Source of the DNA: Pecten maximus
Lineage: Eukaryota
Direction of reading: 5' to 3'
Assembly: GCF_902652985.1 (NCBI RefSeq)
Contig: NC_047017.1
Span: 45,818,001-45,882,000 of the forward strand
Length of the DNA: 64,000 bases
Positions 1-64,000 of this stretch are shown one piece after another. The notes beneath the pieces were generated by a model. It worked only from the letters and a program-made list of their open reading frames with translations. It had not been told where the DNA came from and ran no database searches. The translations under genes and the position numbers were made by a program. Each line of letters opens with the position of its first letter. Position 1 is the stretch's first letter.

Positions 1-65
1 CGGTGTACTGGAACTGCCTGACTGACAGATTTGTGGAGTATTCATAGCAGAAAGCTTTTCAAACT

Positions 66-158
66 ATGTTCAACATTATCTATTTTCTAACCCTGGGCTG
101 ATGTGACAAAGCCATGTTCAACATTATCTATTTTCTAACCCTGGGCTGATGTGACAAA
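66..158. repeat. Short tandem duplication, 45 bp x2 (period 48)
   Basis: atgttcaacattatctattttctaaccctgggctgatgtgacaaa occurs at 66-110 and again at 114-158. Confidence 0.9.
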
Positions 159-1057
159 CATTACAGACAAGGGTAAAGACAAAAGTTCAAGTGAAATACA
201 AAAGCTGTCCTCTTGTTTGGTAGAAAACGGAAGTTTGTGATGTAGAACACCAACAGCAACACGGGGAAAAAACAAGGTTATGGAAAAAGATGTAAAACTG
301 CAGTAACGTCTGTCAGAGATTGGTATTGTTACGATTGAAGGTCTCTGTATAACCACTGCCCGCCCATTTCTGACTTTAATGACCATGTTGTATGTTACAC
401 ATGTAACACATACTTGCACCTTTCATGTATATATTATGTTAAACATAATATTTGAATTTGTTCTATACTGTAAAACATCTTAGCACTAAGGCACCTCTTT
501 CATTAACATAATAAATTAGAAAGGTCCACCCTATATAATTCTTGTAATCAACAAAACATCAACATTAATCTTGGTTTTCTAAACATTTTATTATCAATGT
601 AGGTAATGTCAAATCTTAAGGACCAAATGTCTATATATTTTTTTATAATTAACATAGTGAGTATCTAGACAAGAAATTTGTATCAAATTACAGATACTGT
701 CATTTGTCCACAAGACTTCGCCAATGAGCTTCAAGCATATAAAAAATAATCTAGCTAGCACAGCCAAGCTTGGACAAATAACATCAGTCTAATTAAATGA
801 CAGTGACAACAGGAAAAAAATACTCTTACAAATATAGGAAGGATACAATTAGTTTTTTTTCCGTGACATACACAGTTTCTGAATTCTATGATAAAGTACA
901 ATGAGGGATGGAGAGTTAGTTAGCTAGAGTACACCTGTTATCAATTGTAATGTTTTGATCAACCTACAGACACCACCTTGAGGTACTACAAAAGCGGATA
1001 TTATAATAAAACTACAAACAAGTCATTTATGTAATGAAATCAAAGATATTTGTACAT

Positions 1058-2818
1058 CACCTTTACAGATACAGAGTTATAGAGTACCCACCTTTACAGA
1101 CATAGGGTTATAGAGTACCCACCTTTACAGACAGGGTTATAGAGTACCCCACCTTTACAGACATAGGGTTATAGAGTACCCACCTTTACAGACATAGGGT
1201 TATAGAGTACCCACCTTTACAGATACAGAGTTATAGATTACCCACCTTTACAGACATAGGGTTATAGAGTACCCACCTTTACAGACATAGGGTTATAGAG
1301 TACCCACCTTTACAGATATAGGGTTATAGAGTACCCACCTTTACAGATACAGAGTTATAGATTACCCACCTTTACAGACATAGGGTTATAGAGTACCCAC
1401 CTTTACTGACACAGGGTTATAGAGTACCCACCTTTACAAACACATGGTTATAGAGTATCCACCTTTACAGACACAGGGTTATAGAGTACACACCTTTACA
1501 GATACAGAGTTATAGATTACCCACCTTTACAGACATAGGGTTATAGAGTACACACCTTTACAGACACAGGGTTATAGAGTACCCACCTTTACAGACATAG
1601 GGTAATAGAGTACCCACCTTTACAGACAGGGTTATAGAGTACCCACCTTTACAGACATAGGGTTATAGAGTACCTACCTTTACAGACATAGGGTTATAGA
1701 GTACCCACCTTTACAGACATAGGGTTATAGAGTACCCACCTTTACAGACATAGGGTTATAGAGTACCCACCTTTACAGACATAGGGTTATAGAGTACCCA
1801 CCTTTACAGACATAGGGTTATAGAGTACCCACCTTTACATACAGGGTTATAGAGTACCCACCTTTACAGACATAGGGTTATAGAGTACCCACCTTTACAG
1901 ACAGAGTTATAGATTACCCACCTTTACAGACAGGATTATAGAGTACCCACCTTTACAGACACAGGGTTATAGAGTACCCACCTTTACAGACATAGGGTTA
2001 TAGACTATCCACCTTTACAGACATAGGGTTATAGAGTACCCACCTTTACAGACACAGGGTTATAGAGTATCGACCTTTACAGACACAGGGTTATAGAGTA
2101 CCCACCTTTACAGACACAGGGTTATAGACTATCCACCTTTACAGACATAGGGTTATAGAGTACCCACCTTTACAGACACAGGGTTATAGAGTATCGACCT
2201 TTACAGACACAGGGTTATAGAGTACCCACCTTTACAGACACAGGGTTATAGAGTACCTACCTTTACAGACACAGGGTTATAGAGTACCCACCTTTACAGA
2301 CAGGGTTATAGAGTACCCACCTTTACAGACATAGGGTTATAGAGTACCCACCTTTACAGACACAGGGTTATAGAGTACCCACCTTTACAGACACAGGGTT
2401 ATAGAGTACCCACCTTTACAGACAGGGTTATTAAGATAACTCCCCCATCTTTATAGACTTAGGGCTATTGAAAGTATTCCCAAAACACACTGTTATTGGG
2501 AGAATCTTACCTTTACAGATGCAGGGTTATTAACAGTACCACACATTTACAGATATGGGTTATTGGGAGAATATTACCTTTACAGATGCAGGGTTATTAA
2601 CAGTACCCAACATTTACAGACAAGGGTTATTGGGAGAATCTTACCTTTACAGATACAGGGTTATTATCAGTACCCAACATTTACAGATATGGGTTATTTG
2701 GAGAACGTAATCTTTACAAATGTTTGGTTATTAAGAGTACCCCATATTTACATAGGGTTATTGGGATAACCGCACTACAGATGCTGGGTTATCGAGAGTA
2801 CCCCACTTTTACAGACAC
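1058..2818. repeat. Minisatellite, 31-bp unit (29-bp variants)
   Basis: Unit cacctttacagacatagggttatagagtacc is homogeneous to ~2430, then decays to ~2818. Confidence 0.95.
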
Positions 2819-3364
2819 AATGCATACATACTAATTATCTACCCATTGATCATTGTATATGTAGATTTTGAAAATATATTCTTAGTTTATAAAGGCACTT
2901 CAAAATTCTGCATCGTCATTTTGAAGAAATTTAAGAATATAAGTTTACTAAATTTACATACATCATTTAATGGGATATTATATATCCAATGAATACATCA
3001 ACCCATTAGCATTAAATAGTCCTACAAAAAAAGGCTAATTCCCAAGGATTACCTCGGAGGTCAGACGCAGTTACGAGTAAGGTGACACTATCAGAACCAT
3101 CCAGTTTCAACTTTCTTGTCAATTTTCTTTGAAGATCATGCGAAGAATTGGTTATTTTTTAATTGAATTTTACTGCAATCGACAAAGTTGCAGTATCACT
3201 GACACCAATTAAAGTCACAATGACATGCTACCTCCTGTGTCATACCTCTCTGACTGTCACCGAGATTTATATAACCCTGCATAATTATATAGCGTTCTTC
3301 TGTTACAACTGTCAGAGGAAAGGCCTATGATACAGAGGAGGGACTGGGGTGTATGGATACATGT

Positions 3365-4025
3365 ATGGATGGGAGGATAGGGAAAGATTACCAGGGGAGG
3401 AAATGGATGGGAGGATAGGGAAAGAATACCAGGGGAAGAAATGGATGGAAAGACAAGGCAAGAATACCAAGGGATGAAATGGATGGGAGGATAAGGCAAG
3501 ACTACCAGGGGAAGAAATGGACGGGAGGACAAGGCATGAATACCAAGGAAAGAAATGGATGGAAAGACAAAGCAAGAATACCAGGGGAAGAAATGGATGG
3601 GAGGATAGGGAAAGAATACCAGGGGGAGAAATGGATGGGAAGACAAAGCGAGAATACCAGGGGAAGAAATGGATGGAAGGACAAGGCAAGAATACCAAGG
3701 GAAAAAATGGATGGAAGGACAAGGCAAGAATACCAAGGGAAAAAATGGACGGGAGGACAAGGCAAGAATACTAGGGGAAGAAATGGATGGAAAGACAAAG
3801 TAAGAATACCAAGGGAAAAAATGGACGGGAAGACAAAGCAAGAATACCAAGGGAAGAAATGGATGGAAAGACAAAGCGAGAATACCAGGGGAAGAAATGG
3901 ATGGAAAGACAAAGCGGGAATACCAGGGGAAGAAATGGATTGAAGAACAAGGCAAGAATACCAAGGGAAAAAATGGATGGGAGGATAGGGCAAGATTACC
4001 AGGGGAAGAAATGGATGGGAGGGAC
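3365..4025. repeat. Purine-rich minisatellite, 38-bp unit
   Basis: Unit ~ggatggaaagacaaggcaagaataccaagggaagaaat, ~17 copies. It explains the ORFs at 3257-4085. Confidence 0.95.
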
Positions 4026-4599
4026 AAGTCAATGCTAAATGGGTGTGTTAACATGACACACGGACTGTCTGGGCTATTTGACTGAGGAGTGAGGGGGTAG
4101 GGGTTTCAAGAAAAGGGAGGGGAACAAGGCAAGGTGATTTGTGTAATTGAGGATTAAGTGTGGATGGGGTTCGTTTGGGATGGAAGTGGTTATTTTATGT
4201 TATAGCATGGGGATTTATTAGGGAATTGTTCGATAAAAGCAATAATATCAGGAGCAATACAAGCATTCCTTTAGAATATTTTCCAGGTGGTGTTAAATCA
4301 GACTAAATTGATCCTATGATCATATATGTACATTTATAGGACAACATAGCCCTACACACATACGCATTATCATCATTACATTGGGCACCCATGCTCATCC
4401 AACTGCTGCGCCTTTCATCTCTAGATAACTGGAATGTCATCGCATCGCTTGGTTATTACAGCAACATTTTAAAATTCTATCCTCTTTATCTGGTGTTTGT
4501 ATAGAGACTGCCGAGCCACTTAATGTTCCTCATCCAAATATGTTCAATAATCCCTCCCATCCCGCAGATAAAATGAGTAATAAAACTAATACTCAATCC

Positions 4600-5200
4600 T
4601 GTTTGTGTGGTGGAATCGTGATGCAATGAGCGTCTTTTTACATTTTTTTTTCAGTTTCAGAATTTAATGTACTGTATAATGCAGTAAAATTCTGCCACAA
4701 ACAATTGCAGTATAATCACCTGCACAGTCGCGGTGAATGAACACGAAGAAAATCTCGGTCGTCTCCCAAATCACATACTCCAGAATCATTGTATGTTATT
4801 TGGGTAGTCACTTTAATTTTACTTATATGACATCACTCAACTGGAAACAATTTATAAAACTACAAAAACTTTGTTCAATTATCACAGATAAATTAGCGTG
4901 ATAAGATTCAGAAAAATCACAACATGCACTGTGCTCGCTGACCCGGAATAAGTACTTTCGCACAGTGGTAGTTTACTTCCTTAATATTGTGATCGGTCAT
5001 GCGTGACATTGCACGTTTTAATCATGGTCGCCACATTTACAACTTTCATTTTTTTGCCATGCTTGATGGAGTGTGATGCGAAATGAATGACCTACACCCC
5101 AGACAGGCGGGGCTTTCTATGTAACGTAAAATGGTCGACGCCACCTCGATCCAATGACCGAACAAAGTGTCAAAGGTCAGGGTAAAATGCTCATTGGTCA
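4600..5200. promoter_or_regulatory. CpG-retaining, promoter/enhancer-like segment
   Basis: CpG is visibly denser than in the flanks. GC box ggcgggg at 5106-5112, CCAAT at 5151-5155 and reverse CCAAT (attgg) at 5193-5197. No transcript evidence. Confidence 0.3.
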
Positions 5201-5584
5201 AGTCAACTATGTTAGGAAAAAGATGAAATAAAACACTCCAAAAACAAACAAGCACAGAGTACATTTACTGAGTACAAACCCAGTACACATGACAAGTACA
5301 AACCAAGTACACATCACAAGTGCAAACTGAGAACACATCACAAGTACAAACTGAGAACACATGACAAGTACAAACTGAGAACACATCACAAGTACAAACT
5401 GAGAACACATCACAAGTACAAACTGAGAACACATCACATGTACAAACCGAGAACACATCACAAGTACAAACCGAGAACACATCACAAGTACAAACCCAGA
5501 ACACATCAAAAGTACAAACCCAGTACACATGACAAGTACAAACCCAGTACACATGACAAGTACAAACCCAGTACACATCACAAG

Positions 5585-5713
5585 TGTAGCGGGACTGGAC
5601 AGGGTCGATCATCGGTGACGAGGTAGCTCAATTGGTAGAGCATCCGGCTAGTGTTCGGAAGTCCCGGGTTCGAACCCCGGTCTGGCCGCTACATTTTCTC
5701 CTCTCCTGTTACA
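5585..5713 (+). mobile_element. 129-bp tRNA-containing insertion, probable solo LTR of a Helenus-type TRIM (alternative: very short tRNA-SINE)
   Basis: Starts tgtagcggga and ends tcctgttaca (TG...CA, 8/10 inverted match). caag is duplicated at 5581-5584 and 5714-5717. Removing the insert restores the 24-bp unit. It contains a tRNA-like cassette. Confidence 0.8.
5617..5688 (+). pseudogene. tRNA-Thr(AGT)-like sequence inside the mobile element
   Basis: A box tagctcaattggtagagc; anticodon arm tccgg-ctAGTgt-tcgga; perfect T arm ccggg-ttcgaac-cccgg; acceptor stem gacgagg/tctggcc has two mismatches; TTTT at 5694-5697. Confidence 0.75.
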
Positions 5714-7311
5714 CAAGTACAAACTGAGAACACATCACAAGTACAAACCCAGTACACATCACAAGTACAAACTGAGAACACATGACAAGTACAAACTGAG
5801 AACACATGACAAGTACAAACTGAGAACACATGACAAGTACAATCTGAGAACACATGACAAGTACAAACTGAGAACACATCACAAGTACAAACTGAGAACA
5901 CATCACAAGTACAAACTGAGAACACATGACAAGTACAAACCCAGAACACATGACAAGTACAAACCAAGAACACATCACAAGTACAAACTGAGAACACATC
6001 ACAAGTACAAACCGAGAACACATCACAAGTACAAACTGAGAACACATCACAAGTACAAACCCAGTACACATCACAAGTACAAACCCAGTACACATCACAA
6101 GTACAAACCGAGAACACATCACAAGTACAAACTGAGAACACATGACAAGTACAAACCCAGAACACATGACAAGTACAAACCAAGAACACATCACAAGTAC
6201 AAACTGAGAACACATCACAAGTACAAACCGAGAACACATCACAAGTACAAACTGAGAACACATCACAAGTACAAACCCAGTACACATCACAAGTACAAAC
6301 CAAGAACACATCACAAGTACAAACTGAGAACACATGACAAGTACAAACTGAGAACACATCACAAGTACAAACTGAGAACACATTACAAGTACAAACTGAG
6401 AACACATCACAAGTATAAACTGAGAACACATCACAAGTACAAACTGAGAACACATCACAAGTACAAACTGAGAACACATCACAAGTATAAACTGAGAACA
6501 CATCACAAGTACAAACTGAGAACACATCACAAGTACAAACTGAGAACACATGAAAAGTACAAACTGAGAACACATCACAAGTACAAACCAAGTACACGTG
6601 ACAAGTACAAACTGAGAACACATCACAAGTACAAACTGAGAACACATCACAAGTACAAACTGAGTACATCACAAGTACAGACTGAGAACACATCACAAGT
6701 ACAAACTGAGAATACATCACAAGTACAAACTGAGAACACATCACAAGTACAAACTGAGAACACATCACAAGTACAAACTGAGAACACATGACAAGTACAA
6801 ACTGAGAACACATGACAAGTACAATCTGAGAACACATCACAAGTACAAACCGAGAACACATCACAAGTACAAACTGAGAACACATGACAAGTACAAACTG
6901 AGAACACATGACAAGTACAAACTGAGAACACATCACAAGTACAAACCCAGAACACATGACAAGTGCAAACCGAGAACACATCACAAGTACAAACTGAGAA
7001 CACATCACAAGTACAAACCCAGAACACATGACAAGTGCAAACTGAGAACACATCACAAGTACAAACTGAGAACACATCACAAGTACAAACTGAGAACACA
7101 TCACAAGTACAAACTGAGAACACATCACAAGTACAAACTTGTCGGTTCCCGGTATCCTCAATTGTTTCTGTCATCAATAAGATGAGGTTGTTGTTAAAGG
7201 ATAACATCCAACGAAAACAATGACAGATGAATGAATAAAAAGGAAATTAAAAAAGACAATGACATAACAGACAATGTAAGTACAAAGCTTTGTGTAGATA
7301 AGATACTGCAT

Positions 7312-7851
7312 ACACGATGTGGTACCGGTAACAGGGTCGGGCCCTCAACACGATGTGGTACTGGTATCAGGGTCGGGCCCTCAACACGATGTGGTACTGG
7401 TATCAGGGTCGGGCCCTCAACACGATGTGGTACCGGTATCAGGGTCGGGCCCTCAACATGATGTGGTACCGGCATCAGGGTCGGGCCCTCAACATGATGT
7501 GGTACCGGTATCGGGGTCGGGCCCTCAACATGATGTGGTACCAGTAACAGGGTCGGGCCCTCAACACGATGTGGTACCAGTATCAGGGTCGGGCCCTCAA
7601 CATGATGTGGTACCAGTAACAGGGTCGGGCCCTCAACATGATGTGGTACCAGTATCAGGGTCGGGCCCTCAACATGATGTGGTACCAGTAACAGGGTCGG
7701 GCCCTCAACACGATGTGGTACCAGTATCGGGGTCGGGCCCTCAACATGATGTGGTACCGGTATCGGGGTCGGGCCCTCAACACGATGTGGTACCAGTATC
7801 GGGGTCGGGCCCTCAACACGATGTGGTACGAGTATCAGGGTCGGGCCCTCA
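7312..7851. repeat. GC-rich minisatellite, 36-bp unit, ~15 copies
   Basis: Unit acacgatgtggtaccggtatcagggtcgggccctca, containing the palindromes ggtacc and gggccc. Confidence 0.97.
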
Positions 7852-7869
7852 GGTTTCATCAATGTTCCT

Positions 7870-8165
7870 TTAACTTGAAGAAAATGCCTTTTCAAGGGGA
7901 TTCTTTAATTAGGGGAATTCCTCTAACAAAGGAAGTCTTCAATCTACAGAATTATTTAATCAAGGGAAGACTGCTTGTAAGGAATTATTTCTTAGTCTTT
8001 AATCAAGAGAAATCTTTAAACAAGGGAATTCCTTTATAAGGAAATTCTTCGATCAAGGGAATTCCTTTAGCAAAGGAACTATTTAACCAATTGAATTCTT
8101 TAATCAAAGGAATTCTTTAATCCAGAGAAATCTTTGATCAAGGTTAAGTCTTTAACAAAGGAATT
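7870..8165. repeat. Degenerate ~20-bp tandem repeat
   Basis: Recurrent tttaatcaagggaattc-like motif. Confidence 0.65.
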
Positions 8166-8179
8166 TTTACTTAATATGC

Positions 8180-8810
8180 TATCTCATGAGTTGTTCTGAT
8201 GACAGGTAAGAGACTATCTTACGGGTATTGTGATGACAGGTGAGAGCCTATTTCACAGGTGTTCTGATGACAGGTAAGAGGCTATTTCATGGGTGTTCTG
8301 ATGACAGGTAAGAGACTATCTATTTCACGGGTGTTCTGATGAAAGGTGGGAGCCTATTTTACGGGTGTTCTGATGACAGGTAAAAGGCTATCTCATGACT
8401 GTTCTGATGACAGGTAAGAGGCTATTTCATGACTGTTCTGATGACAGGTAAGTGACTATCTCATGACTGTTCTGATGACAGGTAAGTGACTATCTCATGG
8501 GTGTTCTGATGACAGGTAAGAGGCTATCTCACGGGTGTTCTGATGACAGGTGAGAGACTATATCATGGGTGTTCTGATGACACCTATTTCACGGGTGTTT
8601 TGATGGCAGGTAAGAGACTATCTATCTCATGGGTGTTCTGATGACAGGTAAGAGGCTATCTCATGGGTGTTCTGATGACAGGTAAGAGGCTATCTCATGG
8701 GTGTTCTGATGACAGGTAAGAGGCTATTTCATGGGTGTTCTGATGACAGGTAAGTGACTATCTCATAGGTGTTCTGATGACAGGTGAGAGGCTATTTCAC
8801 GGGTGTTCTG
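8180..8810. repeat. Minisatellite, 34-bp unit
   Basis: Unit gtgttctgatgacaggtaagaggctatctcatgg, ~18 copies. Confidence 0.95.
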
Positions 8811-9914
8811 AAGATTTGTTTTCAGTGGTTCAAATTTTTGAGTTTTTTTTTTATTAAGGATGTATTTCCAAGAAAGTATGATACAGACTGTACCTATTTT
8901 TACTAATTGATCATATCCTCCGATATTACAACCTGGCCTTTGAAACTTAGCTTCAAGAGTTGGTAATTCCTGTTGGGCATCCAAATTCTATATATATTTA
9001 CCATACATACTATGATGAATAATAATGTGTAATCTCCTTTTAACTACAGGAACCTAATGAATAATTCTAATGTTCAGTTTTAAAGAAGTAACCTTAATTT
9101 GACCTATAAATACCTAAGCCACACCTCACTATTTACATGTCCGTGTACTACCTAACAAGACATTTATTATATCCCACACATATCATAATCAGGACCAGTT
9201 GGATTGGGACTGTAATCCCACCGATACATCACCCTATCTTTATTTCTATCTCTCTGTTCCTAATTTATATTTTAATGGCTGCCCATTAAATGTCTCCCTG
9301 ATAACAATCTTCCTATTTTTGGACCGAGGGTTTTTTTGACCCCTGGCCCTAATTCCATTTTCTGTCCCCAGGAGCAGCTCCTGTTTCCAATACACTGACC
9401 AAACACAACACAGATGTTCTGATCTGGGTCGTAGGTCACACTCACCTTTGACCAATCAGCTGTCCTTTTGTTTTTTACCTTCATTCTCTTTTACCAATCA
9501 GTCCCTTTTTTTTTGAGGTCAACATGTCACCATCACTCCTGACCATAGTGACCCATCAGATTTTTCCATTTGTAAAAATACAGGTGGTGTTTTTTAATAT
9601 CTCCTTTCCCATGCATAATTAATGATACACTCTGATCAACTAGTGGCTGCCCTGCAGGTAAACCTTTCACTGGACATCTGCATGCTGACCACTTGTGGTC
9701 ACTTTAAACAAGGAATCAATAAAATATTAATTATGTTCCTGTCTTTGTTATTTCATTCCTGTATACACTAGATCATGGCTGATGTATTTGATGGTTAGTT
9801 TGTATTCTTACTTGTCTGTCATCCCCTCTCATGTGTACCTGACCACGCCCCCGCCTCACTCCGATAACGGAACAATTCACTCCAACCCTCCCAAGGCACC
9901 AAATTTACACCCTG

Positions 9915-12900
9915 CCCCACTCAGTACCTGACTACATCCCCGCCCACTCCACTCCAGTACCTGACTACATCCCCGCCCCACTCCAGTACTTGACTACACC
10001 CCGCCCCACACCAGTACGTGACTACATCCCCCCCGCCCACTCCAGTACCTGACTACATCCCCACCCCACTCCAGTACATGACTACACCCTCCCCCCCATT
10101 CCAGTACCTGACTACATCCCCCCCCCACTCCAGTACCTGACTACATCCCCCCCCCCCCCCACTCCATTCCAGTACCTGACTACATCCCTCCCCCACTCCA
10201 GTACCTGACTACATCCCTCCCCCACTCCAGTACCTGACTACATCCCCCCCACTCCAGTACCTGACTACATCCCCGCCCCACTCCAGTACGTGACTACACC
10301 CCGCCCCACTCCAGTACGTGACTACATCCCCCCCCCACTCCAGTACCTGACTACACCCCGCCCCACTCCAGTACCTGACTACATCCCCCCCCCACTCCAG
10401 TACCTGACTACATCCCCCCCCATTCCAGTACCTGACTACACCCCGCCCCACTCCAGTACCTGACTACACCCTACCCCCCCCACTCCAGTACATGACTACA
10501 ACACCCCCCCCACTCCAGTACCTGACTACACCCCCCCACTCCAGTACCTGACTACATCCCCGCCCCACTCCAGTACGTGACTACACCCTCCCCCCCACTC
10601 CAGTACCTAACTACATCCCCGCCCCACTCCAGTACGTGACTACACCCCCACCCCACTCCAGTACGTGACTACACCCCCACCCCACTCCAGTACCTGACTA
10701 CATCCCCGCCCCACTCCAGTACCTGACTACATCCCCGCCCCACTCCAGTACCTGACTACACCCCCCCCCATTCCAGTACCTGACTACAACCCTCCCCCCC
10801 CCCCCCCCACTCCAGTACCTGACTACATCCCCACCCCACTCCAGTACCTGACTACATCCCACCCCACTCCAGTACCTGACTACATCCCCCCCCCCCCCCA
10901 CTCCAGTACCTGACTACATCCCCCCCACTCCAGTACCTGACTACACCCCCGCCCCACTCCAGTACCTGACTACATCCCCTACCCCCCACTCCAGTACCTG
11001 ACTACATCCCCTACCCCCCACTCCAGTACCTGACTACATCCCCTACCCCCCACTCCAGTACCTGACTACATCCCCCCCCCACTCCAGTACCTGACTACAT
11101 CCCCCCCCCACTCCAGTACCTGACTACATCCCCCCCCCCACTCCAGTACCTGACTACATCCCCCCCCACTCCAGTACCTGACTACATCCCCCCACTCCAG
11201 TACCTGACTACATCCCCCCCCACTCCAGTACCTGATAACATCCCCCCCCACTCCAGTACCTGATACATCCCCCCCCACTCCAGTACCTGACTACATCCCC
11301 CCCCACTCCAGTACCTGATAACATCCCCCCCACTCCAGTACCTGATAACATCCCCCCCACTCCAGTACCTGACTACATCCCCCCCCCCACTCCAGTACCT
11401 GACTACATCCCCCCCCACTCCAGTACCTGATAACATCCCCCCCCACTCCAGTACCTGACTACATCCCCCCCCACTCCAGTACCTGATAACATCCCCCCCC
11501 CCACTCCAGTACCTGACTACACCCCCCCCCCCACTCCAGTACCTGACTACATCCCCCCCCCCCATTCCAGTACCTGACTACAATCCCCCCCACATCCAGT
11601 ACCTGACTACACCCCCCCCCCACTCCAGTACCTGATAACATCCCCCCCACTCCAGTACCTGACTACATTCCCCCCCACTCCAGTACCTGACTACATCCCC
11701 CCCCCCACTCCAGTACCTGACTACATCCCCACCCCACTCTAGTACCTGACTACACCCCCCGCCCCACTCCAGTACCTGACTACACCCCCGCCCCACTCCA
11801 GTACCTGACTACATCCCCCCTCCCACTCCAGTACCTGACTACATCCCCGCCCACTCCAGTACCTGACTACATCCCCCCCCACTCCAGTACCTGACTACAT
11901 CCCCCCCCACTCCAGTACCTGACTACACCCCGCCCCAACTCCAGTACCTGACTACAACCCCCCCCCCCCACTCCAGTACGTGACTACATCCTCCCCCCCA
12001 CTCCAGTACCTGACTACATCCCACCCCACTCCAGTACCTGACTACACCCTCCCCCCACTCCAGTACCTGACTACCCACCCTCCCCCCCCACTCCAGTACC
12101 TGACTACATCCCCCCCACTCCAGTACCTGACTACATCACCGCCCACTCCAGTACCTGACTACATCCCCGCCCCACTCCAGTACCTGACTACATCCCCGCC
12201 CCACTCCAGTACCTGACTACATCCCCCCCACTCCAGTACCTGACTACATCCCCCCCCCACTCCAGTACCTGACTACATCCCCCCCCCACTCCAGTACCTG
12301 ACTACACCCTCCCCCCCACTCCAGTACCTGACTACATCCCCGCCCCACTCCAGTACCTGACTACATCCCCTACCCCCCCCAATCCACTACCTGACTACAC
12401 CCCGCCCCACTCCAGTACCTGACTACACCCTCCCCCCACTCCAGTACCTGACTACACCCCCCCCCCACTCCAGTACCTGACTTACACCCTCACCACTCCC
12501 AGTACCTGACTACATCCCCCCACTACAGTTACCTGACTTACACCCTCCCCCCCACTCCAGTACCTGACTACACCCCCCCACTCCAGTACCTGACTACCCC
12601 CCCCCATTCCAGTACCTGACTACAACCCCCCCCCCCCCCACTTCCAAGTTACCTGACCTACATCCCCACCCCACTCCGTACCTGACTACATCCCACCCCA
12701 CTCCCAGTACCTGACTTTACATCCCCCCCCCCCCACTCCAGTACCTGACTACATCCCACCCCACTCCAGTACCTGACTACAACCCCGCCCCCCACTCCAG
12801 TACCTGACTACATCCCCTACCCCCCACTCCAGTACCTGACTACATCCCCTACCCCCCCACTCCAGTACCTGACTACATCCCCTACCCCCCACACTCCAGT

Positions 12901-15900
12901 ACCTGACTACATCCCCCCCCCCACTCCAGTACCTGACTACATCCCCCCCCCACTCCAGTACCTGACTACATCCCCCCCCCCACTCCAGTACCTGACTACA
13001 TCCCCCCCCACTCCAGTACCTGACTACATCCCCCCACTCCAGTACCTGACTACATTCCCCCCCACTCCAGTACCTGATAACATCCCCCCCCACTCCAGTA
13101 CCTGATTAACATCCCCCCCCACTCCAGTACCTGACTACATCCCCCCCCACTCCAGTACCTGATAACATCCCCCCCACTCCAGTACCTGATAACATCCCCC
13201 CCACTCCAGTACCTGACTACATCCCCCCCCCCACTCCAGTACCTGACTACACCCCCCCCCACTCCAGTACCTGATAACATCCCCCCCCACTCCAGTACCT
13301 GACTACATCCCCCCCCACTCCAGTACCTGATAACATCCCCCCCCCCACTCCAGTACCTGACTACATCCCCCCCCCCACTCCAGTACCTGACTACATCCCC
13401 CCCCCACTCCAGTACCTGACTACATCCCCCCCCCCCCATTCCAGTACCTGACTACATCCCCGCCCACTCCAGTACCTGACTACATCCCCCCCCCACTCCA
13501 GTACCTGATAACATCCCCCCCACTCCAGTACCTGACTACATTCCCCCCCACTCCAGTACCTGACTACATCCCCTACCCCCCACTCCAGTACCTGACTACA
13601 TCCCCACCCCACTCTAGTACCTGACTACACCCCCGCCCAACTCCAGTACCTGACTACACCCCCGCCCCACTCCAGTACCTGACTACATCCCCCCCTCCCA
13701 CTCCAGTACCTGACTACATCCCCGCCCCCCCCTCCAGTACCCCTACCCCCCACATCCCCCCCCACTCCAGTACCTGACTACATCCCCCCCCCCCCCCCAG
13801 TACCTGACTACACCCCCGCCCAACTCCAGTACCTGACTACACCCCCCCCCCCCCCCCCCCCCCCCCTTCCAGTAACCTGACTACCAAAACCTCCCCCCCC
13901 CCTACCGACTACATCCCCCCACTCCAGTACCTGACTAACACTCCCACCCTCCCCCCACTCCAGTAACTCTTACTAACCCCTCCCACCCCACTCCAGTACC
14001 TGAACTACACCTCCCCCCCACTCCAGTACCTGACCTTACATCCACCCCCACCCCCAGTACCTGACTACATCCCGCCCCACTCCAGTACCTACATCCCCCC
14101 CCACTCCAGTACCTGAAATACATTTCCCCCCCCCACTCCCCGTAAACCGACTACATCCCCCCCCCCTCCATACCTACTACAATCCCCCCCCCACTCCAGT
14201 AACCTGAAATCACCCCCCCCCCATCCAGTACCTGACTACACCCCCGCCCCACTCCAGTACCTGACTACATCCCCCCCCCCCCCCCATCCACTACCTCCCC
14301 CCCCCCCCCCCCTCCAGTCCTACAACACCCCCCCATTCCGTACCTGACTACACCCCCTCCCCCCCCCCCCCCACTCCAGTACCTGACTACCTCCCCCCAC
14401 TCCAGTACCTGACTACATCCCCCCACTCCCGTACCTGACTACACCCCCCCCCCCCCCCCATCCATACCTGACTACATCCCCCCCCCCCCCCCCCTTCCAC
14501 CTGACTACAACCCCCCCCCCATCCAGTACCTGACTACATCCCCACCCCCACTCCTACCTGACTAACCATCCCCCCCCCCCCCCCTCCTACCTACTACAAC
14601 CCCCCCCCACTCCAGTACCCGACTACCCCCCCCCCCACTCCAGTACCTGACTACATCCCCCCCCCTCCAGTACCTGACTACATCCCCCCCCACTCCAGTA
14701 CCTGACTACATCCCCCCCCCACTCCAGTACCTGACTACATCCCCCCCACTCCAGTACCTGACTACATCCCCCCCACTCCAGTACCTGATAACATCCCCCC
14801 CCCACTCCAGTAACGATAACATACCCCCCCCCACTCCAGTACCTGACTACATCCCCCCCCACTCCAGTACCTGATAACATTACCCCCCACTCCAGTACCT
14901 GATAACATCCCCCCCACTCCAGTACCTGACTACATCCCCCCCCCACTCCAGTACCTGACTACATCCCCCCCACCTCCAGTACCTGATACATCCCCCCCCA
15001 CTCCAGGTACCTGACTACATCCCCCCCCCCACTCCAGTACCTGATAACATCCCCCCCCCCACTCCAGTACCTGACTACATCCCCCCCCCACTCCAGTACC
15101 TGACTACATCCCCCCCCACGTCCAAGTAAACTGACTACATCCCCCCCCCCATTCCAGTACCTGACTACAATCCCCCCGCCCACTTTATACCCTACTAACA
15201 TCCCCCCCCCAACTCCATACCTGATAACCATCCCCCCCCCACTCCAGTACCTGACTACATCCCCCCCCCCACTCCAGTACCTGACTACATCCCCCCCCCC
15301 ACTCCAGTACCTGACTACATCCCCCCCACTCCAGTACCTGACTACACCCCCCCCCCAACTCCAGTACCTGACTACAAAACACCCCCCCCCCCCCAGTACC
15401 TGACTACATCCCCCCCCCCCCCACTCCATACCTGAAATACACTTCCCCCCCCACTCCGTACCTGACTACATTCCCCCCCCTCCAGATACTACATCCCCCA
15501 CCCCCCCACTCCAGTACCTGACCCACACCCCCCCCAAATCCAGTTTCCTGACTTACCACCCACCCCCCCCCCCACTCCAGTACCTACTACAACCTCCCCC
15601 CCCACTCCATACCTGACTACATCCCCCCCACTCCAGTACCTGACTACACCCCCCCCCCCCCCCGTACCTGACTACATCCCCCCCACTCCAGTAGCCGTGA
15701 CTACATCCCCCCCCCACTCCAGTACGCTGACTACATCACCGCCCACATCCAGTACCCGTGGACTCACATCCCTACATCCCCCCCACTGCCCAGTACCTGA
15801 CTACATCCCCAGCCACCACTCTAGTACCTGACTACAATCCCCCGCCAACTCCAGGACCGGACTACATCCCCCGCCCCACTCCAGTACCCTGACTACAATC

Positions 15901-16237
15901 CTCCCCCCCACTCCATAACCTGACTACATAACCCAATCCCACCCCACCCAGTACCTGACTACAATCCCCGCCCACTCCAGTACCTGACTACCCTCGCCCC
16001 ACCCTCCCCCCCCAATCCAAGCTACCTGACTACATCCCCCCCCACTCCAGTACCTGAGCTACATCCCTCCCCCACTCCAGTACCTGACTACATCCCCCCC
16101 CCACTCCAGTACCTGACTACACCCTCCCCCACTCCAGTACCTGACTACATCCCCCCCACTCCAGTACCTGACTACAACCCCCCCCACTCCAGTACCTGAC
16201 TACAACTACAACCCCCCCCATTCCAGTACCTGACTAC

Positions 16238-16313
<76 letters not shown>

Positions 16314-16348
16314 CAGTACCTGACTACATCCCCGCCCCACTCCAGTAC
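9915..16348. repeat. C-rich minisatellite, ~28-33-bp unit with variable C-run, ~6.4 kb
   Basis: Unit ccactccagtacctgactacat(c)n with a gataacat variant. Some stretches are noisy (~12340-12740 and 13720-16080). Confidence 0.97.
16240..16311. repeat. Poly-C run followed by (AC)n microsatellite inside one minisatellite unit
   Basis: About 38 C at 16240-16277, then ~17 AC, then ...tccagtacc resumes the unit. Confidence 0.9.
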
Positions 16349-18229
16349 ATGTCTCTAACTTTTTACCTAGCTGGCTTGTATGTCTGTCAACTATATGTAC
16401 TTAACTACAAAGACAATAAATTGCGAGATTTTATAATGGATGTCAATATTTGTTTTCTCATACCTCTTGTTTAATAGCATTAATATTTCAAGTTTCTTTG
16501 TATATTGTTTGATCTTTTTCTTTCATTTATGTATTATGCAATTGATAAGAAATCTTCTAATCTATTATGATTTAGTGAAAAAGCGACAAAGATGTATACG
16601 TAATTAATCCACATATTATAATCCATCATTTTACAATTATCTAAGATGAGCCATACTATGACTGATTTGTGATTTTCTGTGTGGCAGGATAGGAATATGG
16701 ATTTTTTTTTTTACATAACTCAAATGGGAACATAATTTTGTTTAAATGGCCCTTTTAAATATCAATTCTATTGTTAACTTTACATGTGGGTCATATACAA
16801 TATTCTAACTGATTATAAAGATTGTATGACACGTACTGTTGACATTAGAATATGACCTTGACTTAACCTGCATGCTCAAAATAATCTTGACATATATCAT
16901 TTTCTTTTGTGTGTTTTAAAATATAATTTTGTATTCATCTCATCAACATTAAACCACTCATGTTCAAATTAAGTTCATTTGTTTCTATAGAGAGGCATTA
17001 AACAACCTTGACCTTAATTGAATTAGGTGTTAAATGACCTTGACCCTGTTGCAGTCATCACAGGTGTAAACAGCCTTGGTTTGTGATGTATTGAGTGTCC
17101 TATAGTCAGCTAATAGTGGCTGCTGACAGCTTATCCTTACAAGGTAGGCGTTACATACACTAGGACCTGAGAAATTAGAAATTCATTCTATTTGAAGGTA
17201 TTTCTTGGTACAAACTACATGTAAGCCTAAAAGAACAATAGGAAAGATATCCCTGTATATATACCAGTACAGACGTAAAATTATATATAATTTATGTAAA
17301 TTTCACCCACATTTGCACTGAGAATCAAATCTGAGTAGAGCAGAAAATTGTGGTTAAATCATTTTTTAAGAGTATTATATTTGGAGAGAGGAAGGAAACT
17401 GCACTTAACTATGTATAACAGACACAGAATTGTTCTGACAAAAAAGGCCAGTTAGCTATTTACATATCAAAAGTGATTCAATACATTTTAAGTAATGGAA
17501 TGAAAAAAACACCTCCTGACAGGAGGACAGTTAACGTTAGGAGGACCACCTCAAACGTTAGATGATTATCTCCTAATTCATACAGTAAGTGCACATTTTA
17601 GTCACATTTACTTCTCAAAGGCAGTCTACATCACGAACCACATACCATATACAATACTGGTAGATGTTCATCTTGTCTTAAATTACGTGTCAACTTTTTT
17701 GTTAGTGGTATAAAATATATACCTCATTTCATCACGTTGGTGTAAATATGCCACGTGTTCAGAGTATTTACCTTACATCAGTCCAAACACCTACATGTGA
17801 ATTTTTTTTTACATAATACAGAACATTACACCAACAATACAACTTAAGGAGGATCTTGAATGAACTAACAAAATGTACCATGATTATTCCCCTTTTTTGA
17901 ACTCTTTACTGTGCTGTCTTTAATGTGTCTGCTGAATGGCTTAATCACTTTAAATAAAGAAGGGAGAGAGGTGACAGTACACTTGCCTTTGTGTACAGAG
18001 TACACAACATTAGCATGTGAATCTAGTTTATACCAGGTTAGCAGGTAAATGTATAGAGTAGACACGAGCTTTAAACATGTAAATATACATGTTAGTGTGT
18101 AAATAGTCATTGCTGACATGCTATACAAAATTTACCCCACATTGTTGTATTCAATGGGTATTTACCAGAACAGGCTACAACTTTGATCTATACCTACATG
18201 ACACTGCCATCAAATAGATGCATTCCACA

Positions 18230-19877
18230 TTTCACAGATAAACCATTAAAAGTAAACCTTAGTCACAGATAAACAATTATTAGTTCCCCAGGTCACAGAT
18301 TAACCATTAAGTTCCCTAGGTCACAGATAAACCATTAAGTTCCCTAGATCACAGATAAACCATTAAGTTCCCTAGGTCACATATTAACCATTAATTCCCT
18401 AGGTCACAAATAAACCATCAAAAGTTTCCTAGGTCACAGATAAACCATTAAGTTGCCTAGGTCACAGATAAACCATTAAGTTCCCTAGATCACAGATTAA
18501 CCATTAAGTTCCCTATGTCACAGATAAACCATCAAAAGTTCCCTAGGTCACAGATAAACCATTAAGTTTCCTAGGTCACAGATAAACCATTAAGCTCCCT
18601 AGGTCACAGATAAACCATTTAAGTTACTAGGTAACAGATAAATTCCCTGCAGTTAACAGATAAACATTTAAGAGTTCCCTAGGTCACATATAAACCATTA
18701 GGTTCCCATGGTCACAGATAAACCATTAAGTTCCCTAGGTCATAGATAAACCATCAAACGTTCCCTAGATCACAGTTAAACCATCAAACGCTCCCTAGAT
18801 CACAGTTAAACCATTAGGTTACCTAGGTCACAGATAAACCATTAAGTTCACTAGATCACAGATAAACCATTAAGTTTCCTAGGTCACAGATAAACCATTA
18901 AGTTTCGTAGGTCACAGATAAACCATTAAGTTCCCTAGGTCACAGATAAACCATTTAGTTCCCTAGGTCACAGACAAACCATTTAGGTTCCTAGGTAACA
19001 GATAAATTCTCTGCAGTTAACAGATTATCATTTAAAAGTTCCCTAGATCACAGATAAACCATAAAAAGTTCCTTAGGTCACAGATAAACTTTTAAGTTTC
19101 CTAGGTCACAGAAAAACAATCAAAAGTTCCCAAGGTCACAGATAAACCATTAAGCTCCCTAGGTCACAGATAAACCAACAAAAGTTCCCAAGGTCACAGA
19201 TAAACCATTAAGTTTCCTAGGTCAATGATAAACCATCAAAAGTTCCCTAGGTGACAGATAAACCAGGAAGCTCCCTAGGTCAGAGATAAACCATATTAAA
19301 AGTTCCCTAGGTCACAGATTAACCATTCATTCCCTAGGTCACAGATTAACCATTAAGTTCCCTGGGTCACAGATAAACCATTAAGTTCCCTAGATCACAG
19401 ATAAACCACTAAGTTCCCTAGGTCACAGATAAACCATTAAGTTTCCTAGGTCACAGATAAACCATTCATTCCCTAGGTCACAGATAAACCATTAAGTTAC
19501 CTAGGTCACAGATAAACCATTTAGTTTCCTAGGTCACAGATAAACCATTAAGTTTCCTAGGTCACAGATAAACCATTAAGTTCCCTAGGTCACAGATAAA
19601 CCATTAAGTTCCCTAGGTCACAGATAAACCATTAAGTTCCCTAGGTCACAGATAAACCATTAAGTTCCCTAGGTCACAGATAAACCATTAAGTTCCTTAG
19701 GTCACAGATACACTATTAAGTTTCCTAGGTCACAGATAAACCATTAAAAGTTCCCTAGGTCACAGATAAACCATTAAAAGTTCCCTAGGGCACAGATAAA
19801 CCATCAAAAGTTCCCTTGGTCACAGATAAACCATGAAGCTCCCTAGGTCACAGATAAACCATTAAAAGTTCTCTAGG
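18230..19877. repeat. Minisatellite, 28-bp unit
   Basis: Unit ccctaggtcacagataaaccattaagtt, >50 copies. Confidence 0.96.
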
Positions 19878-19936
19878 TGCTAAAGTGTTAAACCCGTCTG
19901 CCTAGTCATTTACTGATGCCATTTTCTAAGTTTTGC

Positions 19937-19983
19937 AAAAAAAAACAACAAAAAAACTCAAGACATACGTGTAAGACTTTAAT
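19937..19983 (-). terminator. Candidate polyadenylation signal of the minus-strand gene
   Basis: The minus strand reads ATTAAA (plus tttaat 19978-19983), then ~20 nt later a U/GU-rich tract (plus 19937-19956). It lies 1.1 kb downstream of the stop at 21076. An alternative AATAAA is near 20329-20334. Confidence 0.4.
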
Positions 19984-21075
19984 GAGTGAACTATAATCTA
20001 TCAATTGCAAACCAAGCAGACTTCAGAAAATCTTTTACTAAGTTTCTATAAAATATAAAACAACAAAAGGTCCATATATGTATGACTAATATATATCACA
20101 ATACATTTGTATACATTTGTATTCCAATCACTATGAAAGAGGAAAATGCTTAAACAGAAAGTATTAGAAAACAATCAAAATAAGAGCTAGTCAAAGGCAG
20201 GACAATTCATTTACCATTTCTACATACAAAGGTTTTTGGTTAAAATATGGAAGTTTGCATCTTCTTAAAAAGAAGACAAGTCAGTTTAGCTAAAATATTC
20301 AATTTCAAAACTGATAATCATGTTTTTTTTTATTGAAGAGGGAGTTTAATGTTGATGGTATTCAAGATATGTGGGACACATCTACACAACAAAGCATTGT
20401 TATATACAGCACAGAGCTGATAACAACTGATTAATTCAGATTTTAACCAAACACTCAATAATATTCTCCGGTATCTTATACTGGCATCACTGGCTATTTC
20501 CTAACATTTAATGATCAAACATAGATCCAAGATATCACTGTAGGTGTCCACAAACAATGTTATCATCACTAAATTGTTGATGATGTTATGAGTGAAATCT
20601 AGCTACCAGCATGTTTTATATTTCTTTTAAGGATATAACATCTCCACCATCACTTTCCAAAAAAATAGGTAAATGCTGAAGAATAAAATTAATGAAATAA
20701 CACCTGCAGCCGGTAAGTCATGTGACTTTAATTAAAACAGCTTCAGTAGAGTAGACAAAGATTCAGATCATTTTTTTTTAAAACAGATAGTAAAAATAAA
20801 ATGATTTAAGATGTATAATGTACAAAGATATTCAAATGTTTAGGCAATAAATAAACCAGCCACAGGGCAAATGTAGGTAAATGTTCTCAAACGTTGATAC
20901 CATTAAATGGGAGGTATGTAGTAGACATCATTGACTGTAGATAGACATATGTCCTGGAAGGCATGACATAGACAAACCAGTTGATATCTTTAGGTGATGA
21001 TGACATCCTTAGAATGAAGGAAAGGGAAAATACAATTTTCACGTATGTTTTCAAGCATACTGAATGTAAATATTC

Positions 21076-21180
21076 TCAAATGATATCCTCAAAGTGGAGC
21101 ACGCCGAGCCTGTTGAACACAAACAAGGACAGCTGTGTGAAGGATCTTGGACCCAGGTTGGTGGTGCACTTGTAATTGTC
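21076..21180 (-). CDS. Probable terminal coding exon of an unidentified gene (DNYKCTTNLGPRSFTQLSLFVFNRLGVLHFEDII*)
   Basis: Strong acceptor cttttattttAG|gac at 21181. 34 codons plus TGA in phase 0, with most codons ending in G/C despite the AT-rich background. Followed by T-rich UTR-like sequence and a poly(A) signal. No family recognised. Confidence 0.55.
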   Translation of the reverse strand, partial: DNYKCTTNLGPRSFTQLSLFVFNRLGVLHFEDII

Positions 21181-21975
21181 CTAAAATAAAAGTTAAAATC
21201 TTTAAATTATATCTAAATTACATAAGACAGGTCAATTTTGCACTAAAACAGATTTTCACTTTATTTTTGTATTTCAGGGGGAAAAAATCTCCAGGAATAA
21301 ATGTGTGGTTATGGAACAAACATCATCTCATAAAGACACATTTTTAAATTGCAAGTGATGGAATTAAAGGAATTTTGTCTCACCTTTTACATAGTACAAC
21401 ATTAGTTTTAGAACATTTACCATAAACAGTCAGCAAAACTCCAAATATGTGTATACATTTTACCAACATGCAAATTTCAGAACATTTACTGTACAGAGAA
21501 CACAATGTCATACCAATAATGTTTCAGAACAATTACCATAAACTGAACAAAATTACGTCGGTATGCCTTGGAATATATTTACCATTCACAAACTTAGCAG
21601 CATAATAAATGACATTCTAGGACATTTACCATTCACAAACTTAACTGCATAATAAATATTACCAGGTATTCTAGAACATTTACCGTAATCAAATGCACAT
21701 TAAAGCATGTTGTCCTTAAATGAAAATAGACTGTTCTATATTCATATGCATTATTCATGTACTCAGAGAATGTTAAAATTTTTAGTTTCAAATGTCATAC
21801 ACTAAACATTAAACCTGAGGCAGCATATCAGAGGAACCACACTGTTTCTGATTAAACTCCGCTCAGGTGGACAGTGACCTGGTATTTACAAATTCAGGTT
21901 AGTAGGACGTTGGTTAATTAACACAGTAAAAATGACGGATACATGTGAATGTTAATTTACATAAGAACAGCATTT

Positions 21976-22978
21976 CAGGTACTGTGTTGTTAGGTACTGT
22001 GTTGTCAGGTACCTAATTGTTGTCAGGTACCTTGTTGTTAGGTACCTTGTTGTTAGGTACTGTGTTGTTAGGTACTGTGTTGTTAGGTACTGTGTTGTTA
22101 GGTACTGTGTTGTTAGGTACCTTGTTGTTAGGTACCTTGTTGTCAGGTACCTTGTTGTTAGGTACCTTGTTGTTAGGTACCTTGTTGTTAGATACCTTGT
22201 TGTTAGGTACTGTGTTGTTAGGTACCTTGTTGTTAGGTACCTTGTTGTTAGGTACCTTGTTGTTAGGTACCTTGTTGTCAGGTACTGTGTTGTCAAGTAC
22301 TGTGTTGTTAGGTACCTTGTTGTCAGGTACTGTGTTGTTAGGTACCTTGTTGTCAGGTACCTTGTTGTCAGGTACCTTGTTGTTAAGTACTGTGTTGTTA
22401 GGTACCTTGTTGTTAGGTACTGTGTTGTTAGGTACCTTGTTGTTAGGTACCTTGTTGTTAGGTACCTTGTTGTTAGATACCTTGTTGTTAGGTACCTTGT
22501 TGTTAGGTACCTTGTTGTTAGGTACCTTGTTGTCAGGTACCTTGTTGTTAGGTACTGTGTTGTTAGGTACCTTGTTGTTAGGTACCTTGTTGTTAGATAC
22601 CTTGTTGTTAGGTACCTTGTTGTTAGGTACCTTGTTGTTAGGTACTGTGTTGTTAGGTACTGTGTTGTTAGGTACCTTGTTGTTAGGTACTGTGTTGTTA
22701 GGTACCTTGTTGTTAGGTACTGTGTTGTTAGGTACTGTGTTGTTAGGTACTGTGTTGTTAGGTACCTTGTTGTTAGGTACTGTGTTGTTAGGTACTGTGT
22801 TGTTAGGTACTGTGTTGTTAGGTACTGTGTTGTTAGGTACTGTGTTGTTAGGTACCTTGTTGTTAGGTACCTTGTTGTTAGGTACTGTGTTGTTAGGTAC
22901 TGTGTTGTTAGGTACTGTGTTGTTAGGTACTGTGTTGTTAGGTACCTTGTTGTCAGGTACTGTGTTGTTAGGTACCAT
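21976..22978. repeat. Minisatellite, 15-bp unit with two main variants
   Basis: ggtaccttgttgtta / ggtactgtgttgtta, ~66 copies with almost no indels; source of the VPNNK/GTLLL pseudo-ORFs. Confidence 0.97.
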
Positions 22979-22979
22979 G

Positions 22980-23262
22980 TTAAGATCTACAGGGTCTTGT
23001 TATAGACAAGTAATGGTACAAGATTTACAGGTTCTGTTATAGACAGGTATTGTACAATATCTACAGGGTCTGTTATAGACAGGTATGGTACAAGATCTAC
23101 ATGGTCTGTTATAGACAGGTATGGTACAGGTATTGTACAAGATCTACATCGTCTGTTATAGACAGGTATGGTACAGGTATTGTAGAAGATCTACAGGGTC
23201 TGTTATAGAGCGATATGGTACAAGATCTACAGGGTCCATTATAGACAGGTATTGTACAAGAT
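22980..23262. repeat. Degenerate ~36-bp minisatellite
   Basis: Unit ~ggtatggtacaagatctacagggtctgttatagaca, abutting the 15-bp array. Confidence 0.85.
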
Positions 23263-23997
23263 ACTTTATAAACATAATGCTTAACATATCATCCATGAAT
23301 ATTTCAAAAGACTGATGTACCTACATGCAGAGTTACACTGTTAAAGGCCATGTACAACAGGAAAACAGCCATGACCTTCACTGACATCCCCTCCCCCTCC
23401 CTAATGGGGCAGGAAATGGATTACATGAGAAATGAATCTGTCCTTTGATGTTGCAGCTAGTGCTCTGCTTAGGTAAACAGCTCAGAGAAGGTAGGGCTAA
23501 GCTCATATACAAACCTCACTCATGGAGACTACCTGTCACTGTAATCCAGGTAACCTTTATTTTCTGAATTAAGTCCTTTCACAACTTGATAGTCTATTCA
23601 CATGGTGCTGTATTATAACTCTTCCAACTCAAGGACCTATCATATTTATTTATGATCAGATTTTTATTATTTTGATTTTGAAAGATTTCTATCCACAAAC
23701 ATCATTACATAATGTTTTGCCAGTCTGGGAGCCATACTGACTGTTGATTGTTCAAACAGTGTAATCAGTGTGAAAAGGATTTCCTGTTGGGTAAAGAGGA
23801 AAACTCCAATGATTCAATGTACATTAGATTAACAGTCAATATCAATAGTTAAAAGCATCTATTTAGACTTTATCAATCCCCAAGGACCACCAATATCTAT
23901 TTTGTCATTTTCCATTCAACAAAAATATTGAAAAGATTAGTTATCAACATATGTAATGTGTATGTATTGTAGTCTGTAATTCTTATTTTCCATGAAA

Positions 23998-24223
23998 GAG
24001 TACAAAAGGGAGGTAACTGCCATTGAGTATACAAGGGAGGTAACTGCCATTGAGTACACAAGGGAGGTAACTGCCATTGAGTACACAAGGGAGGTAACTG
24101 CCATTGAGTACACAAGGGAGGTAACTGCCATTGAGTACACAGGGGACCTAACTGCCATTGAGTATACAAGGGAGGTAACTGCCATTGAGTACACAAGGGA
24201 GGTAACTGCCATTGAGTACACAA
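23998..24223. repeat. 27-bp minisatellite, left part (split by transposon)
   Basis: Unit gggaggtaactgccattgagtacacaa. Confidence 0.95.
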
Positions 24224-24683
24224 GGCCTCAGACCACAATTAATTTCCCTCTTTGTTCTACCAAAGAAAAATCGAAATTAAAATATTTCAGAAGTTTGCAA
24301 AAAATCTGGCTTTCACATCACGTGTAGAACTATTCAAGCTGAACATACAGTGAGCTGGAAAGTACCTCATGACCGGCATTTAACAAAGTTATTTTTATTT
24401 AAGTGTAACCACCCTACTATATTGTAGGAAAATCCGGAAAATCACAAAATATTACTACTCAAGCCTTATAACTCCCCGTGTCCTGCCTCACAAACAAACA
24501 TGGAAATGGTGTCAAAATAAAATTCTGCCACTAGATTACATATTGCACTATAAATCTATGCTAAAATTATGTCCATATCTGTAGCAGCTAAGTCAGGAAA
24601 AAATATTTAGCAACAGTCCTGAAATTTCAATATGTACTACATTCGTGTACAACGACCCGGAAGTATTATTGTGGTCTGAGGCC
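24224..24683. repeat. Left long terminal direct repeat (460 bp, MITE-like, 16-bp TIRs)
   Basis: Starts ggcctcagaccacaattaatttcc and ends ggaagtattattgtggtctgaggcc. Confidence 0.95.
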
Positions 24684-26745
24684 TGTATATATGTCAAATG
24701 TTGAAAAATAAAATTTTCATTACGTACACAGTATTGTATGTTATTGATTAAGTTTAAAATCAAATTTGAAGTTATTCTGTTCAAAAATAAAAATTCTATG
24801 GTCATTTTACTACCCCTACCCCTGGCCAGGGGCCAATTTTCACTAACTGAGCAGGGTCACCATGCAAACATTCCTGTTTTGCACACAATGTTGATGGAAT
24901 AGTTGCAATGAATTTATGACAATAACACACATTCAGCAGACTAACTTGTGTCATATTTTTACTATGCTCTTGAAAAAAATAAAGATGTTATAACATGTTA
25001 ATTAAGAAAAACTTGAAAATTCAAGATTTAAAAAAGATTTTTGTATATATTAGTGAATAACTTTTTTATTAGATGTCTCAGCCTGTCTAACTTTTTGCAT
25101 TCTGAAAGACCAGTTTTTAAAGATAATATTTACATAGACACACTTGGGGGTCACTTAGTAGTAATCAGGTAATTAGTGGTCAAGTGGTCAAGGGTCCCCT
25201 GGGGGTACACTGTTCTGGAAGTCTACCTCAGAGTATTAAAGAGAGCATAACTTGTACTGGCACCAAGTAACGTGACTGAATTTTCATGTTAAGTAATTCT
25301 GGGAAGTTACACAACATCTCACCGTTTAAATTTTTGGCATAAATTCAAGTTTTCAATGATTTTTTTGAAAATTAAAATGGGATTTTACAATTTTTTAAGG
25401 AAAAATTTCATTTAAATGCTTAAAAAGTGAAGTTAAATTCATTTTTCTAAAATCATTACTTCAATTATATAAAGTGATACTAAAGCTGTACTCAAATATG
25501 CAAAGACAATTAATATATTTGCACAAGTATGGAAATTACAGTGAGTTTAATGTGCATAGGTATGCCTCATACTTGACTAATTTTCAGACCCAAATCTGGA
25601 GTGGCGTGACGGACAAACTTTGAACCTATTTAAACTCATAAATACTTTAAAACAAAGGTCACAATTGAACAAATTCCCTTTGTGACAGAGAAAATGTTTA
25701 ATTAGCAATTAAAGTTTCACAAGTCTGATGTAAAATTTCATTGTATATCTACATTATGTGTCCTTCTGAGAGACCATGTCCTTGGACAGGGCAAAATCCT
25801 ATCATCTGTTTTTGCATGAATACCAAATTTTCAATGATCTGTGTTTAAAATGCCAAAAAACATATTTAAACCATTCGCTTACATAGAACGAAGGAAATAA
25901 TAAAGGAAAAACCTGTTCTGAGAAAAATGTGTTGAAATATTGTGAATTAGAATGTATACACTATATCACATTGAGTGAAATTCAAATATTTGGGAGGGGG
26001 GAACAATATTGTGTTGTTTTCTTTCAAATTTTGAATTAAAATTAATTTAAACCACTACAGTACATCACAAGATACATACATTACACTTTATGCCCAGCTT
26101 ATAACAACAGCACCTGCTTTGTTGCATGTAGAAAAGATTTTTGACAGAAAATGTGAAATTTTAGAAGATTTTGTGATTAATTCAAATAATAATCATGATT
26201 TTTTAATCACAATTTTACAAAATAATCTACATTTGCTATGTGGCCAGTCATTTAACATGTCAGCACACTATGTACTATTGGAAAATATAGCCCCGGACTT
26301 TGTACAGTACATGTAAATAGTGAAATGAGCAAAACTGCGGTTAACAGTATTACGGTTTTTACCCTAAAAGTTATACCAAAATATAGCGCAAAACCGTTTA
26401 TCTTCATAAACAGTGCTAGTACACATCTGAAACTTTAAAGTCACCTCAAAGCGTATACTAGAAATGTGTAGCAAACACAAATACCAACATGTTTTCTCGA
26501 CAAACATGTCCAGTGTGATCAGAGACAAGGATCCGCAATAGAAACGATCATCGAAACGAGGTGTATTGGGGGTGTAGTTACTAAAATGAAGCTGTCATTA
26601 ATTAAAAACTCACAGAAAGTACGTGAAATGTCATCTGCATATAGGTAAAATACACACAACTGCACAGGAAATGTTAAAAGTTCGCGATGTTTCTAATTTA
26701 AGGTCCACGCGCGAATGTTTACATCGGAAAGGTGCGTTCTATGCA

Positions 26746-27205
26746 GGCCTCAGACCACAATTAATTTCCCTCTTTGTTCTACCAAAGAAAAATCGAAATT
26801 AAAATATTTCAGAAGTTTGCAAAAAATCTGGCTTTCACATCACGTGTAGAACTATTCAAGCTGAACATACAGTGAGCTGGAAAGTACCTCATGACCGGCA
26901 TTTAACAAAGTTATTTTTATTTAAGTGTAACCACCCTACTATATTGTAGGAAAATCCGGAAAATCACAAAATATTACTACTCAAGCCTTATAACTCCCCG
27001 TGTCCTGCCTCACAAACAAACATGGAAATGGTGTCAAAATAAAATTCTGCCACTAGATTACATATTGCACTATAAATCTATGCTAAAATTATGTCCATAT
27101 CTGTAGCAGCTAAGTCAGGAAAAAATATTTAGCAACAGTCCTGAAATTTCAATATGTACTACATTCGTGTACAACGACCCGGAAGTATTATTGTGGTCTG
27201 AGGCC
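26746..27205. repeat. Right long terminal direct repeat (460 bp)
   Basis: Same length as 24224-24683 and, by eye, identical in sequence. Confidence 0.95.
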
Positions 27206-27550
27206 ACAAGGGAGGTGACTGCCATTGAGTACACAGGGGACCTAACTGCCATTGAGTATACAAGGGAGGTAACTGCCATTGAGTACACAAGGGAGGTAAC
27301 TGCCATTGAGTACACAAGGGAAGTAACTGCCATTGAGTACACATGGGAGGTAACTGCCATTGAGTACACAAGGGAGGTAACTGCCATTGAGTACACATTG
27401 GAGGTAACTGCCATTGAGTACACATGGGAGGTAAATGTCATTGAGTACACATGGGAGGTAACTGCCATTGAGTATACAAGGGAGGTAACTGCCATTGAAA
27501 ACACAAGGGAGGTAACTGCCATTGAGTACACTTTGGAGGTAACTGCCATT
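27206..27550. repeat. 27-bp minisatellite, right part
   Basis: The array gggaggtaactgccattgagtacacaa resumes in register after the acaa duplication. Confidence 0.95.
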
Positions 27551-27669
27551 TTTCTGGGTGAAAGTCAGCTGACAAAAGAAAAGAAATAGATTGGTAAAAG
27601 AGTTGAGGTTTTGGAAGATGTTGACTATAGAGTAATGCTAAGGTGGCTACCTCAACATAATCTTCTGTA

Positions 27670-27925
27670 GACAATTCAGAGTTATCTTCCCTTGTTCAGG
27701 TATCTTACTTTGCTCATTCAGAGTTACTTTCCCTTGGTTATTTAGTAATCTCCCCTTGATCATTCAGTCTACAGTTACCTTTCCTTGAATATTTTGTTAT
27801 CTTTCCTTGAATATTTTGTTATCTTTCCTTGATCATTAAGAGTTTCCTTCCTCTGATTATTTCGTAATCATCCTTTGATCATTCAGTCTACAGTTATCTT
27901 CCCTTGAATATTCAGAGTTACATTT
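27670..27925. repeat. Degenerate ~22-24-bp tandem repeat
   Basis: Recurrent ttcagagttatcttcccttg-like motif. Confidence 0.7.
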
Positions 27926-27947
27926 ATTTGATCCTTAAATTTTCTTT

Positions 27948-30900
27948 GTATACCAAGGTTTGTATGTCGTATCAGTAACTATATATAGGTGTGTATGTCA
28001 TATCAGTAACTATATATACCAAGGTTTGTATGTCGTATCAGTAACTATATATAGGTGTGTATGTCGTATCAGTAACTATATATAGGTGTGTATGTCGTAT
28101 CAGTAACTATATATACCAAGGTTTGTATGTCGTATCAGTAACTATATATACCAAGGTTTGTATGTCATATCAGTAACTATATATACCAAGGTTTGTATGT
28201 CGTATCAGTAACTATATATAGGTGTGTATGTCGTATCAGTAACTATATATAGGTGTGTATGTCGTATCAGTAACTATATATACCAAGGTTTGTATGTCGT
28301 ATCAGTAACTATATATAGGTGTGTATGTCCGTATTCAGTACTATATATACCAAGGTTTGTATGTCGTATCAGTAACTATATACCTAGGTGTGTATGTCGT
28401 ATCAGTACTATATATACAGGTTTGTATGTCGTATCAGTAACTATATATACCAAGGTTTGTATGTCGTATCAGTAACTATATATACCAAGGTGTGTATGTC
28501 GTATCAGTACTATATATACCAAGGTTTGTATGTCGTATCAGTAACTATATATACCAAGGTTTGTATGTCGTATCAGTAACTATATATACCAAGGTGTGTA
28601 TGTCGTATCAGTAACTATATATAGGTTTGTATGTCGTATCAGTAACTATATATACCAAGGTTTGTATGTCGTATCAGTAACTATATATACCAAGGTGTGT
28701 ATGTCGTATCAGTAACTATATATACCAAGGTTTGTATGTCGTATCAGTAACTATATATACCAAGGTTTGTATGTCGTATCAGTAACTATATAATAGGTGT
28801 GTATGTCGGTATCAGTAACTATATATAGGTGTGTATGTCGTATCAGTAACTATATATACCAAGGTTTGTATGTCGTATCAGTACTATATATACCAGTTTG
28901 TATGTCGTATCAGTAACTATATATACCAAGGGTTGTATGTCGTATCAGTAACTATGATATACCAAGGTTTGTATGTCGTTATCAGTAACTATATATAGGT
29001 GTGTATGTCCGTATCAGTAACTATATACCAAGGTTTGTATGTCGTATCAGTAAACTATATATAAGGTGTGTATGTCGTATCAGTAACTATATATAGGTTT
29101 GTATGTCGTATCAGTAACTATATATACCAAGGTTTGTATGTCGTACCAGTTACTATATAAAGGTGTGTATGTCGTATCAGTAACTATATATACCAAGGTT
29201 TGTATGTCGTATCAGTAACTATATATAGGTGTGTATGTCGTATCAGTAACTATATATAGGTTTGTATGTCGTATCAGTAACTATATATACCAAGGTTTGT
29301 ATGTCGTATCAGTAACTATATATACCAAGGTTTGTATGTCGTATCAGTAACTATATATAGGTGTGTATGTCGTATCAGTAACTATATATACCAAGGTTTG
29401 TATGTCGTATCAGTAACTATATATACCAAGGTTTGTATGTCGTATCAGTAACTATATATACCAAGGTTTGTATGTCGTATCAGTAACTATATATACCAAG
29501 GTTTGTATGTCGTATCAGTAACTATATATACCAAGGTTGTATGTCGTATCAGTAACTATATATACCAAGGTTTGTATGTCGTATCAGTAACTATATATAC
29601 CAAGGTCTGTATGTCGTATCAGTAACTATATATACCAAGGTTTGTATGTCGTATCAGTAACTATATATAGGTGTGTATGTCGTATCAGTAACTATATATA
29701 CCAAGGTCTGTATGTCGTATCAGTAACTATATATAGGTGTGTATGTCGTATCAGTAACTATATATACCAAGGTTTGTATGTCGTATCAGTAACTATATAT
29801 AGGTTTGTATGTCGTATCAGTAACTATATATAGGTGTGTATGTCGTATCAGTAACTATATATACCAAGGTTTGTATGTCGTATCAGTAACTATATATAGG
29901 TTTGTATGTCGTATCAGTAACTATATATACCAAGGTTTGTATGTCGTATCAGTAACTATATATAGGTGTGTATGTCGTATCAGTAACTATATATAGGTGT
30001 GTATGTCGTATCAGTAACTATATATACCAAGGTTTGTATGTCGTATCAGTAACTATATATACCAAGGTTTGTATGTCGTATCAGTAACTATATATACCAA
30101 GGTTTGTATGTCGTATCAGTAACTATATATAGGTGTGTATGTCGTATCAGTAACTATATATACCAAGGTTTGTATGTCGTATCAGTAACTATATATAGGT
30201 GTGTATGTCGTACCAGTTACTATATATAGGTTTGTATGTCGTATCAGTAACTATATATACCAAGGTTTGTATGTCGTATCAGTAACTATATATACCAAGG
30301 TTTGTATGTCGTATCAGTAACTATATATTATTCGTACAGGTAACTATATAGGTGTGTATGTCGTATCAGTAACTATATATACCAAGGTGTGTATGTCGTA
30401 TCAGTAACTATATATAGGTTTGTATGTCGTATCAGTAACTATATATACCAAGGTTTGTATGTCGTATCAGTAACTATATATACCAAGGTTTGTATGTCGT
30501 ATCAGTAACTATATATAGGTGTGTATGTCGTATCAGTAACTATATATAGGTGTGTATGTCGTATCAGTAACTATATATACCAAGGTTTGTATGTCGTATC
30601 AGTTACTATATAAAGGTTGTATGTCGTATCAGTAACTATATATAGGTGTGTATGTCGTATCAGTAACTATATATAGGTGTGTATGTCGTATCAGTAACTA
30701 TATATACCAAGGTTTGTATGTCGTATCAGTAACTATATATAGGTTTGTATGTCGTATCAGTAACTATATATAGGTGTGTATGTCGTATCAGTAACTATAT
30801 ATACCAAGGTTTGTATGTCGTATCAGTAACTATATATACCAAGGTTTGTATGTCGTATCAGTTACTATATATAGGTGTGTATGTCGTATCAGTAACTATA

Positions 30901-32024
30901 TATACCAAGGTTTGTATGTCGTATCAGTAACTATATATACCAAGGTTTGTATGTCGTATCAGTAACTATATATAGGTTTGTATGTCGTATCAGTAACTAT
31001 ATATACCAAGGTTTGTATGTCGTATCAGTAACTATATATACCAAGGTTTGTATGTCGTATCAGTAACTATATATACCAAGGTTTGTATGTCGTATCAGTA
31101 ACTATATATACCAAGGTGTGTATGTCGTATCAGTAACTATATATACCAAGGTTTGTATGTCGTATCAGTAACTATATATACCAAGGTGTGTATGTCGTAT
31201 CAGTAACTATATATACCAAGGTGTGTATGTCGTATCAGTAACTATATATACCAAGGTGTGTATGTCGTATCAGTAACTATATAGACGCAAGGTCTGTATG
31301 TCGTATCAGTAAATATATATACCAAGGTTGTATGTCGTATCAGTAACTATATATACCAAGGTTTGTATGTCGTATCAGTAACTATATATAGGTGTGTATG
31401 TCGTATCAGTAACTATATATACCAAGGTGTGTATGTCGTATCAGTAACTATATATACCAAGGTTTGTATGTCGTATCAGTAACTATATATACCAAGGTTT
31501 GTATGTCGTATCAGTAACTATATATACCAAGGTTTGTATGTCGTATCAGTAACTATATATAGGTTTGTATGTCGTATCAGTAACTATATATACCAAGGTT
31601 TGTATGTCGTATCAGTAACTATATATAGTTTGTATGTCGTATCAGTAACTATATATAGGTGTGTATGTCGTATCAGTAACTATATATAGGTTTGTATGTC
31701 GTATCAGTAACTATATATAGGTGTGTATGTCGTATCAGTAACTATATATAGGTGTGTATGTCGTATCAGTAACTATATATACCAAGGTTTGTATGTCGTA
31801 TCAGTAACTATATATACCAAGGTTTGTATGTCGTATCAGTAACTATATATAGGTGTGTATGTCGTATCAGTAACTATATATACCAAGGTTTGTATGTCGT
31901 ATCAGTAACTATATATACCAAGGTTTGTATGTCGTATCAGTAACTATATATACCAAGGTTTGTATGTCGTATCAGTAACTATATATACCAAGGTTTGTAT
32001 GTCGTATCAGTAACTATATATACC
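27948..32024. repeat. Minisatellite, 35/31-bp units, ~4.1 kb
   Basis: Unit ccaaggtttgtatgtcgtatcagtaactatatata; the variant lacks ccaa. Confidence 0.97.
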
Positions 32025-34032
32025 ACGTTTTATTACTGCTATAAGTATTAGTTACCCTATGTTTTATTAATGTTGTAAGAGTTATAGAGATGAGGTTTGG
32101 TGTTATTGGTTTGCAATACCGCTACCAATTTATGCAGCTAAATAAAGGAAATCTTCATTCATCAGATACTAAAAAGGATCAAATCAACATGATTTTTTCC
32201 TTTTTAAATTCAAATTTAATGACCATTCTTCACAGCTTCACAAATATATTTAACTTTTATACAGTAGGTATTAACATCTGATACTTCCACAAACAACAAT
32301 TATATAAAAATAATCTCGGGTGTCAAATTAATACAGAAAACCCCATTACAGAGCATGGGTCCCTCAGAAACTTGTACAAAATTAATATAACTAGAGTATG
32401 GTAATCCAAACCTATCAGCTGATAATTAATAGTAAGTCCACACTTCAAAGTTCATGTTTTTTTAATATCCAAGTAATGATAAAAATTATCTAATTAGCGT
32501 AAACCATAAAGAGTTATAATTATTGGGAAGTCGCTACTTAAAAAAATTGATACACAGTTTAGTTATGAATACATGAGAGTTATAAAATCTGGGGTTGACA
32601 TTTAGAAAACCATGTGGCTCTCATTAAGTCAATATTATCTGTTAGCTGTATGGGAGGAAGTGACGGCAGACAAAATGGATGTAAACTATGTGACATTTTA
32701 TCATATCACATAAGTGGCTCCCTCTATCCTCCCCTAGTGTTACCACCGTTATAATGGAGGATAATTATATCTGTCTATAGCTGAGTTGACATTTCAGCGA
32801 ATGACCAATATTTTCTGATCATTAAATCTAATCAATCACTACTGGAACACAATAGCTCTGAAGCCTCCATAGTTCTTCACCTTCGACCCTGTACAACCAG
32901 TGTTCATTACAATATTTGACAAATTAACAGAAAGTATTTTTTTCCATATGCAGGAACTGTCATTAAACTCATCTCTTTCCTCAATTCAAGATTTATAGAT
33001 ATTTCCTTTCACCGAGTACTTTAAATCCACACAAATCATACATGTTGTCACATTTATAGAAAATTACTTCTATAGTTACTTCATCATTGAAATTACATCA
33101 TTATTATTTAACATTAGACCAAATCAAATCTCTAGATTCAGTAGATAAAATATCACACAGCCTTCGCATTATCAATGAACTGGGACAGAATGTTGTTGTC
33201 AAATTGAGTCATTAAGGTGCACATGCTAGATGGAAATATTTGGCCAAAATTTAATTAGACATGTAATGATCAATTTACCTTCATGTACATTCTTTACCTT
33301 AAAATAAGAGTGATTAAGTAGGACACTTTATAGAATCTGAATTTGTATTAATGTGTAATTCACTGGTAATATAGACCATAATTACTTTGTACTATGACAG
33401 GCAAATATGTATTTAAATGTAGGTAATGATATTTGAATTTCTCAATTTGGACAGTATCAAGATGTTAGTGATTATCCAGAAACATCTAATGTATAAATGC
33501 CATGAACTCTACTAAACACATATATAGGTGACAATTTGAAAAAAAATTATCAGTGACATTTGTCTGTATGGTCCAGGGAGGTCAGGCAATAAAAGTCAGA
33601 AGTCAATTGTTCAAGTGAACCTATTATAAATAAAACTGTCCCCCTTAGTATGATGTATAGGGACTTGGTATTGTCAGTGTAATGACAGATTTATACTATA
33701 TTCTGGGTCAGGGTATTCCAATTTATGAATTTTGTGTAGAATTTTAAGGAATACATTTGTATTTACAGAAGTATTGGATCAAGGTACAATATTTCAACTC
33801 CAATAACTGCATAGTAAATTACTAAAGATTTATTACGAACTTGATGACAATCTAGTTACTGAACAGTAGGATACATACTGAGATAGAAAACCTTTGGTAG
33901 AATTGTTTAGGAGAGCCTTAATTGACTGGTAAGGTTGTTGGTAACAATGGAGAATAATGGAACCAGTTGGTACTATTAGGACTTGGAAGTATATAAGAAG
34001 ATAACACTGATCTACTTCTGTAGTTGATTGCT

Positions 34033-34146
34033 GCTGAGAAAAGGTGTTATAATATTACATTACAAACCAGCTGAGAAAAGGTGTTATAATATTACATTAC
34101 AAACCAGCTGAGAAAAGGTGTTATAATATTACATTACAAACCAGCT
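34033..34146. repeat. 37-bp x3 perfect tandem repeat
   Basis: gctgagaaaaggtgttataatattacattacaaacca at 34033, 34070 and 34107. Confidence 0.95.
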
Positions 34147-35089
34147 GCTATATTGATGTAGAGTATTTTATTTACCTAAAAACCATATCTCGGCCTAATT
34201 CTGAAGACAGAAACGTCAGATTTCCTCTATGATTATCACAAAATCATTCAGTTAAATGTATCGAGTTATGTTTTTGTCCTGTTTTACTATATAAAGCACA
34301 TATTAATTCACTCGAGAAACAAATTGACACCATTGATCTTCACATGAATGACAAAAATTACCTACTAAAGGGTAGGTAGTATCAGAACAGTTACATCAGC
34401 TCCAAAAATAAGGCCACTTCAAATTTCTAACAATATATAAAATACAGAGAACATTAGTGATATCTTTACTCTACTTTATAAAAATCATCCAAACGTAAAA
34501 CGGTTTATAAATACCCATTTCCATTATTGCTACCAGATAGTTATCTGTTTCCGAGTGCTGCTACGAAGTCGACTGAAATCAGACAATCATAGAAACTACT
34601 CCACCTTTGTCTGTCATCACTTAGATGTTGTCAACCAATGAAAATAATCACCCTCACCATCCTTGTTTATAGAACTTAACTAGCCATGAACTTATATGTA
34701 TATAAACCTATATTAAACTGCTATAATAGATCATCACCGCAAGCCTTTGATCCTCCGAGCGTGCAATCAAATTACATGTAGTTTTATTTAGTGCAAGCTA
34801 TCGCGGCTCTGCATCATCACAATCACAACAATCATGGCCCTAATCAGAGGGGTAATATAACTTATGTATATCAGTGAATTAAGGTGAGGAGGTGATAGCC
34901 ATCATATCAGCCATGGACAGGAAACAGTAAAATTACATTTATTGGAAATTTAAATTTCAGTTACCAGATCATGACCAGATCATAAAGTCCTGGTATCTCT
35001 GGCAGAGTAATAATTACAACATACCCTTCTCAACTGATTAAATGGTCTGATTTCATCGGTTTAAAGAAAATACCACCAACAAGTTGTAC

Positions 35090-35288
35090 ATGGTCATGTG
35101 ACAGAATGACATCAGCAGTACTGCGTGATTGTAGGTTGTGGTCATGTGACAGAATGACGGCAGCAGTACTGCATGATTGTAATGTGTGGTCATGTGACAG
35201 AACGACATCAGCAGTACTGCGTGATAATGTAGTGTGTGGTCATGTGACAGAACGACATCAGCAGTACTGCGTGATAATGTAGTGTGTG
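35090..35288. repeat. ~49-bp x4 tandem repeat
   Basis: Unit tggtcatgtgacagaacgacatcagcagtactgcgtgataatgtagtgtg. Confidence 0.9.
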
Positions 35289-36309
35289 ATAGTTCAGGTA
35301 TTTCATCACATTTAATATATAACCAGTGATATACTGCATGAAATATTACAACAAATTACCATAATCTAAATCATTAAAACATCAATTAAAACCTACATGT
35401 AGTAGACTATGTAATTATTCATTACAAACATTTTACAGAATTCCCATTACAAGGACAATCTTCTGGTCATACTAATTAACACAGCCAAATAATGTCTTGT
35501 TCTCTCAGCTGGGTTCATTAATACATGTACATTGTTTCATACTTATAATTGTAACATCAGCATGTGTTTAATAAACATGTCCAATTTCTGTTTATGAATA
35601 TCTAGAACAACCACCATCACCACTAGCGCCTGTAATAATCCGTATTGTGTGGTTGCTGAGGATGGCCCTAGAACAATGGCCGATTATCGTACTTCCTGTG
35701 TACATGTATACTCCTATACAGTTCTCATGATCCAATTGTGTCATGTGACAGGGACACATCATTAGTGCTCCGACCACAATGACCAAACGAGGTGTTCTGT
35801 GTGAATCACATCCTCTAACCAAGTAGATAATAGCTGGTTTGTGTTATGACATATTGAATGTGTTTCAGACATTAATTAAGATGATATTCAGGGTATAGTT
35901 GGAGCCTGGTAAACATTACAGTATCTACACAATATCTCCCATGCTTTACATTCCCATTTTTTAGTTGGAAATTTCTCAACCTTGACGGGAAAACAGCTCA
36001 CACACACTTTCTGAAAAAGCCAGTAAGATCATGATATTGCCATCTCTTTATGCAGCGTAACAATATCACAATTTGCCGTATATTCTATGTGCCATGGATG
36101 GTGGTGCAGATGTACTCGTTCACAATTACAAATTACCATATCTAATGGTAGGTAAGCCTGGAAGGAAAACAACCAATCCCCCCAATTGATGTCTTGACCA
36201 TTGTCATATAAGTTTTAAAGTATCTCACTTGGCAAAGCCTTAATTGTGTTTGATTATAAAAATCAGGCCTCTGTGTGTGTTAGTATGGTGATTATAACAC
36301 CAGACCAGA

Positions 36310-36418
36310 TTGATACACGCTATAAAAAACATACCTGAAATAGAGTCTGATACACTCTATAAAAAACAGACCTGAAATAGAGTCTGATACACTCTATAAA
36401 AAACAGACCTGAAATAGA
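36310..36418. repeat. ~38-bp x3 tandem repeat
   Basis: Unit tgatacactctataaaaaaacagacctgaaatagagtc. Confidence 0.85.
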
Positions 36419-36480
36419 CAGAGGACATTTGAGGCACAAAATGTGTAAAAATATGTATGTATGATATAAAGGGCACATAT

Positions 36481-37091
36481 CGGAGGACACAGAACCTGTC
36501 AGCTATACAGAGACACTCTGTACCTATGATCTGGAGGACACAGAACCTGTCAGCTATACAGAAACACTCTGTACCTATGATCTGGAGGACACAGAACCTG
36601 TCGGCTATACAGAGACACTCTGTACCTAGGATCTGGAGGACACAGAACCTGTCAGCTATACAGAGACACTCTGTACCTATGATCTGGAGGACACAGAACC
36701 TGTCAGCTATACAGAGACACTCTGTACCTAGGATCTGGAGGACACAGAACCTGTCAGCTATACAGAGACACTCTGTACCTAGGATCTGGAGGACACAGAA
36801 CCTGTCAGCTATACAGAGACACTCTGTACCTATGATCTGGAGGACACAGAACCTGTCAGCTATACAGAGACACTCTGTACCTATGATCTGGAGGACACAG
36901 AACCTGTCAGCTATACAGAGACACTCTGTACCTATGATCTGGAGGACACAGAACCTGTCAGCTATACAGAGACACTCTGTACCTATGATCTCGAGGACAC
37001 AGAACCTGTCAGCTATACAGACACTCTGTACCTATGATCTGGAGGACACAGAACCTGTCAGCTATACAGAGACACTCTGTACCTATGATCT
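36481..37091. repeat. Minisatellite, 51-bp unit, ~12 copies
   Basis: Unit ggaggacacagaacctgtcagctatacagagacactctgtacctatgatct; source of the 255-aa pseudo-ORF. Confidence 0.96.
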
Positions 37092-38579
37092 CATCTCTAC
37101 ACACATCCTCACACTCAACCAAACGTTGACAAGAATGCAGAGTGAACAAAACAATTATTATGTATTATACATAGGCTGTAACGCTTGTAATACATTGTAT
37201 CGCTCAAAATATTATTTCAAATGATGAATCTTTTAACATTTTTAATATTCTTTTTATTTTTTCTATAGACTCATATTTGTATGTACATGTATTAGCATCT
37301 GAATTACATAAAAAAAATTATGATGTAAATTTAGTCAAGGTGTGACATTTAACTTAAAGTTTCCTTTTCCAAATAGTGATTCACAGATGCTAAAGTGTCT
37401 TTTACATAATTATCTTTTATATATACACCAATTTCACCAAATATTAAATTATTCTTGATATTTACACACCAAAGATGCCTTAATGATCCAGAGAAAAACC
37501 GTGTCAAGCGGTTATTGAGTATACTGATTTTATAATTAGATAACAATTCATATCAAGTCAATTATTTACCATTCAAAAGGTTTGGAATTTCATTCGCATC
37601 AATTAATACTGCGAGTTAGCTAATATGTAAGGGGCCCTAACTATACAGTAGTACTTCAACACGCTGTAGCCGCCACATGACTTTCCGCCTGCCTCAGACA
37701 CGCTGGAGCTCTTTCAAGCACCTTGCGACAATTGGTCCGATCAGATGGATATGTTAACGAATAGGTGTATCATTCTTGTTTTCACTACACGAACATGTTG
37801 CACTCATTAAATTATAAATACCGAATGTCATTTGAGAATCCTGGGAATACAGAGGGTATGACACAAGGCCTGGTGGTGGCAGACAAGATCACACACAAGT
37901 CCAGAATCTTTCAGTGGCTACACCTTGTTCAAGTGGCTTGTCCTTAGCTTTACAAGTACCTAACATCTACCTAAATAGAGACCATAGCTGTAGGAAACAT
38001 CTGTATCAATATGTCTACCATCAGGTAAATTATCCTGATTATAACAATGAAACACAAGATATACTTTTACCTCCTCCCCAAATGTGACCACACAATTAGC
38101 ATTGGGACCTGTTAGTACACTAAATTAATATGGGATGTCTAATCTGTTACTGTCCCCAATAAGGCCATACACTTTATAACCATCTCTCTGTTGTAATGGG
38201 GGATACCATTTGCTTTTATACAATGTTTCCCTCCTCAGACACATATTTGGATCAATTTCAACTAATTTAAACCATAATTTCTTCTCTCCTTCTGAAGAGG
38301 TAGACTTTTACAGATTTATCCTTAATTACCCACATCTGGGCTCCATCAACAATTAAACAAGCTCAAGGTCCATTTACCACAGGTTGGAATTCTCCATATC
38401 AAATTTTGTCAAAATACCTGTAACTCTTCTAGATTAGTATCTTTGTAATGACTCACAAAACAAGTTAGTAAAGACATTCACAAGCATTAAGGATCAACCT
38501 TTCTTCAAATACATGGGTCATTGGGAGGAAACAGACAGTTTTTCTTCTGGATTTCCTTTTTGGATGTTTAATGTCCTCG

Positions 38580-39393
38580 CAACAGCCAGGGTTATATGAG
38601 GATGGGTGTCAAGGAGACACCAACAGCCAGGGTCATATGAGGATGGGTGTCAAGGAGAGACCAACAGCCAGGGTCATATGAGGATGGGTGTCAAGGAGAC
38701 ACCAACAGCCAGGGTCATATGAGGATGGGTGTCAAGGAGACACAAACAGCCAGGGTCATATGAGGATGGGTGTCAAGGAGACACAAACAGCCAGGGTCAT
38801 ATGAGGATGGGTGTCAAGGAGACACCAACGGCCTTTGTCATATGAGGATGGGTGTCAAGGAGACACCAACAGCCTGGGTTATATGAGGATGGGTGTCAAG
38901 GAGACACCAACAGCCATGGTTATATGAGGATGGGTGTCAAGGAGACACCAATTGCCATGGTTATATGAGGATGGGTGTCAAGGAGACACCAACAGCCTGG
39001 GTTATATGAGGATGGGTGTCAAGGAGACACCAACAGCCATGGTTATATGAGGATGGGTGTCAAGGAGACACCAACAGCCAGGGTCATATGAGGACGGGTG
39101 TCAAGGAGACACCAACAGCCTGGGTTATATGAGGATGGGTGTCAAGGAGACACCAACAGCCATGGTTATATGAGGATGGGTGTCAAGGAGACACCAACAG
39201 CCAGGGTTATATGAGGATGGGTATCAAGGAGACACCAACAGCCAGGGTCATATGAGGATGGGTGTCAAGGAGACACAAACAGCTAGGGTCATATGAGGAT
39301 GGGTGTCAAGGATACACCAACTGCCAGGGTCATATGAGGATGGGTGTCAAGGAGACACAAACAGCCAGGGTTATATGAGGATAGGTGTCAAGG
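38580..39393. repeat. Minisatellite, 41-bp unit, ~20 copies
   Basis: Unit caacagccagggtcatatgaggatgggtgtcaaggagacac. Confidence 0.96.
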
Positions 39394-40623
39394 AAGTAAA
39401 AACAAAAGTAAAACAATGGGATAAAGTAAAACAATGGGATTAAGACTTTATTTGGGCAGCAGATATATTTTGGTCACTTCAATGTCCCCTCCTGTAATTA
39501 TGACACATTCAATGACTACAATTTGTATATAGAAATAAACATACAATATTTCCATAAAAATCCTTAACTATTCATTTTTTGATAGAGGTATTTTTTTTTA
39601 ATATAGCACTTCTCAAATAGATTTGTGTTTTTAAGGAACATATTTTGTTAGTAACTGAAGTATCCAACTGGATGATAAATCTGCTGAAACATGTAATATT
39701 CCTCACTGTTCCTAATACCATCAGCTCCAACCATGGGAGTATGAACATTGCACGAGTTTTTATTGGTATAACAACACTGTGGATTTATCAAACATAGGAA
39801 CGTTTAAGTGTTTTCAGCGAGACAACTCCTCACACAATCTTACTAGAAAGACTGATGTATTTATTTTACAAATTTGAAGGAAAGAAAAATTCTTAATCTT
39901 AATGTCAATAATAAATCATTAAAACTAACATTGACATTTTGCCAGACAGTAAGTGTCAGGCATGCACGTAAAGCTTTTTAAGTTTTTATTTACGTGATTT
40001 ACATCCTTGATGAAAATCTTTGTCTTGATAAACACAGGCACCAAAACATTCACAAATAAAAGTTGATTTAATTAACCGATAAGTCATTGATCTGACAGGG
40101 TCTAATTATACCTAAATGAATCTCAATGTCGCTAAAGCAACTTTACAATCTAATTTAATAAATACAAGAGTCTAGGTGATAGAGAATGATAACACTGACG
40201 ATTCCTTGGTTGTTGATGTCTGATATCATAAACTTTGATTCACAAGTTATATATGGAATAACTTCTGTTATGACAAAATAAACATTGATCAATCCAACTG
40301 CAGAAATTGTGTTTCAGATTGAAATCATGTAAAAAACAGTATTTCGTCACCTTATATAATATAAACTCTTCCTAAAGTCAGGACAACCCACCCCAATCTA
40401 CAAGGATCTTGTCCCCACCCCCCAAAAACACCACAAACCTTTGCTTATGTCAAGACATCAGACGCTATCAATAATAAGTGGTTTGAGAGTATAGGTCTGT
40501 TATATAATTCTATAATATCCAATGTTTGTGAAACAGGCCTCACTCTCATTTTGATGGAAAAAAGATCAAAACTAAAAAAAAAATTGGAAAAAGACAAAAT
40601 TCATTTTCAGAAGTCTGACTGTA

Positions 40624-40868
40624 CAATATAAATGATGATTCCAAAATAACTTTCATGTATCAACATTTTATCAATATAAATGATGATTCCAAAATAACTT
40701 TCATGTATCAACATTTTATCAATATAAATGATGATTCCAAAATAACTTTCATGTATCAACATTTTATCAATATAAATGATGATTCCAAAATAACATTCAT
40801 GTATCAACATTTTATCAATATAAATGATGATTCCAAAATAACTTTCATGTATCAAGATTTTATCAATA
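40624..40868. repeat. 48-bp x5 AT-rich tandem repeat
   Basis: Unit aatataaatgatgattccaaaataactttcatgtatcaacattttatc. Confidence 0.95.
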
Positions 40869-42039
40869 TCAAGGAATAAATAACAAACTCAGCAAAACTT
40901 TGAAACAAAAGTTGACGAAACGATGAAGTGTGACTATAAACCGCTGACCACTTCTTTGCTGGAGAAAAAAAATCTTTGCACCCAGGAAACAATGAAAAGT
41001 ACTGTTGTTTACACTTGCCATGTGAATGGAGACTATTAAGTCACCAGGTTCTGAAGTATATTATTCTAAATATGTAATAAATACATATACTTACACATAG
41101 TGTGGAAATCTAATGGTAAGATGTCAACAGGCACGAGTTTTAGAATTGACAAAGTCAACATCTATCAATACTTTGAGTTAATATTGATATATTCCATTAT
41201 TACAAATCTCATTTATCAATAAACTTCATCACTTTTATCTTTTCCGACGCATTTTTATTTTTACAAATTCAAGTGTTTCCTCTGTCAATATATAAGTGAA
41301 CGCTTCAACATTATCATGAAAGACTAGGGCAAATCATCCGAGAAGTCTGCCAAGCGCCCAATTAATGCAGATTTTCAATTTTTCATGAAGGGGATAGAAA
41401 CAGCATTGAGGACATTACAAGCAAACACTTACAGTCTCCTGCATTAGGTAAATGAATTATTTCTAAATGGTGATATACTTTAGCAGGATCAACATCAAAG
41501 GCTGTCGATTTTAATGTTAAACATTTGTACTACTTGAGGACGGACTGGAGTATATAAACCTTCACAGATAAAGTACTGGGGGTTCCACGTCAAATAAAAT
41601 CTGTCTGGCTCAATACAAATGATTGTGTTCTCCTATTGTCCCCCACACATCCATCATTATCAAACTTATCAGGGCAACCAATAAAACTGTAAACCTTCGG
41701 TTGTTCTTACTGTTAGGGACAGCAGATCAAAGGTTTACAATTAATACTTGTATAAGTGTTTTCAAATATTTATATTATTATTTCAACTCTGTGTAAATAA
41801 ATAATCTATTATTTCAATGAGAGAATGCCACATCATTTACATTTTCCAAGGTAAAAAGAATGAAAGCTTGATAAATAAACACTATTTAATCTTCTAAATA
41901 TGCCAACCTTCACTTCAAATACTTTTAGTTTTCAAACTTATACAATAATAGTCAACATTAATTAATCATGTGTTGCATTTAAAATTGCAAGTGAGCTTCT
42001 AATTATTTAGATTTAATCAAAAGTATGGTTTTGATACAG

Positions 42040-42114
42040 GAATTGCTCCTAACTATTCTAATGATAGAGAAGGACGTGAGGGGACCGGTGGCCTAGTGCC
42101 TGTATCCCCCTCAG
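42040..42114 (+). CDS. Candidate 75-bp symmetric (phase 1) exon, (G)IAPNYSNDREGREGTGGLVPVSPS(G)
   Basis: Acceptor gttttgatacAG, consensus donor CAG|GTGAGT, one open frame and locally high GC. No partner exons found on this strand. Confidence 0.3.
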
Positions 42115-42145
42115 GTGAGTATTGCCCTACCCATCCCGTACGTCC

Positions 42146-44665
42146 ACAGTATAACAAACCTGTAGATCTGATCACAGTATAACAAACCTGTAGATCTGAT
42201 AATAGGATCACAGTATAACAAACCTGTATATCTGATAATAGGATCACAGTATAATAAACCTGTAGATCTGATAATAGGATCACAGTATAACACACCTGTA
42301 TATCTGATCACAGTATAACAAACCTGTAGATCTGATGACAGGATGACAGTATAACAAACCTGTAGATCTGATAATAGGATCACAGTATAATAAACCTGTA
42401 GATCTGATAATAGGATCACAGTATAACAAACCTGTAGATCTGATAATAGGATCACAGTATAACAAACCTGTAGATCTGATCACAGTATAACAAACCTGTA
42501 GATCTGATGACAGGATGACAGTATAACAAACCTGTAGATCTGATAATAGGATCACAGTATAATAAACCTGTAGATCTGATAATAGGATCACAGTATAACA
42601 AACCTGTAGATCTGATAATAGGATCACAGTATAATAAACCTGTAGATCTGATAATAGAATCACAGTATAATAAACCTGTAGATCTGATAATAGGATCACA
42701 GTATAATAAACCTGTAGATCTGATAATAGGATCACAGTATAATAAACCTGTAGATCTGATCACAGTATAACAAACCTGTAGATCTGATCACAGTATAACA
42801 AACCTGTAGATCTGATCACAGTATAACAAACCTGTAGATCTGATCACAGTATAACAAACCTGTAGATCTGATGACAGGATGACAGTATAACAAACCTGTA
42901 GATCTGATAATAGGATCACAGTATAATAAACCTGTAGATCTGATAATAGGATCACAGTATAACAAACCTGTAGATCTGATAATAGGATCACAGTATAATA
43001 AACCTGTAGATCTGATAATAGGATCACAGTATAATAAACCTGTAGATCTGATAATAGGATCACAGTATAATAAACCTGTAGATCTGATAATAGGATCACA
43101 GTATAATAAACCTGTAGATCTGATAATAGGATCACAGTATAATAAACCTGTAGATCTGATCACAGTATAACAAACCTGTAGATCTGATAATAGGATCACA
43201 GTATAACAAACCTGTAGATCTGATAATAGGATCACAGTATAGCAAACCTGTAGATCTGATAATAGGATGACAGTATAACAAACCTGTAGATCTGATAATA
43301 GGATCACAGTATAACAAACCTGTAGATCTGATAATAGGATCACAGTATAACAAACCTGTAGATCTGATAATAGGATCACAGTATAGCAAACCTGTAGATC
43401 TGATAATAGGATCACAGTATAACAAACCTGTAGATCTGATAATAGGATCACAGTATAACAAACCTGTAGATCTGATAATAGGATCACAGTATAACAAACC
43501 TGTAGATCTGATGATAGGGTCACAGTATAACAAACCTGTAGATCTGATCACAGTATAACAAACCTGTAGATCTGATGATAAGATCACAGTATAACAAACC
43601 TGTAGATCTGATAACAAACCTGTAGATCTGATGACAGGATGACAGTATAACAAACCTGTAGATCTGATAATAGGATCACAGTATAATAAACCTGTAGATC
43701 TGATAATAGGATCACAGTATAACAAACCTGTAGATCTGATAATAGGATGACAGTATAATAAACCTGTAGATCTGATCACAGTATAACAAACCTGTAGATC
43801 TGATAATAGGATCACAGTATAACAAACCTGTAGATCTGATCACAGTATAACAAACCTGTAGATCTGATAATAGGATCACAGTATAACAAACCTGTAGATC
43901 TGATAATAGGATCACAGTATAATAAACCTGTAGATCTGATCACAGTATAATAAACCTGTAGATCTGATAATAGGATCACAGTATAACAAACCTGTAGATC
44001 TGATAATAGGATCACAGTATAATAAACCTGTATATCTGATAATAGGATCACAGTATAACAAACCTGTAGATCTGATCACAGTATAACAAACCTGTAGATC
44101 TGATCACAGTATAACAAACCTGTAGATCTGATCACAGTATAATAAACCTGTAGATCTGATGACAGGATGACAGTATAACAAACCTGTAGATCTGATAATA
44201 GGATCACAGTATAATAAACCTGTAGATCTGATAATAGGATCACAGTATAACAAACCTGTAGATCTGATGACAGGATGACAGTATAACAAACCTGTAGATC
44301 TGATAATAGGATCACAGTATAACACACCTGTATATCTGATCACAGTATAACAAACCTGTAGATCTGATAATAGGATCACAGTATAACAAACCTGTAGATC
44401 TGATAATAGGATCACAGTATAATAAACCTGTAGATCTGATGATAGGATGACAGTATAACAAACCTGTAGATCTGATAATAGGATCACAGTATAACAAACC
44501 TGTAGATCTGATAATAGGATCACAGTATAACAAACCTGTAGATCTGATAATAGGATCACAGTATAACAAACCTGTAGATCTGATAATAGGATCACAGTAT
44601 AACAAACCTGTAGATCTGATGAATAGGATCACAGTATAACAAACCTGTAGATCTGATGATAGGAC
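42146..44665. repeat. Minisatellite, 36/28-bp units, ~2.5 kb
   Basis: Unit cacagtataacaaacctgtagatctgataataggat; the short variant lacks aataggat. Confidence 0.97.
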
Positions 44666-45719
44666 CAGAATCAATTAAGTTATTGGCCTGACATAAGTAT
44701 ATAAATACATGCTTGTTTTGTTTCTATAGAAACAATAAATCAATGTCATCTTAGATAAAATTGTAAAGAGAATTTAGAATGACATAAAGTTTACATTAAA
44801 TATATGTACATTAAATTGATATTTAGTCTATTTCTCAACCATGCATAGCTATAATTGATTTCTAAATGAAAGGTGTACATACAAATAGATGTTCCAGATG
44901 TACTATATCTATAATTGATTTCTTAATAAATGGTATGTACTGTATGTATATATATAATTAATGTTTTAATTACGATGTACTTTACAACATTTTATTACTA
45001 TAACATGTCCCATTATCTGCCCCAATGTACTCTTTACAGAAAACATCTACAATACATTTCTCCAGGAACAATCTAGGTCGGTATCTCTCACCCCCATTTC
45101 TCATTATGTTGGTTATAACTTTTTTTAGGTAGCAGAATATTAGCATTAATCACAAGTGGTTTCAGTCAAGGGGACATAACTCATACAAAAGGAGAGTGAT
45201 TTACATCTGGTAATAAAGGTGCTAGTCAACTGGATTAGGTGTGTGGGAGTTAAAGCTATGGTTTGATGCATTAGCATTTGATTTGATGACATCTACTCAC
45301 AAAAATAACCTGGAGATGAGATTTAATTATTTAATTAATTTAAATGTCATGTAGACTATATGTGGAATGTAAATGTCTGTGAAGGTCTTAGCTAAAGTGT
45401 AATGGTTTCTAGTATGACAGCTTATGTTTTATTTAATGGCTGTCGCATGTTTAGAGCTTTGATGGGTAAGTATGAATATGCAAATACAGACTTAGTGCTG
45501 TGCATACATAATTCCACTTCAACCTTTGTAACATGTTCTATGAATCAAGATGTTATATATTACATGGGAATCATAGGATAATACATTATCTGTAATCCAA
45601 TATCAGAAACATACATTCTTATATACAAATTAATCCTTTCGAACTGCAGTGTGTTTTTTTCTGATGTTTTGTTATAACAACCTTTAAAGCAAACACAACC
45701 CTGCCATCTTTTTTAATAA

Positions 45720-46470
45720 AAAAATAGAGGCAACATCTCATAGATCTACCTTCAGTTAGAAGACATCTCCTGGAAAATGAAATTTTGACCTTTGACTTCA
45801 ATGTGACCTTGACCTTAAGCAAACCAGACCAAAAAAGGTCCAGTGTTCAACACATACACTGCCTTGCCATTTTTAAAATATGCACAAAATTTGAATGACC
45901 CTACTGTTATCTTCAATAAGAACTAATTGGCTGAACAATTATGATCTTGACCTTTACTTGAACGCATCATTGACACAGCATTTACTGATGCAATACAGGC
46001 ACAGAGCATCACCTTGCATTAATCCTGACATAAATCTATGAAGTTTCACAATCTGCAGCCTGTGATCAAGTGACAGAAGTTATCACTAGAACATGCAGGC
46101 ATGCGATCTTGGACCTAATGTTCTTTGATTGCTACATGACTTTAACTTTAGGCATATTATGGATCCAAACATGTACATTCACCACAAGCCATCCTGAATA
46201 TACTTTCATAAAAATTTCATTGACCCACACATAGGGAGTTAGAACTGATGGCTCAGAAAACAAATCTGACCTTTGACCTTTGGTTTATAACTCGATCAAT
46301 ATTGATTCACATAAACATACCCTAATTATCTTCCTACATGTATTAATGACATTTCAATTACCTATCCTCAGAAAAGTGAAAAGTATTAAATTATTACATC
46401 ATACCTGCTATTTGATTCCCCCCCCCCCCCCCCCCCCCCCCCCATTCATTTCCTGTGAAGGTGTGATTGT
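45720..46470 (+). mobile_element. Decayed non-autonomous element with ~160-bp internal repeats (Helentron/HINE-like, tentative)
   Basis: tgacctt(t)gacc motifs at 45786, 45948 and 46267. aaaatttgaatgacccta (45887) matches aaaatttcattgacccac (~46211). A C-run lies near the 3' end (46418-46443). The family call is inferred from general resemblance to bivalve repeats. Confidence 0.45.
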
Positions 46471-46557
46471 ATATATCCATTTATACTATATCAGAAAACA
46501 TTCTTGAACAAGTGATGTGGCTTTTTTTTGCATGTTTGAAAGCAGTTAAGCGATAAA

Positions 46558-46657
46558 GGAGACATATTTGTACGATATTGGTATAAATAAAAGATAAAGT
46601 AGGAGACATATTTGTACGATATTGGTATAAATAAAAGATAAAGTAGAAGAGACATGT
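46558..46657. repeat. 44-bp x2 tandem duplication
   Basis: ggagacatatttgtacgatattggtataaataaaagataaagta occurs twice. Confidence 0.9.
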
Positions 46658-46722
46658 AAATTATGATAACACAAATAAGAATAAATTTGTAAAGCAACAT
46701 ATCGACATCACCTACTGTCTAA

Positions 46723-46873
46723 TTTATTTACAATATTCAGTTGACAACCAATGTTTTCAGCAGCACCATTTATTTACAATAAACATCAGTTGACAGCCAA
46801 TGTTTTCAGTAGCACCATTTATTTACAATAAACGTCAGTTGACAGCCAATGTTTTCAGTAGCACCAATTACAA
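46723..46873. repeat. 49-bp x3 tandem repeat
   Basis: Unit atttatttacaataaacatcagttgacagccaatgttttcagtagcacc. Confidence 0.9.
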
Positions 46874-48116
46874 TATGAAGGTCATTTTTTCTGACCTTCT
46901 ATATATGGTAAACATGTTTAGAGTTACATTTTACGATAGATCACTCAGACATTCAATATCGTTCAATGTGAATCATCGGCAATTTAAACAATTAAATGAA
47001 TACAAATCAACCATAATTTAATTACCCCTACCAAAATTCACTGAAGCATATAGTACGAGCATACAAATTTCACCCTTCAGCAAGTCTTGGACAAGAGCAT
47101 ATAACATATAATGGACGTTGTCGAGCAATAATTTTGTTCATGATATTTATCTATGGGACAGACATATTATATGTCCTTGAATTGTTTACAGTGTTTGGCA
47201 ATCCCAAAAAATATGACGAACATGTAATGGTGGAATTAATCGCTAGGGTTGGAGCTACATCATTTACGAACAGACATCCAGAGCCAATGTAACTGTACTG
47301 ACTCCGTACCAGGTAACCCGATGGTGATTATCAAGTGATCGATCCTTCCACCTCATTGGTTACATCAATATTATTAACTGATTTGCTACTGAAACAAAAG
47401 TCAATTGCTGTATTTTGTTTTCAGGGAAGTCGCCTTTCTGTCTACATTAGTGACGCGTGTGTCTGCGCCCACTTCCACCTGGTATCAATGAGGCAATTGT
47501 TGACAATCGTTTGATGGGCCAATATGAAAACTGTCCGTGACTGCTCGTGGAGGAAACTCGCTAGACTGTATGATCTAAGCGTTAATGGTGATAACATCAT
47601 GGTCGTACGAAATGTTACAACCTACCAATTATAGTAAGCCAGCCGAACCAAAAGCCCAAGAACAAAACCCTAATTAAATCAATGTACCAATTCAAATGCT
47701 ACTTCTTCAAAAAAAAAAAAGGAGGCGTACTCAATTGGCATGCATTTGTTTACAAATGTTACCAACAGTTGTAGCATTAGTTATTTCGGTGCAAGAAATC
47801 TGTGTAGTCAATCGTGATAATTTTATCTGTCACCTGATTACGGACCAGTTTGATTCATACCCTGATTGCTATCATTTAAAGGAATCTCTGGCACCAGCGT
47901 GTTCCAAAGACTCGCAGGTTTAACAACATATATGCTTCGACCAATAGCAGCTCCCCAGACAACATTCAGATGCCCTATACTGTAATTACTGCTTTACCGA
48001 TTTTGAAATATGTACTGTGTCGATTTTATGACAGATCGAATTCTGGTCGCTACAATAGCCACATAGATACTATAGATTGATAGCTTCTGATAAAGGGACA
48101 CAACTCAGTAACTAAC

Positions 48117-48182
48117 ATACAAATCGTCATGGATAAAGCACCTTCGGCACACGATCTTAGGATGCCTGAACAAGATTGCTAT
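48117..48182 (-). CDS. Candidate internal exon (IAILFRHPKIVCRRCFIHDDLY)
   Basis: Strong acceptor cctgtttttctgtcttacAG. Two overlapping donors, GTATGT (62 nt) and GTTAGT (66 nt). Only phase 0 is open; the 66-nt form would join 21180 in frame. Confidence 0.3.
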
Positions 48183-49087
48183 CTGTAAGACAGAAAAACA
48201 GGATTGTAGAAGGTGATTGTTGCTCCCCCTAGTGGAGAAAAGGCTTTCGTAGATAAGCCTAGCATTATGTCAAACTTAGTATTCAAACTCCATCAAAAGA
48301 AACTGTAAAAAGTCACTCAATGACCCAGCAACTGTCAAAGAAAAAATGTTAAAACTGGCATCCATTCAGAGAGGGTCCGTCAAAAGAAACGTAACGACCC
48401 TCCAAGATGGAATTACAGAGATTTGCCAGTGTAGAAGTTATCATAATGAAAAGAATACGAATGTCAAGCACCATTTCTCCGAGAGGTGTAATCAACATCC
48501 AGTTAAAACACTCCAATCGCTACTTTTAAATTATCTGTTTACAATTGTTTCTCTTCAAGCTGCCACTTTTGGTATTCTTTAAGCAATTATCTTTAGAGAA
48601 TGTGGCCACTGGATCTCAAAATGATGGTGTTTATACCTCCTCTATATTCAAAACTGCCCAACGAATAGAAATAGATACTTACGTTCTCTATTGGACAATT
48701 TCCACAGATCTCCCTTATATTCCTTATGTCTGAAATTACAGGGCAGAAACATTCTTACAATATCAATCCAATTATTGACAATTAATGTCAGCTTCTTAAG
48801 CTTACATTGCTTACTTATTTATACATGAGTATATATATCATGAAGCTTATAAAGAGAAAAAAATATCCTGACCCGTAAAAAGATCTTAATGAAAGCATGG
48901 AAAACAAAAAATTTCGAAATATGTTTTATGATTTAAAAGCTTGTTGACTTAAAATGTAAAGTTTTGAATCAGCTTTTATTAAAACATTGTTAACCGACTA
49001 GCAAGTCTTCCTATTAACAGAAAATAATCTATACAGCAGCATACACACAGCAGTCACTGATTTGTCAAAATGAACATAAATATATGT

Positions 49088-49313
49088 ACCTGGTAATAAG
49101 TTAGATCCCTACCCTGCAGGGTTTGAGTTTCTCAAAGACGCTGAGATTGCAGACGGTCATGTGTTGTCATAGTTGTGTCCTTGGGCAAGACACTTTACCC
49201 CAATTACTCTGAATGGCCTTCCAATTATTCAGTGAGTTAGCCACCAGCTTCTACATGGCGACTTTACATCAAAATGACTCTGGCTGTTCATGGGGAGATG
49301 AACCTAGTCAACC
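49088..49313 (+). mobile_element. Decayed tRNA-derived CORE-type SINE
   Basis: B-box remnant ggtttgagt at 49120-49128. gttgtgtccttgggcaagacactttacccc at 49172-49201 resembles the start of the CORE domain (MIR: tgtgaccttgggcaagtcacttaacc). Tail-like atgactctggctgtt...aacc at 49274-49304. Confidence 0.65.
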
Positions 49314-49929
49314 TAGGCAAGTTATTTTTTCAAAATCTTAAAGATTTTTTCCCCACATGGAAAATTTGCTTGTTTGTCAAATAAATTTGAGCTTTTACGA
49401 AATTAGAAAAATGTAAACTTTATTTATCTTACAACAATTCCATAACAAGTTATAAAACTTATACATATCACTTATGTTGACGTGTACATATATGTAATTG
49501 AAACAAACCTGTCAGTAAAGTTTGCCGAGGGGGAAAAAGGTCCTCTATAAATAGGTGATTTCTGTAATAAGGTTAATAAAAACACGATTGTGAAATAGTA
49601 ATATTCAAAACTATGGTTACCGTTTGACGTGTCTCTATACACATGATCGTAACAGAAAATTGAATTATTAGCACTACTTTGACATTTCCATTATAACTTA
49701 ACCCCAAACAGAACATTGACATTTCAACGTCAATCACACCACAACTAACGTTACTAATATCTTAATCATTTAAAATGCTGTGAAAAATATCAGACAAGTG
49801 ATGATAGAAACGGACAGAAACATCTGCTCCAACCTTTACTGTTGTAGAGGTGATTATAAAACCTTCCTAACGTCATTTAGGTGGTATATCGTTTTTAATG
49901 AAACAAGAAGAATTTAAAATCAACTGCTT

Positions 49930-50185
49930 ATCCATTATTCAATGAATTTCAATTCAATCTTGAATGCATTGTTATTCAAATTACTGGATGAATTCACTTT
50001 GAATGTGGAATGAATTCCATTTCAATTAGTTGGATGAATTCCAACACAATGTTTCAAATTCAATGCAAGATGAGGTGAACTCAAATTCAGTAGTCTACTA
50101 AGTGAATTCAAATACATGTACAATGTTTGATGAATTCAAACTCAAACTGAGTGAGTGAATACCAGATTACAGTATTCAAATGGAA
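49930..50185. repeat. Old degenerate tgaattc-rich tandem repeat
   Basis: Recurrent gatgaattc(c)a / ttcaaatt motifs. Confidence 0.5.
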
Positions 50186-51599
50186 ATGGAGCCAGTTTAA
50201 CCAGAGAAAAGTCCACCTATTGGAATATAAAGAAAATATCATTGCTGCCTTTTTCTTACCGAGGTGTAGTAGATGGTAACCCCCGAAGTTGATTTGACCC
50301 TTATTTATAAATATATATGAATGAATAAAATGTATTATATACCTGTTACTGATTGACAGGTGGATGCATGGTGAGGACAAACATTTAACAAGCCTCCACA
50401 ATTCTGATGGGGACATAATTAATAGCTATACAATAGACATATTTAGATTTCACATCCCTGTACTAACACACAGTGTCGATATATTGTGTTTGTTAATAAC
50501 ACAAGCTAGTAAACAAAGTTTAACAGGTATACACATCCTGTGCAGGCCTTCATACTTCAGGATAAAACTATTTGGGTAGGATGACAATATACCCAGCCTG
50601 ACAATTTACCTGTAAAATTAATCTCATCTCCGGCTCACACCAGTTGGCAGTCAATGAAACAGGGATAAGAATCTGACAGGACAGTAACTATCCCACTTCC
50701 GACCATGAATAAACATGAAGATTTTATTGTATATTCTTACGGTGATAATCATACTGTTTATCAGGTATTGTCCTCGCCACAACAAAAGGATGCCCTGAAG
50801 TTGCAACTGCTGTAAAATTTGTACTTTCATGAATGACAGTGGGGGGTGTCAAGTTCTCATTCCCTTCCTCCGCCCATCTCTCCGAATTATTGATCCATAC
50901 AAACCACAATTATAAAAGAGCCAGCCCCAAAACAAGGCTACCCCGGCCTGACAAAGAAACGGAATGTAGAATGTAGTACTGGTCGACGGCAGGGTCCACT
51001 GTCTTCGATCAACAACAGGTATCAATGATTGCTATCCATCATTGTCCCCTGTCCGAGGGGGCTAATTATGGCCCCTGTTACATCAACAAACCCCTGTAGG
51101 ACGCTACTCTATCTGACTGACCATTATTACCTTAACGAGATCCAGGTAAACTTTCTCAGGCCTGGCTGTTTGTAAACAGTTTATAAAGTAGAAAAGATGA
51201 TTTATACAGTTGAACATCCGGACACCCCAGATTAACTGCAGATATACTCTATTGATACTTTCTCTAATGCTCTTCACTTCTCAATAAAATGCACAAGGAA
51301 GTTATTGACTAAATTTTAAACACTTACAGGATATTTAATTTGGTGTGTTTTCATTTCAATACATCCTGAAGACTACTGGACCTATATACTCACGTAGCTC
51401 CCTTAGTACACATGTACTAAAAAGTTTATCATTTAACTTATTGGGGACTTTAAAAGTGCTTGAGGGGCAGATTACCATCTAAGTAATTTTCTGTCAAATT
51501 TGGTAAAATTTTGTTAAGATTTCATGTACATGAACAATTCTTCCCTGTTAGCACAGCCTTTCAGGCCCCATCATTTCAGGCCCAATCAATCATACCTAC

Positions 51600-52541
51600 C
51601 CCTGTAGGTAGAACTGTGGTCAGTGTCCCTGTCCAGCGTGAAGTTGACCAGCCCTGTAGGTAGAACTGTGGTCAGTGTCCCTGTCCAGCGTGAAGTTGAC
51701 CAGTCCTGTAGGTAGAACTGTGGTCAGTGTCCCTGTCCAGGGTGAAGTTGACCAGTCCTGTAGGTGGAACTGTGGTCAGTGTTCCTGTCCAGGGTGAAGT
51801 TGACCAGCCCTGTAGGTAGAACTGTGGTCAGTGTCCCTGTCCAGAGTGAAGTTGACAAGGCCTGTAGGTAGAACTTTGGTCAGTGTCCCTGTCCAGGGTG
51901 AAGTTGACCAGCCCTGTAGGTAGAACTGTGGCCAGTGTCCCAGTCCAGCGTGAAGTTGACCAGCCCTGTAGGTAGGGCTATGGCCAGTGTCCCTGTCCAG
52001 GGTGAAGTTGACCAGTCCTGTAGGTAGAACTGTGGTCAGTGTTCCTGTCCAGGGTGAAGTTGACCAGCCCTGTAGGTAGAACTGTGGCCACTGTCCCTGT
52101 CCAGGGTGAAGTTGACCAGCCCTGTAGGTAGAACTGTGGTCAGTGTTCCAGTCCAGCGTGAAGTTGACTAGTCCTGTAGGTAGAACTGTGGTCAGTGTCC
52201 CTGTCCAGGGTGAAGCTGACCAGCCCTGTAGGTAGAACTGTGGCCAGTGCCCCTGTCCAGGGTGAAGTTGACCAGTCCTGTAGGTAGAACTGTGGCCAAT
52301 GCCCCTGTCCAGCGTGAAGTTGACTAGTCCTGTAGGTAGAACTGTGGCCAATGCCCCTGTCCAGCGTTAAGTTGACCAGCCCTGTAGGTAGAACTGTGGT
52401 CAGTGTCCCTGTCCAGGGTGAAGTTGACCAGCCCTGTAGGTAGAACTGTGGTCAGTGTCCCAGTCCAGCGTGAAGTTGACCAGCCCTGTAGGTAGATCTG
52501 TGGTCAGTGTCCCTGTCCAGGGTGAAGTTGACCAGCCTGTA
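51600..52541. repeat. Minisatellite, 52-bp unit, ~18 copies
   Basis: Unit cctgtaggtagaactgtggtcagtgtccctgtccagggtgaagttgaccagc. Confidence 0.96.
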
Positions 52542-53080
52542 ACTTTTGTGTCTACCTGGGCTCTCTCAGGTCATTACCTTCTAATCTTATTTGTAGATGT
52601 GATTGTGTTGTTGTACCTGAACATTGGAGATGTTTGTTTCTTAGTGCACACTACAGACAGTGACAGGTATCAATCAATCCAGTCTGATTACCCTAATTAG
52701 ACAAGGTCTCTGATATGAAAGCCAAACACGATCTTCCCATTGCCAAGTGTTCTATCTTGTCGATTGTTTAACTGGTCCAAACATTGACCTATATAACATG
52801 AGGAACTCCTCAGAAAAAGGAAGAGTAGTTAAATATTATTGTCTTGTCATAATATTGACATTCAGACTTCCACTCAGACAACATTACATAAAATTAGCCT
52901 TTATATTCCGGTCAGGACGTCCAAATTATTAAACTATCAAATTAAAACAATAATTAAGGAAGTCAAAGATGTGTACAATAAGCTCGAGCCAATTACCACC
53001 ACTATAATTTCTATAAAACCAAGGTCATATTTTACACATGGTTGACCATGCTTCATTTGAACATAGCTTATGCTAATCAA

Positions 53081-53440
53081 AGAGGTTAAAGTATTAGGTC
53101 CAATCGAGGTTGAAGTAGGGTCCAATTGAGGTGGAACTAGGGTCCAATCGAGGTTGAAGTAGGGTCCAATTGAGGTGGAACTAGGGTCCAATCGAGGTTG
53201 AAGTAGGGTCCAATTGAGGTGGAACTAGGGTCCAATTGAGGTGGAACTAGGGTCCAATTGAGGTTGAAGTAGGGTCCAATTGAGGTTGAAGTAAGGTCCA
53301 AACGAGGTTGAAGAAGGGGCCAATTGAGGTTGAAGTAAGACCCAAACGAGGTTGAAGTAAGGTCCAAACGAGGTTGAAGAAGGGGCCAATTGAAGTTGAA
53401 GTAGGGTCCATTTGAGGTTGAAGTAGGGTCCAATTGGTTC
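53081..53440. repeat. Minisatellite, 22-bp unit
   Basis: gggtccaattgaggttgaagta / gggtccaattgaggtggaacta. Confidence 0.93.
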
Positions 53441-56189
53441 AAAATTGACAAAAGTTTCCTAGTTAACCCAAAGTGTTTGTAATTTTAGATGTACTGATTG
53501 TTATGCAATACTAGTACAGTCAACTAGATGAACTTTAAGGTCAAGTTAGGTTAGATACAGTCAACTATATTCAAAGTAAGGTCACAGAAAGGTCATGACA
53601 TCCAAGCTGGCCGTAATGATACTTTGAAAATGTTGAAAATTTTTGGGTGAGCCAAAGCCAATTATATATATAATCATGGATTTCTTGAAAAGAAACTTAA
53701 AGCTGTTGTCTGTATGTATATATATACTGTATGCATCAGCAATATGCCCATGCCCGGTAATCAGCTAACCCATATGTCTATCACTATTCCAATGTCATCC
53801 CTTTATTTTGAACTAGAATTTTGTAGTAGCATGCTCACTTAAGACTTGATACAGGAGACATCATGGTATGTATACGTTTTATAGATATTTCATTCACAGC
53901 AAAACAATCATTTGCTGAAAAGAAAAAGACAATTATGTTTTCCACCACAGAGCTGTCAACAATTGATTGTCAACAATATAAAAAACAATTCATCTCAGGC
54001 AGTCACATGGTCATGAAATCATAATGAAGAATACACATTTCTTTGTTTCTCTTCAACCATGTATAGAAAATAGTGATTTCAATTATACATCCAGGATAAA
54101 ACACACAAAAAACATGGACAAGTCTGCTAAACTTTCTCACACGATATATTCATCACAATCATCATGCTCAGCTGGGTAAAAAAAATTCTGATGAATAATT
54201 CTGTCAAAATATCTAGTTTTGACAGCCATTTGTAAATTTCATAATTAATAAGCGAGACAGATTCTGAAAAGATAGAATTTTACAATTTTTACGCTCAACA
54301 GAATTTAACAGATATTGTAATGATATACAAAGGCACCAACTTCAGGTTTGTATAGTGTCCACAAAAGCCTTTGTTGAGCTCATTTCTCTTGTCAAGTTTC
54401 ATTCCACCTAACTGATTTTTACCCGTAAGAAGATCGCATGCCATCACAGTTTGGCGAAAAAGCACCCAACCTAGCTAATCAACAGAACTCATTTGGACAA
54501 AATTCACTTCTATACAAAAGATTCAAATTTCTACTGGACCATTTAGAGATACAGCTAATAGAATTTAACACCTCAATGGATATTCTCAATTTTCATCAAC
54601 AACTTAAATAATACCATGGAATTTACTGACACAAGTTATTACAAGGTTTGATTGCAGACACGATTATTGAAAAAAGGTCACGAACTTTTGTCAAATAAAC
54701 CTTGTTTGTTTTTTCCTGACATATTGTTGCAATGTAAAATGAGAAACAAGAATCAAAACTGACACTAATTTAAAAAGCATCCCAGGTTTTACCTGTTAAA
54801 CTGTTATCATCAACTGGAAAACAATATTCCAATAATGTATGTGCTAAACTATTTTGAAACATTACTTGTAATGAAAAACAATCATTTTAAAAGAAATTCA
54901 AAGTAGATATTACTTTTTAAGGATTTTAAACTCTCTTTACTCTAGATTTCATCAGAATAACAAAACATACCGGTAACAATGCTTTTTCTTTGATTCTAAA
55001 AAATTCTTAATGTTTTATAAACAGAAATGAACAAATTCCTGAAGAGATCAAAGTTCAAATTCCTATAATAAAGCCATAGATCCGCTGTTGGGATAAGAAT
55101 TTAAGAATCCACATGCTTCCACATCAAATTGGATTGAAATCCCTTTAGAGCATGTACTGAAGTGACTGCTGTGACAAATTCATTTTATTTATTGAATTGA
55201 ACAACAAGTCTTAGAATTCATTAGCCATTATACACCATACACTAGCTATGGTGTTTAGTTAGCCTAATGGCTTGGCTTTCAGGGAGAGCCCCAGACAGAT
55301 TTAGGAAGGCCATTTCACCACGGAAACTTACATTATTTAGATGGCTGGAATCTGTTCTGTGAAGATGTATGGATTTGGGTCTGAATGGCATCTCCCTGGG
55401 AAGTCGTAATTAAGATTGGGAGAGAAGAAGGAGGATGGCCTGCCATTAAAATGTGGAGAGGAGCATTAAAGTTGATAACGAGGTGTGATTCTATCACCTA
55501 AACATAGAGAAATACAAACACATTTGTAATGTCAGATCTCCCGAGGCTGTTATTGAGACCAAATCTTGACCAATGACACCTGATCTGTTATTGACTTGTA
55601 AAGCTAACTCACACACTTGGAGAATACTTTTACATCACCTATTCAACTCCTACTGCCATTAAACTGGTAATCTGTACAGATAGAGTGCTTCCCCTTCTCC
55701 TCCCTACCTCTTCAATACTGAGGAAGTTATGTCAGAGTATTGATTCAGTCAAGTTTCACATGGTGACTGAGAGTGGTGCCCTCCCCCTTAACCGAATTAG
55801 GGGTCACAATGACCTTCACTTTTACTTTGGAACAGGTATGGTTACAGCACAAATCATTACGAGTTTTATAAGTCCTATTTACAAGGTCTTCATCTATTAT
55901 TCACCGTTTGAACATTACATTTCAATAGTGCTATCAAACCACTAGAACTCGGTGACCCTTGATCATGTCTGTTTATTAACAACATACAGAAATAAATAAT
56001 GTTCCTATCGCAAACTGTCACCTCTGGAAAAAAATTAAACAACATGATAGAAACATGCACAAAGGAGTTTAATTATGGTTTTATAAAGGAATGGTTTTAC
56101 TTCTAATTTTGACTACATTGTGTATAACTTCCTGATATATATAATATTGAACAATATAAATCTAAATTCTTGAACTGTATGCACTGATT

Positions 56190-56990
56190 GTTTTCTTGGT
56201 ACTGGGTATTGTACCAACGGTTCTCTTGGTCCTGTGTATTGTACCAACGGTTCTCTTGGTACTGGGTATTGTACCAACGGTTCACTTGGTACTGAGTATT
56301 GTACCAATGGTTCTCTTGGTACTGAGTATTGTACCAACAGTTCTCTTGGTCCTGGGTATTGTACCAACAGTTCTCTTGGTCCTGGGTATTGTATCAACGG
56401 TTCTCTTGGTCCTGGGTATTGTACCAACGGTTCTCTTGGTACTGGGTATTGTACCAATGGTTCTCTTGGTACTGAGTATTGTACCAACGGTTCTCTTGGT
56501 CCTGGGTATTGTATCAATGGTTCTCTTGGTACTGAGTATTGTATCAATGGTTCTCTAGGTACTGGGTATTGTATCAACGGTTCTCTTGGTACTGGGTATT
56601 GTACCAATGGTTCTCTTGGTCCTGGGTATCGTACCAACGGTTCTCTTGGTACTGGGTATCGTACCAACGGTTCTCTTGGTACTGGGTATTGTACCAACGG
56701 TTCTCTTGGTACTGGGTATTGTATCAACGGTTCTCTAGGTACTGGGTATTGTACCAATGGTTCTCTTGGTACTGAGTATTGTACCAACGGTTCTCTTGGT
56801 CCTGGGTATTGTACCAATGGTTCTCTTGGTACTGGGTATTGTACCAATGGTTCTCTTGGTACTGGGTATTGTATCAACGGTTCTCTAGGTACTGGGTATT
56901 GTACCAACGGTTCTCTTGGTCCTGTGTATTGTACCAACAGTTCTCTTGGTACTGGGTATTGTACCAACGGTTCTCTTGGTCCTGGGATAC
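56190..56990. repeat. Minisatellite, 30-bp unit, ~27 copies
   Basis: Unit ttctcttggtactgggtattgtaccaacgg, no indels; source of the QYPVPREPLV pseudo-ORF. Confidence 0.97.
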
Positions 56991-59900
56991 TACATTGGTG
57001 GTGCTCTTGGTAGTGGGATCATTGTATCAACAGTTTGATTTAAGTACTTGAGTACTGCACTGATTATTCTCCTGGTACTGAGGTAATTGATACTCACTCA
57101 AAATATGTCATTCATTAATTGCTAAACTACAAACCTGTTTAATTCAGTAATTTTGATTTTCAAAAGATATAACATCTACATCACTAAAAAACAGGCAAAC
57201 CAATTCAAGTACATGAAATACAAAATTTAAACACTTTCTAAAAAGTATAATATCGGTTACAGAGATGAGAGCGGAACTGATGTACATAAACACAATTTAT
57301 TGAGTTGTAATAAACAGAATACACACACACACCGATAAGTCACCGAAACCTCTACAACACAGGTTGTAACACTTCCTCAACAAAACTTCTGTCAAACAAG
57401 TTTTGCATCTATTTAATGAGAATTTCTCCCCGGTATTAAAGTAGAAAAGTTCTATGGTGTCGAAGCATTGCCAATTGTTCCTTCCGACTAGTAATCAAGG
57501 TGTCCATGATGTTTAGTACCAGATAAATGAAGGGATTTTTTTATTATGTATAGAGTATAGATTACAGATTCAAAGGCTGTACCTGCAATCGGAACTTTGT
57601 GGCCACTTACAGAGTAAGTAATTTTACGACGATGTGTCGCCCATTTAAAACTTCAACGTCTATTTACGACAATATTACAGCCTGTTAATTCCACATCAAC
57701 AGATCAAGGATATACGTACATTCACATTAAGTAAAAGGTGTAAATGTTAAAAAAAAGTATACATCACGGAATATAAATAAGAAGGTGCAGTTCGGCAGAA
57801 AGTTTTAATGGTAACGGCACACCTTAACACAAATATGATATTTACGTATTATGGCATGGCAACGTGAAATATACGCCCATGTAGGGACATCTGACACCAT
57901 CGTCACACTCCAAGCAGTGTCAAACCTTACAATTCAAAAGAGGTTGATTGATTAAATTCATTTACTTTAAAAAAAAAAGAAGAAAAATGACGGTTATTTC
58001 CTGGTTTTTATTAATTATGAAACGAAAAATAGATCAACTTCTGAATAATCATAAACTGAATGACCTGCATGAGCTGCTGTTGTTACTGGTATGACCAGTT
58101 TTGAAATACGATTTTTAATCTGAAAACAAATTGAAGTCGGTAAAACCAGCTGAAAGCGTTCATTAAAGGAGTTAACCACTGGTACCTTTTAACATCTAAG
58201 TTATATATAATTTGTAAAGTAAATTAAAGAAAATAACAAGTCTGTTAATGTGTAGTCCATAATCATCTTGGTTGATGAAAAAGCTCTGAAATATAGTTTT
58301 AAAATGAGGTCTGGGGGTCACAGCCCATTACAGGGACTGTAGGTGTGTATTAGCAGCTACTATCATTGACATGGCCACTAATGGTCCAAAGAGTTCCCTT
58401 TGACCTGTAAAGGGGAACATTCAACTATCACATACATTTATGAGACAGAGAGGTTGGAAATAAAATGAACAGAGTACCAATCATCTATAAATCTATAGCA
58501 AAGCCTACCCATCATGAAGTACTACAATGTATATGAAATTTTAATTGTGTTGATCTGGAGAGTCACTACAGTATAAACACAGACATTTTCACCTGTAGTT
58601 TCCTAAAGAGAAACTGAAATTCAGATAAATTCTCTTATAGAGAGATTTTAGTTTAAGGATGTAAATTACATTTCCTTTTACTGTGTGAGAATTTAGTCCC
58701 TTGATACTTTCCATTTATCTGAGCATAACATATGGGTTTGTGTATGTATGTCATCACTTCTTCCACAGCTGACAAATATGTCATCAATATACTTAGAAAG
58801 GAAATCTTTTGAAAATGAAGTACAACATAGATAGAAGAAAGTAACATACTTCCTTAAGGTAATTTCAACATTATTTACTTTTAAGAAATCTCTTACAAAC
58901 TGGTAGTAAACACTTCTACAACAAATTTCTATCAAATAATTCTAGTGTATTCAACCAGAATTTCTTCATTTTATGATCCCTGTCTAATCTATGATATGAC
59001 GTCACAGTAATGAATCATTATAAATGTATTATGTATATGTACAAAGAATGTATTTGGAGTTATATTAAGTAAACAGTTTATTTTTGATGTTGATTTGTAT
59101 TACAAGGCATGACTTAAATTTGACTACCTGTAACCAAACATCACCCATTTGTACCTAATAACACGTATTTTCAGGTTTTTAAAAATATTTATCTTTAATG
59201 TTAATTTAAAACAAAACTGTCATTGTTTAAACACAGATATGGGAGTTCTTATCATTTAAAGAAAGAATGAATGTAAAATACTTGTGGTGTAATAATAAAG
59301 AGAACTCATGTATTTATAATAACTCTGATCCTATCTAGATCAAGATTCATATTTCTCTATAGAAATGTAACATACCTGTGTGTATGTAACACTGGTTTCA
59401 CACAAGGCTGATTTTACTTGTGGTCACCTACCCTAACCACCTACAGACAGTCTGACGGTCAGAGTTCCCCTCTTTTGTTTCTATCCATTCTTTCTTTTAA
59501 ACATCCAGACTAAAATTCGTTTCTCTTGGGTCACCTATCTCAACAGCTATTGTTACATCTCCTTACAAATCTTGATAGCATTTGGTGAATTACTTGTGAA
59601 AACCACAAGTCTTGTCGTCTTAATATCAGAGATTCTCTCCGACCACAAATCTTGTCGACTTTATGCTAGCTAATGAATACTCTCCGACCGCAGATCTTGT
59701 TCAGAACTCATTCAGTTCATGCTTTTCTACACATATAGGACAGACTTGAATTATTAATATTCTTAAAATTGTTAGAGTTTAAACTAAATCATAAGTGACT
59801 TGTACCTGATCATTAAATAACAATAGACAGTATCCATTGAATTTTTTAATCGTGTCAATATTGATTTAAAAATTGAATTTAGTTGTAGCTGTGTAAATGA

Positions 59901-61257
59901 ATTGTGACCTTAGGAAAGCTGTCCAGCTCAGTTAGATGAATATATTGTTTATCTAACTCATTATGTAAGTGTAAAGGATCACAAGTCAAACAAAACATCA
60001 GGGTTTACAACTTTTTGAAACAGAATATTATACATGAAATCTGTTGATTTATTTTGTATAATTTTTTTAATGCTTTATCTTAGCTAAAAAAGTAAATCTA
60101 TTTCCCCTAGAAAATTTGTCTTGATTTGTAAATTTTGTGTAGTAAAATTGTCTGAGAATGTAATTTCTTGACATTTCAATTTTTATTTTTTATTTTTGTT
60201 GGAAAACTCCACATTTAATAACCTTAATCTGAAAACCAAAACATTCAATCTGGTGATATTGTGTAAAATGTGTATGTTAAGCTGTTAATGCTCCGAGACT
60301 AGGCCACAGCTTTCCGATCATCACAGCTGATTATAGCATTCCTATGGTCCTCATTACAATTCTCTGTTGGGAAGGAGAGTTCTTGGATAGTATCTATGTA
60401 AAGTTTCCGGTTTTCAATTATGATTTGTCAGGACAGAAATGGAAATGACTTGCAAAGTGAAATATGGGATATCAGTTATACATTAGACTAAATATGTATG
60501 TTATAAATGGAGGTCTCACCGATTAAGATTGTAAGATAAAATATACACATCACTAAACTTTAAACCTCAAAAAGAAAAATTCCTTGCATAATTTTTTACT
60601 TTAATTTCAAGATTTCGATTAAGATTTCAAATAAATAAAAAAAGTCTAAATACTGTATAACTGACAATGTGTAAATGGTATTATATTGATATTGATGTCT
60701 GATGACGACAATAGCCTCGTCACCGTTCCCACAGCTTATATATACACCGTTAGACAATCATATACTTATTGACTGTAATCAACATGCAAATCACTTCTGC
60801 ATAAAATTCTAGATTCTGTGACATTCTTATCAGGATATCAACAACAAAGATATACCATGCCTGGTTTACTTTGTTTGATTAGGAAAAGTTTTTAAAAATA
60901 TTAAAATGACAGAGGACACAATAAGTAAAATTCTCATTAGACAGAAATCCAATTAAATTGTCAGTTATCATCTTAACAGCTTCATAATTAATATCACATA
61001 TACAATTGTGGTTAGGTTGGCTTTCACTCTCTGCTGACCTTTCTACACAACCATACACAATTGAACACAAATCAGAGCACATTCTGTCATCACTCACCAA
61101 TTAATGGAAGTCAACAGCTCCTTCTTTATGTTATATTTTTGTGTTTATATCAATGTCATTGATTTTTTTTCTAAAACATGGCAACCAGTATATGAGTTCA
61201 TTGTAGTAGTTTTGTACTCTGTGACCTATTACAACTCATTTGTCTTTTACTGAGAAA

Positions 61258-61432
61258 CTTCATTTTTCTATTCCCCAGTAAAACTCCATTTGTCTATTCC
61301 CCAGTAAAACTCCATTTATCTATTCCCCAGTAAAACTCCATCCGTCTATTTCTCAGTAAAAGTTCATTTTTCTATTTCTCAGTAAAAGTTCATTTTTCTA
61401 TTTCTCAGTAAAAGTTCATTTGTCTATTTCTG
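61258..61432. repeat. 26-27-bp tandem repeat, ~6 copies
   Basis: Unit catttttctattccccagtaaaactc. Confidence 0.85.
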
Positions 61433-62066
61433 CTTCATTTTTATAGAAAACATGAATGAGAATTTAAAATCAAAATCAAACAATGACAAGAAGACATGAG
61501 GATAGTATCACCAATAAGATATCGTAATTAGTAAGAAACTGATATTATGTGTGTGAATACCTCCAGCTCCTACAGACCTCTCCTGGGAAGGTCTACATAC
61601 TATTGACCCTGTGATACAGAATTGTAACAATCAACCTCGTCTTTGTGGACGGTTCACATTGTCATTTGTGGTCATTAACAGACCAATTTGAAGATTATTG
61701 TGGTTTTTAATTTTGACCGACATGGAACATTTCAAAGGGATTCCCACAATAATGAATCTCTATATATAATGGTATAAAGGACAAAGTAGAATGTTCTGAC
61801 ACTGCTCCAAACTTGACTCCCGATGAATACACTAGTGATATCACACCTGTCTATTGTGACCACCTGTTGGTCCAGTCTTATGGTCTGTGTCACAAGAAAA
61901 CTAATGTATATAAATGATATAGATAATGGTCAACACTATCATGAGCATATATAGGTCACTTGTTCTCAATCTACACTTTAATTCGGTTAATGAGCCATTA
62001 ATGTGAATTTTCAAAATTGCTTTTTATTTATTGTTTTCATTTACTTATTTATTTATAAAAGATTTT

Positions 62067-64000
62067 CCTGTACAGTTCGTTTTGGTATCTCCTAAGATCC
62101 TCTACCCTGTACAGTTCGTGTTGGTATCTCCTAAGATCCTCTACCCTGTACAGTTTGTGTTGGTATCGCCTAGATCCTCCTACCCTGTAGTTTGTGTTGG
62201 TATCTCCTAAGATCCTCTACCCTGTACAGTTTGTGTTGGTATCTCCTAAGATCCTCTACCCTGTACAGTTTGTGTTGGTATCTCCTAAGATCCTCTACCC
62301 TGTACAGTTTGTGTTGGTATCTCCTAAGATCCTCTACCCTGTACAGTTTGTGTTGGTATTTCCTAAGATCCTCTACCCTGTACAGTTTGTGTTGGTATCT
62401 CCTAAGATCCTCTACCCTGTACAGTTTGTGTTGGTATCTCCTTAGATCCTCCACCCTGTCCAGTTTGTGTTGGTATCTCCTAAGATCCTCCACCCTGTCC
62501 AGTTTGTGTTGGTATCTCCTAAGATCCTCCACCCTGTACAGTTTGTGTTGGTATCTCCTAAGATCCTCTACCCTGTTGAGTTTGTGTTGGTATCTCCTAA
62601 GATCCTCTACCCTGTACAGAATGTGTTGGTATCTCCTAAGATCCTCTACCCTGTACAGTTTGTGTTGGTATCTCCTAAGATCCTCTACCCTGTACAGAAT
62701 GTGTTGGTATCTCCTAAGATCCTCTACCCTGTACAGTTTGTGTTGATATCTCCTAAGATCCTCTACCCTGTACAGAATGTGTTGGTATCTCCTAAGATCC
62801 TCTACCCTGTACAGAATGTGTTGGTATCTCCTAAGATCCTCTACCCTGTACAGTTTGTGTTGGTATCTCCTAAGATCCTCTACCCTGTAAGTTTGTGTTG
62901 GTATCTCCTAAGATCCTCTACCCTGTACAGTTTGTGTTGGTATCTCCTAAGATCCTCTACCCTGTACAGTTTGTGTTGGTATCTCCTAAGATCCTCTACC
63001 CTGTTCAGTTTGTGTTGGTATCTCCTAAGATCCTCTACCCTGTACAGTTTGTGTTGGTATCTCCTAAGATCCTCTACCCTGTTCAGTTTGTGTTGGTATC
63101 TCCTAAGATCCTCTACCCTGTACAGTGTGTGTTGGTATATCCTAAGATCCTCTTCCCTGTACAGTTTGTTGGTATCTCCTAAGATCCTCTACCCTGTACA
63201 GTTTGTGTTGGTATCTCCTAAGATCCTCTACCCTGTACAGAATGTGTTGGTATCTCCTAGGATCCTCTACCCTGTACAGTTTGTGTTGGTATCTCCTAAG
63301 ATCCTCTACCCTGTACAGTTTGTGTTGGTATCTCCTAAGATCCTCTACCCTGTACAGAATGTGTTGGTATCTCCTAAGATCCTCTACCCTGTACAGTTCG
63401 TTGGTATCTCCTAAGATCCTCTACCCTGTACAGCATGTGTTGGTATCTAGCTCCTAAGATCCTCTACCCTGTACAGTTTGTGTTGATATCTCCTAAGATC
63501 CTCTACCCTGTACAGTTTGTGTTGGTATCTCCTAAGATCCTCTACCCTGTTCAGTTTGTGTTGGTATCTCCTAAGATCCTCCACCCTGTACAGAATGTGT
63601 TGGTATCTCCTAAGATCCTCTACCCTGTACAGAATGTGTTGGTATCTCCTAAGATCCTTTACCCTGTGTAGTTTGTGTTGGTATCTCCTAAGATCCTCTA
63701 CCCTGTACAGTTTGTGTTGGTATCTCCTAAGATCCTCTACCCTGTACAGTTTGTGTTGATATCTCCTAAGATCCTCTACCTTGTACAGTTTGTGTTGATA
63801 TCTCCTAAGATCCTCTACCCTGTACAGTTTGTGTTGGTATCTCCTAAGATCCTCTACCCTGTACAGTTTGCGTTGGTATCTCCTAAGATCCTCTACCCTG
63901 TCCAGTTTGTGTTGGTATCTCCTAAGATCCTCCACCCTGTACAGAATGTGTTGGTATCTCCTAAGATCCTCTACCCTGTGTAGTTTGTGTTGGTATCTCC
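62067..64000. repeat. Minisatellite, 39-bp unit, runs off the window end
   Basis: Unit cctgtacagtttgtgttggtatctcctaagatcctctac. Confidence 0.97.

What the first reader, a model, noticed from the sequence alone, without database searches (positions are those of the whole stretch)
5585..5713. 129-bp TG...CA element carrying its own tRNA-Thr-like Pol III unit: probable solo LTR of a tRNA-bearing TRIM
Seen: the insert sits precisely within a 24-bp unit, with ends tgtagcggga / tcctgttaca and a caag duplication. The tRNA-like part starts 32 bp inside the element and is followed by TTTT; there is no A-rich or microsatellite tail. The first 8 bases (tgtagcgg) are also the perfect reverse complement of ccgctaca at 5686-5693. 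Knowledge: SINEs start at the tRNA head and end in a simple tail, whereas integrase products end TG...CA with short fixed TSDs. From memory, Helenus TRIMs have tRNA-like LTRs and 4-bp TSDs in animals, analogous to 5S-bearing Cassandra. Inference: this is a mobile Pol III promoter that could be misannotated as a tRNA gene. Caveat: the duplication can also be read as 7 bp (cacaagt), which would suit a SINE.
Basis: partly seen in the sequence, partly recalled or inferred. Interest (0 to 1): 0.7.

Follow-up and report, generated by a model that had tools for sequence, protein, structure and literature searches.

The report
Solo LTR of known Helenus retrotransposon
This 129-base insert is a single terminal repeat of an already published miniature retrotransposon family of scallops (Helenus-2_PeMa), likely left behind by recombination; it carries a broken tRNA look-alike that probably serves as its promoter, and it is an ordinary copy among several hundred in the genome.

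Summary
Confirmed and already known. Window 5585-5713 is a 129-bp TG...CA element with a 4-bp duplication (CAAG), inside a 24-bp minisatellite. It matches the published LTR of Helenus-2_PeMa (Kojima 2024) at 126 of 129 bases (compared by eye). The genome holds 464 exact copies of its last 28 bases. Many copies are 348-bp elements: two LTRs around a 90-bp core with a tRNA-Lys(CTT) primer-binding site and a polypurine tract. Of 45 insertions with intact ends, 36 have a 4-bp duplication and none a 7-bp one, so the SINE reading fails. ARAGORN and Rfam call the inner part a tRNA, but its acceptor stem is mismatched. Pol III transcription was not tested. One feature is absent from the Helenus paper's text: the LTR's first 31 bases can pair with the 3' half of the tRNA-like part (2 of 2000 shuffles do as well). 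By eye, ten related families keep part of this pairing, with compensatory changes. It may circularise the RNA or gate termination; untested. The scan reported Helenus-type solo LTRs before, in flatworm DNA.

The parts
5585..5713 (+). Solo LTR of Helenus-2_PeMa (129 bp, TG...CA)
   Evidence: by-eye match to the published consensus at 126 of 129
5581..5584 (+). Left target-site duplication CAAG
5714..5717 (+). Right target-site duplication CAAG
5585..5616 (+). U3-like leader (inferred, if transcription starts near the tRNA 5' end); predicted to pair with the 3' half of the tRNA-like part; differs from most copies at 5601
5585..5592 (+). First arm of the perfect 8-bp inverted repeat
5686..5693 (+). 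Second arm of the 8-bp inverted repeat, directly before the T-run
5617..5688 (+). tRNA-Thr(AGT)-like sequence; acceptor stem mismatched at pair 2 (shared with the family) and pair 4 (this copy, 5620)
5624..5635 (+). A-box-like Pol III promoter element (TAGCTCAATTGG)
   Evidence: sequence; fits the TRGCY...YGG motif given in PMC10886601; activity untested
5667..5677 (+). B-box-like Pol III promoter element (GGTTCGAACCC)
   Evidence: sequence; GGTTC motif in PMC10886601; activity untested
5694..5697 (+). T4 run, candidate weak Pol III terminator
   Evidence: sequence; function inferred
5698..5713 (+). U5-like end (inferred); its pyrimidine run is predicted to pair with the polypurine tract in full-length copies
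5271..7139 (.). Host 24-bp minisatellite that received the insertion

Best explanation
This is a solo LTR of the published tRNA-bearing miniature retrotransposon Helenus-2_PeMa, likely left when the two LTRs of a 348-bp copy recombined after insertion into the minisatellite. Shown: family identity, fixed ends, 4-bp duplications, two- and three-LTR copies, an 11-nt primer-binding site complementary to tRNA-Lys(CTT) and a polypurine tract. Inferred cycle: Pol III starts at the tRNA-like promoter of the 5' LTR, reads through the weak T4, and stops at the T4 of the 3' LTR, giving an RNA of about 300 nt with the tRNA-like part at both ends. An autonomous Gypsy-type element would then supply Gag, reverse transcriptase and integrase, priming with host tRNA-Lys(CTT). 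The solo copy lacks the primer site and the tract, so it cannot move again; at most it would make an RNA of about 80 nt.
For: Family match at 126 of 129 bases by eye, with the published sizes 129/90/348 and TSD 4. 464 exact copies of the last 28 bases, 219 LTR-to-primer-site junctions and 205 tract-to-LTR junctions in the genome, with 0 in each reversed control. Among the first 25 distinct insertions, 5 are solo, 18 two-LTR and 2 three-LTR; outer LTRs of one element differ at 0 to 5 sites. 36 of 45 intact insertions have a 4-bp duplication; 2 match at 3 bp, 1 at 5, 2 at 6, 0 at 7. Duplications lean to a palindromic C-A-T-G (17, 23, 21 and 17 of 36 by position), as expected of an integrase (own knowledge). 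Locus L060 has an LTR followed by 37 nt complementary to tRNA-Lys(CTT), including the CCA complement that 0 of 11 other tRNA-Lys-matching loci carry, which looks like a copied primer.
Against: 9 of 45 intact insertions lack a perfect 4-bp duplication; most differ by one or two bases. No autonomous partner was identified: all 30 loci fetched of the 219 junction matches were copies or fragments of the small element. Pol III transcription is not shown. The recombination origin is inferred from the intact duplication alone.
Confidence: 0.96

Rival explanations
1. A tRNA-derived SINE inserted by target-primed reverse transcription with a 7-bp duplication.
For: At this site alone a 7-bp duplication can be read; the core is tRNA-like with A and B boxes.
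Against: 0 of 45 intact insertions have 7-bp duplications and 36 have 4-bp ones. Ends are fixed, there is no tail, the tRNA part is internal, and copies come paired around a primer site and purine tract.
Confidence: 0.01
2. A working tRNA-Thr(AGT) gene spread by a mobile carrier.
For: ARAGORN and Rfam both call it a tRNA. D, anticodon and T stems can all pair. Kojima lists seven bivalve Helenus families that could encode tRNA-Thr.
Against: Acceptor pair 2 is A-C in both copies examined, and pair 4 is G-G in this copy. Base 37 is G, whereas tRNAs with U36 normally carry A37 (recalled). Predicted acceptor-stem pairing probability is at most 0.14, though such folding models often miss true cloverleafs. 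Helenus-2_PeMa is not among the seven families of Figure S1.
Confidence: 0.02
3. A non-autonomous DNA transposon (MITE) with short terminal inverted repeats.
For: The first 10 and last 10 bases are inverted repeats at 8 of 10 positions, and the element has strong self-complementarity.
Against: The unit occurs as direct repeats around a 90-bp core with a tRNA primer site and purine tract, and the duplication flanks the whole 348 bp.
Confidence: 0.01

Closest known systems
Helenus-2_PeMa (Kojima 2024, PMC10886601; described from the scallop Pecten maximus)
   Same: Same family: 129-bp LTR, 90-bp internal part, 348 bp in all, 4-bp TSD, tRNA-Lys(CTT) primer site.
   Different: This copy is a solo LTR with three substitutions (5601, 5620, 5660). 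Of 92 other full-length LTR copies, 2 share the first, 0 the second and 0 the third.
Helenus-1_ArIr and other short bivalve Helenus families (Helenus-1_SaGl, -2C_CGi, -1_TeGr, -2_TeGr, -2/-4/-5_PiIm, -2_SaGl)
   Same: Short leader, tRNA-like part, T-run, pyrimidine-rich end, TG...CA.
   Different: Different sequences, and different primer tRNAs in most of them (His, Pro, Ile).
Cassandra (5S-bearing plant TRIM)
   Same: Pol III promoter inside the LTR, tandem LTR-core arrays, and a predicted LTR-LTR 'super-hairpin' (PMC7215508 passages).
   Different: 5S-derived rather than tRNA-derived. Its Pol III transcription is validated; that of Helenus is not.
biv-TRIM (Satovic 2019, PMC6934838)
   Same: Bivalve TRIM with solo and tandem forms.
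   Different: No canonical primer site; the tRNA similarity reported lies in the inner domain (passages).
Ty1 CYC5-CYC3 cyclisation
   Same: A 5'-3' pairing of the genomic RNA is needed for efficient reverse transcription (PMC3681743 passages); an analogy for the predicted pairing here.
   Different: Autonomous yeast element, with different positions and no sequence relation tested.

Membership tests
Helenus (TRIMp3) | Two LTRs around a short non-coding internal part, under 1 kb | tested here: met
   20 of the first 25 distinct insertions have two or three LTRs with an 89-98 bp core; the window copy itself is solo
Helenus (TRIMp3) | tRNA-like sequence with A and B boxes inside the LTR | tested here: met
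   boxes read from the sequence
Helenus (TRIMp3) | Primer-binding site behind the 5' LTR | tested here: met
   11 nt complementary to tRNA-Lys(CTT) plus CCA; checked against tRNA-Lys genes of this genome; 219 junctions
Helenus (TRIMp3) | Polypurine tract before the 3' LTR | tested here: met
   (205 junctions)
Helenus (animal) | 4-bp target-site duplication | tested here: met
   36 of 45 intact insertions; 7 of 52 loci excluded for a truncated or abutting end
Helenus-2_PeMa | At least 90% identity over at least 90% of the consensus LTR (the paper's full-length criterion) | tested here: met
   126 of 129 by eye against the supplement; the three differing bases agree with those found against locus L026
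Helenus (TRIMp3) | Transcription by RNA polymerase III | not testable with these tools
   only assembled contigs were available for RNA runs; also unvalidated in the paper
Helenus (animal) | Mobilised in trans by a Gypsy element | not tested
   no search by protein was run; the 30 junction loci read held no autonomous element
tRNA-derived SINE (SINE2) | Starts at the tRNA head and ends in a simple tail | tested here: not met
   32-bp leader, fixed end, no tail
tRNA-derived SINE (SINE2) | Variable-length target-site duplications | tested here: not met
Functional tRNA-Thr gene | Fully paired 7-bp acceptor stem | tested here: not met
   5 of 7 pairs in this copy, 6 of 7 in L026

The most novel reading that the evidence does not exclude
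Short bivalve Helenus elements carry a selected RNA switch. The leader (U3), present only once in the read-through Pol III transcript, pairs with the 3' half of the tRNA-like repeat. Pairing with the 5' repeat, continued by U5 with the polypurine tract, would close the RNA into a rod, unfold the cloverleaf so that tRNA-processing nucleases spare it, and bring the two ends together for strand transfer. Pairing with the 3' repeat would put a hairpin directly before the T4 and make it terminate only in the 3' LTR. Either would answer how a Pol III retrotransposon passes its first terminator and escapes tRNA processing.
Probability: 0.3. Interest if true: 0.5.

Novelty: already known. Interest (0 to 1): 0.17.

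Why it matters
As found, it matters little: it is one of several hundred copies of a family published in 2024. Its practical use is as a warning, since two standard tools call this copy a tRNA-Thr gene, so the family can inflate tRNA counts. The family is young (some elements have identical LTRs) and small, which makes it a convenient system to test the unproven Pol III transcription of Helenus. If the leader-repeat pairing is functional, it would explain how such elements read through one terminator, stop at an identical one and avoid tRNA maturation.

Tried and rejected
7-bp duplication and SINE origin: rejected. Search for sister subfamilies in this genome to test covariation with tools: two patterns gave 1 match each, both worn single copies, so no tool-based covariation test was possible; within the family the copies are too alike. 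Expression: contigs of 4 runs (2 recorded as RNA, 2 guessed) cover the element, and one contig spans LTR-core-LTR, but contigs cannot show start, end, strand or level, and many run on into unrelated flanks; not used as evidence for or against Pol III. Host gene: 140 of 172 non-repeat open frames of 48 or more residues were scanned against Pfam; one weak PIP5K hit (E 0.0038, below cut-off) was not recovered by a genome search with that family, so it is rejected and no host gene was identified. In one search the acceptor- and T-stem indices were off by one; those numbers are void and were redone. The empty-site state in other individuals was not examined, because the site lies in a long repeat. 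The simple idea that the leader pairs with its own repeat to aid termination is weakened: in the predicted read-through RNA that form is about 8 kcal/mol less stable (-112.4 against -120.3).

Full report
Observation. The element lies at 5585-5713, is 129 bp long, starts TGTAGCGGGA and ends TCCTGTTACA, and is flanked by CAAG on both sides. It splits one unit of a 24-bp minisatellite that spans 5271-7139. ARAGORN reports one tRNA in the whole window, tRNA-Thr(AGT) at 5617-5689, and Rfam's tRNA model scores 5617-5688 at 48 bits against a cut-off of 29. A T4 run follows at 5694-5697. The first 8 bases are the exact reverse complement of 5686-5693, which 20 of 20000 shuffles reproduce.

Family in the genome. 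A search of the 918-Mb genome scored 40 of 1684 candidates and gave 75 matches, many in pairs 219 bp apart. Exact patterns count 464 LTR 3' ends, 219 LTR-to-primer-site junctions and 205 purine-tract-to-LTR junctions, each with 0 in the reversed control; these are lower bounds. Of the first 30 loci, 5 were duplicates of one insertion; the 25 left are 5 solo, 18 two-LTR and 2 three-LTR copies, with cores of 89-98 bp and 0-5 differences between the outer LTRs, 4 of the 20 having none. This set was chosen by likeness to the window copy, so it favours young copies. Pooling with a second set chosen by the primer-site junction gave 52 distinct loci; 7 were dropped for a truncated end or an end abutting the core, and 36 of the other 45 have a 4-bp duplication, against 2, 1, 2 and 0 for lengths 3, 5, 6 and 7. 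The duplications lean to the palindrome C-A-T-G. The 7-bp reading at the window site is a coincidence of host bases with the element's terminal T and CA.

Identity. Kojima 2024 (PMC10886601; I read parts 1-5 of 6 of the main text, and parts 1, 5, 6, 7, 9 and 10 of 11 of the supplement with searches) lists Helenus-2_PeMa from Pecten maximus with LTR 129, internal 90, full length 348 and TSD 4. By eye, its LTR consensus differs from the window copy at positions 17, 36 and 76, the same three positions at which stored locus L026 differs. The published internal part matches, by eye, the cores read. The host is therefore probably that scallop or a close relative (inference). Of 92 other full-length LTRs, 2 share the window's base at 17 and none at 36 or 76, so this copy has aged a little in place.

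Primer and tract. [quoted passage not shown] It ends with a purine tract 2 nt before the 3' LTR. Locus L060 supports this primer: an LTR is followed by the spacer and 37 nt complementary to tRNA-Lys(CTT), and then unrelated DNA. That sequence matches 27 places in the genome; of 12 fetched, one is L060 itself, 0 of the other 11 have the CCA complement in front, and ARAGORN calls tRNA-Lys(CTT) genes in 8 of the 9 of those 11 that were scanned. The CCA must then come from a mature tRNA, so this looks like a copied primer fixed by a faulty integration (inference; it has no duplication).

The tRNA-like part. D, anticodon and T stems can pair, but acceptor pair 2 is A-C and, in this copy, pair 4 is G-G. 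Base 37 is G, where tRNAs ending their anticodon in U normally have A (recalled). The family is not among the seven bivalve families that the paper's Figure S1 lists as possibly coding. A- and B-box motifs are intact. This fits a promoter rather than a working tRNA.

Mechanism. Shown: structure, copy number, duplication length, primer complementarity. Inferred from the paper and from general LTR biology: Pol III transcription from the 5' tRNA-like unit to the 3' T4, packaging and copying by a Gypsy-type helper, integration with a 4-bp duplication, and later LTR-LTR recombination to a solo LTR. The paper itself states that Pol III activity of Helenus is unvalidated. RNA data here were contigs only and do not bear on it.

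The inverted repeat. The 8-bp repeat is the end of a longer pairing. In an intact LTR (L026), bases 1-31 pair with 80-109, giving -54.1 kcal/mol for bases 1-113 (z -4.27, 0 of 200 shuffles), against -39.0 when the cloverleaf is forced; the window copy gives -47.8 (z -2.56, 4 of 200), and the tRNA-like part alone is unremarkable (z -0.57 and -0.73). The leader-to-repeat duplex is -37.6 kcal/mol; 2 of 2000 shuffled leaders do as well, and 15 of 2000 with the first four bases fixed. In the predicted 300-nt read-through RNA the single leader pairs with the 5' repeat (probability 0.83-1.0 over the 8 bp), continued by U5 with the purine tract; this form is -120.3, pairing with the 3' repeat -112.4, and two cloverleafs -102.9. 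These are equilibrium predictions and assume a start at the tRNA 5' end.

Cross-family check, by eye only. I scored 10 of the 51 published bivalve LTRs, chosen for the same layout (short leader, T-run just after the tRNA-like part); the other 41 were not scored, and in several of them no such pairing was obvious. Counting the first 8 bases against the 8 in the same register, with G-U allowed: PeMa-2 8, ArIr-1 8, SaGl-1 8, CGi-2C 7, PiIm-5 7, TeGr-1 7, PiIm-2 6, PiIm-4 6, TeGr-2 6, SaGl-2 5. Position 4 pairs in 10 of 10, as A-T in five, G-C in four and G-T in one; position 5 switches from G-C to A-T in CGi-2C. Relatedness is not controlled and three of the four G-C cases come from one species. 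A relic of an older LTR end, or a duplication of the acceptor strand into the leader, could give the same picture without function.

Is that in print? The Helenus paper's main text has 0 occurrences of 'inverted', 'hairpin' and 'RNase P'. Searches for Helenus, TRIMp3 and bivalve TRIM structure found the paper itself and citing papers; the two whose passages I read only mention it (PMC12859917, PMC13570524). Subscription journals are mostly not covered. The idea has precedents: a predicted LTR-LTR super-hairpin in Cassandra (PMC7215508, passages), 5'-3' cyclisation in Ty1 (PMC3681743, passages), and hairpins just before a T4 stimulating yeast Pol III termination in vitro (10.1101/2021.08.27.457903, abstract and section 12).

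Surroundings. About 45% of the window is tandem repeat. No host gene was found. The scan's earlier notes hold nothing for this sequence or place, and two unreviewed reports of Helenus-type solo LTRs in flatworm DNA, which I did not check.

Verdict. Observation confirmed, first reading supported, family already known. Interest 0.17. The leader-repeat pairing is the only part with new potential: probability 0.3 of being a functional switch, interest 0.5 if true.

Noticed in passing
L060 (G000:C3 near 19096362-19096520, minus strand): A Helenus LTR followed by 37 nt complementary to mature tRNA-Lys(CTT), CCA included, in place of the normal core: likely a copied primer tRNA fixed by a faulty integration.
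   Followed up: partly
L031-L033 (G000:C1:4790276-4791029): Tandem array of three whole LTRs and one partial LTR with 95-bp cores, joined head-to-head to an inverted fragment of what looks like another Helenus-like element.
   Followed up: no
L002, L028, L039: Three-LTR tandem copies (LTR-core-LTR-core-LTR, 567 bp), as described for Cassandra and biv-TRIM.
   Followed up: partly
36 insertion sites in L001-L060: Target duplications lean to the palindrome CATG/TATA/CTAG, a possible clue to the helper integrase.
   Followed up: partly
L068:1439-1530 and L072 near 1501-1575: tRNA-Lys(CTT) copies whose 5' end is replaced by the same unrelated sequence; ARAGORN miscalls one as tRNA-Thr. Possibly truncated pseudogenes at the edge of tRNA arrays.
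   Followed up: no
L064-L071 and contigs C2406, C3702: tRNA-Lys(CTT) genes in tandem arrays with spacings of about 1.15 kb and 1.87 kb.
   Followed up: no
window 1-64000: About 45% of the window is made of more than 20 unrelated minisatellites with periods of 15-52 bp, including a 6.3-kb C-rich 29-bp array at 9915-16248; no coding exon was recognised.
   Followed up: partly
L073:around 1500: A worn solo LTR of a related tRNA-bearing family with a different leader and trailer; single match in the genome for the pattern used.
   Followed up: partly

What the first reader, a model, noticed from the sequence alone, without database searches (positions are those of the whole stretch)
24224..27205. 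Bacterial-style composite transposon in an animal genome: two identical MITE-like 460-bp repeats moved a 2-kb interior as one unit
Seen: two 460-bp direct repeats, each with its own 16-bp TIRs (ggcctcagaccacaat), flank 2,062 bp of unique DNA. Only the outer ends share a target duplication (acaa). Excising 24224-27209 rebuilds the 27-bp unit gagtacacaa-gggagg exactly, so the whole block inserted in one event. The termini are GG...CC, not TG...CA, and no PBS or PPT is evident, so it is not an LTR retroelement. Knowledge (from memory): KolobokP elements, common in bivalves, have long terminal direct repeats of about 450 or 660 bp with short TIRs, and encode a DDE transposase plus a His-Me finger nuclease. 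Inference: this is a very young non-autonomous member. Its target ACAA departs from the canonical Kolobok TTAA.
Basis: partly seen in the sequence, partly recalled or inferred. Interest (0 to 1): 0.85.

Follow-up and report, generated by a model that had tools for sequence, protein, structure and literature searches.

The report
Young non-autonomous KolobokP transposon in scallop
This is a very recent insertion of a non-coding member of KolobokP, a DNA transposon lineage with paired 460-bp direct-repeat ends that was described in bivalves in 2022, so the architecture is real but known; its relatives in this genome land far more often than chance next to one minisatellite motif.

Summary
Window 24224-24683 and 26746-27205 are 460-bp direct repeats, 100% identical. 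Each has a perfect 16-bp TIR (GGCCTCAGACCACAAT). They flank 2,062 bp. ACAA lies on both outer sides, and excision restores the phase of a 27-bp minisatellite.

The element meets the structural criteria of KolobokP (Kojima and Bao 2022, PMC9587614): LTDR-INT-LTDR, an LTDR of about 450 bp with its own TIRs, GG..CC termini and a 4-bp TSD. The family also shows solo LTDRs, (LTDR-INT)n multimers and INT-INT junctions with a 4-bp microdeletion.

The genome is Pecten maximus xPecMax1.1, because tool hits fall exactly on that paper's coordinates. The LTDR shares its 5' TIR and its length with the autonomous KolobokP-1_PeMa, and the interior shares its tips. The LTDR is diverged from that family's, and the interior has no ORF with a Pfam match. 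That paper lists no non-autonomous Pecten family, so this is a new member of a known kind.

ACAA is not a departure, since KolobokP TSDs are 4 bp and not TTAA. The interior is not unique DNA.

One side result may be new. This lineage, autonomous copies included, inserts about 37-fold more often than chance within 30 nt of a GGGRRNTAAC minisatellite core.

Neither the empty allele nor the outer junctions at this locus could be checked with reads.

The parts
23998..24223 (.). Left part of the target 27-bp minisatellite. The unit is GAGTACACAAGGGAGGTAACTGCCATT and contains the GGGRRNTAAC core.
   Evidence: TRF finds period 27, 8.4 copies and 94% matches. Units are printed in register.
24220..24223 (.). 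Left copy of the 4-bp target-site duplication ACAA.
   Evidence: Sequence. Excision restores the minisatellite unit.
24224..24683 (+). Left long terminal direct repeat (LTDR), 460 bp, termini GG...CC.
   Evidence: 100% identical to 26746-27205. Many 100%-identical copies occur genome-wide.
24224..24239 (+). 5' TIR of the left LTDR (GGCCTCAGACCACAAT). This is the outer end presumably used in transposition.
   Evidence: Perfect 16-bp inverted repeat. The same 16-mer lies at the 5' ends of published KolobokP-1_PeMa LTDRs (against coordinates).
24668..24683 (-). 3' TIR of the left LTDR (inner end).
24684..26745 (+). Internal region (INT), 2,062 bp, AT-rich and non-coding. It starts TGTATATATGT and ends CTATGCA, like the INT of KolobokP-1_PeMa.
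   Evidence: No ORF longer than 70 aa lies wholly inside the element, and there is no Pfam match at E<0.05. There is no Rfam match. At least 45 scored genomic copies. Tips compared with the published consensus.
26746..27205 (+). Right LTDR, 460 bp.
27190..27205 (-). 3' TIR of the right LTDR (outer end).
27206..27209 (.). Right copy of the TSD ACAA.
27206..27550 (.). Right part of the target 27-bp minisatellite.
   Evidence: TRF finds period 27 and 12.8 copies.

Best explanation
Window 24224-27205 is one monomer (LTDR-INT-LTDR, 2,982 bp) of a non-autonomous KolobokP DNA transposon family of the great scallop Pecten maximus. It is related to the autonomous family KolobokP-1_PeMa. Inferred mechanism: a KolobokP DDD/E transposase supplied in trans, most plausibly by one of the nearly identical KolobokP-1_PeMa copies, binds the TIRs at the two outermost ends. 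It moves the whole unit and integrates it across a 4-bp staggered cut, which gave the ACAA duplication inside a 27-bp minisatellite. Because each LTDR has both TIRs, an LTDR can also move or be excised alone. Because the LTDRs are direct repeats, unequal crossover builds (LTDR-INT)n arrays and solo LTDRs. Shown here: the anatomy, the TSDs, the copy structures, the shared TIR and the lack of an ORF with a Pfam match. Inferred: which transposase acts, the cut-and-paste or copy-out chemistry, and current activity.
For: Anatomy:
- 460-bp identical LTDRs, 16-bp TIRs, GG..CC termini, ACAA TSD, and excision that restores the array.

Family behaviour in the same genome:
- Seven other dispersed monomers were read with their flanks. 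Three have perfect 4-bp TSDs (ATCT, ATAT, ATAA).
- Two solo LTDRs have TSDs ATAT and AACT.
- (LTDR-INT)n arrays with period 2,522 bp fill unplaced contigs C184, C1669, C3466, C1742, C1814 and C2638.
- An LTDR-(INT)3-LTDR lies on C19.
- INT-INT junctions lack 4 bp from either tip. They read TCTATGCATATATG in L061 and TCTATGTATATATG in L062 and L063. This is what Kojima and Bao report for LTDR excision.

Link to the autonomous family:
- PF05551 (His-Me) hits at C2:51978057, C10:1190088 and C17:5980663 lie inside the paper's KolobokP-1_PeMa coordinates on LR736839, LR736847 and LR736854. They are on the strand opposite the element, as the paper describes.
- The exact 16-nt TIR sits at the 5' ends of those LTDRs.
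- The published 460-bp LTDR consensus has the same first 28 nt, a 34-nt identical block and the same 3' subterminal block. Its INT starts tgtatatatgt and ends ctatgca.

Non-autonomy and youth:
- No ORF longer than 70 aa lies wholly inside the element, and Pfam and Rfam find nothing.
- There are 0 differences between the two LTDRs. The C8 copy has 100% identical LTDRs and a 99.95% identical INT.

Independent data:
- Contigs from four public runs of four studies bridge the LTDR/INT junctions in both directions (table 8, records 12, 15, 18, 23).
Against: - The full-length identity between this LTDR and the KolobokP-1_PeMa LTDR was judged by eye from the paper's machine-read text, not computed, because no more genome letters could be fetched. 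It must be below about 90%, since the paper's copy list for that LTDR goes down to 90.6% identity and none of the 100%-identical copies found appears in the part of it that was read.
- Apart from its tips, the INT shows only weak resemblance to the autonomous INT, so its origin is open.
- Four of the eight monomers read lack a clean 4-bp TSD.
- The outer junctions and zygosity at this particular locus could not be confirmed from reads.
Confidence: 0.93

Rival explanations
1. Opportunistic composite transposon. Two independent insertions of a 460-bp MITE happened to flank unrelated host DNA, and the outer ends were then used once to move the block.
For: Each repeat is a complete MITE-like unit with both TIRs, and solo copies have their own 4-bp TSDs. 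The inner flanks TGCA and TGTA differ by one base, like a decayed TSD.
Against: The interior never appears as single-copy host DNA. It is a repeat whose scored copies all adjoin an LTDR or another interior. The same interior tips, TGTATATATGT...CTATGCA, flank the LTDRs of the autonomous KolobokP-1_PeMa, so the arrangement is inherited from a lineage-wide architecture reported for 228 families in 7 phyla.
Confidence: 0.03
2. The 2,062-bp interior is the unit of a macrosatellite into which a MITE inserted once. The 2,522-bp unit then amplified in tandem, and monomers are pieces of that array.
For: Interior-to-interior tandems without the repeat exist on C19, C3210 and C3006.
Against: There are two different interior-interior junctions. 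One keeps TGCA and the other keeps TGTA. Each lacks 4 bp relative to the two tips joined, which fits independent excisions rather than one ancestral empty site. The C19 tandem is itself bounded by LTDRs. Dispersed monomers have target duplications.
Confidence: 0.02
3. A non-autonomous LTR retrotransposon (TRIM-like) with 460-bp LTRs.
For: Direct terminal repeats, a 4-bp TSD, solo repeats and tandem arrays sharing repeats are also seen in TRIMs (discussed).
Against: The termini are GG..CC with a 16-bp TIR, not TG..CA. The interior starts TGTATATATG, with no TGG primer-binding site, and ends without a polypurine tract. LTDR loss with a 4-bp footprint is a DNA-transposon behaviour. The related autonomous element carries a His-Me nuclease hit and, according to the paper, a DDD/E transposase.
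Confidence: 0.01
4. Assembly artefact: the second repeat or the whole insertion at this locus was created by mis-assembly of a high-copy repeat within a minisatellite.
For: The flanks are minisatellites. No public contig bridges 24223/24224 or 27205/27206, and the family is high-copy.
Against: The two flanks are the same 27-bp array in phase with a clean 4-bp duplication, which a mis-join would not produce. The identical monomer structure recurs at other loci with their own TSDs.
Confidence: 0.01

Closest known systems
KolobokP-1_PeMa (autonomous KolobokP of Pecten maximus; Kojima and Bao 2022, PMC9587614)
   Same: Same genome. LTDR of exactly 460 bp, identical 16-nt 5' TIR (first 28 nt identical to the published consensus), 4-bp TSD, the same interior tips (TGTATATATGT...CTATGCA) and the same GG..CC termini.
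   Different: That family is 4,529 bp with a 3,609-bp interior encoding a transposase and a His-Me nuclease. This element is 2,982 bp with a 2,062-bp interior that has no ORF with a Pfam match. The LTDR bodies are visibly diverged (estimated 80-90% by eye, not computed). Its 3' TIR differs from the 5' one, whereas here both are perfect. The paper counts 17 LTDR copies, whereas this family numbers in the hundreds.
Non-autonomous KolobokP families such as KolobokP-4N1_CorFlu, KolobokP-N1_CGi and KolobokP-N4_PatPel
   Same: Monomers of 2.6-3.1 kb with LTDRs of 455-473 bp, 4-bp TSDs, many solo LTDRs, multimers, and INT-INT junctions with small deletions.
   Different: Different species and sequences. 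The paper's Table S1 lists no non-autonomous family for Pecten maximus.
Bacterial composite transposons (Tn5 or Tn10 type) and IS26 pseudo-compound transposons
   Same: Two copies of a self-contained mobile unit in direct orientation bracket an interior, and the outer ends move the whole.
   Different: Here the flanking units encode nothing. In autonomous relatives the transposase lies in the interior. The architecture is a stable inherited trait of a eukaryotic lineage rather than a chance assembly.
Canonical Kolobok superfamily
   Same: RR..YY termini, and a DDD/E transposase in the autonomous relatives according to the paper.
   Different: Canonical Kolobok makes TTAA-specific TSDs. This element and its relatives use varied 4-bp targets: ACAA, ATCT, ATAT, ATAA and AACT.

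Membership tests
KolobokP | LTDR-INT-LTDR architecture with long terminal direct repeats | tested here: met
   Two 460-bp repeats, 100% identical, flank 2,062 bp.
KolobokP | LTDR length near 450 bp or near 660 bp | tested here: met
   The LTDR is 460 bp. Table S1 gives 460 bp for KolobokP-1_PeMa.
KolobokP | Each LTDR carries its own short TIRs (11-18 bp in the text, up to 25 in Table S1) | tested here: met
   Perfect 16-bp TIR on each LTDR.
KolobokP | Termini 5'-RR ... YY-3' | tested here: met
   GG...CC.
KolobokP | TSD of 3-5 bp, usually 4, without TTAA specificity | tested here: met
   ACAA here. ATCT, ATAT and ATAA at three other monomers, and ATAT and AACT at two solo LTDRs. Four monomers are irregular.
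KolobokP | Solo LTDRs, (LTDR-INT)n-LTDR multimers, and LTDR-(INT)n-LTDR with a 3-4-bp microdeletion at INT-INT junctions | tested here: met
   Solo LTDRs in L018 and L027. Multimers in C184, C1669, C3466 and others. INT-INT junctions lack 4 bp from either tip.
KolobokP | [quoted passage not shown] | tested here: met
   The exact 16-nt TIR lies at the 5' ends of LTDRs at the published KolobokP-1_PeMa coordinates, and PF05551 hits lie inside those copies. The published consensus shares the first 28 nt, internal blocks and INT tips. Caveat: full-length identity was not computed, and the transposase itself was not examined here.
KolobokP | Own coding capacity (needed only for autonomous members) | tested here: not met
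   No ORF longer than 70 aa lies wholly inside the element, and there is no Pfam match. It is therefore a non-autonomous member.
Canonical Kolobok | TTAA-specific 4-bp TSD | tested here: not met
   The TSD is ACAA, and the other copies vary.
LTR retrotransposon / TRIM | TG..CA LTR termini, a primer-binding site after the 5' LTR and a polypurine tract before the 3' LTR | tested here: not met
   By inspection: termini are GG..CC, the interior starts TGTATATATG and ends GTGCGTTCTATGCA. No formal search for tRNA complementarity was run.
Bacterial-type opportunistic composite transposon | Flanking units encode the transposase, and the interior is unrelated passenger DNA captured by chance | tested here: not met
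   The LTDR contains no ORF of 50 aa or more of its own. The interior is a family-specific repeat with tips conserved in the autonomous relative.

The most novel reading that the evidence does not exclude
The KolobokP-1_PeMa lineage, meaning the autonomous copies and this non-autonomous family, is not target-neutral as published for KolobokP. It integrates preferentially inside minisatellites built around a GGGRRNTAAC(TCT) core, typically 14-20 nt downstream of TAAC. A near-copy of that core (GGGGTATAACTCT) lies about 12 nt from the inner LTDR in the autonomous element's own interior. This suggests that an element-encoded DNA-binding activity (transposase or His-Me nuclease) recognises the motif and tethers integration. 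Evidence: 25 exact TIR ends at 19 loci have the core within 30 nt outside, against 0.68 expected. Three of these loci are published KolobokP-1_PeMa copies. Caveats: the motif was defined after seeing six flanks. A few of the hits may be interior ends rather than targets. No other TE family was tested as a control.
Probability: 0.55. Interest if true: 0.5.

Novelty: new member of a known kind. Interest (0 to 1): 0.3.

Why it matters
The element is a clean, very young example of the composite-like KolobokP architecture, in a genome where only two autonomous families were catalogued. It adds a high-copy, apparently still mobile non-autonomous partner, which is useful for annotating the scallop genome and as a natural substrate for testing how KolobokP moves. 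The locus and its relatives also give footprints that bear on the open question of the mechanism. LTDR excisions remove 4 bp from either interior tip, and some new insertions carry 1-4 bp of interior tip with them. If the motif-linked insertion bias holds, it would be the first reported target preference in this lineage and a handle on what the element's proteins bind.

Tried and rejected
1. My own first idea was that the interior is an old macrosatellite unit and the repeat a MITE that landed in it, prompted by the interior-only tandems on C19. I rejected it after reading the junctions. There are two junction types, each missing 4 bp, and the array is bounded by LTDRs.

No computed alignment to the autonomous element and no look at its transposase were therefore possible.

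3. Public reads gave only short Logan contigs. They bridge the LTDR/INT junctions but not the outer junctions at this locus, and they show no joint for an empty site. Zygosity, polymorphism and assembly correctness at this locus stay untested.

4. Pfam scans of all ORFs of 50 aa or more lying within the element, and an Rfam scan, found nothing.

5. A coordinate-only test of the motif association on the first 10 Mb of C1 had too few LTDRs to be informative.

6. Earlier notes of this scan held nothing on KolobokP or on the minisatellite motif, apart from a note on the same interior. A paper search on Pecten minisatellites gave nothing relevant.
Full report
**1. The observation**

Window 24224-24683 and 26746-27205 are 460-bp direct repeats without a single mismatch. 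The identity extends by only one base on the left and none on the right. Each repeat begins and ends with a perfect 16-bp inverted repeat, GGCCTCAGACCACAAT. The termini are therefore GG...CC.

Between the repeats lie 2,062 bp (24684-26745). ACAA flanks the outer ends, at 24220-24223 and 27206-27209. The inner junctions read TGCA|repeat and repeat|TGTA.

The block interrupts a 27-bp minisatellite at 23998-24223 and 27206-27550. Deleting 24224-27209 rejoins the array in phase. The description is correct in every measurable respect.

**2. What the rest of the genome shows**

The window is G000:C3:45818001-45882000 of a 918.3-Mb assembly in 3,983 contigs.

- The repeat had 640 first-look candidates. 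All 40 that were scored were about 100% identical.
- The interior had 383 candidates, and 45 scored matches at 96-100% identity.
- The exact 16-nt TIR occurs 392 times, against 0 for the reversed control.

Mapping both parts onto the fetched loci gave four kinds of structure.

- **Dispersed monomers.** These have the same repeat-interior-repeat structure, on C8, C5 (three read, and two more by coordinates), C16 and C17 (two).
- **Solo repeats.** L018 and L027.
- **Arrays.** (Repeat-interior)n arrays with period 2,522 bp fill unplaced contigs C184, C1669, C3466, C1742, C1814 and C2638.
- **Interior tandems.** These occur on C19 (repeat-(interior)3-truncated repeat-interior...), C3210 and C3006.

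Flanks show perfect 4-bp duplications at four monomers (ACAA, ATCT, ATAT, ATAA) and at both solo repeats (ATAT, AACT).

Interior-interior junctions come in two forms: TCTATGCATATATG on C19, and TCTATGTATATATG on C3210 and C3006. Each lacks 4 bp relative to the two tips joined.

**3. Identification**

Kojima and Bao 2022 (PMC9587614) describe KolobokP as follows.

- An internal region between long terminal direct repeats (LTDRs) of about 450 or 660 bp.
- LTDRs with their own 11-18-bp TIRs.
- RR..YY termini.
- TSDs of 3-5 bp.
- Frequent solo LTDRs and (LTDR-INT)n-LTDR multimers.
- LTDR-(INT)n-LTDR forms in which 3-4 bp are 'almost always' missing at the INT-INT junction, 'at either tip'. The authors attribute this to LTDR excision.

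Every one of these features is present here.

Their Table S1 lists two families for Pecten maximus xPecMax1.1. KolobokP-1_PeMa is 4,529 bp, with a 460-bp LTDR, a 4-bp TSD and an 18-bp TIR. KolobokP-2_PeMa is the other. No non-autonomous family is listed for this species.

**4. The genome and the autonomous relative**

PF05551 (His-Me endonuclease zinc loop) hits lie at C2:51978057-51978194(+), C10:1190088-1190225(+) and C17:5980663-5980800(-). These fall inside the paper's KolobokP-1_PeMa copies at LR736839.1:51977104-51981632(c), LR736847.1:1189135-1193662(c) and LR736854.1:5977226-5981753(d). They are on the strand opposite the element, as the paper states.

The exact TIR 16-mer of the window's repeat lies at C2:51977548-51977563 and C2:51981617-51981632, and at C3:33922021, C4:29295316 and C1:25835521. 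These are the 5' ends of LTDRs in the paper's list. The assembly is therefore xPecMax1.1, and the two families share the 5' TIR in the genome itself.

The published LTDR consensus (machine-read text) matches the window's repeat in these ways.

- The first 28 nt are the same.
- A 34-nt block, cagtgagctggaaagtacctcatgaccggcattt, is identical.
- The 3' subterminal block, atgtactacattcgtgtacaacg, is the same.
- The length is the same, 460 bp.

The published interior starts tgtatatatgt and ends ctatgca, as here.

The bodies are clearly diverged. I estimate 80-90% identity by eye, and the divergence must exceed about 10%. The paper's copy list for that LTDR goes down to 90.6% identity, and none of the 100%-identical copies found appears in the part of it that I read.

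**5. Non-autonomy and age**

No ORF longer than 70 aa lies wholly inside the element. None matches Pfam at E<0.05, and Rfam finds nothing.

The two LTDRs are identical. The C8 monomer has identical LTDRs and a 99.95% identical interior. The insertion and the family's last activity are therefore very recent. This is an inference, and no rate was applied.

Contigs from four public runs of four studies contain the LTDR/INT junctions in both directions. The contig depth of the element is about two orders of magnitude above that of the unique flank. That fits a copy number of the order of 100, though the tool warns that depth is not a copy number.

No contig bridges the outer junctions or an empty site at this locus, because the flanks are minisatellite. 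Polymorphism and assembly correctness at this locus remain untested. The in-phase array and the clean TSD argue against a mis-join.

**6. Mechanism**

Shown: the anatomy and the population of structures.

Inferred:
- A KolobokP DDD/E transposase acts in trans on the two outermost TIRs and integrates the unit across a 4-bp stagger.
- The same enzyme can act on the two TIRs of one LTDR, which gives LTDR excision with a 4-bp footprint.
- Unequal crossover between LTDRs builds multimers and solo LTDRs.

Kojima and Bao further propose circular LTDR-INT intermediates and nuclease-induced unequal crossover. Nothing here tests these proposals.

The most plausible transposase source is KolobokP-1_PeMa, which has five full copies at 99.7-99.9% identity to their consensus in the paper's list. 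A 4,546-bp element at C3:5470358-5474903 has this family's TIRs and is another candidate. I could not read it.

**7. Irregular copies**

Four of the eight monomers read lack a clean 4-bp TSD.

- **L033:** TATT against TAAT.
- **L032:** a possible 3-bp TGT duplication, or a carried TGTA.
- **L055:** AGGT duplicated, with an extra A next to the left LTDR.
- **L059 (C5:47506032-47509017):** no duplication. It has TGCA on the left and TGTA on the right, which are exactly the interior tips. Neighbouring minisatellite units read GACC(C/T)ACTGACAG without those bases.

These look like 1-4 bp of donor interior carried along when a monomer leaves a multimer. That would be the counterpart of the 4-bp loss at INT-INT junctions. 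This reading is an inference from few cases.

**8. A side result: insertion bias**

Six of the eight monomers read sit in minisatellites with different unit lengths (24-52 bp). All six arrays share a core close to AAGGGRRNTAACT.

Genome-wide counts of the core:
- The 13-mer occurs 16,891 times against 606 for the reversed control.
- The 10-mer GGGRRNTAAC occurs 51,220 times against 16,718.
- At most 0.39% of the genome lies within 30 nt of a core.

Association with element ends:
- 12 TIR ends have the core pointing towards them within 30 nt, and 13 have it pointing away. Controls gave 0.
- That is 25 ends at 19 loci with distinct flanks, against 0.68 expected even if all 392 TIRs were outer ends. 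The Poisson probability is about 2e-30.
- Leaving out the four loci that suggested the motif, 18 ends at 15 loci remain.
- Three of the 19 loci are published KolobokP-1_PeMa copies (C3:33922021, C9:31470042, C10:1193647). The bias therefore belongs to the lineage.

Position relative to the core:
- In the 'towards' orientation, 9 of 12 gaps are 14-20 nt.
- Only 1 of the 25 gaps is below 14 nt. These windows were chosen after the fact.

The interior of the autonomous element ends ...GGGGTATAACTCTAGCCTATGCA|LTDR (and a loose end). This is a near-copy of the core, about 12 nt from the inner LTDR.

Kojima and Bao state that KolobokP shows no strong target specificity or preference. If the bias holds up, it would be new.

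Caveats: a few hits, such as C3:33922021 and C10:10270975, which end in ATGCA, may be interior ends rather than targets. No unrelated TE was tested as a control.

**9. Verdict**

The element is a new, uncatalogued member of a known kind, not a new kind of element. ACAA is normal for KolobokP. Interest is modest, and the insertion bias is the part worth following.

Noticed in passing
window 1-64000: About 45% of the window outside the element is made of roughly 17 different minisatellite arrays with units of 15-52 bp. Examples are 9915-16274 (29-bp unit, about 215 copies) and 27949-32025 (35-bp unit). Only the array that holds the insertion has the GGGRRNTAAC core: 17 of the window's 18 core matches lie in it.
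   Followed up: partly
whole genome; ends listed (e.g. G000:C8:30268344, C17:4410570, C10:16350987, C9:31470042, C10:1193647): Outer ends of this KolobokP lineage lie within 30 nt of a GGGRRNTAAC core at 25 ends (19 loci), against 0.68 expected. Published autonomous KolobokP-1_PeMa copies are among them. The core 13-mer is itself 28-fold over-represented in the genome.
   Followed up: partly
L055:1041-4022 (G000:C16:6540064-6543045): Another monomer of the family splits an exon encoding a Macro domain. The left flank matches Pfam PF01661 positions 1-65 at E=5.5e-18, and the right flank matches positions 68-106. The same flank-to-element junction appears as a loose end in public run X15, so this insertion is present in another data set.
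   Followed up: partly
L059/L065 (G000:C5:47506032-47509017): This monomer has no target duplication. It carries the interior tips TGCA (left) and TGTA (right) as extra bases compared with neighbouring minisatellite units, and it has an extra TGTA after the left LTDR. This suggests that donor-flank bases are carried along when a unit leaves a multimer.
   Followed up: partly
G000:C3:5470358-5474903: Three exact TIR hits outline a 4,546-bp element with this family's TIRs. That is close to the 4,529 bp of KolobokP-1_PeMa, but it is not in the paper's list. It is a possible autonomous partner with this LTDR type. It shows no PF05551 hit at E<=0.001. The sequence could not be fetched.
   Followed up: no
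G000:C844:3209-17982: PF05551 (His-Me nuclease) hits recur about every 3,660 bp (at 3209, 6868, 10537, 14195 and 17863). This looks like a multimer array of another nuclease-bearing KolobokP-like element. In all, 35 PF05551 matches were found in the genome.
   Followed up: no
L061 (G000:C19:8569080-8577000): The structure here is LTDR-(INT)3-LTDR(first 254 bp only)-INT..., at about 98% identity to the window copy. It is an older, rearranged multimer showing both LTDR loss and an internal LTDR truncation.
   Followed up: partly
public runs: A run labelled with a second organism (coded B) holds about half of the sampled words of the stretch, so the family or a close relative probably occurs in another species. 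Two invertebrate-metagenome and two marine-metagenome runs also hold part of it.
   Followed up: no
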